Assembly: GCA_943704425.1 (NCBI GenBank)
Contig: CALSCP010000324.1
Coordinates: 22,732 to 71,915 of the forward strand
Direction of reading: 5' to 3'
Length of the DNA: 49,184 bases
DNA from: Ministeria vibrans ATCC 50519
Lineage: Eukaryota > Protista > Filasterea
This document shows positions 1 through 49,184 of this stretch, piece by piece (positions within the stretch are counted from its first letter, which is position 1; each line of letters starts with the position of its first letter). Position numbers and translations under genes: made by a program. Below the pieces are notes generated by a model. It saw only the letters and a list, made by a program, of their open reading frames with translations. It ran no database searches and had not been told where the DNA came from.

Positions 1-72
1 CCCCCCCTCCCTCCTTTCCCACCTAACTTGGTTTTCTTTTCTTTTCTTCTTTTGTTGTTGTTACTATTGCAG

Positions 73-2857
73 GTGCGCTCGGACAGTCGAGCGTCGTCGG
101 GCATCAACATGTACGTGGATGCGGGTCAGACACTGGAGACTAGCGAGTCGGATGACAGTGACAGCGACGGTGCACTTCCGCAGGGCGTGCTGGGGACGCC
201 CATGTCCGAGGCACTATCGGAGCTCCTTGAGGCGGCCAGGGAACACGAGTTGCCTACGATTGGCGGTCGCTACACGCCCGTGTATCGTCCTACGGTGGGA
301 CGCACCACACGGTTTGAGACGGACCTGGAGCCCCTAAGCAAACTGTGTGGCGCAGGGTTTGAAATGGGCATGGCCAAACTGCGAAAGCTGCTGCAGCACT
401 TTCGCCGCCCGTCGATGGTGCTGCAGCTCGAGCGCGAAGACGACCGTCAGCTGTCGCCAGCACCCTCCCTGCTCATTGTGGGGCGTTGTCTTACGCTCAA
501 TTTCCATGTGGGTCGTATTGAAAAGGAGCACATGAGTAGTCCGATGCTGTTACAGCTCATTGAGCAGGAGCGCCGTTATCTGGCGCAGTTGCAGGAAAAC
601 TACCACAAGATGTCGGTGAAGCCAAGCGAGCTCAGCAACCATCTGCTCGAAACACTGCGTCTCGTCCGCGACCTTGAACTGCAACTGGCCGACCGCCAGC
701 GCATCTACGAGGACATGTATCCGTCGTCGCGACGCGGTCCCGGTGGCGCGTCCTTCTCTTCCGCCTCCTCATCTTCCGCAGCAACAGCGTCGACCGGTCC
801 ACGACGTACCTCCTTCAATATCACTCGTCGCGCTCTTATTGGTGCGTCGGGAAGCACGGCCGTTGCGTTTGGAGCGGGCGGTGGCGACACTGACTCTCTC
901 AGCAGCGCCAGTGGCGTTATTCATCGTGGTCGCATGCGCACCGCCTCAACACCCTCACGCACCTCCTCTCACTCGTCCGTCGTACGCCTTGGTCAACCCA
1001 CTTCCCAACAGCAGCAGCAACAACAACAACAGCACGTTGGCAGTCCCCCCGGCGAACAGACGTTAATGGCTCAGTATCGGCCGCATACAGATACCGTTGA
1101 TGACGAGGCAACGGCCACTCCTGAGCTGTACCGTATGTATGGCATGGACAACGACGACTCGGATTGCTCGTCGACCGACTCATTCGAGTCGCTCTTTGGC
1201 GATGACCTTGATGGACTTGAAGCGCCTCTCAATGCCAGTCTTGACGACGACGATGCGGACCGTGCCTCGCTCTATCTCGACGCAAGCGAAGAATGGGACA
1301 TCCACCGTCAGATGGACCTCCAACGACAACAACAGGGCGGCACACAACTGCTCTTCCCTCAAATCATTGCAGCAACCGCCTCGCAAATGCATCAACAACA
1401 GCAGCAACAACAACAGCAACAGCAACATCAACAACAACAGCACCAGCAGCAGCAGCAGCAACAACAACAACAACAACAGATTGCGCATTCCCAACGGCCT
1501 GACAGCCCTATATTGGTGACAGCACCTACCACTCCGATGATTTCCACCTCCGACAACGCTGCTCCGCCCTTCTTCTCCGCCACGTCCACACCACAACATC
1601 TGCACCGCCCCCCTCGTGCCGCTGTGCTTTTTGGCAGCGCACCACCTTCGCCTGCGTCCCGTTCCATGGACATCACTGCACTAAGTCCGGCACCCACTCT
1701 CTCCGGCGACGGCGATCGTTCACCTCTCTCACTCACCATGGACGCCACTTCTCGCGAACAGTCAGTTTTGACCGTCGTCGGCGACTCCGAGGGCTACAAC
1801 GAACGTGGCGAACGCCACCTCGAAACGGCCGTGCTGAGCTGCTCAATGGAGCACAGTGGCAAGTCATTTTGTACCCTTGATCATTTTAAGGCGGATGAGC
1901 ACGATGTTCCCGCGTCGTCATCCGCCAACGTCCCCGGCACTACTCGCTCACTCTTGCCACCTCCTGCATCCACCACCACCTCCTCCACCACTACCACAAG
2001 CACTACATCACACTCACGCCTTCGCCCTTCCCACAGCAACGACACCATTCCCCGTCACAGTGCCTTTCCTACTGCCCTCTTGGCCCGCTCCCCCTCCAAG
2101 ACACCTAAACCCGTTCTCCCACCTCTTCTCCACACCACCTGCCTCAAAGTCGAAAGTTATGCACACCACGTCTGGTACCAAAGGTAAGTGAAGTGCTTCT
2201 CATTGATACACGTTTAACCCGTCCGCCTCTCGTTTTTTAGTCCGTACCGACCGGGTGCGTCTCTGTTGAGCTTTCGCAATCGCTATGCCTTTCACGCGAC
2301 AGTGGTGTATTCGTTGCTCAAAGGCCGCCCTCTTATCATTTACGGTCTCGCTCGCAACGAAAGTGGCATTCGCTCGCTTGCCGTGGCGCTCTCCTTCTTT
2401 GTTCCAGGTAAACTCAGTCATGTTGCATTGCACTGCAAATTAATTATGATCTGTGTGTGTCTTGTGTTTCAGGCACGCTCGACCGGCATCACACTCGCCC
2501 GTGGCTCGACCGTGCGCTCACTCTCTCCGATTTGTCTTCTCTCAAACTCGTTGGTGCCTCAAAACAGTGGAAGATTCCAACTGCAGTCGAAGTAAGCACA
2601 TGTGTTAAACAAATTAAACAAGCGCACACTCACGCCATTTTTTTTTTTTTTTTTGTTGTTGTTGATGTTGTTGTTTATTGTTCTTGATTTGTGTTGTGGT
2701 TGCCTCTCCTTCTTTCGATAGCGCTACTGTTCGGTACTTGACTTTGAGACTGAGTCGCTGAGTGCACCCGCTTACACTGGCGACATGTTGGAGGAGATGC
2801 TCGGGCGCGGAAAGCGCTGGTATGGCAAGGTACTACTGAACACCCACACAATAAAAA

Positions 2858-2940
<83 letters not shown>

Positions 2941-3899
2941 TAGTAATAATAATATTATAATATTATACTATGCTATGCTATACTGGTTAGGGGACTCTTC
3001 AGTTTTTGTCTTTTGACGCTATCTGTTTTACCTCCATCCCTGTCTCTAACTCGGTCTCACTCTCCTCTCTGTGTTAGGATGAGAACGCCTTTCTGGCGCA
3101 CTTGCATGCATCTACGCTGGGCCTTGCCTCCAAGGCGTACATCTTTTATCATGCCCAGTCGTTGGGTGCTTGCAAGATTGAGTCGTGTCGTCCAGAGGTA
3201 CTTTGTAATATAAATTTAATGGTGTGGAATGTGCTCAAGACCATTCGTTGCTAGGCCAAGATTCGTAGCAAACAAGGCCGCTCCGGTCCATCGTGGTCGA
3301 CAGCACGCCACTCAGTGACCAGGTACGTGCTTTTGGATCTCATTCACAATTCCCCTTATCCCCTGCATTCTCCACACAGTGGTCTCAATATGGCTCCATT
3401 GACAACTGTTGTCGCGTCCAGTACGCCGACATCATCGTCGTCGCCGCCGTCCACACCTCGTCATGCGCGTCTCTCTTCCGCATCGACTCTCTCTGCCATT
3501 ACACCCTCCTCGTCGTCATCTTCAGCGTCGACTGCACCATCGACGTCGGGAGCAACACCCTCAGCGCCTACGCCCACCGAGGACCCGACACATCGCACGC
3601 AGGAGCTACGCACCGAGCTCGACCTTGACCCGTGCGACCAGGAGATTGTTTCCTATCTTGCGCATCTCATCACGCAGCAGCAAGAGCTTGAGTTTCAAAA
3701 CCTCACGGGGTTCGACACGGCGACTCCCTCGTCGACGTCGTCTTCGTCGTCGGGCGCCGCCCCCTCCTACAGCAACCAGGGCTCTGCCGACACTTCCTCG
3801 CCCAATATTGCAGGCAAGAGCGTTTCGCCGACCATTCATCTTGACCTCTCGCACAACGTCATCCACAAGAATACCAACCGATCGTCCTCTGTAATCTAA
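73..3899 (+). CDS. SMCR8: SMCR8 homolog (DENN/folliculin-like, C9orf72 partner), multi-exon, 5' end lies before the window
   Basis: Spliced exons (approx. 73-2183, 2241-2407, 2473-2591, 2722-2819, 3078-3198, 3255-3322, 3380-3899) give 'FRNRYAFHATVVYSLLKGRPLIIYG..IRSLAVALSFFVPG..PWLDRALTLSDLSSLKLVG..RYCSVLDFETESLSAPAYTG..DQEIVSYLAHL'. This parallels the SMCR8 C-terminal DENN region (YPFAHPAIYSLLSGRTLVVLG..LAIFVP..RYTSILDLDNKTLRCPLYRG). There is a long low-complexity/polyQ insert. Confidence 0.75.
1393..1479 (+). repeat. CAA/CAG coding repeat (polyQ) in SMCR8-like exon
   Basis: Direct reading: (CAA/CAG)n in frame; a shorter tract lies at about 1006-1032. Confidence 0.9.
2858..2962. repeat. (AAT)n intronic microsatellite
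   Basis: Direct reading. Confidence 0.9.
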
Positions 3900-4382
3900 T
3901 CAAGTGAACAATCCCGATAATGATATAATAAAAATGGTGTGTGAATTCGGTTCCAGAAGACAACTCAAAAGCAATCGGGCAACCGACTGGGGGGACTGGC
4001 GGCATACCAGTGCACCCACCCTGCCCCTCCACGACTGGCGCACTGACGGCACTGTCGCCCCGCTCTGCAAGCTGTGTCAAGCAAGCCGTGTTTTATTCTT
4101 CGCGAAATTTCCCGCAAAATCGCGAATATAAAAGAAAAAAGGGGAAAAAAAGGACTTAATCGTATAGGCAAGTGATAGCGAAGCAGTGAGTGTAGTTGGT
4201 AGAGGACGTAGTTTGTCTTGTGAACGCAATTCATGCAAAATCCGGGCGCTTGTGGCGTCGCAATCGGGTTTCCCTCTTCTTCCACGTCGGATTCGCTGGA
4301 AGTTGATCTGAATATAAGAGCAACTTTAACTTTTCAGCCGTCACTTTTTTTTCTCAAACTCCCCTCTCCAATTGTATTCACT

Positions 4383-7076
4383 ATGCGTACATTTGTTGCT
4401 GTTGCAGCTGTGCTTGCACTCTGCGTCGCCGGCGCGTTCGCCGACGACGAAAAGAAAGAGGACTACGGTTCGGTGATCGGTAAGTTAGCACACACACACG
4501 CAACACTCAAATCCAGACTCACAATGGCCTCGCTCGTCCCACCATGCTGTAGGAATTGATCTGGGCACCACCTACTCTTGGTAAGCATCACGCAAATCTT
4601 CTTGGGTTTGCGTTTTTGGCTTGCCGGCCAATGAGCGCTCAGCACGTGTAGACTCGCTCCCTCCGCCCCTGCACTCTCCCCTTGCACGCAATTCCCACCA
4701 TCCACCCTTCCTATCTTGTATCTACCTTCCTGTTCCACAACCGGCACGTTCTGACTCCCCTGATCGTCTGCACTTGTGATTATCGTTATTTTTTTTTTTT
4801 TTTGCTCTGCTCACGGGCTCCTATTTCCTTGCTTCCCATGCCCTTTGCTGCCCAGTTGTAGTTTTCCTTGATAAACATGTATTCCGCTTGTTGATGCGGT
4901 TGATCCTGACTCATAGTCTTGTTTTTTTTTCCTGTTTTTTTTTCTTTTCTTTTTTTGACTTTGCATGATTGCTAATTCTTTTTTTCTCTTCTTTTTTTCT
5001 TACCTGTCTGTGTAGCGTCGGAATCTTCAAGGGAGGACGCGTGGAGATCATTGCGAACGACCAGGGCAACCGCATCACGCCGTCGTACGTGGCGTTCACC
5101 GAGGAGGGCGACCGTCTGATCGGCGATGCCGCCAAGAACCAACTGACCTCCAACCCCGAGAACACCATCTTCGACGCCAAGCGTCTCATTGGCCGCGAAT
5201 TCAACGACAAGAACGTCCAGAACGACATGAAGGCGTGGCCTTTTAAGGTAGCCCATTGACTAGTCGCGTACGACTTGGCGCTTACTTTCTCCCCTTTGTG
5301 CAGGTTGTGTCCAAGGCAAACAAGCCGCATGTGCAGGTCAACGTTGGCGCGACCGCCAAGACCTTTACCCCCGAGGAAATCTCCGCTATGGTTCTGACCA
5401 AGATGAAGGTAAATATTTCTTGTCATTTTGCTCTACTGTTTTGTTTCGAGCCTAGCACACAACAACTCAAATCTGTCAAACCAATTAACAGGAAACCGCC
5501 GAGGAGTACCTTGGCAAGAAGGTGACGCACGCCGTCGTGACTGTGCCGGCGTACTTTAACGACGCTCAGCGCCAGGCTACCAAGGACGCGGGCACAATTG
5601 CGGGACTCACTGTGATGCGTATCATCAACGAGCCGACTGCGGCGGCCATTGCGTACGGACTGGACAAGAAGGAAGGCGAGAAGAACATTATCGTGTTCGA
5701 CCTGGGCGGTGGTACCTTCGACGTGTCGCTCCTCACCATTGACAACGGCGTCTTTGAGGTCGTTGCTACCGCCGGCGACACCCATCTGGGTGGTCAGGAC
5801 TTTGACCAGCGTGTCATGCAGCACTTCATCAAGCTTATCCAAAAGAAGATGGGCAAGGACCTGACCAAGGACAAGCGCGCGATGCAGAAGCTTCGACGTG
5901 AGTGCGAGAAGGCCAAGCGTGCGCTCTCGGCCGCTCACCAGACCCGTCTCGAGATCGAGTCGCTCATTGACGGCGAGGACTTCAGCGAGACTCTTACCCG
6001 CGCCAAGTTTGAGGAGCTCAACATGGACCTGTTCAAGGGAACGCTCAAGCCGGTCAAGAAGGTCCTCGAGGACGGTGACCTCCGCAAGGACGAGATTGAC
6101 GAGATTGTCCTCGTCGGTGGCAGCACCCGTATCCCTAAGGTCCAGCAGCTTGTCAAAGATCTCTTCAACGGAAAAGAGGTAAAAAGAAAAAAAAAACTTA
6201 TCCAATTTTTTCTTCTAATTTTGTGTTTGTTTTCAGCCTTCTCGTGGAATCAACCCCGACGAGGCGGTTGCGTACGGTGCGGCTGTTCAGGCCGGTGTGT
6301 TGAGCGGCGAGGAGGACACGGGTGATCTCGTGCTGCTCGACGTCAACCCGCTCACGCTCGGAATTGAGACTGTCGGCGGAGTCATGTCCAAGGTGATCCC
6401 CCGCAACACTGTTGTGCCCACCAAGAAGAGCCAGATCTTCTCGACTGCCTCGGACAACCAGCCCACCGTCACCATCCAGGTGTTTGAGGGCGAGCGACCC
6501 ATGACCAAGGACAACCACCAGCTCGGCAAGTTTGATCTCACTGGCGTCCCCCCCGCCCCGCGCGGCACCCCCCAGATTGATGTCACTTTTGAGATTGACG
6601 TCAACGGTATCCTGCGCGTGTCCGCCGAGGACAAGGGCACTGGCAACAAGGAAAAGATCACCATCAATCAGGATTCATCGTCGAAGCTCTCGCCCGAGGA
6701 CATTGAGCGCATGATTCTCGAGGCGGAGCGTTTCGCCGACGAGGACGCCAAGGTGAAGGAGCGTGTCGAGGCCAAGAACGAGTTTGAGGGCTATGCCTAC
6801 TCGATCAAGAACCAGATCAAGGACGAGGCCAAGCTGGGCGGTAAGCTGAGCGACGAGGAGAAGGAGACTCTCGGCAACGCCTGCGACGAGGCCATCGAGT
6901 GGCTCGACAGCAACGCCGACGCTGACGCTGAGGCGCTCAAGGAGAAGAAGGCCGAGCTTGAGAAGGTTGTCCAGCCCATTGTCAGCAAGCTCTATGAGGG
7001 CGCCGAGGGCGCTGCCCCGCCGCCTGCTGGCGAGGAGAGCGAGGAGGATGTCGACGAGGACCGTGACGAGTTGTAA
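4383..7076 (+). CDS. HSPA5: BiP/GRP78, ER-lumenal Hsp70 (6 exons)
   Basis: Signal peptide [20 protein letters not shown], then [60 protein letters not shown] and C-terminal RDEL. Exons 4383-4479, 4553-4580, 5016-5247, 5304-5408, 5492-6178, 6237-7076. Confidence 0.97.
4628..4646 (+). promoter_or_regulatory. ERSE-like element (CCAAT-N10-CACG) in BiP intron 2
   Basis: CCAAT gagcgctcag CACG is one mismatch from mammalian CCAAT-N9-CCACG. A CCACGTC core also occurs at 4282-4288 upstream of the ATG. Confidence 0.35.
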
Positions 7077-7194
7077 ATCAATAATGCATTTTTTTTTCGT
7101 AATTTCATACGTGATCTGTGAAAGGAAGCGATTTGCGATCTCAATAATAATAATAATGCAATCTTGTACTCCTCCAAAAGACAACTTTGGGCCG

Positions 7195-8141
7195 CTACTT
7201 TTCCATTTCCTCTTTGATAAGGGTCATTTTGGTTTTGAGTTCGCGGTACTCGGGAGAGTCAAGCTGACTGGGCGTGAGGTAGTTTTCATACAATTCAACG
7301 AGAGCCTAAGGGCAAATATGACGAGATTGTTTTATCATGAGTAGTAGTGTTATTGTTAGTATTGTGTTATTATTATTGTTGTTATTATTGATAATAATAA
7401 TAATACGTCTTATTATTATTATTATTATTTTTATTATTGTTATTAGTATTGATATTATTATTATAATTGTTTGTTATTGAGATTTTCTATCATTTATAAC
7501 ATTTTCTTATTGTAGTAGAATGGGTGGTACCTCAATGAGATTGGACACAAAGTCGATTTGGCGCACATTGAGACACTCGTCGTCTTCGCTCTCTTCATTT
7601 TCACCTTCAATACTCTACGGCATGACAGGGCGTTCAGACAAGTTTATCTGACCATGCACAACAGCACACAAATGGCTACCTCGAAGGCGCGGATGATCAA
7701 CTCCATGTGGCCCTTCCAGATGGATGTGCGTAACGTCGTGCGCAGTGCGTCGTTGAGAATATGTGTCGACGCCAGAGACCGTTCAATCTGTTCAACTACA
7801 AAAAAGAGGAAAAGAAAGAAGAAGAAAAAAAGAATCAAAATATTATTATGTTCATACAACTGACACAAAAGGAGACAAACCTGTCGTGATGATGAGACGC
7901 ATAAGATCTTCTTCGCCAAGATTGCGACCCAAGAAAAAGTCCACAATGCTAAATCCGGGATTGGCACGGATGCGCGGGAGAACCTTGAGACACTGTTGCG
8001 ACAACACCCCATTGACCTGTAGGACAAAAACGAAAAAAAATAAGTAGAAAAAAACCCTCCCCTCCTCATTAGGGAACGTATATAATATTAATATACATAT
8101 AATATACAATTATAATATTATATAATTTATATATATATAAT

Positions 8142-8175
<34 letters not shown>

Positions 8176-11100
8176 GGTGTGTGTGTGAATGATTGGACAT
8201 ACAAGGCCAGCAAGACTCTCCATCATGTCCTCATATATGCTCGTGAGGTCTTCGTCGTTCTGGACACACTGTCCATGGTAGTTCAGTGACATGTTGATCA
8301 TGGTGGGCTGCAAGCCAGAAAGGACGAAAAGAGACACAATTAGAAAGAAGAGGATGGTGAGGGCTCAAAGGTGAGAACCTTTGCGTCGACGTCGATGGCG
8401 TCGGAGAGAAGAAAGATTTGCGAGCGAAAGTCGGGAAGAATGTCTTTGATGAGCGCATTGAGCGAATTGATAGCCACCAGACACTGCAACGCGACACAAA
8501 ACAAAATCAAAATAAACTCAACTTCCAATCGCCTTGCAATTTGTTCATACCTGAGAGGGGATGGCAGTCTTGTCGCTGCGCTGGAGATGGCGGGAAAAGG
8601 CAGAGCGAAGGGCAAAGGAAACGGCCTGGAAAGCATTCATGGTGATGACATGGAAGCGATGGGCAACGTGTTCGGCGACAATCTGGTCGGGAATGCTGAG
8701 AAATCGCAGCCAGTTGAGACGGCGCTCGAGCGTCACGGTGAGATCAAAAATCGATGGGATCATTTCGCTGGTGGAAGTTGCACTGGGTGGGTCAAAGGGA
8801 TCTTCGAGGATCCGTGAGGCGAGAATCTCGACGCAATGAACCTCGCTAGCGTCAAGGAAGTCAACAAAGTCGCTGAGAAAGAGCGAGCAGAGACGGCTCG
8901 AGAGCTCGGGCAGATGCGGGGCAATGCCAAAGCGATCCATAAAGGAAACAATCTGCTGGTAGACGTCGAGGCAGGTGCCTTCAGTTGCAAATGATTCGAT
9001 GGAAATGGAGCGTTTCGGCGAGCGCACGTCGCTCGGGATGCGCTCCAGTTGGTCGAGTAGTAAATCAAAAAGAACGGCGGCGTTGGACTGGACAAGCGTA
9101 AAGAAGGAACGACCGCTACTCGCCAGCTGTTGTACTTTGGAGAAGGCAACCTCAAAGTAAGAGTGGTCGTCCTCAAGGTCGGCCAAAATAAGCTGCAGCA
9201 AGTAGACGAGACGGCGCAGTTCGGGACTCATCTGCCGCCAGTTACCCAGCTGACCCATATCACCGACCTCGACGCGCGAATTCGACTGCTCGCCCACATC
9301 AAACTGCTGGCTGTCGTCGCCCGACCTACCGCCAAACGCAGAGAGCACACTCCCAAACGAACCGGTCGAGTTGCCCCGGTCCAGCTGCTGTATCATCTCC
9401 TCAAAGCGCTCCACGTCGCTCTCGGTAGTCTGTAGCATCGTCGAGAAGCGCTCCACCGTGCCTTTGCGCAGGAGTTTCGGCATAAAAACGTAAATCTTCT
9501 GTGCGCGCGAGCTCGCGTCAATAAACGACCGGTTGTTGATAATCTCGTGTAGCATCTGCACAAAGCCCTGAAGGGCGCCTGAAAAAGAAAAAAGCAAAAA
9601 AAAAAGGAAAGAGAGAGAAGCGAGGGAACAACCACAAAGTCATGTAAGCATTTATTTTGTGCGACACGACGCACCAATGCACACTAAAAAAAGGACGACA
9701 CTCGTTGTATGAGGATGCGTACCTGCTGGCTTGTTGAAGGGAAAATTGCGCTTGTAAACGCTGATTTGCTGCTCGAGGTTGGACTGAAGATCGTCCATGA
9801 CAGTGATGAAGAGGTCGTTTTCCTGGACGCCAAAGATGGGGGAGCGCAGGGAGTCGGAACATGACGTGAAGACTGCATGCAGCAGATTGGGGTCGAGAAA
9901 GGTCTTGCGCCAGAGTTCGGTGAGGAGTTGAAGGTACGTGATTTTGCGGTGAACGTCGCTGACACCGTAGCGAGCAACGTAATCGTCGAGCACGGCCACA
10001 ATGGGAGGTGACAGTCGACCGAGCGTGTGACACTTCAACACCTCGTACTTGAGTACCTTGCGCAAAATGATGCGGTACCACAAGTTGTGGTTCACTTCAA
10101 TGCTCACGCCGCCGGTTGTCGAGTCCTGGTGCTGCAGTGAGCGGTGCAACTTGGTGAGCTCACGATCGCGTACATGTGCTTCGCTGCCACCAGACTTGCC
10201 GACGAGCATTGCTGCAAGCTTGTCGCGCCTCTGGTGGTGCACGCCGGCGGCCTTGTCGTCCTTCTTGCCAACCACCGTAGGCACGTATGTCTGTTTGGTC
10301 GCCGCCATGATGCTCTTGACCCACATTTCGCTCTGCTGCGAGTCGGTGTGCGCAAAAAACACAGTCGACGCGCCCGCCTTGGTCACTTTGAAGGTGTACA
10401 CGCCTGTCGTCGAGGGAATGCACTGAGCAATGACGTCGTCCTCAACCGAGTCAGTGTACGCCACAATGTGACGGTCAAAAAAGAGCTGGTGTGCCGGCTC
10501 GCTCTTGCGACGCTTGAACTGCGCCAAGTAGAACTCAAAGTCACCCTCGCCGTAGATGATGATGTAGCGCTTCTTCCAACGCTTCCAAGGCCCACCCTGA
10601 CACCACACCCAGCCAGCCTGGTAACACTTGCGGTCCACTGTCGCCTTGAGACGCACCATCAACTCCACCTTGCCCTGCATACATACATATATATATATAT
10701 AATTATATACATTACAAATAATAGACATCTTTTTTTTTCTTTTTTTTGTTTGTTGGTTTGTTTGTTTGTTTGTTTGTGTTTGTTTGTTTGTTTGTTTGTT
10801 TGTTCCTTTTTTTGTTTTACTTTACCTTAGGCAGAGCTTTGTTTTTCGTGGGAGAATCTGACTCGGACGATTTGCGAATGGATTCGCCTTGGGAGTCAAA
10901 GTAGGAGTCGAGCGGGACCCACTTGCCCAGGCTCCATGGGTTGGTGTTGCGCAGACTGCCATAGTCGACGTCAATAGTGACGCGTCCGAGCGTCTTGTCG
11001 TCGAGCAAGCCCGTGCGCACCTGACGCAGGGAAATGGCGACTTGGCCCACGGGAATGGACATTGGACAGGCGGAGGTCTCGTCCCATTCGGGTGCACTTG

Positions 11101-13407
11101 CGGGCGACGGTGACGTGCGGTAGCGCAGCGTGGAGTTGCTCTCCTCCTCGGTCTGGCAGTACACTTCCGTCTTGCCGGGTGGCAGTCCACGAGCACGCAG
11201 CACCTGTACCTGTAGTTCGAATGAGAAGGACAGGTGCACGTGGGCCTGTGCGGTCGCCTCCGTTCTGCTTCCTTTGAGGTAGGTGCTCTTCTGAAGACAG
11301 GGCAACTCGCTGTCGAGGCACTTGCGGTGGGTTGTCTTGGAGCATTGACTGCACTTATAACCCTGGTAGCCAACACCCCACAAAAGTCCCTTGCAGCGCG
11401 AGCAAAACGTCGGTGTGTTGAAGTGTGTGAGCACAAAGTGGTGGCCGTTGACGTCGCGCGCCTGCTCCTCGCCCTTGACCGCCGCCAGTGTCTGCGAAAG
11501 TCCCTCCAGCACTCCCCCGTCTTCCCCATCCGGCTCATTCCCACGGCCCTTCTACAACACAAGGTTAAACAACGAGAAGAATATAAGGATATAATGGTAT
11601 ACCTTGAGAGAGCGCTTCTGTCCCGATCGATTGAGTCCCATCGAGTCCAAGAGATGCATCACAGCACGCTCTTCCGACACCTTCCACTCCTCGTAGCCGT
11701 TAGGCAGCTACACAAAACAGCATTATAAGTGTAATGCGATCGATGCAACAAGTGATGCACTGAGGGAGTGAGTACCATAAAGTAGGACTTGTTGTAAATG
11801 GGATGTGACTCGATCATCGACAGACGCACGTCGATCTCTGTGCGAAACACCTCCAGCTGCTCATTTTCGTCGTTGAGCTTCACCTGAGTGTCCAACTTAA
11901 TCTGCTCCAGCTCAGATACCCCAAAGATACGACGCAGCTCATTGAACATTCCCTGTTTTCCCATTGTTAAACTAAGAAAAACAGTTCATCGCGTTAGTGC
12001 CGAAGCGCAACATCATTAATGCCGATCAAACTCACTTCTTTTTCTTCTTCTTTTTCTTCGCTTCTTCGCCCGATTTCAAGTAAAACACCGCCAAAAACTC
12101 CTATTGTGACACAAAAAAAAAACAACAACAACATTGAAGAGTCAGATAGTGTGCAGGTCCAGTCCATCGACGTACCTTCTCGCAGACGGAACGGAGTTCT
12201 TCGGCCTTGTCTGCATCGAGTCGGTGCAGAAGATTGCGGCGAAGGACATTGTTAAAAATGTCAATGAAATCCTACAGAGAGGAACGGCAGCACACCGGTG
12301 AGAATAGACTTACGACAAATCGTTTTGAGTATACTTACTGTCAACGAGTGCCCCTTGCTATTGAGCAAGTCGCGGCCGGCCCCCGAAAGAAAGCTCACAA
12401 ACCACTTGATGGTCATAGTCATGACGGCGTCTTTGACATTGGGAGTCGCGTTCGTGTCGCCACTTCCCTGTGATGAAATAAAAACACAACCGTGCGTTAA
12501 CATTGAAGTATTGCTGCGGCGGTTTGTACAGTAGCTGTGTTCGAGGCGAGGTACTGCTCGAAACGGGACTTCATGGCTTGGAAGTCTTTTGATGACATGG
12601 TGCCTAAACGGGTCCAATGCAGAAAGAGAAAGAAACAAAGTGATAGAGAGAGAAAACAAAAAAAAAACAAAGATAGATACAAAATGTGAGAAACAAGCGA
12701 GAGCGAGAGCGAGTGAGAGAAAGGAGGGAGAAAGAAACAAAGTGATAGAGAGAGAGAGAGAGGCAAAGTGATAAAAACAAAGCGATATAAACAAAGTGAG
12801 AGAAACAAGCGAGAGAGAGAGTGTGTGTGTGTCAGCAGGTCAGCACACGACCGAGAAGAGGGCCCGTCACCTTTTCCAAAGGTCGACTCAATGCGAAAGA
12901 TGTCGTTGAAGAAGCCTTTTCTACGCCGTGACATTGCTCTTGAGTCATCGTCGTTGCTCTGCGAGAGAGGCAGGCCGACCACGCGCATGAGAGCCGTGTA
13001 AATGGGCATAATGTTAGTCTGGCAGAAAAAAAAAACACAAAATCAACACAAACTGTGTACACACCGAAACGACTCTCACCACGCCCTCCTCGTCCGCCCC
13101 TGCATCATCCCCATTGTCGCTGTCGTCGTCCTACACCCGGAGGGAGGAGAACAATCGCAAATCAGCTCATTCGTCAAACTTGGGATATAATTCGCTGTAC
13201 TTTGCTGATGTACGATTCGCGCTGTTTGCGTTGATCCGCCTCGCCAGCGTCCGCGTCAGCCTCCTCCGCTTCTACTTCCGGATCGCTGTCTTGGCCTTGA
13301 GCGCGACGTTGGGCACGGACGAGTTCATCGTCAAGATCGCTTCCCTCACTCTCGTCGTCCGATACTTGATCTTCATCAAGCAAAATTTCCTCGTCAGACA
13401 GGTCCAT
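7195..13407 (-). CDS. CADPS: CAPS/UNC-31 (calcium-dependent secretion activator) homolog with added C1 domain; multi-exon
   Basis: Collinear CAPS motifs: IYTALMRVVGLPL; FQAMKSRFEQYL; KQGMFNELRRIFGVSELEQ..LNDENEQLEVFRTEIDVRL (cf. [39 protein letters not shown]); C2 'HLSFSFELQVQVLRARGL..VYCQTE..LDDKTLGRVTI'; PH 'AGWVWCQGGPWKRWKKRY..KSEP..WVKSIMAATKQTYVP'; helical MUN-like C-terminal half. The last exon ends ..LIKEEMEK* at 7195. Confidence 0.85.
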
Positions 13408-13863
13408 GAGTATTGAGTGGTGACTACACTGGCCCTGAGATGGTCCTCTTTAAATTCTCCTTGATTGTTGAATAATTATTATTTTCAATAATCATTACCA
13501 AAATAACATCAATATTCATTTTGAATAATGAATATCAAATTATCAATCAATTTTTTCTCTCCGTTTCTTCACTCTCGTACTTCGATAAGCGCTGCTTAGC
13601 TCTGCTGCAGGTATGCCCTCCACGCGTTCTCCCATCGCCCGTGCCGCACCGTATGCTTCAACCAGAGACCTGTCGATCCCAATTCGCCATCTCTCTCATC
13701 GTACATGTGCAAGATCTCTCTCGTCGAATGGCGAGCGCTAGCATCAGCGCCACACCGACACATTCCCCTGGATGTGGTCTAGAGAGGTTAGCGAAATCTT
13801 AATTCTTTTTTTTTTTTTTTTTTTTTTGTGAAGGTGAAACTTTCGTTGTCCAACTGAGAGCGC

Positions 13864-16760
13864 ATGCCGACCACGGATCTACACGCATATGTAACAGCAC
13901 TGACTTGCGACGATGCTGAAGAGGTAACCGCCTGCGATGCGCCCATACGACATGTGTACAATTTCACACGAGACAAACGACACTTTCTGATTTTTTTTTG
14001 TGTTTTTTTTATTTTTTTGTCGTCGTCTCTTTTTTGATTTTGTTATCTCCAGCGACTTCAAGCAACGAGACGGCTAAGAAATGTCACGATCGGCAATCCA
14101 ACATACAAGGCGGCGCTTGTGTCCGCCGCGGTTCCCGCTCTCGTGACCATTGTCAACACAGAACTGTCTTTGACGTTTTCTGACGACGAGATGAGCACCA
14201 ATCGCGAACTGTCCGCGTCGCTGCTTGTTCAGGTGAGCTGCTTTGATAGTCAACCCACTTGCCTCCTTGCTTGCGTGTACACGTACTTATGCTTTACATA
14301 ATATTATAATAATTATTTTTATTCTTTAGGCGATGTCTACGCTTGGAAGTTTTGCTCACGGCTCTGAGGACGATATCCGCGTTGTTGTCGAAGGCAACAC
14401 TGTACCGGCACTCATATCTGCACTACAACATTCAACCGTAGGCGTGGTAGAGGCTGCAATGCGAACGTTGAAGATCGTCTATACGTAATTCTTATAATAT
14501 TCATAATAGTAATGATTATAATAATAATATTTTTTACAGGTCGAAGAAAGTGTCTCGAGAGTATTTGTTTCGCGGGGGTGATGTGACGTGTCGTCGACTC
14601 ATTGAGTTGCTTGGTGCGGGCGACAGTGTTGCTGAAAATGCTGCTCTTGTATTGGGACGATGCGGCGAGACAGAGGAACAACTGGAGTCTGTTGCGGCGG
14701 CTGGTGGTGTACATCAGCTCGTGTTGCTACTGACCAACCCACAACGGCGCGCGCTTGCCGTGGAGGCATCATTGGAAGCGCTTGCCATTCTGTCGGGTCG
14801 CAACGAACGTCTAGGACAACTTGTGGGCACAGTACTCTGCGGTGGCGACTCACTGTGTGCTGTTGGTGGCACTCTTCAGCGCCTCCTTTCCGATCCGCGA
14901 CCCCGCGTCCGTCTTTTTGCCTGCACAATTGTGTGTAATGTGGCATCTGTGGAGCCAACGGTGGCGACGTTTGGCACCCAGCGTCCTCTTGCCTTTATTT
15001 TGCCGGTTCTCATCAAGCTACTGAGTGAGCCATTGAACATTGCGGTGCGAGTTGAAGCACCACGTGTGCTCGCACGCCTCATTGAGAAGGACCCGTCCCT
15101 GCAAAAGGACGCAGGTGACTCGGAGGCTGTCAATAGGCTTATTGACTATCTCACCGACACCAATAACATGGCAGGAGCATTGCCCTCGTCACAACAACTG
15201 GCACAGTTGCACGAGAGTGCACTAATGGCACTTTCTGGACTTTGTGCGACTTCTGAGAGCACTCGCTCGCTTGTGGTTGGTGCAGGTGCTATGCCGCACA
15301 TTGCGCGTGGGCTCGAACATACCAGCAAAGTTGTTCGTGTGGCTGCGTGCCACTGTATTCGAGTACTCGCGCGCTCTGTCAAACTTGTGCGGACTGCCCT
15401 TGTAGACTGCGCCATCTCCCGCCCATTGTTTCACCTGTTGCAAGACGACGCTCTGGACGTTGTAGCCTCTGCGTCGGCGACCATTTGTAATGTTCTTCTT
15501 GACCACTCGCCCATTAAGGAGGTACTGTTCACCATGTCATTTGAGTTGTTACTTATAATTTTTTTTTAATTTTTTAATCTTGTGTTTTATTGTTCGCTGG
15601 CTAGGCTGCTCTCTGTGAGGGAGGTTTAGCTCGATTGGCCGCTCTTGCCACCAGCATGGACAGTACGGTGCGTCTTAACTGCATCTGGGCTCTGAAGAAC
15701 TTTTCCTATCAGGTCAGTCACTCGAAAAATAAGTTTTTCTTAGTTTTCTTTTTTGGATTGCGATATTTTCAAGTGATGGAACGAATGTTTTTGAAGGTCA
15801 ATCCTATGTGAACCATTTTACATTTTATACTCTCTTTCGGCTGATGAAAATATGAATCCAATAATAATAATTTATATTCTTTATTTTTGTGTTTTGTGAT
15901 TCAATTAATTAATTATGTGTTCTAAACGTTGATGTTTGTGTTTTGACAGGCCAAGCTGGCGGACAAGGCGAAAGTGTTGCAGGTGATGGAGTGGGAGCGA
16001 CTGTACGAGCTTCTGACGGATGAGTCTGTGATGATCCGCGAACAGGCACTGGGGCTTGTGCGCAATCTGGTCTGTGGCGGCGAAGACGTATGCACTTCTA
16101 TTGTGTCGTGTCTCTATCCTTGTTTCTTTTTATTTTTTATTTTGTAATGTTTTACTCTATAATTTTTTATTATGACTTGTATCAAACTTATATTTTGTGT
16201 GTGTTTTTGACTGTCCGTGTGTAGCATGTGGAGCAGCTGTTGACGTGTGGACCGGCGAACGGACTCTATTTGATTTTGCAACATATTGAGGCAAGATGCT
16301 TTGCGGCCGACGTACCGTCGTCGTATACAGTCATGGTATGTCATCTGCTTTGTGTTGTGTGTGAGTCTCAATGTCGCGGGTTGTGTGTTTAGGGTCTCTA
16401 CACTGTGTGCAACATTGCGTCTGGCGGCGCGTCACACAAAGAAGCAATCATGTCTCGCCATCTGCTTCTTCAGCACCTTCTTGATTCGCTTGGCGTGGAT
16501 CATTTGGCCACGCGCTGTGCGGCAGTCTGGTGTTTTGTAAATTTGACCTGGCCTGGAGAACCAGGTAAGAAGCAACTGTAGTAAATTGTGCATGTTTTGC
16601 GATTAGTTTTCTTATTATTGTTTTCTCAGGCTGCGAAGACTGCACAAGGCAGTTGCGTTCGATTCGACTTCAAGAGGAACTGGAGCGTGTGTCGACCCTT
16701 TGTCGCCAGGACGAGTTTCTCGATCGTGCCAAAATGGTCTTGGATCAATTAGCTGTGTAA
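13864..16760 (+). CDS. ARMC8: Armadillo repeat-containing protein 8 (ARMC8/Vid28/GID5, CTLH E3 subunit), multi-exon
   Basis: Spliced N-terminus MPTTDLHAYVTALTCDDAEE|RLQATRRLRNVTIGNPTYKAALVSAAVP; ARM repeats; 'CHCIRVLARSVKLVRTALVD', 'VRLNCIWALKNFSYQA', 'REQALGLVRNL'. Confidence 0.85.
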
Positions 16761-16956
16761 CTGTATACAAAAACCATGTTGTAATATGTAATTATTAGAA
16801 AGTTATTCTCAGCTGGCGACCAACTCGCCGTTTGTTGCAGTGTAAATAATGTGTGATCAGAGACCTAGGGAGCAGATTTGGTGAATAAAAATAATAATAA
16901 TTTTATTATTTTGTTTCGTTTTCGATTTTTTTTTTCTTCGCTTGATTTGAAACACG

Positions 16957-18481
16957 ATGATTCGAAAGAAGATTGATAGTCGTGTTCGAACGATCGTTGA
17001 GAATGGCGTCAATGTAAGAATGCACCAAAAGAAAAGGAAAATGAATCGACTGAACTCAACTTGCGTCTCCTTTCTCACGCGGGGTAGCTGCGCCATCGAA
17101 CGATGTTTGTTATTGTTGGAGACCGTGGGCGTGACCAGGTGCGTGAGGCAATGCAGCCGCATTCGCTGGTGTTTTTTCGATTTCCGCGTTGCATTGGTGC
17201 ACGAGGCGGTTGTCAGGTCCGTTGTCGTCTCGCGCTCACTCTTCCTCTGCTCAGATTGTCAACCTGCACTACATGCTGACCAAGGCGCAGACCAAGGCCC
17301 GCCCCTCTGTCCTCTGGTGCTACAAGAAAGAGCTGGGCTTCACGACGTAAGAAAACGATCAGTGTCGCGCGCACACAATTCACTGCGCTTCTCCTTTGTA
17401 TTGGCCACACACACACACACTCACGCACACACACACAGTCACAAGCACAAGCGCATGAGGGAGGTGAAGCGCAAGATCCAGCGGGGTCAAGCTGAAGCGG
17501 GCAAAGAGGATCCATTTGACTTGTTCATTTCATCGACTGACATTCGGTATGTCTGGCAGATGTGGTGTGGTGTGGTTTGCTTATATGTATATGTGCGTGT
17601 GTGTGTTTAAGGTACACGTACTACTCGGACACGCAAAAGATTCTTGGCAACACGTACGGCATGTGCGTGTTGCAGGACTTTGAGGCACTGACGCCCAACT
17701 TGCTGGCGCGCACCGTTGAGACAGTCGAGGGCGGCGGCCTCATTGTGCTCCTCTTGCGCACCATGAAGTCACTCAAGCAGCTGTACACCCTGTCCATGGT
17801 ACGCACTACAGCATCGATGCTAGAAGAGAGGAAGAAAGAGGGCAAAGTGATAGAGAAAGAAGCAAATGACAAAGAGTCTTGTGTGGGGGAGGAGAAAAGA
17901 CAAGCAACGTGTTGTAAATCAAAAAAAAATTAAATAAATTCTAGGATGTCCATGGACGCTTTCGCACGGAATCGCACGCGGACGTGCAACCGCGCTTCAA
18001 CGAGCGGTTCATTTTGTCGCTGGCAACATGTCAGACATGTCTGGTGGTGGACGATGCACTCAATGTACTGCCCATTTCGTCGCATTGTCTGTCGATTGAG
18101 CCTGTTGCGAATGCGCCTGAGACACGCGAAGAGACAAAGCGAGCAGCCGAGCTGCGCGATCTCAAGGTGGCGATGGCGGACACACAGCCGGCAGGGGCGC
18201 TGGTGAGCACGGCACGGACCATGGACCAGGCCAAAGCAATCCTCACGTTTGTGGAGGCCATTTCGGAGAAGACACTGCGCAGCACTGTGACGCTGACGGC
18301 TGCGCGTGGACGAGGCAAGAGTGCCGCCCTGGGCGTTGCCATGGCTGCCGCCGTGGCCTACGGCTACTCCAACATCTTCGTCACCAGTCCGTCGCCGGAG
18401 AATCTCAAGACTCTCTTTGAGTTTGTCTGCAAAGGATTCGATGCACTTGACATGCAGGTCAGAAGAGCGAAACAAAATGCC

Positions 18482-18517
<36 letters not shown>

Positions 18518-21260
18518 GAAACCTGATTCCTTTGTTTGTCGGTGTCTCGCTTTTTCATTGTCCAGAGGAGAAGTCAAGATCACTGACTTTGGGGTAAGTG
18601 GACAACTGGCAAGCACAATCAGCTCGTGTGCGTCATGGCTAGGGACCGTCACGTACATGTCCCCCGAACGTATCCTCGGCAAGTCCTACTCGGTCGCGAG
18701 CGACATTTGGTATGGATGCAAGGAACGAGATGAGCCGCCAACTTATCTAGCGTCGATGATGTGACTTGTGTAGGTCCTTTGGATTGACCATGCACGAACT
18801 GGCCATTGGTCGATTCCCGTACAAACTCGATTCGACAGCAAAGTCACAAGATGCCGGTTTCTGGGTCCTGCTTGACCGCATTGTGGACCACGACCCACCA
18901 GAACTCAGTCCCGAGACGTTTTCACCTGAGTTTAGAGACTTCCATCGTCTGTGGTATGCTGAGAGAGCAGGTGGGTGACAGTTCGCCTGATAAGCCTTGA
19001 CTCCTTTTCTAGCATGCGCAAGGCTCCCGCCGACAGACCGTCCGCCGCTCAGCTTCTAGAGCATCCTTTTGTCAGTGCACATCAATCCGATCAACAGAAT
19101 GTTGCACTAGCACATTTCATTGTGGAGTCAATTGCAAAGAAAACCAAAAGAAATCGGCGCTGATCGAGCTTGACTATCATCTGTACACTTAATTAAAAAG
19201 AACAGCAATATTGATAATAAAAAATAATAAAATAATATTAACAATATGTTTCAGTCAAAGAGGCCAAAACCCATGTCATCGTCACTTTCTTCATCCACTA
19301 GCATTGGTAGTGTCGCAGAACCCACGTGTATCACATCATCATCAGGAAGCATTGTCCCACTCTCAGACTCAACCTTAACTTCCTCGTCATCTTCAGCTGT
19401 GAGTGCTGCCACCAGCTCGTCCAGTTCGAGCGCTCGCGCAAGTGCCCTCAAACTCGTGAGTGCATTGCGACTCGCTTCGCACGGCACCACACGCAGTCGC
19501 AGCCACTGCAAGATCAGTGCAAAAACATCACTATCGCAATCAAGAAGTACACGATCTGCACCATCGCGCTCCAGTGTGTGTTGTTCTTCGTTGAACAGTT
19601 GCGCCAGCAGCGAGCGGGGTTCGCTTCGGAGAGTTGCAAGGGTCGTCTGGAACTCGCGACCACCCACATTGAGAGTGACAAACTCGTGTGCCTTGGGGTT
19701 TAGACGCACACACATACTCTTACGTGCCTCGACGCGTTGCAGATGCGCTTCTTCCGCCTCGGCGGCCTCTCGAGCGAGACTCTCTGCCTCGGCTCGCTCG
19801 GCCTCCTCTCGGGCGATTTGGATGCCCACTTTGCACGACTCAAGGTGTGCCGCAAGCTGGTCTCGTCGCACACTTGCGGTGCACCCCGCGCTGGCAAACT
19901 GACAGAGCTGGGGCGTGGCAGGGCACTCAAAATTGACGTGGTTGCGCACCGTGGCGGGCAGGCCTTTGAAGCTACATCCCTCGGCGGCATACTGACAGGG
20001 GGTGTGCTCACAAAATGGACGATGGTCGCCCAGAAGGAGGCCCCGTGGTCCGATCCAGTCACAGCCGTGCACGCGGTTTAGGCAGTGCACCTTAGGCTTG
20101 GACAGAAGTTGCAGGATAACTCTGTTCACATCCTTGATGTCATTCAGTGGATCAATAGGCTTGCAATCGAGCGGACAGGCGCGTTTTTCAGCGAGTGAGC
20201 GCTGAAGACACTCGCCACAGAACATATGGTTGCAGGGTACGAGCTCACGAGGCTCAAAAAGAGGCTGGTGGCAAATCTTGCACAGGAGCTCGTCGTCGAC
20301 GGGCGTTGCGGAAACGTAGTCAAATACTGTGAAAGTACGGAATTTTAGTCACAAAGGGAACATGATTTCTCGCTCTTTATGCACGGAGTGTATGACACTT
20401 GATTAATGATATGATGACAAGATGTGAGGGCGTTATGAGAAGTGTTTCTGGAATGATTAGAGTTTTTGTTCACTTACCGAAAGGATTCATAAAAAAAATC
20501 CGAAGAAGAGCACCAGTGAAACCACTGCGGTGTTGCCGAGAGCTCGATGGTCTATAGAGTTCGAAGGAAAAGCCGAGCTTTACTTCAAGTAAACGAATAA
20601 AACTGAAAGTCTGAAACTGAAACTTATAGAAGAAGAATACAACCCATATTTTATTAATGATACAACTGAAACTTATTAAAAAACAGTATGCACAGTCACC
20701 CAGCACTTACTGTAAGGCAAAAATAAATGCATTTACTTTATGCACCAATTTATTTACGCCATAGTAATAATTGGGATAACTTCGCGGAGCTGAGTGAGCT
20801 CCGTCGACAAAGTTTTGTTAAAAACTTCTCTTTGTTCTTTTAAGAGCTGAGAGGGGCAGCCAGACGTGGAAGAAAAGCTTAAACTTTAAAGCAAGGAGAC
20901 TCAGGAGAGAAGGAAAATAGAAAAGGGGGAGAAAAGATAATAGAAGAAGAATACGACCCATTTATTCATGATCAGAGAAAAGATAATAGACTGTTACAAT
21001 TGTACATTTCACTTGAGTTGGGAAATAGCATTTGTCGAGTTGCGCGCCTCGGCGACGGAGAGAAAGCCCTCACGCTTGCGGCAAGCCGCAGCTTTGACCT
21101 GTAGAAAAGTCTCACGAGTCCCCGCTGCTCGCCGTGTGGCTGGGGACGGCGAACAAAGGTGCCAAGGAGGAAACGAAAGTTGGCCGAAGACGACGATGTG
21201 GGTCTCTCCGCAGCAGGTTCCTCCGTCTCCGCCTTCTCCAACTACAACACCTNNNNNNNN

Positions 21261-21291
<31 letters not shown>

Positions 21292-24200
21292 GGGGGCGGG
21301 GAATTGACACTGTTGCTTTTTTTTTCTTGCAGGAGCATACGCACTACGAGCTGGTACAATCGACAAACCCCGAGCTGAACAAAGCGGTGATTCGCATCAA
21401 TGTGTTCCGGACGCATCGACAGACGATTCACTACATCCATCCGCGCGACGCCGCCAAGCTGACACACGCTGAGCTTTTGGTGATTGACGAGGCAGCGGCC
21501 ATTCCACTGCCATTTGTGCAGGCGCTCATGGGCCCCTACCTTGTCTTCATGGCCAGCACCATCAATGGCTACGAGGGCACGGGTCGCTCGCTCTCCCTCA
21601 AACTCATCCAGAAGCTGCGTCAGCAAAGTGCCACGTCGAGTCAGCAAGGCGCATCAGTGACGGCGCGTACTCTGCGCGAGATTACGCTGCACGAACCCAT
21701 TCGTTACGGTCTGCACGATCCCATCGAGCGCTGGCTCTACCGCGTGCTTTGCCTCGATGCCGCCACCGAGTCCGCCAATGCCCCGCTTGGCAAGACGCTC
21801 TCCGCCGGCGCTTGTCCGCCCCCCGCTCGCTGCGAACTTTTCTACATCAATCGTGACACACTCTTTTCATTTCACAAGGTGCCCTCTTGCGTGCAAAGTG
21901 CGTTCGTTTGAACCGAATGAACTGAACGCGTCATTGTCGTCTTGTGTTCTTTAGGCGTCAGAGGATTTTCTGCAGCGCCTGATGGCACTCTACGTGAGTG
22001 CGCACTACAAGAACACACCTAACGACCTGCAGCTCATGTCGGATGCACCCGCCCATCACCTCTTCTGTCTGCTGGGCCCTGTTGATCCCAACGAGGCCGC
22101 TCTTCCCGAAGTTCTCTGTGTTGTGCAGGTGAGTAGGATGAATATGATCATACCGTTGGGGGTTGGGAAATGGGGGATTGTGCCGAGTGTATGCTGAAAA
22201 ATTGTACAGGTGTGCATTGAAGGAGAGATCAGCCGACAGACCATGGCAAGTTCGCTTGCGCGTGGTGTGCGTGCCAGTGGCGATCTCATTCCTTGGATGA
22301 TCTCGCAGCAGTTTCAAGGTGACCACAGTCGAGTACAGCCGAGTGTTTCATAGACACTGACAACTCATCTGTGTGTAGACAATGAGTTTGCGAGTCTGTC
22401 GGGGGCGCGCATTGTACGAATTGCCACGCATCCCGACTACTCCGGGATGGGCTATGGCACGCGTGCCCTGGCACTGTTGCAGAAGTACTACCAGGGCGAC
22501 ATCATGGGCGACCTGGCCGAGGGCGCCGGAAGCGCATCAGCCACGTCCAAAACGTACGACAAGCTGTCATCACGTATAGTTGTTATTCATTTTGGGTTTA
22601 TGATGCCGTGCTTTTTGTGTGCTGGGTGTAGGTCAACCTCGAGCAATGGTAGCGAAGGATCATCGCTTTTGGACGAGCGTCTGGTGCCGCGACGACACAG
22701 TGCGCCACTGCTGAGTCGCTTGGCCGAACGACCCGCCGAACGACTGCACTACTTGGGTGTGAGCTACGGCATGACCAAACAACTGTATCGTTTCTGGAAG
22801 AAGGTAGACACGAACACTTTACGCGTTACAGAAAACGAAATGAATCATTGCGATTGATTGATTTTGATTTTAAATTTTTGATTTCGATTTTGATTTTGAT
22901 TTTGATTTTGATTTTGATTTTGATTTTGATTTTTTTTTGTTTTTTTTTTGTAGAACGGTTTCACACCAGTGTACCTGCGACAGACAACCAACGAGTTGAC
23001 AGGCGAGCATTCATGCATTATGCTTCGTGAACTTGCAGTGGATCCGTTGCGCATGACTGTGTCCGCCCCGGAGAACTGGCTCAACTCATACTGGCTCGGT
23101 ACTCCTGCGCACCTGTGTGCATGACGACGTGATCTGACTTATCTTGTTTTTAGACTTTCGCAAGCGCTTTGTGTCACTGCTGAGCATTTCCTTTCGCTCC
23201 TTCTCAACGTCGACTGCTCTGTCCATTTTGGAGCGCTCTGGCGATGCGAGTCTCAAACTGGCCGAGGACAGTGTCGGTGCGGCAGTGAAGACGAAGAATG
23301 CGGTGGATTGATTTTGTATGTCTGTAGATTTGGACGCAAGCGATGTGCGTCGACTGTTCACTGTGTACGATGTGAAGCGACTGGAGACGTACGCAGCGAA
23401 TTTGGTGGACTACCACATTGTTCTTGATCTTGTACCTCAGTTGGCGCGACTGTGGTTCCTCCGTCAGCTCAACGTAACGTGGATGGGTTGAATTTCAAGT
23501 TGCTGATATTTTTTCGTTTTACCTTGTTGTAGGCGAGTCTGACGGCAGTGCAGTGCAGCATTCTGCTTGGAATTGGTCTGCAAGCCAAGTCGATTGACGA
23601 TCTTGAGGTACGATTGCTGCTGTGCAGCGCACAACACACACTGATTGGGCGTGGTGCACTGTGTAGAAAGAACTCAACTTGCCCTCGGCGCAACTGATGG
23701 CGCTGTTCAACAAGACGGTGCGCAAACTGACCCAGAAACTGCGCTCCGCCTTTGAGGAGGAGATTGCGGCACGTCTGCCGACACTGGCTAAGCAACGCGA
23801 GCAGGAGGTGGAGATGGAGCCGCTGCGCGAGAGTGTTGACGAGGAACTGAGCAAGGCAGGAGAGAGTGTTCCTGAGTCAACGACAACGACATCGACCGCA
23901 TCCAAAGGACCCAAGCTGCCCTTCTCGGATGCAGTGTCCTTGAGTCAGTATGCGATTGATGGCACTGACGAGGCATGGACCGAGGCGCTGGCGACCGGCT
24001 CTGCCTCCGTCGTCTCCGTTAAAGGTACGCGTTCTACCCAGCCGTGTTCTCTTTTACACGGTTACCTCAATATGTTCAAATTTTAAATGTTGCGTGTGCT
24101 CGATCGTGTTCACCCGTGCCCCATCTTGCTTTTTACTTGCTCCTTTTTCATTTTGTTTCATCTTGTTCCTCTTGTTCACTGATTTATCTATGCCCAGTCT

Positions 24201-24451
24201 TGGTCGCCTACGCTCTGTATTCACTTACGATTTTGCTGTTTGTTATTTCTTCTTCTTTTTACTTCTTCCTCGCAACTGTGACCGATAATTCTTGCTCACT
24301 CGCTGTTCATTCTGCAGGCGAGAAGCGCAAGAAGCGTCTTGAGAATGAAGCAGAGCGCAACAGTGACCTGAAGCGCCTGCGCAAGTCGGAAGAGGACACG
24401 GGAATCAGCGGCTATGTGCCCAAGAAGAAGAAGTCAAAGTCAAAGAAGTGA
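16957..24451 (+). CDS. NAT10: RNA cytidine acetyltransferase NAT10/Kre33, multi-exon (interrupted at 18457-21332 by a foreign block)
   Basis: [130 protein letters not shown] and a basic C-terminal tail. Confidence 0.95.
18566..19163 (+). CDS. 3' half of a MAP kinase kinase (STE7/MEK family); N-terminal exons absent from this location
   Basis: Exons approx. 18566-18709, 18774-18953, 19013-19163 read [77 protein letters not shown]. Confidence 0.85.
19251..20490 (-). CDS. RING-HC + TRAF-type zinc fingers + coiled coil + KCTD/T1-type BTB protein with C-terminal ribosomal P-protein motif (approx. 362 aa, 2 exons)
   Basis: Exon 1 20490-20478 (ATGAATCCTTTCG|gtaagt) and exon 2 20326-19251 give: [50 protein letters not shown] (RING); [33 protein letters not shown] (TRAF zinc fingers); [34 protein letters not shown] (BTB); ends [14 protein letters not shown]. 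Confidence 0.9.
21253..21260. other. Scaffold gap (N run) followed by poly-T
   Basis: nnnnnnnn, then a T run at 21261-21289. Confidence 0.99.
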
Positions 24452-24499
24452 ACAAGATTTATTTCAGTATATATAAGGACGAGGCTGAGGGAGGGTCAT

Positions 24500-25327
24500 T
24501 TAGGAGCTTTCGGGCACAGCAATGGATTCCCAGTTGTGGTTGTCTGCCTTCCGCATGGAAATTTCCACTTTGGTCACTCCAATGATCACTTTGCTTTCAC
24601 TTGGATTGATCACCTAAGAGAGACCAAGGAGAGCCGGGTTGTTTAGGACGCATCGGTGGTCATACATTGGTCGTACTCCGCGTAGATCAACATTATGTTC
24701 AAACTCAAGGCCATCGTCATAGACTACGGTCGCACGCAGCTACGCAGTGTAGGATCAGCACGCATCTGTATTTTTTCTTCTTCATGTTTTTTTTTTTGTT
24801 TTTTCACTGTCATTACCTTTGTGGGATTAATTTTGAATGAAGACTTCTCGTAGTTGACATTTTTGACGTAAATGGCAACGGACACAGTGGTGGGAGTCTG
24901 GAACCAGTCGTTGCGCAGTTGCGTCTGCTTGAGGCGTTCAGTCTCGCGCTGCGCCTCCGTCTTGAACCACGCGTGCCCGTCTGCGTGTTCAGTGCACCCC
25001 TTCTGATCCAAGAAACAGTCAAAGTCCGTCGTGCGTTTCTCGCAACACGACCAAAACTTGTTTCCCTCGTGAAAGACGGGCGAGCCGGGGTGGTAGAAGC
25101 ACTCTGCGCTCTGGCTGCCGGTATACACAGCCCGGCATGCCTGACGCTGACACACCGTCCCATCCTCCGGCACACCTCCCGTACGCTCCACAGCAGCACC
25201 CTCCGCGTCGGCTGCATTTGCTTCGGCCGCCGCCGCCGCCGCCGCCGCTTTGCGAGCCTGCTCTTCCTTTGCCTTCTCGAATGCCTAATGGTCCGTCTCA
25301 GTATTCGACACGTCGCACCGACACACA

Positions 25328-25362
<35 letters not shown>

Positions 25363-26072
25363 AGCTCGACACCTTCTTTGCCCCTGGAAGCACCAACAGT
25401 TTCGCATCCACCAGTTCGTCATTGCTCTCGGGACGGAGGCCAAGGGGCTACAAAGAAATCGCATATCGAAGTGTCAACAAACCAGTTAGACTAACTAAGT
25501 CGCGATCAGTGCTGCTCACTTTGGGCGGTGGCGCGGCAGACACGCTAAACGACTCGCCCTGTAGAGCAAGCGCAGGTTGAATATGACATAGTCTAGTGGA
25601 CAGGCTACACTTACAGGCTTGAGCTTGTCCGCTTCGTTCGCCTTGGGCTTCTCCGGCTCGATCGGCTTCACGTTGGAGTGACGGCCCTTTGTGCATCTAC
25701 AGCAAGAGACGACGGGCGTCAGAATGCGCCTGGCGCGTGCCATCGGCATACCCGGGTATTTCAAGGAACTCGGTGAAGTCGGTCACGCGCTTCTTGCAGC
25801 AGCTCCAGCCCTTGACACACCGAAATTGCCAGAATCACTCGGTTGGTGCGCTCGTGCAGTGCACTCTGTCTCCTACCTTGTATCCTTCGTGGAAGATGGG
25901 CCCGCCCGGGTGGTGCTGGCATGCCAACTCGGAGTTGTCCGCCTCGTCAAAACTCTGGTTGCACGACTGCAGCAGGGAGGGCGGAGAGCGCCCTGGCATG
26001 AGCAGCGCACACTCGAAAAAAAAAAAGAAAAAAATCCACCTCAAGTACCTTATTGTAGCATTTCAAAGACAT
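24500..26072 (-). CDS. CHORDC1: CHORD-domain protein (CHORDC1/Morgana/RAR1-like Hsp90 co-chaperone; 2 CHORD + CS), multi-exon
   Basis: [75 protein letters not shown]; CS domain RNDWFQTPTTVSVAIY..TKVEISMRKA..W. Confidence 0.93.
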
Positions 26073-26469
26073 CGCTCGGGTGGATCTGCTTGGTATGGCA
26101 CGTCCCTGTGTATACTGTCTGGGCGCAAACAAGCTACTCGACGCGTCCGCGATTGATCTCTCGACTCACGAGAAAAAAAAAAAAAGTGAGGTGAAGACTG
26201 AAGGCTGAAGAGTAGTCGCATCCAGTGAAAAATTCAAAAGTAGTGGAGAGTGCATTGTTGAAGGTGGGCGAGGAACGATGTAATTTCGCCATTGGAATGC
26301 ATGGTATGATGAAGAGTGCCGTTGGAATATGATCCGCGGGGAAGGTGTGAGAGATTAGAGGCATGCGGGCGAATGGGGGAGCGATCTTGGCGAGCCTCCG
26401 AGCATTTGCGTCACTAACTCCTTTTTCCTGCCGCACGCGCAAAGGATACATTTTTTAATACGATTCACC

Positions 26470-29400
26470 ATGTCGTTGTATGGAGAAGGGCCTCCGCCAC
26501 TTGTAAGTGACTCGCGACGGGAATGCGTTTGTCGCTGCCGCAGTCTCGACGAAAAAAGTGTTTTTGTACAGACGAAGATCCGTTTATGCCAAGGCCCTCA
26601 CGCTACACAAGCGCGCCCTCGACCGGGTGTGCCGTTGGCTGTGTGTGTTGCGTGATCCTGCGCGAATGACTCGTGCCCGCCCCGCGTGTGTTCGCTTTGG
26701 GCAGAGTTTTGCTTTTCAACGCAACGCGTGACGTTACGTTTTTTTTTGTGGTGTGTTCTTTCCCATCTTAACCCGCAACGACTGCTTCCCTGTTTCTTGT
26801 CGATGGTATACGAGTGCATTGTGCTGAGTCGCTGGCCCCTTTGCGTACTCCCTGCTAAATGTTGTAAATGTTACCAAAATGTTTTTTCTTTTTTTTTTCT
26901 TTTTTTTTTTTTTGCGTCGCCAATGCAACACCATGTATGACACGCTGCGTGCACGACTGACCGAGGCTGGGTTTACTAGGAGCTGAAGCCAGCACTGGGC
27001 GACACGGCGGTGTACGCAGACGAGACTGTGCGGGAGAGCATCTACGGTGCGAACAAAAAAAAAAAGAAGAAGAAGATGACAATTGTGGTGGGATGGGTTT
27101 GGGTGGGGCGCCGCTTTGTGACTGACTGTGTCTCTGGTTGTGCCTCATATGGGGTGTTCGTGTAGGGCTGACGGGCAGCGACGCTCCGATTCTTGCTAAT
27201 GGGGACTCTCTCGCGGCGCAACCAAAGGAAAAGAAGGCATCGAATAGTTCGCTGCCTCCTTTGGAAGACGCCAGCGAGTACGTCGGGAGGGAGCCGACGG
27301 GCTACGAAGTGTCGGCGAATGCGATTGTCTACGCGCGAATTACATCGCTGCTGGACACACTGCTGACCAAGCTGGAGGACGACGCAGAGAGTGGCGAGTC
27401 GAAACCGAAAACGTCACGGTTGCCATCGAGCACGGGGACGGTCGGGAGGACAAGCAACTTTGCATCCGAAGCGGCCTTTCGAGCGGGTCAACAGTGCATC
27501 CAGTCGGGCGACATGGACGACGCAGTGAAGTTGTTTCAGGAAGCGGCGGAGCGCGGTCACGCTGGCGCCATGGTGAGTCTGGGCAACTGCCTGAGCGAGG
27601 GCCTTGCCATCGAGAAGGACGAAATTGCCGCAGCGCAGTGGTTTGAGCGTGCCGCGGAAATGGGTCATGCGGATGCGTTGACGTGTTTGGGCACGTGTTT
27701 TGCCAAGGGACGTGGGGTGGAAAAGAACAAAGAGCGCGCGGCAGAGTTGTACGGTGCGGCGGCGGCGCGTGGCTCGATCAAGGCCATGTTCAACCTGGGT
27801 TGGTGCTACGAGCACGGCATGGGAGTGTCCAAGGACGATCAGAAGTCGCGAGCGATGTACAAACAGGCGGCGGAGAATGGCGATGCCAAGGCGCAGTTTA
27901 TGCTGGGGCGATGCTACTACGAGGGCAAGGGAGTCACGCGCGACCTGCCGACCACCGTGCTCTACTACACCCGCGCCGCCAAGGGAGGCCATCCGGAGGC
28001 GCAGTTCAATCTGGGCTGTCTGTACGCAAACGGCGAGGGTGTGGTGCGCGACGAGTTGCGCGCTGTGCGCTACTACAAGGACGCCGCCGATAGTGGCCTC
28101 GAGAAGGCTCGCGACCAGATTGAGGCTATCCGACGCTACGCCGTTGCGCTCCATGCAATCGGCTTGCTCAACCTCGAAGCGCCCGCCGAGGAGCGTGTCA
28201 TGCCACCGCCCGTGCCGCAACGGTCGCTGTCGTTGCGCAAGAAGAAGAGGGATATCATCAATGGAGAGTCGAAGAAGAAGGTGTGGCGTGCGCTCGACGA
28301 GAGTGAGAAGTCCGTGACACGCACCTCGTCGATACGGCGCTTTTTCACGCGCGCTCGAAGTCAGAGCGCGCGCGGCAACAACAGTCATTTGTTTACGCCA
28401 GCATCCGAGTCGGACCGCAAGATCAGCTTTGACAAGGAGCCATCGTCGTCGCCGCTGGCCACGACACGAAGTTCGTCGGGTACCACGACACCCGATAAGC
28501 AGCGATCGCTACTGTCGTTGCGTCGACCCAGGAAGAACAAGCGTGATGTGAATTCGACGCCACCGATGACTGCCGAGTCGCCACCACCGTCGGACACATC
28601 AGATGTGGTACCCTGCTCACCCGAACGCAAACGTCTTCAAGCACTGCGTCTTGACGGTGCGACCACATCGTCGTCCAACGACCGTACGGTGGCCGCCTTT
28701 GAAATGAGTACGGTGCCACGCATCGGACGCGGCCTCGTACTCGGTCCGTCACTGGAGAGTGGCGCTGGCGAGCGAGGCGCTGGCGAGCGTGGCTCGGTTG
28801 TGCTGGGCGGACCATTGCCCGGGTCGCAGCCGCGCAAACTGTCGCTGACGAAGAAGCCGATGCTGCAGGCGGTGCCGCTGAAGACGGCGGAAGAAGGCGA
28901 CGCTATGACGGGCCTTTACGACTCGCTGTGGTCGATTAAGGAGGATCCGCGCTACCAGTCGCAGTCGTTGCGACACAACAGTATGCCGTCGCGCTTCAAG
29001 GACAACGTGACGGGCAGCAACGGGAGCGGCGGAAGCGGCTCGAGCACCCTGGAAGGCGACGACGACGACGAGAGTGGCTACGTACGGCGGAGCAACTCGG
29101 CACCGACGGTTGCGGTCAACCTGGTCGCCGGGGACTCAGACGAGGAGGGTCGAGAGGTGCGAGGAAAGGATGAGACACATGAGCCACTGTCGGAGGAGCT
29201 GTTTGGCAAGGTGGAGGCGATGGTGAAGCGGATGCTTGCGGACAACCCGGACGACGAGCTGCCGCCTAGACTGCAACAACTGATGGATCACATTGAGCAG
29301 AGGCGCAAGAACCAGGCGATGGGCATTGCGGCTCCACGAGCCCCTCGTGGTGGCGTTGTCAGCAGCATGTTTCAGCAGGAATCTACGTACGAGGTGGTCA

Positions 29401-29495
29401 CTGACAATATGGTGGACAGTGCGCGCACCGAACTGTTTGATCTGTTGTCGCGCGAGGGCGGGACCACTCGTGTTTCCGTCTTGCCCACCGAGTGA
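26470..29495 (+). CDS. SEL1-like repeat protein with long disordered C-terminus (5' exons tentative; main exon 27166-29495)
   Basis: About 5-6 SLR repeats ([33 protein letters not shown]; [18 protein letters not shown]; [15 protein letters not shown]; [15 protein letters not shown]). Acceptor tgtag at 27165; the upstream exons from ATG 26470 are a guess. Confidence 0.8.
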
Positions 29496-29521
29496 CCAAC
29501 ATTGCCTTCACGGTTGTACAC

Positions 29522-29641
<120 letters not shown>

Positions 29642-29954
29642 CGATGGGTGAGGAGAAGAGAGAGAGAGCGAAAAGAGACGGATCGTTTTTTTTGTCATTT
29701 GTTATACTAGCAGTACACATCATAACTATTAATAATTATTATTACTATTCTCAGTATAATAATAATAAATAATTACTTAATAATAATATAATAGTCATAC
29801 TAATTATTCTAAGATAATAATTTATTATCGTAACAAAAATAATACCAAAAGACGATTAATATTCATGATTAATAACAATCTTGAATCTATAATTATTTTA
29901 TCTTTATTTTTTCTATTTGCGACCAACTTGCTAGCGGCGATTCTGAGGACTGAG

Positions 29955-31460
29955 ATGGGGGGAGGATCATCTAAAATTGACGGGGTGCTTAGCGAGGCAC
30001 CGGAAAGCACTCGAGTTTTTGGATTGGAAAATTTCGGCAACACTTGCTATGCGAATTCTGTGTTGCAGGCGCTCTATTCGTGCCATCCATTCCGTGCACA
30101 CGTCTTACAGCATGTAGGTTCACGCGAGAGCGTTTCTCTCTCTTTCTCCGGGGAGCGAGTGGAGAGTGGAAAACGACGCCAACTGAACTTGCCCTTTGCT
30201 GTGTGTAGAGTCGTGTGGAAGCGCACGAGAACGACGACTCGTTGTTGAGGAGACTCGGCGAGCTGTTTGAAACGATCGAAGATCAAAAGAAAAAGACGGG
30301 TAGGGCAGAAGGAGGAGACGAGAGAGGAGACGCACAACGATAATAATGCGTCCCTGTCCGTCTGTCGTCTGTGTGTGTAGGTGTCGTCGCCCCTCGCAAA
30401 TTTGTTAGCAAAGTGCGCTCGGAGAACGCCCTTTTTAGTGGATATATGCATCAGGTAAGTAAAGATGGTGTAGAGCTAGCGAGTAAAGGATAGTAATTAA
30501 GAGAAAGAGAATCGAGAGCTGTACGACATAATTATTTTATTATTATTATTATTATGAGTATTATTATTATTAGTAGTAGTATTAATTATTATTGTTTGTG
30601 TGTAGGACGCTCATGAGTTCCTCAATTATGTTCTGAATTCCATCTCGGAGCTGCTTGAAAAGCGTGAGAAGGAAAAGATTGAGCGCAAAGGCAGCAAAGG
30701 TGTTGGGACAGCGAGTGTTGATCGCGGGGACACGCCGCCCAAGCCCAAGACGTGGGTACATAACATATTCGCCGGCGTACTGAGCACCGAGACGACGTGT
30801 CTCAATTGTGAGTGTGTGAGCACGCGTGACGAGGAGTTCCTGGACTTGAGCATTGATATTTCGCCGAATGCAAGCATCTCGGGGTGTCTTCGACAGTTTA
30901 GCGAATTGGAAGTGATGCGAGGCGACCAAAAGTACCACTGCGACTCGTGTAACAGCCTTCAGGAAGCGACGCGCGGGATGCGGGTCAAAGCACTGCCTAC
31001 GGTCCTTGCGTTGCATCTAAAGCGATTCAAGTACATGGAACATTTGCAACGACACCAAAAGCTACATTCTCGTGTCGTGTTCCCGCGAGAACTTCGACTG
31101 TTCACAACGACGGGGCATGCGACGCGCGACGACCGCATGTACGACTTGCTTGCAGTGGTGGTGCATGTGGGAGCAGGGCCATCGCACGGGCACTATGTGG
31201 CGCTGGTGCGCATGTGGCAGACACCGCACTGGATTGTGTTTGACGACGATGTGGTGCGCCTTGTCGACGCATCCGCCATCGACGAGTTTTTCGGCTCGCC
31301 TGACGTTGCCTCAGCCCGCGGCACCTCCACTGGTTACATTCTCTTCTACCAGACGCGTCCTGGCGCAGTGGGCGACGCTGTGCCTGTCTACCCCTCTCCC
31401 GACGAGCCAGTCGACCCTGCTGGGGACGATGTCGAGGACCCGGTCTCCTCCGTCCCCTGA
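29955..31460 (+). CDS. USP46: Ubiquitin-specific protease USP12/USP46 family, multi-exon
   Basis: MGGGSSK..FGLENFGNTCYANSVLQALY (Cys box), GYMHQDAHEFLNYVLN, TWVHNIFAGVLSTETTCLNCE, LALHLKRFKY, VVHVGAGPSHGHYV (His box), TGYILFYQ. Confidence 0.93.
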
Positions 31461-31621
31461 CTGGCGCACGCTGTTCAAACACGCTCGACTGTACACTTTC
31501 TCCTTATATAAAAATAATAACAATCATGATTAATTTTTAATCTAATTATTGTGACGATTATTACGAACGACGTAAACGTCTTTTGATCGGGTTTCAGGTG
31601 TGTTGCTAAAATTGTGATTCA

Positions 31622-33160
<1,539 letters not shown>

Positions 33161-33466
33161 CGAAAACAAAATCAATAAAATATAATTAATCTCGAGCATA
33201 ATGATTAGGTCATTAGTCAGTTGTGCTGTAAAATTCTAGGGACTAACGCCCATAGATACCATTTGCCGCTCTTGATCAATGATGGAAGGAAATGCAAGAC
33301 AAACCACTCTCACATTTTACAGGAGCATCAAAAGGAAGTGCAAACAAACAACAATTATCGTGAGCGACTAAGGGGGTCTTGAGTCGAGACAAGGGAGGGA
33401 GACAGGCTGATGCAATGGAAGAGTCTATTTTTGTTCAATGAAACAAACAAAGCCACAGCGAAGCTT

Positions 33467-35137
33467 TTACATTTCCGTTGTGCGCGGAAAGCGGCGTTGG
33501 ACAGCCTGATACAGCTCGTGAGCTTGCGTCCGCCCGTGTGATTTCCAGTGTTCGGTTGCCGCCTAGAATACGAGCATTAGTAGGAGGTGAAAGGGATGAG
33601 ACTCGAGCGTACGGCAACGTCTTGGGGATCGGCTGTCACAGGCAGACTCACGTCAGCGCCGACAAGGGCACGGCCAATGCCACAGCCGACGGCACCGGCG
33701 TCCCACCAGGCAGACACGTTGCTGGGAGAGATGCCACCCGAGGGCATGATGTTGAGTGCGGCCAGGGGAGTGACGCCCAGCATGGACTTGAGGACGGACG
33801 GGGAGGAGACAAGGGATGCATGAAACAGCTTGATAAATGATGCACCGCGTCGATAGCACGACCACCTGAGCGTGTTTTAAATGGGAAAGAGAGATAGAGC
33901 GAGAACATTGTTAAGCTATAAATGGTAGTCAGATGGCGCTAGCGCACGTACCATTCGTTGGTAGTGAACGCAGACGGAACGGGCACAACGTCGAGACGCA
34001 AGCAGGTCTCGATGAAGCCGAGCGGGTTAATGGGTGATAGAAAGAAGCGAGCTCCAAGCTGCTTGGCAGTCGCAATGTCACACACAGAATCATCCATGAC
34101 AGTGCCCACACCAAGCACCACGTCAGCACTAATAGGAATGCGACTGCGCAGCGTGCTCAACACACGCTGCCACTCCACCGTGTCAAGGGTCACTTCCAGC
34201 GCACGCGCACCCATCGCCACAAGCTCGAGCTACAAAACAGAGAATGGAAGGGCGGAACGGTGAGGAGTATTAGTCAAGAGAGCAAAGGCATCACAAACAA
34301 CACAACACGTACGCCTCGCTCAATGGCAACGTCGGGGTTCTTGGCGCGGATAATAGACACGACGCCGCACGTGCGCAACATATGACTCGTCTGCTCAAGC
34401 TCACTAGACGCAACCACCGACCCGCCACTGACGAGTGCCTCCGTGCCGCTCCAGCGCGCCTCACTCTCGTCCAACTGCGCACGGTCGACACGTGAAAAGT
34501 CGCCCTTGGTCTCCTGACACAAAGCGGCCATGAGATCGGCGCGACGCAACGCACGCGAATCCAGAACGTTGTCCATACACCAATCAGCAAAGCCCGCCGC
34601 CCACGCACTTCCCCCACCACACTCCTCCTGCACCTGATGCACCACCACGGTGTCCTGCGTCGACACCCATTCCGACGCTGTCCACATCACACTCCATCGT
34701 CGCTGTACCCCCGTCTGAGTGTCGCGCGTCTTGAAGCAGCTCGCAAGACGAGGAACACCACTGGCGCGGCGAACAGCCGCGCCATACGCGTGCCACTCGT
34801 CCATGCTTGCCGTCTCCTCCATTGACGGCTGGACCAGCTCGAGACCAAGGTGTTCGGCCAGATCGCAAATGCTGCCACGGCTCATGATCAGCACATACAG
34901 CGACGCCAAATAGGGCTTCATAACGTCCCAAAGGGTCGCAAACGAACCGAGCTGCTTCCGATGGTTGAAATCGAGCGAAAGAGTGGCACCCTGCGAAACG
35001 GCTGCGTCCATGGCACGGCACCACCAGATACAACTCTGCTGCGACACGAGAGGCGTAATTCCCGTCGCGTGCACCCACACAGACCTGCAATGCAATTTCC
35101 AATGCAAAAGATCAATAATAATAATTATTAATTATTC

Positions 35138-35181
<44 letters not shown>

Positions 35182-35262
35182 GTATTATTATTATTATTAT
35201 TATAGTAGTAGTATTGTTATTATTATCATAGTATTATAACTATTAAATTATTATATATTATA

Positions 35263-35306
<44 letters not shown>

Positions 35307-35926
35307 GGTTAGCTGGGCGGATAACAATAACAATAACATCACAATCATACTCGTTCTTGGTGCTCAGCTCGGACTCCCAGTCGACCATGTGCGGGTCCAT
35401 TTGGGCAAAGACTGAGTTGCGTCGTTGGTAATGCACCGCCTTGAGCTCGGGCAGCACCGTAAAGAAGCCAATGTCGCCGTCGGTACGCTGAACACCACTG
35501 ACATCCACCCCGATCTGGGTGGCCGCGTTCATCACCACATCGCCCAGGGGCCCATTGGGAAGCACCGAGATCCACTTGCTCGCTCGGCCAAGGCGCCTCA
35601 GCGCAACCGCCACATTGAGCTCATCCCCACCTACAGCGAAAGCAGTGTTCCATTATGATTGCAATTACTATCACAACGAAGGCGGCAGAGACGCGGACGG
35701 CGGAGCCTTGGAAGCTGTCGCTCTTGGTCGTCGTGAGAGTGCAAATTATGGTGAGGATGCGTACCAATTGAGCGCAGGTAGGCTTCTACGAAACGAGACG
35801 GTCACCTTATCATATTGTATCATATTCCAATGCTCGTCCAGTCATACCGCCTTCGCCAACATCGCCAACGTCCACTGATAAAGGCGCCATTCGAAGCATA
35901 GCCTCGCCGAACGTAACAAACCGCAT
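33467..35926 (-). CDS. Fusion of PfkB-family 2-keto-3-deoxygluconate kinase (KdgK-like) and KDPG/KHG aldolase (Eda-like), multi-exon
   Basis: N-terminal PfkB/KdgK part: MRFVTFGEAMLRM, GGDELNVAVALRRLG, WVHATGITP, SLDFNHRKQL, GGGSAWAAGF, ETKGDFS. The same exon continues into the aldolase part: GVVSIIRA, LEVTLDT, LGVGTV, LGARFFLSP, IKLF, MPSGGIS..WWDAGA..GIGRAL. Confidence 0.88.
35113..35305. repeat. (TAT/AAT)n intronic microsatellite
   Basis: Direct reading. Confidence 0.9.
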
Positions 35927-36105
35927 ATTGCTCGAACTTGGACGCGGACGAATAAAGTCAAAATAATAAGTAAATAATCACTATTTCCATAACATAGAAA
36001 GATCACATATTATTTTGTCGTTTGATATTGTTATCATTGCATAATTCGCATTGTTTTTTGCGTTTTGTTCGAGCGACTCGAGTGCTGAAAGTATAGCATA
36101 GTGTA

Positions 36106-38071
<1,966 letters not shown>

Positions 38072-38531
38072 CCATTTGAAGAAGACAATAAAAGATCACC
38101 AACACCCCTTATCTTAATAAAAGACATTATTCTATGAAGTGTAGCCGTTGTAGCCGCACTGATTAGTGGTGTCGAATTGTCTTAGAAAGAAATCATAAAG
38201 CATGTTACCTCTGGAGTGGTTGCGGTCTGGCTCTGTCTTCGCGTAGTGACTGTATCATTAATAAATGGGTTGTATTCTTCTTCCTTGATTCCTCCTTGTC
38301 TGGCCAACAGCCAACCTGTCTCTGTTTCCTCTCGACGCTTCTGTAGCTTAGAACGTGGTTCTGAGCTGTTTGTGTTGTCGCTTTTCGTTTGTGATTGATT
38401 TTCTACTATTTTGTATTATTCTTCTACTAATTCTTTTCAGACTTCTCACTTCAGTCCTATTTCTTTCATTCGAAAGTCCAGGTGGCTGTTAGTCCCGCAT
38501 CGTAACCATCTTCGTTGTCCAGTGGCACTGC

Positions 38532-41500
38532 ATGCGAAACGGTCAATTTCGGTCAGCGTCGCTGCACTTTCTTGTGCTGCTCGCCGCTCTTCTGCCTGCC
38601 GTGTCTGGTACGCTCTACTCGCAGTCACACGCACCACACCCTGCCATCGTGACCATGCCGCCTCCGCTTTTGTCCGCACGCAGGGGAAATCACTGCTGAA
38701 GCCGTCTTCACCGCAGTCGGCGGCGTCCAAGGCTCGCTCAAGTTCTCACAAGCCAACGAAAGCGCCCCCGTCGTCGTCACGTCCAACCTCTACAACCTGC
38801 CATCCAACAATTGGCTCGCCGTCCTCATCCGTCGAAATCCCTCTGGGCCCTGTCTCCCTTACGCCGAGTTCTTTTTCACGCCGTAAGCGAAAACGCGCAT
38901 TGTTGTTTGTTCAGCTGTGTCGTATAATGTGCCAAAGTACACCGATTATCGTATTATAGTGTGACATTGTACAATTACGACCTTTGTATTATGTGCCAAT
39001 GTACAATGTACGATTGTCGTAAAATGTGCCAATGTTTATTTTGCACGAATAATAATTATTTCTTTTTATATAATAATGACGCAACTGCGCTTTATATACC
39101 CACCCCACCCATTATCACAATTATAATATTATGTATTCGCGTAGAAACATTCGCAACACCACATACGCGTGCTCTCCTGCATTTCCGCAAGCATGTGCAG
39201 CCGGTGACATTGGTGGACGCTGGGGTCCTCTTCCAAACGGTCCGAACACGTTTGAAGATAACTCCCTGCATTTGTATGGCGTCCAATCCATTGTCGGGCA
39301 CGGCATCAGCTTTGCGCTGGATAACAACAATCGCGGCCACTCTCCAACGAGTTTTCCTAGCCCATCCATTGCCTGCAGCAATGTCGAGCTAACCTCGGCT
39401 AGTCGTATGCGGGTCGCCGTTGCACGCTTCCCTACCAACTCGATCGTGCTTGGCTCGGTCGTCGCGATGCAACCTTACGACGACCCACATGCACAGGTCA
39501 CACTATTTAACACTATCTACTACAACTCGGAACTGCCTGAGTATGTTGACACGGGCGGCACTGCGCGGCTGACTGTCCACGTCAAGCCAGTAGGCACCGA
39601 TGCGGACGCTCACACCCCTGCTCAAAAGCGTTGTCTCTCCGCCGGTGGGCTCTTCAAGCCGCTGGAAGACATTCTTTCCGGCACCAAAGACGCCAAAGAG
39701 ATTGCCCGTCTCTGCCGCCTTGCCAAGTACGACGACGAAGTTTTTGTTGTTCTTTGCTTTTGTTGTTCTCTGTTTTTGTTGTTGTTTTTGTGTTCATATC
39801 TATTTGAAAATTACCGACCACTCTACTAGTAAGATCCGATCGACATTTGGTCGCCGCGGTATCAGTTATAGTGTTTTGCAAAAGCTGGTTATACATTTTA
39901 GTATATTATTATTATTATTGTACATTTTTAGTATAATTATTATTATTATTGTTATCATTATTATTAAATTTTATTGTTGTTGCTATATTATAATTTTTTC
40001 TCATGACCATTATTATTCATGCCCTTTCACACTTTGACAAAATGATTTTAGCCTCGACCATGATAAGTGTTCGCGAGAGCTGTCTAATATCACCGAGTCC
40101 ACACGCATCGATGTCAACTTACCCGGTGGCGACATTATCACCGACCCCTTTTCCTCTTTGCAAGGAAATCACTCGCTTGTTAACCGCTCCGTATCCATTG
40201 ACGTAAGAAGCCTTCATAATCAACGTCGCGATATAAAGTTATAATATTTACTATTATATTTGAATGTACCCATAGGCAAACGATATCGCTGGTAATGGCT
40301 TTACCTTGGGTTGTGCGACATTTGAAGAGGTCTCTGTGCCCTCGGTAATCATCCCAGTGTACTCAAACGGTCGTTACGGCAGCGTGATACTGGAGCAGTG
40401 GGACAGCTCTTTTCCTACTCGCGTTACGGTCAACGTGCAAGGACCGGCCGGGGGTGGTGTCTCTCTGCGCTTTGCAGCACAGCCGACCACAGGCGAGTCG
40501 TGTGTGAACATTTTAGACTATGACCCTACAATGGTAAATGTGACGGACTATGACATGTCGTGCACACCGACGTCTCCCATGAGATTTTCTACGTGTGCTC
40601 TCGGCGACTTGAGCGGCCGATGGGGTGCATTTTTGCCTGATACAACAGTCGTTGACTTCCTCCTCCCCATCCATGGAACCTGGTCCGTGGCCGGCCGTGC
40701 TCTGGTCGTGGAAACGATTCCTTCTGAGCCACCCAGCTGCTCAACAGTGCCCACACCAAACTATAGTGATGGTCTATTCTCCACGAGCAGCAACGTGCGC
40801 GTGGCCACGGCACACTTTGCAACAAACGTTGCGCAAGGAACTTTCACCTTTGAGCAACCAGACGCACCCTACGTAGAGCAAGCCAGCACGGTACTCACCA
40901 TAAATATGTGGACACCTACACGAGTGGCCATTGGAGACTGGTACATCAGCACGGGAGACTGCTCTTCGACCTACGCATTGTTCAACCCATCGCGTGTACT
41001 TGTGCCTCCTACACAGTGCACTCCATTTCTGCAGAACAGTTACTTGCAGGTATGTCCCCTGGGCTCTCTTGGCAGCAAAGGTGGGCCAATTGTGCTCCCT
41101 GCCACGTCGTACGTTGTCACACTCGAACAGGTGGCATTGGACGGCGTCAATTCCATTGTGGGTCGTTCGCTCTTTTTAACCGACGCGTTTGGCCAACACT
41201 TCTCATGCGCAGCCATTACCAGTGGTCCATTTCCTGCTGCGACAACCAGCGTAACGTCCACTGCAACCGATACGCACATTGTGCTCTCTCAGGCAACGCG
41301 AACCTCGCCAGTTACAATCACTTTCACCCCCCTGTCGTTCACGTCGACGCGAGCCTCCAGCGGAAATGTTGCATCCTGGTTTATCAGTAGCGAACCTTTG
41401 ACCTCGAGCGAATCGTGCTCGGCCATTGCTACCGCCCGAAAGATGTTTAATCCATATCCGGAAAATGTGGATGTGGCCCAGTGTTCACCTACTTCGCCAT

Positions 41501-42336
41501 TGCGCTTCTCTGCCTGTGCTGTTGGCGACCTTGCCGGCAAGTATGGTGCCTTCCCCGCCAACCCCATTGCAAGCGTTTCCTTTGAAGACCCAACATTGAC
41601 ACTCTTTGGAGCGGCAGCGGTGCAACAGCGCACGCTGGTACTCACCGACAGCACTGGAGCCGCGATTGAGTGCGCCACGCTTGCGCCTGGCCCTCAGTCG
41701 AACGTGACAACATACGTGGCTGCGGCGCAAGATGTGACACTAACGCTGCGCCAGGACACAACGCAGCTTGGGACGCCCACCATACTCGAATGGACGGTCT
41801 CCTCTGATTTGCCGAGCGGCACCTCCTCTCAGTGGGCCCTCCAGTCTACTTGCAGTCTCCCTTTAACCCCCTTTAATCCATTCGGTGTCACCCCCGCAAC
41901 CGTATGCCAGGCTCAATCAGATGCTCTGGGGACGTGTGCAAGTGGTGATCTCACCCACCTTGCCGGTGCTCTTGCAACCTCACCGGCTTCCACCAAATCC
42001 ACCGCATGGCTCAGCACCACAGAAGCAATCTTTCTCGACGGCCGCGCCTCCGTTGATGGTCAGATGCTTGTAATGGATGTCAACGGGGCTCCCGTGTGCG
42101 CGCCGCTGGTGCTACAACAGAATCCCTCGCCGACGCCAACGAACAACAAAAGCGGGTCGTCGCTATCGACGGGCGTCATCGTTGGACTTGCCGTAGGAGC
42201 CATTGTCATTGTTGTTCTCGTTGCAGTTGTTGTCGTTCGCGCGGTGAACGACCGGCGCCGTATGTCATATGTGAAACAGCGTGAAATATCCATGTCGGGA
42301 TTGGCCGGTGGTAGCACGGCGTCCATTTACGACTAA
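38532..42336 (+). CDS. Type I membrane protein with about six Cu/Zn-SOD-fold repeats (Cu-only SOD repeat protein-like)
   Basis: Signal peptide (MRNGQFRSASLHFLVLLAALLPAVSG). Repeated SOD motifs: G.x.F.Q, FNP, C..GDL.GK/R.G, L.L.G..SI.GR.L, C. TM helix GVIVGLAVGAIVIVVLVAVVVV and a short tail ending SIYD. Confidence 0.8.
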
Positions 42337-42660
42337 TACCCAGTGAAGTTTAATGTTGTAAGTGTGCGTCGAAAAAAGAAACGAATAAACAAACACAATC
42401 ATTATTATAACAAAAGGGCGTCATCGTTGGACTTGCCGTAGGAGCCATTGTCATTGTTGTTCTCGTTGCAGTTGTTGTCGTTCGCGCGGTGAACGACCGG
42501 CGCCGTATGTCATATGTGAAACAGCGTGAAATATCCATGTCGGGATTGGCCGGTGGTAGCACGGCGTCCATTTACGACTAATACCCAGTGAAGTTTAATG
42601 TTGTAAGTGTGCGTCGAAAAAAGAAACGAATAAACAAACACAATCATTATTATAACAAAA
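42171..42660 (+). repeat. Perfect 245-bp tandem duplication (TM/tail-coding end and 3' UTR of the SOD-repeat gene)
   Basis: 42171-42415 and 42416-42660 read identically from GGGCGTCATCGTTGG to TATAACAAAA. Confidence 0.92.
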
Positions 42661-42689
42661 ATAATAAAAGACGCAATAATTATTAACGA

Positions 42690-43882
42690 AGGCTTCCCCG
42701 ACGTCAGGTCACGAATCGCAGACACGGCACCATTGCTCTCGCCATGATTCTCAGCCACATGGACTACGCCCTCAGCACCACCCATATCTACGACCAACCG
42801 ATTACGTCACACTAGGACAAGCTCCGCCTCCAGATCAGCCGTACACTGCTCGGAGGAGGACTCGCAAAAGCCCCCCACCCCAACACTTCGTGCAGGCATG
42901 TGTCTGACGGACGCCGCCTCCCGCCCTGCTGTCACGCATCTCTCCAATGCGGCGATGGCCGCTGGAGGCGTCCGCCACAACCCCCCCGTTGTCACTCACA
43001 ATCATCACCGCCCTCCGCACCCGAGACGCGACCCGCGCAGCAGCGAACCCGTCGCAAGCAGCCACTGCAAGGTCAATCCGGGTGATCGAGCACAAAAACG
43101 CATTCGCTCCGCTACCCGATCTGGCGCCAGGCGCCACTGCCACTCAACACTTGACGCAGTCCACGCGACACGTCCTGTCCCTTGATCTCACCCTCTCCCC
43201 TTTGCCAGCTAGAGGCGACGCCCTCCGGCTGAACCAGCTCCCCAAGATTGTCCAAGAAGCGTACTGTGCTGGGCGGCGAGCACATGTGCGCTCGGTGCCC
43301 TCACTCCCCGGAACCCCATACGCCAAACCCCGCTTTGATCCGTTCCGTCCCCTCCGCTACATTAAAGCCCTGGGGCACGCCGCCGCGCGCTCGGTCTTCC
43401 GCGCCCTCTGCAACCAACTGATGACTGGTGAACACGCAGCGACACGCCACATCGTCCGACCAGGAGCCGCTTCAGACGTGACGGCAGCTGCGCCAGCCGT
43501 CTGTGACTGCTGCCGTTTGCTCGGCACACGGGAAACCGCCGAACACTTTGTCACCCATTGTACTCACCCCTCCCTAGCACGTCTGCGTCCGATGCTCTCC
43601 GCCCACACCACGTTCAATACGGTTGCCCTCTCCCGCCAGACTGCCACCGCGGTGAGGATCACTCTCACCGCTGCCATCTCCGAGGCACACCAGTGCCTCG
43701 TGAATGTTGACACCCAGTTCTCCTGTTCCCTCTCGAGGGTCCTCCAGCGCATTGAGCCTGAGGGTCGCCGCAATGGTGTACCGTGGGACTTCCGTGTACA
43801 GGGTCTACCTGTGCCTCCGTACATTCTTCTCATGGGTGTATCAGTGGGTCTATGGGCTTCTTTCGGGAGATTCTTGTCTTGA
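42690..43882 (+). mobile_element. 5'-truncated, decayed non-LTR retrotransposon (LINE ORF2 C-terminus)
   Basis: RT-thumb-like 'AMILSHMDYA' followed by an in-frame stop and frame disruptions. Downstream is a CCHC zinc knuckle 'CDCCRLLGTRETAEHFVTHC', typical of LINE ORF2 ends. No introns. Confidence 0.65.
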
Positions 43883-44565
43883 AGTCCACGGCGAAAGTAT
43901 TGTGCTGAAATTGTGCTGCTCTTTGTTTTGTATAATAAATTAATAATTATAATTATTGTTTTGTTTTGACATTGAGTACAACTCTCGATTCTCTATTTAT
44001 TTTCCTTAATAAATGGGTTGTATTCTTCTTCTTCTATTTATTTTCCTATTATAATAATAATAATAATTTATGTATGATCATGAGTCACTTCAAACTTGCA
44101 CGAAACCCCCATCAAGTAAGCCATTCTAGCGACAAAACTGGATGGGAGAACAGTGGAAGATTAGAAAAGCTGCGTACGTATGATCGATGAATGATCGATC
44201 GGCGTCGCTATGTATGTCCCTCCAGGCTCCAGGTGGGACAACTGCAATGCAGGTAGGATACGGCGATACGCCTTATATACTTATTTGTAATTTGAGCTCT
44301 ATATACACTCTCATGAGTCCCTTCGGAGTCCCATTGGAGTCCCATTGCGATTGCTTCACTCTGAATTCATTCTTGCTTCACTGAAGCTTCACTGATAGCG
44401 ACTTTCTTTCATAGCGACAACACAGCACTCTGAGTTTGCAAGGCGGTCTAACTGTGTCTTCGCGTGGTGACTGTATCATAAATGTTGTAGTGAAGTTGTA
44501 GTTCCGTTGTAGTCTTCTTCTTCTCTATTTTAGAAATAAAAATTAATTTAATAATATCCATCTGC

Positions 44566-44979
44566 ATGTCTTCACTTCGTGACATTATATTGCGGATAGG
44601 GGACATTGTTCTGCTTTACGCCGATGACGATGCGCGTGGCTACGTGTTCGCCGAGAGCAGCGTCGACGGGTGTGTGACCATTTCACCAACACCNNNNNNN
44701 NNATTATATTGCGGATAGGGGACATTGTTCTGCTTTACGCCGATGACGATGCGCGTGGCTACGTGTTCGCCGAGAGCAGCGTCGACGGGTGTGTGACCAT
44801 TTCACCAACACGGAGAACATCCAGCGAAACGCAACCGATTTCAAACCTTCGGAATTGCCTTGACACGTTCCTCCGTTCAAGCAGGTACACGCATCGGCAA
44901 GAGTAAAGCAGGCTGCGGCGAGGAATAGAAGCCTCAAAAGGCGCAAGTCACGGGGTCGCTGCTCGTAGGCGCTCGTAGA
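44566..44979 (+). pseudogene. IP3 receptor-like N-terminal (suppressor domain) fragment
   Basis: MSSLRDIILRIGDIVLLYADDDARGYV..VDGCV..ISNLRNCL..SRY resembles the ITPR N-terminus (FLHIGDICSLYAEG..GF..VDDRCVV..FRDCLF..NRY). There is a stop at 44904-44906, no downstream IP3R exons are visible, and the fragment spans a gap. Confidence 0.6.
44694..44702. other. Scaffold gap with the same ~109 bp on both sides (44584-44692 = 44703-44811)
   Basis: Direct reading; typical of an unmerged contig overlap. Confidence 0.9.
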
Positions 44980-45290
44980 CCATCCTAAAAAAAGTTCACA
45001 GCATGTAATACCCAATTCCCGCATGCAAGAAATGCACCCCGACTTGCAGGTGTGAGGGAGTAGGGAGAACGTTTTGATTCAACCAAAAAAATAAGCGAGA
45101 ATGGCGCTCGCGTGAAATGACAGCCTCCGCCATCACACAACCCTCACCAGCACATTGGACACGCGCCAACCAACGCGTGCAGTCATAAAATACACTCCAA
45201 ATTACAGGGATGGCACAGATTCAGGATGGTCGCGAGATCAGCGATACCAAACGCACACAACTATGCAATCCCATGCGTACTTTACTGTTA

Positions 45291-45316
45291 AGGGTTAGGG
45301 TTAGGGTTAGGGTTAG
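45291..45316 (+). repeat. Interstitial telomeric repeat (TTAGGG)n
   Basis: AGGG TTAGGG TTAGGG TTAGGG TTAG. Confidence 0.85.
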
Positions 45317-45443
45317 AGAAGGAGCAGGAAAGGGATAATTAGAGTAATCCGAGTATTGAAGTTTTCATTTAGTTTTGGTTGAAACTTGGAAGAGAGAGTT
45401 CTCAATTTATAAGAAGCAATCAGATAATATTTCTTGTGTTGGT

Positions 45444-46885
45444 TTAGCATGCGTCCTCGATCACGGAGATGGTCTGCAGGCTCGTCGCGAGTCCCTGGAG
45501 GCGATTCAGTAGCGATGTGCACATGTGCGCAGACGGCTGGAAGACGGTGAGGGAGCCGTTCAACGTCGCAATCCCCGACAGACCGTCCAAGTTGGTCAGT
45601 TGCGCGTTGCCGGAGATGAAAAGGTCGCCGCCCACAGTCGTGACTCCCGAGAGACCCGTGAGGTTGGCTAATCGCGCGTTGCTGTCGATGTGGAAGCCGC
45701 CACCCACAGTCGTGATCCCCGTCAAACCCGCGAGGGTACTCAATCGCGCGTTGCTGGAGATGGTGACGTGGCCGCCCACGGTCGTGATCCCCGTCAGACC
45801 AGCAAGGGTACTCAATCGCGGGTTGCTGGAGATGGTGACGCCGCCGCCCACGGTCGTGACCCCCGACAGACCCGTGAGGGTGGTCAGCTGCGAGTTGCTG
45901 GAAATGGTGAGTTCGCCGCCGACGGTCGTGACCCCCCACAGACCCGCCAAGGTAGTCAGTTGCGCGTTGGTTGAGATCTTGAGGTAGCCACTCACAGTCG
46001 CGACCCCCAACGGGCCGCCGAGCAGGTTGGCTAGTCGCGCGTTGTTGAAGATGTGAAAGTCGCCGCCCACGGTCGTGATCCCAGTCAGACCCGCGAGGGT
46101 GGTCAGTTGCGCGTTGCTGAAGATGTGGAAGTCGCCGCCCACGGTCGTGATCCCCGTCAGACCCGCAAGGGTACTCAATTGCGCGTTGTTGGAGATGGAG
46201 ACGTCGCCGCCCACGGTCGTGACCCCCGACAGACCCGCAAGGGTGGTCAGTTGCGTGTTACTGAGGATGGTGTCGCCGCCCACAGTCGTGACCCCCGACA
46301 GACCCGTGAGGTTGTTCAGTTGCGTGTTTTCGGAGATGTGGAGGTAGCCCACAACACGCACATCCGTGTAGTTCTCAATCATTTTGATAGAGTGCTCGGT
46401 GAGCGTCACGTCGCCGACGAATAGAGGTTGAGTACTTTCACCATCCTGCCCGCACACACACTTATCCGCGATTTTTGAGTCCACAACAGCCTCCGTCGCC
46501 ATCTTCTCTCCACGCGTGTACACAGCGCCACTTGTACTAGGTGTCATCACAATATTGCCCCCCACATTCTGACTGAGAGAGGAGAAGAGGCAAAGAGAAG
46601 AGTGAGAGGCAAACTTCAAACGCAACACAACGGTGATTTGAATTGAAGTGATTTCTATCTATGACTTATTGTGACTCATTTTGAGTTGATTTGAATCTCA
46701 AACGCTTACACACCAACATTCGCATGCAAAGATAAGGGAGTACGAAGGAAGAGCGTGTGCTAGAGAGAGACAGACGGAGAGGCTTACATGTCTGTGATCT
46801 CTGTTGGTGTCGTTTCTCCCCAGACTGAGCACACTGAGCACGCTACATACACTACACAGAGCAGCGCGATAGTCCTAAACGGCAT
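45444..46885 (-). CDS. Secreted protein with ~11-12 tandem 24-aa receptor-L-domain/LRR-like repeats (2 exons)
   Basis: Exon 1 46885-46788 encodes signal peptide MPFRTIALLCVVYVACSVCSVWG. The intron is gtaagc..ctcag. Exon 2 46572-45444 is in frame, with unit LTTLAGLSGVTTVGGxxxIxxNAQ (72-bp DNA repeat). Confidence 0.85.
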
Positions 46886-47962
46886 CAGCTCTGGTGTGCC
46901 AGCAACGTCCCTGTGGAGAATGGTGTGAACACTCGTAGAGGAAAAAGAGAACGCAAATTTGAAATGTAAGACAGATCCACGTTTCAAAACGTAAAGATTA
47001 CGCCCATTTGCGTCGCTATTCGTGCCCCACGGATTGGGCGATCGCATAAGTATACAACGAGGCAGAGCATATGAACAATATTAAATTCCCTCAAACGCCC
47101 ACCACGCAAAATTCAGGAACTATCTCCTACCGACCTTTCCACAACCGGCACCTCATAATCGCACTATACCGCCTATGTAAGACGGAAGGCCGCGGAAAGC
47201 AGTGGTTGACGTGGGAGAGTTCACTCAAAAAAACGAAAGGCAGAATTAATCTACAGCACCCACTCTGCGAAATCCCAGTTCTCTCAGACATCACCGTTTG
47301 AAACAACGGTACCCAATAAGCGCAGTACACCTCTTCCGTAACATGGTAGACCGTATCAAGCAGCGGTTCGCAGAAACAAAACATAGAGTATCAAAACAGT
47401 TCAGAAACACACCACGCAAAACACGAACAAAACACATACAACAATTTACTTTAAAAGGCAAAGAAAGAAGTGAAAATGCAGATTTAAAAGATTGTCCTTG
47501 AAACTTGAAAATCGAATCTTGGCAGGATTTTTCGTGAATATTCAATATTGTTACGAATGACCTCAATTTGCGACCCAAGGATTCGTCAGCCCTCAGTCCC
47601 TCCCCTGTCATACGTTGTTTTTGTTGATTATATCAGTGTTTATGGCTAAATTGTAATGTGAGAAAAATTGATTTAATTCCAATTCAAATCGAATTTCATT
47701 TAACAAACCAACAAACGAATAGTCTCAAGTACCAAAGATATTGACAAAGGTACGAGGCATTTCCTTCTTACCAATATGTAACATGCATGTGGGAAAGTGA
47801 TCTGTCGGCGAAAGTTGACGTGCGTCACGTGCGCGGCCACACAAACAATGTACTCCATTCGGCTGCGGATTCGAAGCGACCTAGAATGTGAGAGATCAAA
47901 TCGATGCAGGAAATACACTTGTTTTCGTACTTCCTCATTTCCTGTCCCGCGGAAATAAATCG

Positions 47963-48731
47963 ATGTCTTGGGGCGGTTTCGGACAACCTGCCGCCCGTCC
48001 TGCTTTTGGCTCTGCCTTTGCTGGCGGAGTTCCAGGTCCAACGCCTACCACCGCAACAGACCCAATGTCGACAGTGCAAAAGGGCCCCGCAGTTCGTGTA
48101 TTTGTGCGACCTTCTCCAAACTCTTCCGCGTTGGAAGAAACTCTATTCCCGGCGACGGTCGTCATGCGGTCTGTTGATGAGGACACAATGGTGGTCAACG
48201 AATCCACCGTCAAATTCGTGAAAGAAGACTCGTCGTTTCAGGTTTCTATAGAAATTGAAGTTGACTCCACTGACTCTCCCCTGACTGTAGATAAAAGGCC
48301 CTTCATTCGAGTGCACAGTCAAACCTACACACAGCAAAAAGTCGTTTGTCATTGTCTCGGGCGAGGGGCTTCTCCACAAAATCCAGCTTGGATCGGCCGA
48401 GTTTGGTGGCCGCCCAGTTGAGACAGTCGCAAACTCTCCTGACATTCCACTCGGGCTCCGCAATCTGCAGCAGAAGCTCGGTGGTACCGTTACTAACCCA
48501 TGTCTTGGAACACCGCCTGTCATTGTGCAACAGTCGAGCTTCATCGACGCCGTCTCGGTGTACTTGGAGAGCGATTTTGAGTTGCACGGTGGACTTGTCA
48601 TGAATGAGAAAGGTTTCCACCAGGCGGTCACGCGCGATCGGGTAGTGGCCAATGCGGACTGGCAGATGATCAACCAAAGGGTGTTTCAGGGAACGAAGAC
48701 CCATTCAGAGAGCGAATGTGACGAACAATGA
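47963..48731 (+). CDS. Hypothetical protein (2 exons, approx. 47963-48241 and 48291-48731)
   Basis: The ORF from MSWGGFGQPAARPAFG joins via a GT..TGTAG intron to an open frame ending SESECDEQ*. No family recognised. Confidence 0.5.
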
Positions 48732-49184
48732 GTATACACATGTTCGCTTCAGCATCGGTATTCCCAACCTCGTTAGTATTTGTTTGCTGGTGATCGCTTT
48801 TAGTACTCGGTAGATGAGGAAAGTGCCAGAGCTAAAGAGGCATAAAAGCGTGAGAAAACTGATCAAATAAGCAGAGGATGTGACACCCGTAGATATAGGT
48901 GTGGCTGTGGTGGTTGCTGTGATTTTGCTGTTGCAGGTCCAATTGCTCAAAATGTCCGTTGCGGACGCGACGGACATCACGAAAGACTCCCTCAGTTAGC
49001 TCACTTAGCTGGTGAATATAGATGTGAGGGACGAGCCAGTCTCCTGGGATTGTACTTGTGTCACTTCAGTCTAGTCAGATTCGCCCAGATTCGCCCACCA
49101 ATCTTCAATTTGATTTCCACAGAAGACCAAACAACCCCCCTCCCCCCTCTCTCTCACACACACATATCCTCATAAGGGGGGGGG

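What the first reader, a model, noticed from the sequence alone, without database searches (positions are those of the whole stretch)
11297..11443. CAPS/UNC-31 homolog with a Munc13-type DAG-binding C1 domain: a structural link between CAPS and Munc13
Seen: a complete C1 domain, HHFVLTHFNTPTFCSRCKGLLWGVGYQGYKCSQCSKTTHRKCLDSELPCLQK, sits between the CAPS N-terminal helical region and the CAPS-type C2-PH tandem. It is in the same exon as the C2. Established: animal CAPS has C2-PH-MUN and no C1, whereas Munc13 has C1-C2B-MUN and no PH. The Munc13 C1 reads ..PTYCYECEGLLWGIARQG..CLQR, and the Pro/Trp/Gly/Gln residues of DAG-responsive C1 domains are retained here. Inference: this may preserve an ancestral C1-C2-PH-MUN priming factor responsive to both DAG and PIP2, with animal CAPS having lost C1.
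Basis: partly seen in the sequence, partly recalled or inferred. Interest (0 to 1): 0.8.

Follow-up and report, generated by a model that had tools for sequence, protein, structure and literature searches.

The report
CAPS priming factor with C1 domain
A single-celled relative of animals (Ministeria vibrans) has one gene for the vesicle-priming protein CAPS that carries an extra lipid-sensing C1 domain; two distant protist relatives share this layout, so it is probably the original form that animals later simplified, but nothing ties this C1 specifically to the one in Munc13.

Summary
Observation confirmed. On the minus strand, 11443-11297 encodes a complete C1 zinc finger (Pfam C1_1, E 5.6e-13) in the same 726-base exon as a C2. 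The next exon holds a PH domain that matches only CAPS among solved structures.

The gene has 11 GT-AG exons (11964-7195) and 1,218 codons. A profile of full-length CAPS proteins matches its exons in protein order, and it is single-copy. The genome is Ministeria vibrans (Filasterea): 2,860 scaffolds, as published.

New here: the two best relatives among 1.84 billion representatives are CAPS proteins of the ichthyosporeans Sphaerothecum destruens and Chromosphaera perkinsii. Both carry C1-C2-PH-MUN. No animal CAPS hit has a C1. A PH-region tree follows the species tree and separates C1-bearing from C1-less proteins (96/91). The simplest reading is that early holozoan CAPS had the C1 and the animal line lost it.

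The "Munc13-type" label is not supported. The C1 is closest to novel-PKC C1A (60.8 bits; Munc13-1 46.4). A C1 tree is unresolved. Ministeria's own Munc13-type gene (C2B-MUN) has no C1.

DAG binding is inferred from residues only. The searchable literature does not report pre-animal CAPS or a C1 in CAPS; one paper lists CADPS as an animal novelty. Another first-stage note (s1-774705) flagged this CAPS gene on the same window. Verdict: new variant of a known family.

The parts
11776..11964 (-). Exon 1: ATG and the N-terminal CAPS motif (MFNELRRIFGVSELEQIKLD...NDENEQ)
   Evidence: The CAPS full-length profile matches it at E 4e-7, profile positions 272-340. An in-frame stop lies 8 codons upstream of the ATG, and the exon ends at a GT donor.
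11603..11707 (-). Exon 2: 35-codon linker exon
   Evidence: AG/GT borders and phase 0. No domain found.
10826..11551 (-). Exon 3: C1 and C2 in one 242-codon exon
   Evidence: Pfam C1_1 5.6e-13, C2 2.6e-5, C2_CAPS 3.9e-4. CAPS profile E 6.3e-11. Ichthyosporean CAPS profile E 5.6e-18.
11297..11443 (-). C1 zinc finger (the finding): H-x12-C-x2-C-x13-C-x2-C-x4-H-x2-C-x6-C
   Evidence: All consensus DAG-type residues are present by direct reading.
9723..10674 (-). Exon 4: CAPS-type PH domain (WKRWKKRY basic motif) and the post-PH region
   Evidence: Pfam PH 3.3e-6. The only PDB hits are the CAPS PH (1wi1) and C2PH (7vs3), both E 1.6e-12. CAPS profile E 1.5e-60.
8551..9578 (-). Exon 5: start of the MUN / Munc13-homology region, strongly diverged
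   Evidence: Pfam MUN E 0.01, 15.3 bits, below the 24.2-bit cut-off. CAPS profile E 3.1e-10, positions 823-1087. Ichthyosporean profile E 0.0026 over their MUN columns. No PDB hit.
7195..8483 (-). Exons 6-11 (8483-8379, 8307-8203, 8016-7881, 7795-7680, 7614-7531, 7305-7195 with stop): C-terminal part
   Evidence: All borders are AG/GT, phases are consistent, there are no internal stops, and the total is 3,657 bases = 1,218 codons plus a stop. None has significant homology on its own. The exon 5/6 junction reads AIPSQ|CLVAINSLNAL, like the ichthyosporean consensus IPxxCxIFNNxxxL (direct reading).

Best explanation
The window is a scaffold of the filasterean Ministeria vibrans. It carries that organism's single CAPS/UNC-31 orthologue: 11 exons and about 1,218 residues. 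The domain order is N-terminal CAPS motif, C1, C2, PH, MUN.

Shown: the C1 is an intact zinc finger with every consensus residue of DAG/phorbol-ester-responsive C1 domains. It is encoded in the same exon as the C2.

Inferred (evolution): Ichthyosporea branch off before Filasterea, and the gene tree follows that order. The CAPS of the first holozoans therefore most likely already had the C1, and it was lost once on the line leading to animals and to an unplaced environmental lineage.

Inferred (mechanism): the protein is drawn to membrane patches that hold both PI(4,5)P2 and diacylglycerol. The PH domain, with its conserved WKRWKKR basic motif, together with the C2 would bind PI(4,5)P2. The C1 would bind diacylglycerol made from PI(4,5)P2 by phospholipase C. 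There the MUN region would promote SNARE assembly for regulated exocytosis. Animals split these two lipid inputs between CAPS and Munc13; here one protein would combine them.

The C1 is a generic typical C1. Nothing shows that it shares descent with the Munc13 C1.
For: C1 real.

Same exon as the C2, and a coherent 11-exon model.

CAPS membership:
- The PH hits only CAPS structures, 1wi1 and 7vs3, E 1.6e-12, with WKRWKKR aligned.
- A profile of 10 full-length CAPS proteins matches exons 1, 3, 4 and 5 in order, at 4e-7, 6e-11, 1.5e-60 and 3e-10.
- Of 65 hits to the PH exon among 1.84 billion representatives, all but four unrelated proteins are CAPS by name or by BLAST to CAPS references.
- The gene is single-copy in the genome.

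Recurrence: Sphaerothecum P0001 and Chromosphaera P0005 show C1_1, C2_CAPS, PH and MUN in the same order and spacing, with the same C-x6-C ending. The Sphaerothecum sequence comes from a transcript assembly.

No C1 in the other 63 hits by motif scan, nor in the 15 of them that I also scanned with Pfam.

Organism: G000 has 2,860 contigs and 29,722,531 bases. The published M. vibrans assembly has 2,860 scaffolds and 29,797,085 bp (PMC9492541, supplement 3).

Gene tree on 304 columns: (Sphaerothecum, Chromosphaera), Ministeria, (P0019, animals). The split between C1-bearing and C1-less proteins has support 96/91.

DAG supply is plausible: PI-PLC X-domain matches on at least nine contigs of the genome.

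Animal division of labour between CAPS (PIP2) and Munc13 (PIP2, DAG): PMC3923642 and PMC3849599.
Against: - No expression data for this gene. No Ministeria CAPS protein was in either protein library, so the splice model rests on sequence logic and homology.
- The MUN region is only weakly detectable: Pfam is below its cut-off, and exons 6-11 have no homology support of their own.
- C2_CAPS is below the Pfam cut-off (21.2 bits against 27).
- The ichthyosporean C1s have Glu instead of Pro at position 11, and one has His instead of Gln at position 27. DAG binding is therefore not obviously conserved across the C1-bearing clade.
- A clade of the three CAPS C1s is not recovered in the C1 tree, though it is not rejected either (AU p 0.36).
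- The inference of the ancestral state assumes orthology and the accepted holozoan species tree. It rests on only three C1-bearing species.
- Absence of CAPS in choanoflagellates, Capsaspora and other lineages is weak evidence, because Ministeria's own CAPS was also missing from the libraries.
Confidence: 0.7

Rival explanations
1. The C1 is the same C1 as in Munc13, inherited from a single ancestral C1-C2-(PH)-MUN priming factor that existed before CAPS and Munc13 diverged. CAPS later lost the C1 and Munc13 lost or never had the PH.
For: In both families a typical C1 lies directly N-terminal to the C2 that precedes the MUN region (Munc13-1 chain 5ue8). CAPS and the Munc13-type gene are each other's nearest paralogues in this genome. 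Munc13-1's C1 is a clear hit at 46.4 bits.
Against: - The C1 scores higher against PKC delta C1A (60.8 bits), PKC theta C1A (51.8), PKC delta C1B (49.2) and PKC gamma C1A (48.5) than against Munc13-1.
- Atlas look-alikes rank PKC C1-C2 (0.93) above Munc13-like clusters (0.87).
- The C1 tree is unresolved.
- Ministeria's Munc13-type gene has a C2 closest to Munc13-1 C2B (E 4.6e-14), yet it has no C1 within 8 kb upstream or anywhere on its contig. This reading would therefore need a further loss.
- The window's C2 resembles CAPS or generic C2, not Munc13 C2B.
Confidence: 0.15
2. The C1 is not ancestral to holozoan CAPS. Either it was gained separately at the same place in Ministeria and in ichthyosporeans, or two old CAPS paralogues (one with C1, one without) were retained differently by protists and animals.
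For: - The three CAPS C1s are only about 43% identical (window against Chromosphaera, counted by hand), no more than the window's C1 is to this genome's PKC-like C1 (45%).
- The free C1 tree does not unite them.
- The unrooted CAPS tree puts all C1 bearers on one side of a branch, which a root on that branch would turn into a single gain or an old duplication.
- C1 domains are frequent in this genome, with at least 38 matches, so domain shuffling is plausible.
Against: - Same insertion point, between the N-terminal CAPS motif and the C2, with similar spacing.
- All three share the C-x6-C ending, the HF(N/S)T segment before the first Cys, and C..C(S/T)K..H(R/K)KC.
- Monophyly is not rejected (AU p 0.36).
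- The gene tree matches the species tree, as expected for orthologues.
- Only one CAPS gene is present in Ministeria.
Confidence: 0.15
3. The architecture is real, but the C1 does not sense diacylglycerol. It would act as a structural or protein-binding zinc finger, as in atypical C1 domains. This concerns the mechanism only and is compatible with any of the evolutionary readings.
For: The Sphaerothecum and Chromosphaera C1s replace Pro11 with Glu and Phe13 with Ser. Sphaerothecum also replaces Gln27 with His. These are positions that, from established C1 biochemistry (my own knowledge), matter for phorbol-ester binding. All three C1s have a shortened last spacer, x6 instead of x7. The Pfam match stops at model position 44 of 53.
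Against: The Ministeria C1 keeps Pro11, Thr12, Phe13, Leu20, Leu21, Trp22, Gly23, Gln27 and Gly28 (direct reading). Its best matches are ligand-binding PKC C1 domains, and chimaerins and atypical PKC score lower. The genome has the enzymes to make DAG.
Confidence: 0.3
4. Gene-model or assembly artefact: a C1-C2 gene and a PH-MUN gene lie side by side and are wrongly read as one.
For: There is no transcript evidence for this locus. The only database copy of exon 3 is a prokaryote-style ORF call on a 1,068-base metagenome scaffold.
Against: - C1 and C2 share one exon.
- The C2-to-PH junction is a 151-base GT-AG intron in phase 0.
- The C2-PH tandem is the CAPS hallmark, and both halves match 7vs3.
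- The CAPS profile is collinear across four exons.
- Two other species have the same order in single proteins, one of them from a transcript.
Confidence: 0.03

Closest known systems
Animal CAPS1/CAPS2 (CADPS, C. elegans UNC-31)
   Same: N-terminal CAPS motif, C2 followed directly by a PH with the WKRWKKR basic motif, a post-PH region and a MUN region, all in the same order. Similar overall length (about 1,200-1,400 residues).
   Different: Has a C1 where animal CAPS has a helical linker. About 25-28% identity over the PH exon. The N-terminal region is much shorter. C2_CAPS and MUN fall below Pfam cut-offs. The C-terminal vesicle-binding region was not recognisable.
Sphaerothecum destruens (EP00126_P011492) and Chromosphaera perkinsii (EP01135_P004208) CAPS-like proteins
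   Same: Identical domain order C1-C2-PH-MUN. Same C-x6-C ending of the C1. Best hits to the window's PH exon and C1-C2 exon.
   Different: Only about 28-33% identical to the window. Their C1s have Glu at position 11 and Ser at position 13, so they look less like ligand-binding C1s than the Ministeria one. As far as I could find, these are unannotated database entries not discussed in the literature.
Munc13-1/2/3 (UNC-13)
   Same: A typical C1 immediately N-terminal to a C2 that precedes a MUN region. Presumed DAG- plus PIP2-guided membrane recruitment of a SNARE-assembly factor (PMC3849599, PMC8648301).
   Different: Munc13 has no PH and has a C-terminal C2C; the window's gene has a PH and no second C2. 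The window's C2 is not of the C2B type. The C1 is not closer to Munc13 than to PKC. Ministeria has a separate Munc13-type gene without a C1.
C1 domains of novel and classical protein kinase C
   Same: Highest sequence similarity: PKC delta C1A 60.8 bits, PKC theta C1A 51.8 bits. All consensus ligand-binding residues are present. C1 followed by C2, as in classical PKC.
   Different: No kinase domain. The last Cys spacer is x6. The protein context is entirely CAPS.

Membership tests
CAPS / CADPS / UNC-31 | PH domain of the CAPS type with the basic WKRWKKR(F/Y) stretch, directly after the C2 | tested here: met
   Pfam PH 3.3e-6. The only PDB hits are the CAPS PH (1wi1) and CAPS C2PH (7vs3), E 1.6e-12, with wkrwkkr aligned.
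CAPS / CADPS / UNC-31 | CAPS-type C2 (Pfam C2_CAPS) | tested here: inconclusive
   Generic C2 scores 24.8 bits, above its 22-bit cut-off. C2_CAPS scores 21.2 bits, below its 27-bit cut-off. 7vs3 C2 E 0.0016. The ichthyosporean homologues are similarly weak, at 25.2 and 23.5 bits.
CAPS / CADPS / UNC-31 | MUN / Munc13-homology region C-terminal to the PH | tested here: inconclusive
   Pfam MUN scores 15.3 bits against a 24.2-bit cut-off. No single-sequence hits. The CAPS profile matches exon 5 at E 3.1e-10, and the ichthyosporean profile at 0.0026 over their MUN columns.
CAPS / CADPS / UNC-31 | Conserved N-terminal CAPS motif (LYxxFQxVLG...DEQ) | tested here: met
   Exon 1 matches CAPS profile positions 272-340 at E 4e-7. 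Alignment.
CAPS / CADPS / UNC-31 | Collinear match to full-length family members, with relatives that are CAPS proteins | tested here: met
   Profile matches are in order: 272-340, 375-510, 525-828, 823-1087. Of the 65 hits to the PH exon, all but four unrelated proteins are CAPS by name or by BLAST to CAPS references.
CAPS / CADPS / UNC-31 | Function in Ca2+-dependent priming of dense-core vesicles | not testable with these tools
   Needs cell biology or rescue assays.
Munc13 (UNC-13) proper | C1-C2B-MUN-C2C order, with a C-terminal C2 and no PH | tested here: not met
   A PH is present. No second C2 in exons 5-11. A separate Munc13-type gene exists on contig C281.
Munc13 (UNC-13) proper | C1 specifically related to the Munc13 C1 | tested here: inconclusive
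   Munc13-1 C1 scores 46.4 bits, below four PKC C1 domains. The tree of 19 C1s has no supported branches and contains no Munc13 sequences, because none could be fetched by reference.
Typical (DAG/phorbol-ester-responsive) C1 domain | H-x12-C-x2-C-x13/14-C-x2-C-x4-H-x2-C-x7-C zinc scaffold | tested here: met
   All eight ligands are present, with spacings 12, 2, 13, 2, 4, 2, 6. The last spacer is 6, not 7, which is within the PROSITE range as I recall it.
Typical (DAG/phorbol-ester-responsive) C1 domain | Consensus ligand- and membrane-contact residues (Pro11, Thr12, Leu20/21, Trp22, Gly23, Gln27) | tested here: met
   Direct reading of ...NTPTFCSRCKGLLWGVGYQG.... The role of these residues comes from established C1 biochemistry, not from a test here.
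Typical (DAG/phorbol-ester-responsive) C1 domain | Actual binding of DAG or phorbol ester | not testable with these tools
   The structure prediction of the C1-C2 exon failed (mean pLDDT 35). Binding needs a bench assay.

The most novel reading that the evidence does not exclude
In the unicellular ancestors of animals, the diacylglycerol sensor of the exocytic priming machinery sat on CAPS, as a C1-C2-PH-MUN protein that detects DAG and PIP2 together, while the Munc13-type paralogue had none. On the animal stem the C1 was dropped from CAPS and a C1 appeared on Munc13. That would be a hand-over of DAG control between paralogues, coinciding with the origin of synaptic-type secretion. CAPS itself, listed as an animal novelty, would date back to the root of Holozoa.
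Probability: 0.3. Interest if true: 0.75.

Novelty: new variant of a known kind. Interest (0 to 1): 0.6.

Why it matters
CAPS and Munc13 are the two priming factors of regulated exocytosis in neurons and endocrine cells. How their lipid inputs (PIP2 for CAPS; DAG and PIP2 for Munc13) came to be divided is not known.

This gene shows three things:
- CAPS predates animals, although a genome-wide study counted CADPS among 25 animal-specific core gene groups (PMC5928047).
- The pre-animal form carried a C1 domain.
- In at least one close relative of animals, the C1 is on CAPS and not on the Munc13-type gene.

This gives a concrete, testable picture of how DAG regulation of secretion was wired before nervous systems. 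It also provides a natural 'CAPS plus C1' protein for structure-function work on membrane recruitment of MUN-domain proteins.

Tried and rejected
- AlphaFold2 on the C1-C2 exon with a three-sequence alignment gave mean pLDDT 35. I did not use it and ran no fold search.
- The tree of 19 C1 domains (this genome plus three CAPS) had no supported branch. It is useful only in that it does not reject one CAPS-C1 clade.
- Word-indexed protein searches, all three used. The C1-C2 exon found only the window's own ORF. The MUN part of the C801 PH...MUN ORF found nothing. A Sel1-repeat ORF meant to place the organism was swamped by repeat proteins.
- I could not fetch Munc13 or animal PKC sequences by reference, so no C1 tree with them was built.
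- The metagenome scan with a CAPS alignment failed at first for lack of a conserved stretch. It then ran and found no relatives.
- The genome-wide C2_CAPS scan found nothing, not even the window's weak match.
- One search failed on my wrong exon coordinates. They were corrected.
- A Munc13-looking C1 on contig C2759 turned out to belong to a C2-C1-RasGAP gene.
- The choanoflagellate hit P0042 is a multi-PH protein, not CAPS.
Every search used single exons by reference.
Full report
**Observation.** Pfam C1_1 matches at E 5.6e-13. The eight zinc ligands are spaced H-x12-C-x2-C-x13-C-x2-C-x4-H-x2-C-x6-C. The residues that mark DAG/phorbol-ester-type C1 domains are all present by direct reading: Pro11, Thr12, Leu20/21, Trp22, Gly23, Gln27. 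The C1 shares a 242-codon exon (11551-10826) with a C2 (Pfam C2 2.6e-5; C2_CAPS 3.9e-4, below its cut-off). The next exon carries a PH domain (3.3e-6).

**Gene model.** I read eleven exons on the minus strand: 11964-11776, 11707-11603, 11551-10826, 10674-9723, 9578-8551, 8483-8379, 8307-8203, 8016-7881, 7795-7680, 7614-7531 and 7305-7195.
- All introns are GT-AG and 51-225 bases long.
- Phases agree and there are no internal stops.
- The total is 3,657 bases: 1,218 codons plus a stop.
- An in-frame stop lies 8 codons upstream of the ATG.

I left out every step that would use the joined protein. There is no transcript evidence. Exons 6-11 rest on splice logic alone, apart from a motif that spans the exon 5/6 junction.

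**Family.**
- The PH exon finds only two kinds of solved structure, the CAPS PH (1wi1) and the CAPS C2PH tandem (7vs3), both at E 1.6e-12. The basic WKRWKKR stretch is aligned.
- Against 1.84 billion representatives, the PH exon has only 65 hits, none above about 33% identity.
- Apart from four unrelated proteins (three multi-PH proteins and one beta-propeller repeat protein), they are CAPS by name or by BLAST to CAPS references.
- A profile I built from ten full-length CAPS proteins matches the window's open segments in protein order: exon 1 at 4e-7, exon 3 at 6.3e-11, exon 4 at 1.5e-60 and exon 5 at 3.1e-10.
- The MUN region is strongly diverged. Pfam MUN scores 15.3 bits against a 24.2-bit cut-off, and single-sequence searches find nothing.
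- The gene is single-copy. Its nearest paralogue in the genome is a Munc13-type gene on contig C281.

I file it as a CAPS orthologue, with the C2_CAPS and MUN criteria only weakly met.

**Organism.** Earlier notes of this scan name Ministeria vibrans. I checked this independently. G000 has 2,860 contigs and 29,722,531 bases. The published M. vibrans ATCC 50519 assembly has 2,860 scaffolds and 29,797,085 bp (PMC9492541, supplement 3). My attempt to place the organism by protein similarity failed.

**The C1 in other CAPS proteins.** A motif scan of all 65 hits found a C1 in only two, and they are the best and fifth-best hits: P0001 and P0005.
- P0001 is from Sphaerothecum destruens and comes from a transcript assembly. 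P0005 is from Chromosphaera perkinsii. Both are ichthyosporeans.
- Pfam gives both C1_1, C2_CAPS, PH and MUN in that order.
- In an alignment, the C1 occupies the same place in all three protists, between the N-terminal CAPS motif and the C2. Animal CAPS and the environmental P0019 have a helical linker there.
- The three C1s share the x6 last spacer, which no other typical C1 in this genome has. They also share several residues around the ligands.
- No animal CAPS hit has a C1, including the sponge Oscarella.

**Gene tree.** On 304 columns of the PH-exon region the tree is (Sphaerothecum, Chromosphaera), Ministeria, (P0019, animals). The branch that separates C1-bearing from C1-less proteins has support 96/91. 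This is the accepted branching order of Holozoa, with Ichthyosporea branching before Filasterea and Filasterea before animals (my own knowledge of the field, as in PMC9492541). It is what orthologues would show. On that rooting the C1 bearers form a grade. One loss on the line to animals explains the data, against two gains.
- Only three C1-bearing species are known.
- The C1 tree itself is unresolved. One CAPS-C1 clade costs 2.4 log-likelihood units and is not rejected (AU p 0.36).
- Absence of CAPS from choanoflagellates, Capsaspora and others in the libraries is weak evidence, because Ministeria's own CAPS was absent too. A metagenome scan added nothing.

**The Munc13 link.**
- The C1 alone scores 60.8 bits against PKC delta C1A, 51.8 against PKC theta C1A, 49.2 against PKC delta C1B and 48.5 against PKC gamma C1A.
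- It then scores 46.4 against Munc13-1, 42.2 against RasGRP1, about 41 against Vav and about 28 against chimaerins.
- Atlas look-alikes of the C1-C2 exon are PKC C1-C2 clusters (0.93-0.91) ahead of a Munc13-like cluster (0.87).

So this is a generic typical C1, not a Munc13-type one.

The genome has four other MUN loci:
- A 1,812-residue PH...MUN ORF on C801.
- A MUN-only gene on C1493.
- A weak MUN with a weak C-terminal C1 on C1704.
- A C2-MUN gene on C281.

The C2 of the C281 gene is specifically closest to the Munc13-1 C2B (6nyc, E 4.6e-14, against 5.5e-6 for synaptotagmin). Its MUN exon hits Munc13-4 and Munc13-1. That Munc13-type gene has no C1 on its contig in the genome-wide scan. It also has none within 8 kb upstream of the C2 using a local C1 profile: best E 0.085, against 5.8e-19 for the positive control. 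A 10-N gap lies just upstream.

In this filasterean the C1 is therefore on CAPS and not on the Munc13-type gene, the reverse of animals. Common descent of the two C1s would need an extra loss and has no positive support. I could not fetch Munc13 sequences by reference, so the direct tree remains to be done.

**Mechanism (inferred).** In animals, CAPS needs PIP2 through its PH domain. Munc13 is recruited through its C2B (Ca2+/PIP2) and its C1 (DAG) (PMC3923642, PMC3849599). The Ministeria protein keeps the PH basic motif and adds a consensus C1. The genome has PI-PLC X-domain matches on at least nine contigs, so DAG can be made from PIP2. I propose a single priming factor recruited where PIP2 and DAG coincide, with the MUN region acting on SNAREs. 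The ichthyosporean C1s have Glu11 and Ser13, and one has His27, so ligand binding may not be conserved across the clade.

**Novelty.** Eight full-text searches found no report of CAPS outside animals or of a C1 in CAPS. Two reviews of pre-animal secretory and synaptic proteins do not mention CAPS. Paps and Holland list CADPS among 25 animal-novel core groups (PMC5928047). The library lacks most subscription journals, so this is not proof of novelty. I class the finding as a new variant of a known family. The same window's CAPS gene was also flagged by another first-stage note (s1-774705).

Noticed in passing
G000:C281, about 4000-11050, minus strand (L007, L050): Ministeria's Munc13-type gene. 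Its C2 is closest to the Munc13-1 C2B (E 4.6e-14), and its MUN exon hits Munc13-4 and Munc13-1. No C1 on the contig or within 8 kb upstream. A 10-N gap lies just upstream of the C2 exon.
   Followed up: partly
G000:C801 (L046:593-6028, minus): A single-exon 1,812-residue ORF with an N-terminal PH (2.5e-19) and a C-terminal MUN (3.8e-9). A word-indexed search of its MUN part found no relative at all.
   Followed up: partly
G000:C1704 (L008:3888-9191, minus): A 1,768-residue ORF with a weak MUN match (22.9 bits) and a weak, atypical C1 near its C-terminus. The layout is unlike both Munc13 and CAPS.
   Followed up: no
L039 (JGI 3300047097 contig) and L048 (ENA ERZ19433661, 4.36-Mb contig): P0019/P0072 is a CAPS-like protein without a C1 that groups next to animals in the PH-region tree. 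It is uninterrupted on the JGI contig, next to a Chromo/Pre-SET/SET gene, but called in several pieces on the ENA contig. The organism is unknown.
   Followed up: partly
L043 (ENA ERZ23497388, scaffold SCHR19-1_SAMN09406007_METAG-scaffold_15336): A 1,068-base metagenome scaffold carries the window's C1-C2 exon ORF at 100% identity. Ministeria or a very close relative is therefore present in that sample.
   Followed up: no
G000:C2759 (L040), C209 (L041), C388 (L042): Other hosts of typical C1 domains in this genome: a C2-C1-RasGAP gene whose C1 looks Munc13-like by eye, a Vav-like CH...C1-SH3 gene, and a myotubularin-C1-PH ORF of 1,605 residues.
   Followed up: partly
window 4969-7076 (+): An intron-containing HSP70 gene of the BiP type, ending in ...DEL, lies tail-to-tail with the CAPS gene. 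The two stop codons are about 120 bases apart.
   Followed up: no
window 10675-10825 (-) and 7306-7530 (-): Two introns of the CAPS gene are filled with simple repeats: (CAAA)n-like in one, and AAT/ATA-rich runs in the other.
   Followed up: no

What the first reader, a model, noticed from the sequence alone, without database searches (positions are those of the whole stretch)
19251..20490. E3 ligase-like protein ending in a perfect ribosomal P-stalk tail ([13 protein letters not shown]): candidate stalk-mimic decoy or trap
Seen: a RING + TRAF zinc fingers + coiled coil + BTB protein in which, after an acidic linker, the last 13 residues (within 19251-19295) are [13 protein letters not shown]. 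The tail is in the same exon as the BTB domain, so it is not a gene-model artefact. Established: this is the conserved C-terminus of eukaryotic P0/P1/P2 stalk proteins. It recruits translational GTPases (eEF1A, eEF2), is required for stalk-dependent GCN2 activation, and is the docking site for ribosome-inactivating toxins (ricin A chain, Shiga toxin A1, trichosanthin). TRAF proteins normally end in a MATH domain. KCTD/T1-type BTB domains form tetramers or pentamers and many bind Cullin 3. Inference: BTB oligomerisation would display 4-5 tails, copying the five-tail stalk. The RING would then ubiquitinate whatever docks, making this either an innate-immune bait for bacterial/viral stalk-binding toxins or a regulator of elongation factors/GCN2.
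Basis: partly seen in the sequence, partly recalled or inferred. Interest (0 to 1): 0.92.

Follow-up and report, generated by a model that had tools for sequence, protein, structure and literature searches.

The report
E3 ligase with ribosomal-stalk tail
A marine protist expresses a ubiquitin-ligase-type protein that has lost its family's usual C-terminal domain and ends instead in the exact docking peptide of the ribosomal stalk, a combination I found in no other sequence or paper, so it may deliver stalk-binding proteins to a ligase.

Summary
A two-exon minus-strand gene (CDS 20490-20478 and 20326-19251) encodes about 362 aa. It has a TRAF6-type C3HC3D RING, TRAF-type zinc fingers, a 44-residue helix and a KCTD/T1-type BTB. 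A disordered 36-residue C-terminus ends [13 protein letters not shown]. The genome's own P0, P1 and P2 end [15 protein letters not shown], and no other gene in the 29.7 Mb genome carries this peptide.

The tail is not an artefact. DNA contigs of two studies, two metagenome contigs and spliced RNA contigs all carry it, and the RNA confirms the intron and shows no splice in the tail.

The gene is nested among paralogs that carry pentapeptide repeats after the BTB, so that module was replaced by the tail. The duplication is old (dS 1.1-1.4) and the shared domains are under purifying selection (dN/dS about 0.2). The tail's codons differ from all three P genes at 7 of 12 degenerate codons, so it is not a recent copy.

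No ortholog or other tail-bearing relative appeared among 1.84 billion representative proteins. The BTB is modelled as self-associating (0.64 against 0.02 for controls).

Function is untested. Most likely the tail recruits stalk-tail binders to an oligomeric RING ligase.

The parts
20491..20581 (-). 5' untranslated part of exon 1 (minimum extent)
   Evidence: RNA contig 24 of run X8 reaches 20581. The sequence between 20581 and the start codon holds no ATG.
20478..20490 (-). Coding part of exon 1: ATGAATCCTTTCG, giving M N P F plus the first base of a split Val codon
   Evidence: Sequence. The splice joint 20326/20478 is seen in RNA.
20327..20477 (-). Intron of 151 nt, GT..AG on the minus strand
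   Evidence: The joint 'skips 151, CT..AC' appears in an RNA contig of X8.
19251..20326 (-). Exon 2 coding sequence including the TGA stop at 19251-19253. It gives 357 complete codons from 20324.
   Evidence: Translation. The RNA contig is collinear from 19012 to 20326.
20163..20282 (-). RING finger of the TRAF6-like C3HC3D type (C15, C18, C31, H33, C36, C39, C50, D53 of the exon-2 translation)
   Evidence: Several Pfam RING models hit residues 15-52. The ligands are invariant among the paralogs. Foldseek matches 3hcs and 5vo0.
19833..20093 (-). Three TRAF/Sina-type zinc fingers (residues about 78-164)
   Evidence: zf-TRAF scores 23.6 bits, below the cut-off, and Sina_ZnF 22.3 bits. Cys and His columns are invariant across 29 family members. 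The AF2 pLDDT is above 93, and Foldseek matches the TRAF6 N-terminal domain.
19701..19832 (-). Long helix (residues 165-208), a probable coiled coil
   Evidence: The AF2 model has a helix at 165-208 with pLDDT about 98.
19362..19685 (-). KCTD/T1-type BTB domain plus a C-terminal helix (residues 214-321)
   Evidence: BTB_2 scores 39.9 bits. PDB sequence hits are KCTD16 and KCTD9, and Foldseek gives TM 0.8-0.88 to KCTD BTB domains. The self-association model scores 0.64 against 0.02 for the best control.
19293..19361 (-). Disordered linker (residues 322-344, [23 protein letters not shown]). Similarity to the paralogs ends just before it.
   Evidence: pLDDT is below 50 from residue 322. The alignment with the paralogs shows where homology stops. 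GC3 is 0.40 here against 0.61 upstream.
19254..19292 (-). Ribosomal P-stalk C-terminal peptide [13 protein letters not shown] (residues 345-357), at the free C-terminus
   Evidence: Sequence. It equals the tails of the genome's own P0, P1 and P2 except for one missing Ser. Its codons differ from those genes. A natural variant carries a 9-nt in-frame tandem duplication at about 19270-19278.

Best explanation
This is a real, expressed, lineage-restricted paralog of a protist RING-TRAF zinc finger-coiled coil-BTB-pentapeptide E3-ligase family. After an old duplication it lost the pentapeptide-repeat module, which I take (inference) to be the family's client-binding part. In its place it carries a short disordered linker ending in the ribosomal P-stalk docking peptide.

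Proposed mechanism. The BTB, perhaps with the coiled coil, oligomerises the protein, so several flexible stalk-like tails project from one particle that also holds several RING domains. The tails bind the proteins that normally dock on stalk tails. The likeliest clients are the cell's own off-ribosome translational GTPases (eEF2, eEF1A and relatives) or GCN2. The RING then ubiquitinates them, or the ligase is carried to wherever they are.

Shown here: the architecture, the transcription, the replacement of the repeat module, purifying selection on the shared domains, and that the tail is not a recent copy of a resident P gene.

Inferred: oligomeric display (model only), tail binding (from published work on stalk tails), ligase activity, and the identity of the clients.
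For: Architecture and disorder of the tail.

Transcription, the confirmed intron and the absence of any splice in the tail.

Independent assemblies and three haplotypes that all keep ...DMGFGLFD*.

Family context: the paralogs L006-L009, L011 and L012 and the hits P0002-P0043 carry pentapeptide repeats after the BTB. In the tree the gene is sister to P0002, with P0003 outside them (supports 100/96 and 100/98).

Selection: against the nearest paralog dN is 0.25, dS 1.1-1.4 and dN/dS 0.18-0.22 over 301 codons. The ligase body is therefore maintained.

Age of the tail: its codons differ from all three P genes at 7 of 12 degenerate codons, including Ser AGT against TCN, and the stop is TGA against TAA. 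The peptide is nevertheless identical. That fits long retention under selection.

Oligomerisation: the BTB self-association model scores 0.64 against a best control of 0.02. That mark was reached by 17 of 29 eukaryotic proteins solved as pairs of one chain and by 0 of 30 solved as single chains.

Published basis for tail binding. The stalk C-terminus binds a hydrophobic groove of EF2 (PMC5887453) and binds EF1A (PMC6791870). It gathers a pool of factors around the stalk (PMC7768734). The stalk activates GCN2 (PMC6421407, PMC6919976). The tail is the docking site of trichosanthin, ricin A chain and Shiga toxins (PMC2632931, PMC5086656, PMC3280276).
Against: No binding, ubiquitination or oligomerisation was measured.

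No ortholog was found in any other organism, so conservation of the tail across species is unknown. The gene may matter only in one lineage.

The date of the tail's gain is unknown. If it came from a lost, already diverged P paralog or from a foreign gene, the codon argument for long selection weakens.

The linker is only about 22 residues, and the tail has one Ser where the resident P proteins have two.

A natural allele breaks the acidic run ([14 protein letters not shown]).

eEF2 and eEF1A are very abundant, and a single tail binds weakly. A rare ligase might therefore be saturated without any effect.

The BTB model may pass from memory of solved KCTD oligomers.
Confidence: 0.4

Rival explanations
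1. Integrated decoy. The tail is a bait that copies the ribosomal target of foreign stalk-docking proteins, such as ribosome-inactivating N-glycosidases of bacteria, other algae or fungi, or viral factors. The oligomeric ligase traps them away from ribosomes and ubiquitinates them. This would be analogous to plant immune receptors that carry a copy of an effector's target.
For: The family's C-terminal repeats vary in number and show recent unit amplification among the paralogs L007-L009, as expected of a recognition module in a conflict. In this one paralog the variable module is replaced by a host target peptide. Free stalk-tail peptides inhibit ricin A chain by blocking ribosome binding (PMC6162817), and the P1-P2 heterodimer is reported as the optimal docking site for ricin A chain (PMC5514047). 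Two IMG/VR viral contigs encode a small protein that is not recognisably ribosomal and ends [13 protein letters not shown], so the tail may also be used on the viral side.
Against: No toxin or effector of this organism is known. No RIP domain was found in its own genome, but that search rang nowhere, not even in the control genomes, so it says little. The bait would also bind the abundant host factors. Nothing here shows induction on infection. The immune reading of the family is itself only a guess from earlier first-stage notes.
Confidence: 0.2
2. Stalk-mimic sponge or competitor without ubiquitination. The multivalent tails hold translational GTPases or GCN2 away from ribosomes, which would tune translation under some condition. 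The RING and zinc fingers would serve only for assembly or regulation.
For: The tail peptide and the modelled oligomer are the same as in the main explanation. The stalk is known to act by concentrating factors around itself (PMC7768734).
Against: The RING ligands and the whole TRAF6-like region are under purifying selection. That argues for a working ligase part. The RNA contigs suggest only modest expression, whereas the factors are abundant (contig depth is a poor measure).
Confidence: 0.1
3. Evolutionary accident with no tail function. A truncated paralog picked up a P-gene 3' fragment, and the ligase body is kept for another role while the tail is neutral.
For: The gene is seen in one species only. 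GC3 is lower in the linker and tail, 0.40 against 0.61. A 9-nt length polymorphism lies inside the tail.
Against: The peptide is exactly retained although the codons differ from every resident P gene at 7 of 12 degenerate codons, while the adjacent linker shows no similarity to anything. All three haplotypes keep the terminal DMGFGLFD and the reading frame. The tail sits at the free C-terminus, as a stalk tail must.
Confidence: 0.25
4. Artefact: an assembly chimera or a wrong gene model joins a P-protein 3' end to a BTB gene.
For: The 2.7-kb piece that holds the gene is flanked by poly-T runs and an N gap, and it is probably mis-scaffolded into a NAT10 intron.
Against: Both breakpoints lie outside the gene. 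Single DNA contigs from two studies span 18525-20825 with no differences. Two metagenome contigs and spliced RNA contigs carry the BTB and the tail in one frame. The tail's codons and 3' flank match no P gene of the genome.
Confidence: 0.02

Closest known systems
RING-TRAF zinc finger-BTB-pentapeptide proteins of protists (uncharacterised; the paralogs L006-L009, L011 and L012 in this genome, and P0002-P0043 elsewhere)
   Same: The first 320 residues are homologous: 54-66% identity to the in-genome paralogs and E 1e-100. The order RING, three zinc fingers, helix, BTB, acidic linker is the same.
   Different: This gene has no pentapeptide repeats. A 22-residue linker and the stalk tail stand in their place. 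I found no paper on the family.
Ribosomal stalk proteins P0, P1 and P2 (Pfam Ribosomal_60s)
   Same: The last 13 residues, at a free C-terminus, follow an acidic run and include the casein-kinase-2-type Ser-Asp-Asp-Asp site.
   Different: There is no P1/P2 dimerisation domain, no P0 body and no Ala/Gly/Pro hinge. Ribosomal_60s gives no hit even at E 1. The protein cannot be built into the stalk in the known way.
TRAF6 and other TRAF E3 ligases
   Same: C3HC3D RING, TRAF-type zinc fingers and a coiled coil. The fold matches 3hcs and 5vo0.
   Different: There is no MATH/TRAF-C domain. A BTB follows the coiled coil instead.
KCTD9 (BTB plus pentapeptide repeats; its BTB is pentameric in PDB 5bxh) and other KCTD proteins
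   Same: A T1-type BTB with TM 0.80-0.88. Self-association is predicted. The paralogs share the KCTD9 layout of BTB followed by pentapeptide repeats.
   Different: This protein has its own RING and so need not depend on a cullin. This copy lacks the repeats.
Synthetic P-stalk peptide mimics used as inhibitors of ricin A chain (PMC6162817)
   Same: A stalk tail presented off the ribosome that can occupy the stalk-binding pocket of a partner.
   Different: Those are laboratory peptides. This is a natural gene product, joined to a ligase.

Membership tests
Ribosomal P1/P2/P0 stalk proteins (PF00428 Ribosomal_60s) | Conserved C-terminal peptide [DE]n-MGFGLFD at the free C-terminus | tested here: met
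   The protein ends [13 protein letters not shown]. The genome's own P0, P1 and P2 end [14 protein letters not shown].
Ribosomal P1/P2/P0 stalk proteins (PF00428 Ribosomal_60s) | N-terminal helical dimerisation domain (P1/P2) or uL10 body (P0), and a match to the family profile | tested here: not met
   PF00428 gives no hit at E up to 1. The regions upstream of the tail are RING, zinc fingers and BTB.
TRAF family E3 ligases | RING followed by TRAF-type zinc fingers and a coiled coil | tested here: met
   The RING models pass their cut-offs. zf-TRAF scores 23.6 bits, below its cut-off of 27. Foldseek matches TRAF6 3hcs at E 3e-9. The AF2 model has a helix at 165-208.
TRAF family E3 ligases | C-terminal MATH (TRAF-C) domain | tested here: not met
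   No MATH hit. A BTB occupies that position.
KCTD / T1-type BTB proteins (PF02214 BTB_2) | Match to BTB_2 and the T1 fold | tested here: met
   39.9 bits against a cut-off of 21.4. KCTD16, KCTD9 and KCTD17 match with TM 0.80-0.88.
KCTD / T1-type BTB proteins (PF02214 BTB_2) | Homo-oligomerisation (tetramer or pentamer) | tested here: inconclusive
   The four-copy model scores 0.64 against a best control of 0.02. This is a model only, and the pass may come from memory of solved KCTD rings.
KCTD / T1-type BTB proteins (PF02214 BTB_2) | Binding to cullin 3 | not testable with these tools
RING-TRAF-BTB-pentapeptide family of protists | Homologous N-terminal 320 residues in the same domain order | tested here: met
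RING-TRAF-BTB-pentapeptide family of protists | C-terminal pentapeptide-repeat solenoid | tested here: not met
   This gene has no pentapeptide hit. The repeats are present in P0002, P0003, P0004, P0007, P0010, P0020, P0027 and P0043 and in L006-L009, L011 and L012.

The most novel reading that the evidence does not exclude
The protein is a natural integrated decoy. An oligomeric RING ligase displays copies of the ribosomal stalk tail to trap and ubiquitinate foreign proteins that must dock on the stalk, such as ribosome-inactivating enzymes or viral factors. This would be the first cell-autonomous defence built on mimicry of the ribosome's factor-recruiting peptide. It would also be the first functional use of the stalk tail outside the ribosome.
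Probability: 0.2. Interest if true: 0.9.

Novelty: new variant of a known kind. Interest (0 to 1): 0.68.

Why it matters
The stalk tail is the common handle by which the ribosome gathers its GTPases. The stalk also activates GCN2, and its tail is the site where ricin-type toxins dock.

In the 62 papers that contain the peptide, I found none describing a natural protein that carries this handle off the ribosome. No such protein appeared among the relatives of this gene in 1.84 billion representative proteins.

If the tail works here, the protein shows that a ribosomal docking peptide can be reused as the client-recruiting module of a ligase. It would give a natural tool for finding everything that binds stalk tails in a cell. 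It would also point either to a new way of regulating translation factors or to a new kind of decoy defence.

Its weight is limited because it is known from a single organism and no function has been measured.

Tried and rejected
1. Orthologs. I searched the whole exon-2 protein, the tail region 318-357 and BTB plus tail 205-357 against 5.8 billion proteins. I ran a full HMMER scan of 1.84 billion representatives and a scan of JGI metagenome contigs. Apart from the gene's own cluster (P0001 and P0151) and in-species paralog types, the best hits were at most 39% identical. None of the top 150 has a stalk-like motif. Only the best 150 of 3203 hits could be inspected. The word-based searches are not fully sensitive: one search missed P0003.

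2. ESM Atlas: the best cluster scored 0.75, a TRAF/Sina zinc-finger cluster. It gave no lead.

3. Literature: no paper describes a non-ribosomal protein with the stalk tail or the RING-TRAF-BTB-pentapeptide family. The neuronal antigen NSPA shares only GLFE/DDLG epitope fragments (PMC2150977), so I rejected it as a precedent.

4. Recent copy of a resident P gene: rejected from the codons and the 3' flanks.

5. RIP genes in the organism's own genome (PF00161): none were found, but the control genomes rang nowhere either, so the result says little.

6. Identity of the organism. Run labels are coded, accession numbers turned up in no paper, and contig records gave no taxon. I can say only that it is a unicellular eukaryote also found in runs labelled 'algae metagenome' and 'seawater metagenome'. 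An early guess of Nannochloropsis has no support.

7. Sample accessions of the metagenome contigs were searched in papers: nothing.

8. The joined exon-1 plus exon-2 protein was not searched or folded. All searches used the exon-2 translation by reference (357 of about 362 residues), following the operators' rule.

Full report
**Observation.** On the minus strand the frame is open from 20324 to a TGA at 19251-19253. It ends ...[23 protein letters not shown]. No ATG lies in frame at the 5' end of this open frame. An RNA contig of run X8 joins 20326 to 20478, runs on to 20581, and is collinear with the genome from 19012 to 20326. The BTB and the tail therefore lie in one exon and are transcribed without any splice. 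Run X14 also holds small contigs at 19247-19435 and 20009-20231. X8 and X14 are RNA in fact, although labelled a guess: they show four GT..AG joints in three genes.

Following the operators' rule I searched only the exon-2 translation by reference (357 of about 362 residues). The joined model was never sent anywhere.

**Anatomy.**
- Pfam finds a RING at residues 15-52, zf-TRAF at 116-160 (23.6 bits, below the cut-off of 27) and BTB_2 at 216-280 (39.9 bits).
- The RING ends CPLD, which is the C3HC3D pattern of TRAF6. These ligands are invariant in the paralogs.
- An AlphaFold2 model built on 29 family members has a mean pLDDT of 88.7. It is confident for residues 1-321 and has a single long helix at 165-208. 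Its pLDDT is below 50 for residues 322-357.
- Foldseek matches the TRAF6 N-terminal region (3hcs, 5vo0) and the BTB domains of KCTD16, KCTD9 and KCTD17 with TM 0.80-0.88. PDB sequence hits agree.
- The tail is thus a flexible C-terminal extension, as it is in stalk proteins.
- Ribosomal_60s does not hit even at E 1. Only the last 13 residues are stalk-like.

**Is the tail real and special?** The 29.7 Mb genome has four sites that encode MGFGLFD.
- The other three are P0 (RL10P_insert plus Ribosomal_60s) and two P1/P2-type genes. All three end [15 protein letters not shown].
- A looser pattern adds only an internal GFGIFD in an unrelated frame.
- DNA contigs of 2334 nt from two studies (runs X1 and X2) cover 18525-20825 without a difference.
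- Two metagenome contigs from other samples carry the same gene. L020 is 99.8% identical, with one Pro-to-Arg change. L022 is 99.4% identical, with two synonymous changes, one Ser-to-Pro change in the linker and a 9-nt tandem duplication. That duplication gives ...[16 protein letters not shown].
- All three haplotypes keep the frame and the terminal DMGFGLFD.
- An assembly or gene-model artefact is excluded.

The genome holds at least six full paralogs: L006 at 66% identity, L007-L009 at 54%, and L011 and L012 at 35-39%. Each continues after the BTB and an acidic linker into pentapeptide repeats.
- The same architecture recurs in the relatives found among 1.84 billion representative proteins.
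- Similarity between this gene and its paralogs stops in the acidic linker (...[24 protein letters not shown]). After that come 22 unrelated residues and the tail.
- In a maximum-likelihood tree of the shared 321 columns, the gene is sister to P0002 (a pentapeptide protein of the L006 type), with P0003 (the L007-L009 type) outside them. Supports are 100/96 and 100/98.
- The ancestor therefore had the repeats. This copy lost them and gained the tail.

**Age and selection.**
- Against L006 over 301 codons, dN is 0.25, dS 1.1-1.4 and dN/dS 0.18-0.22. These values resemble those between the other paralogs.
- The duplication is old, and the ligase body is under purifying selection, so the gene is not decaying.
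- The tail codons are GAA GAA AGT GAC GAT GAC ATG GGT TTT GGC CTC TTT GAC TGA. They differ from each resident P gene at about 7 of 12 degenerate codons, and they use the other serine codon family and another stop codon. The flanks share nothing with the P genes.
- The tail is therefore not a recent copy of a resident P gene.
- An identical peptide on diverged codons, next to a linker with no conservation, is what long purifying selection on the peptide would give.
- The caveat is that the source and the date of the tail are unknown.
- GC3 falls from 0.61 to 0.40 in the linker and tail. This is unexplained.

**Distribution.**
- No ortholog was found. Outside the gene's own 90% cluster (P0001 and P0151) and the in-species paralog types, the best relatives are at most 39% identical.
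- None of the 150 best hits has a stalk-like motif. A scan of JGI metagenome contigs found nothing.
- The stretch occurs in runs of nine studies. They carry two coded organism labels as well as the labels 'algae metagenome' and 'seawater metagenome'.
- I could not name the organism.

**Oligomerisation.** Four copies of residues 205-325 gave a score of 0.64 (runs 0.61-0.67) against 0.02 for the best of three controls. The runs agreed in at least 95% of their contacts, and the partner's pLDDT was at least 77.
- On eukaryotes the pass mark was reached by 17 of 29 proteins solved as pairs of one chain and by 0 of 30 solved as single chains.
- Solved KCTD rings exist, so the pass may be from memory. 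It shows likeness to them, not binding.

**Mechanism.** Published work shows several roles for the stalk tail.
- It binds a hydrophobic groove of EF2 (PMC5887453) and binds EF1A (PMC6791870).
- It gathers a pool of factors around the stalk (PMC7768734).
- The stalk activates GCN2 (PMC6421407, PMC6919976).
- Stalk tails are constitutively phosphorylated (PMC11624264).
- The tail is the docking site of trichosanthin, ricin A chain and Shiga toxins (PMC2632931, PMC5086656, PMC3280276).
- Free tail peptides inhibit ricin A chain (PMC6162817).

In this family the C-terminal repeats are the obvious candidate for the client-binding part. The simplest reading is that this copy exchanged that part for a peptide that binds stalk-tail readers and delivers them to an oligomeric RING ligase. 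I give 0.4 to endogenous clients (free translational GTPases or GCN2). I give 0.2 to a decoy for foreign stalk-docking proteins, 0.1 to a sponge without ubiquitination, 0.25 to a neutral tail and 0.02 to an artefact. None of the functional steps was tested.

**Comparison with known families.** By the membership tests the protein is not a stalk protein, because it has no P1/P2 or uL10 body. It is not a TRAF, because it has no MATH domain. It is not a KCTD9-type protein, because it has no repeats. It is a divergent member of an uncharacterised RING-TRAF-BTB-pentapeptide family. I found no paper on that family and none on a non-ribosomal protein with the stalk tail. NSPA shares only fragments of the epitope.

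**Side findings.**
- The piece 18525-21252 is bounded by poly-T runs and an N gap. NAT10 mRNA splices across it, from 18452 to 21328.
- The mRNA of the MAP2K that converges on this gene continues 5' into sequence found at the end of another contig, G000:C253:13701-13730. The piece is therefore probably mis-scaffolded into the NAT10 intron. Both breaks lie outside the gene.
- A scan of 2.9 million viral contigs for ...MGFGLFD* found two contigs, of 69.5 kb and 187 kb. Both carry the same ORF of about 100 aa ending [13 protein letters not shown]. It has no Ribosomal_60s hit and matches P1 and P0 only in the tail.

**Verdict.** The function remains open. The combination looks new but is known from one organism only. 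Interest 0.68.

Noticed in passing
window 18474-18524 and 21253-21303 (flanks of 18525-21252); G000:C253:13701-13730 (L030): The 2.7-kb piece that holds the MAP2K 3' half and this gene is bounded by a 34-T run on one side and by N8 plus a 30-T run on the other. NAT10 mRNA splices straight across it, 18452 to 21328. The MAP2K mRNA's 5' part maps to the end of another contig. The piece is probably mis-scaffolded into a NAT10 intron rather than truly nested.
   Followed up: partly
L031:6481-6804 (+) and L032:498-821 region (-), IMG/VR contigs of 69.5 kb and 187 kb: These are the only two of 2.9 million viral contigs that encode ...MGFGLFD*. Both carry an identical ORF of about 100 aa ending [13 protein letters not shown]. 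It has no Ribosomal_60s hit and resembles P1 and P0 only in the last 14-18 residues. Its neighbours are a papain-like protease, a WH2-motif protein and a PQ-loop protein. It is either a very divergent viral stalk protein or a viral stalk-tail mimic.
   Followed up: partly
window 19270-19278 (minus strand), compared with L022:1854 region: A natural allele in another metagenome sample carries a 9-nt in-frame tandem duplication (TGACATGGG) inside the tail. It gives [14 protein letters not shown].
   Followed up: yes
window 20580-21100: Short sequences just upstream of the gene are extremely high-copy in the DNA runs. Summed word depth reaches 26,796, against about 135 for single-copy sequence. 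Many contigs break or join differently there, so this is a dispersed short repeat family.
   Followed up: no
L007, L008, L009 (G000:C2431, C1670, C2404): Three near-identical paralogs differ mainly in the number of copies of a unit of about 40 residues (TGANLTGATIDWSRMANTLTGVNLSGHDLSGVDLSSKDL) in their pentapeptide domain. This points to recent repeat amplification in the family's C-terminal module.
   Followed up: no
window 19164-19250: The stop codons of the MAP2K gene and of this gene converge and lie only 87 bp apart in an AT-rich spacer. One RNA contig of X8 bridges both genes, so their 3' ends overlap or abut.
   Followed up: no
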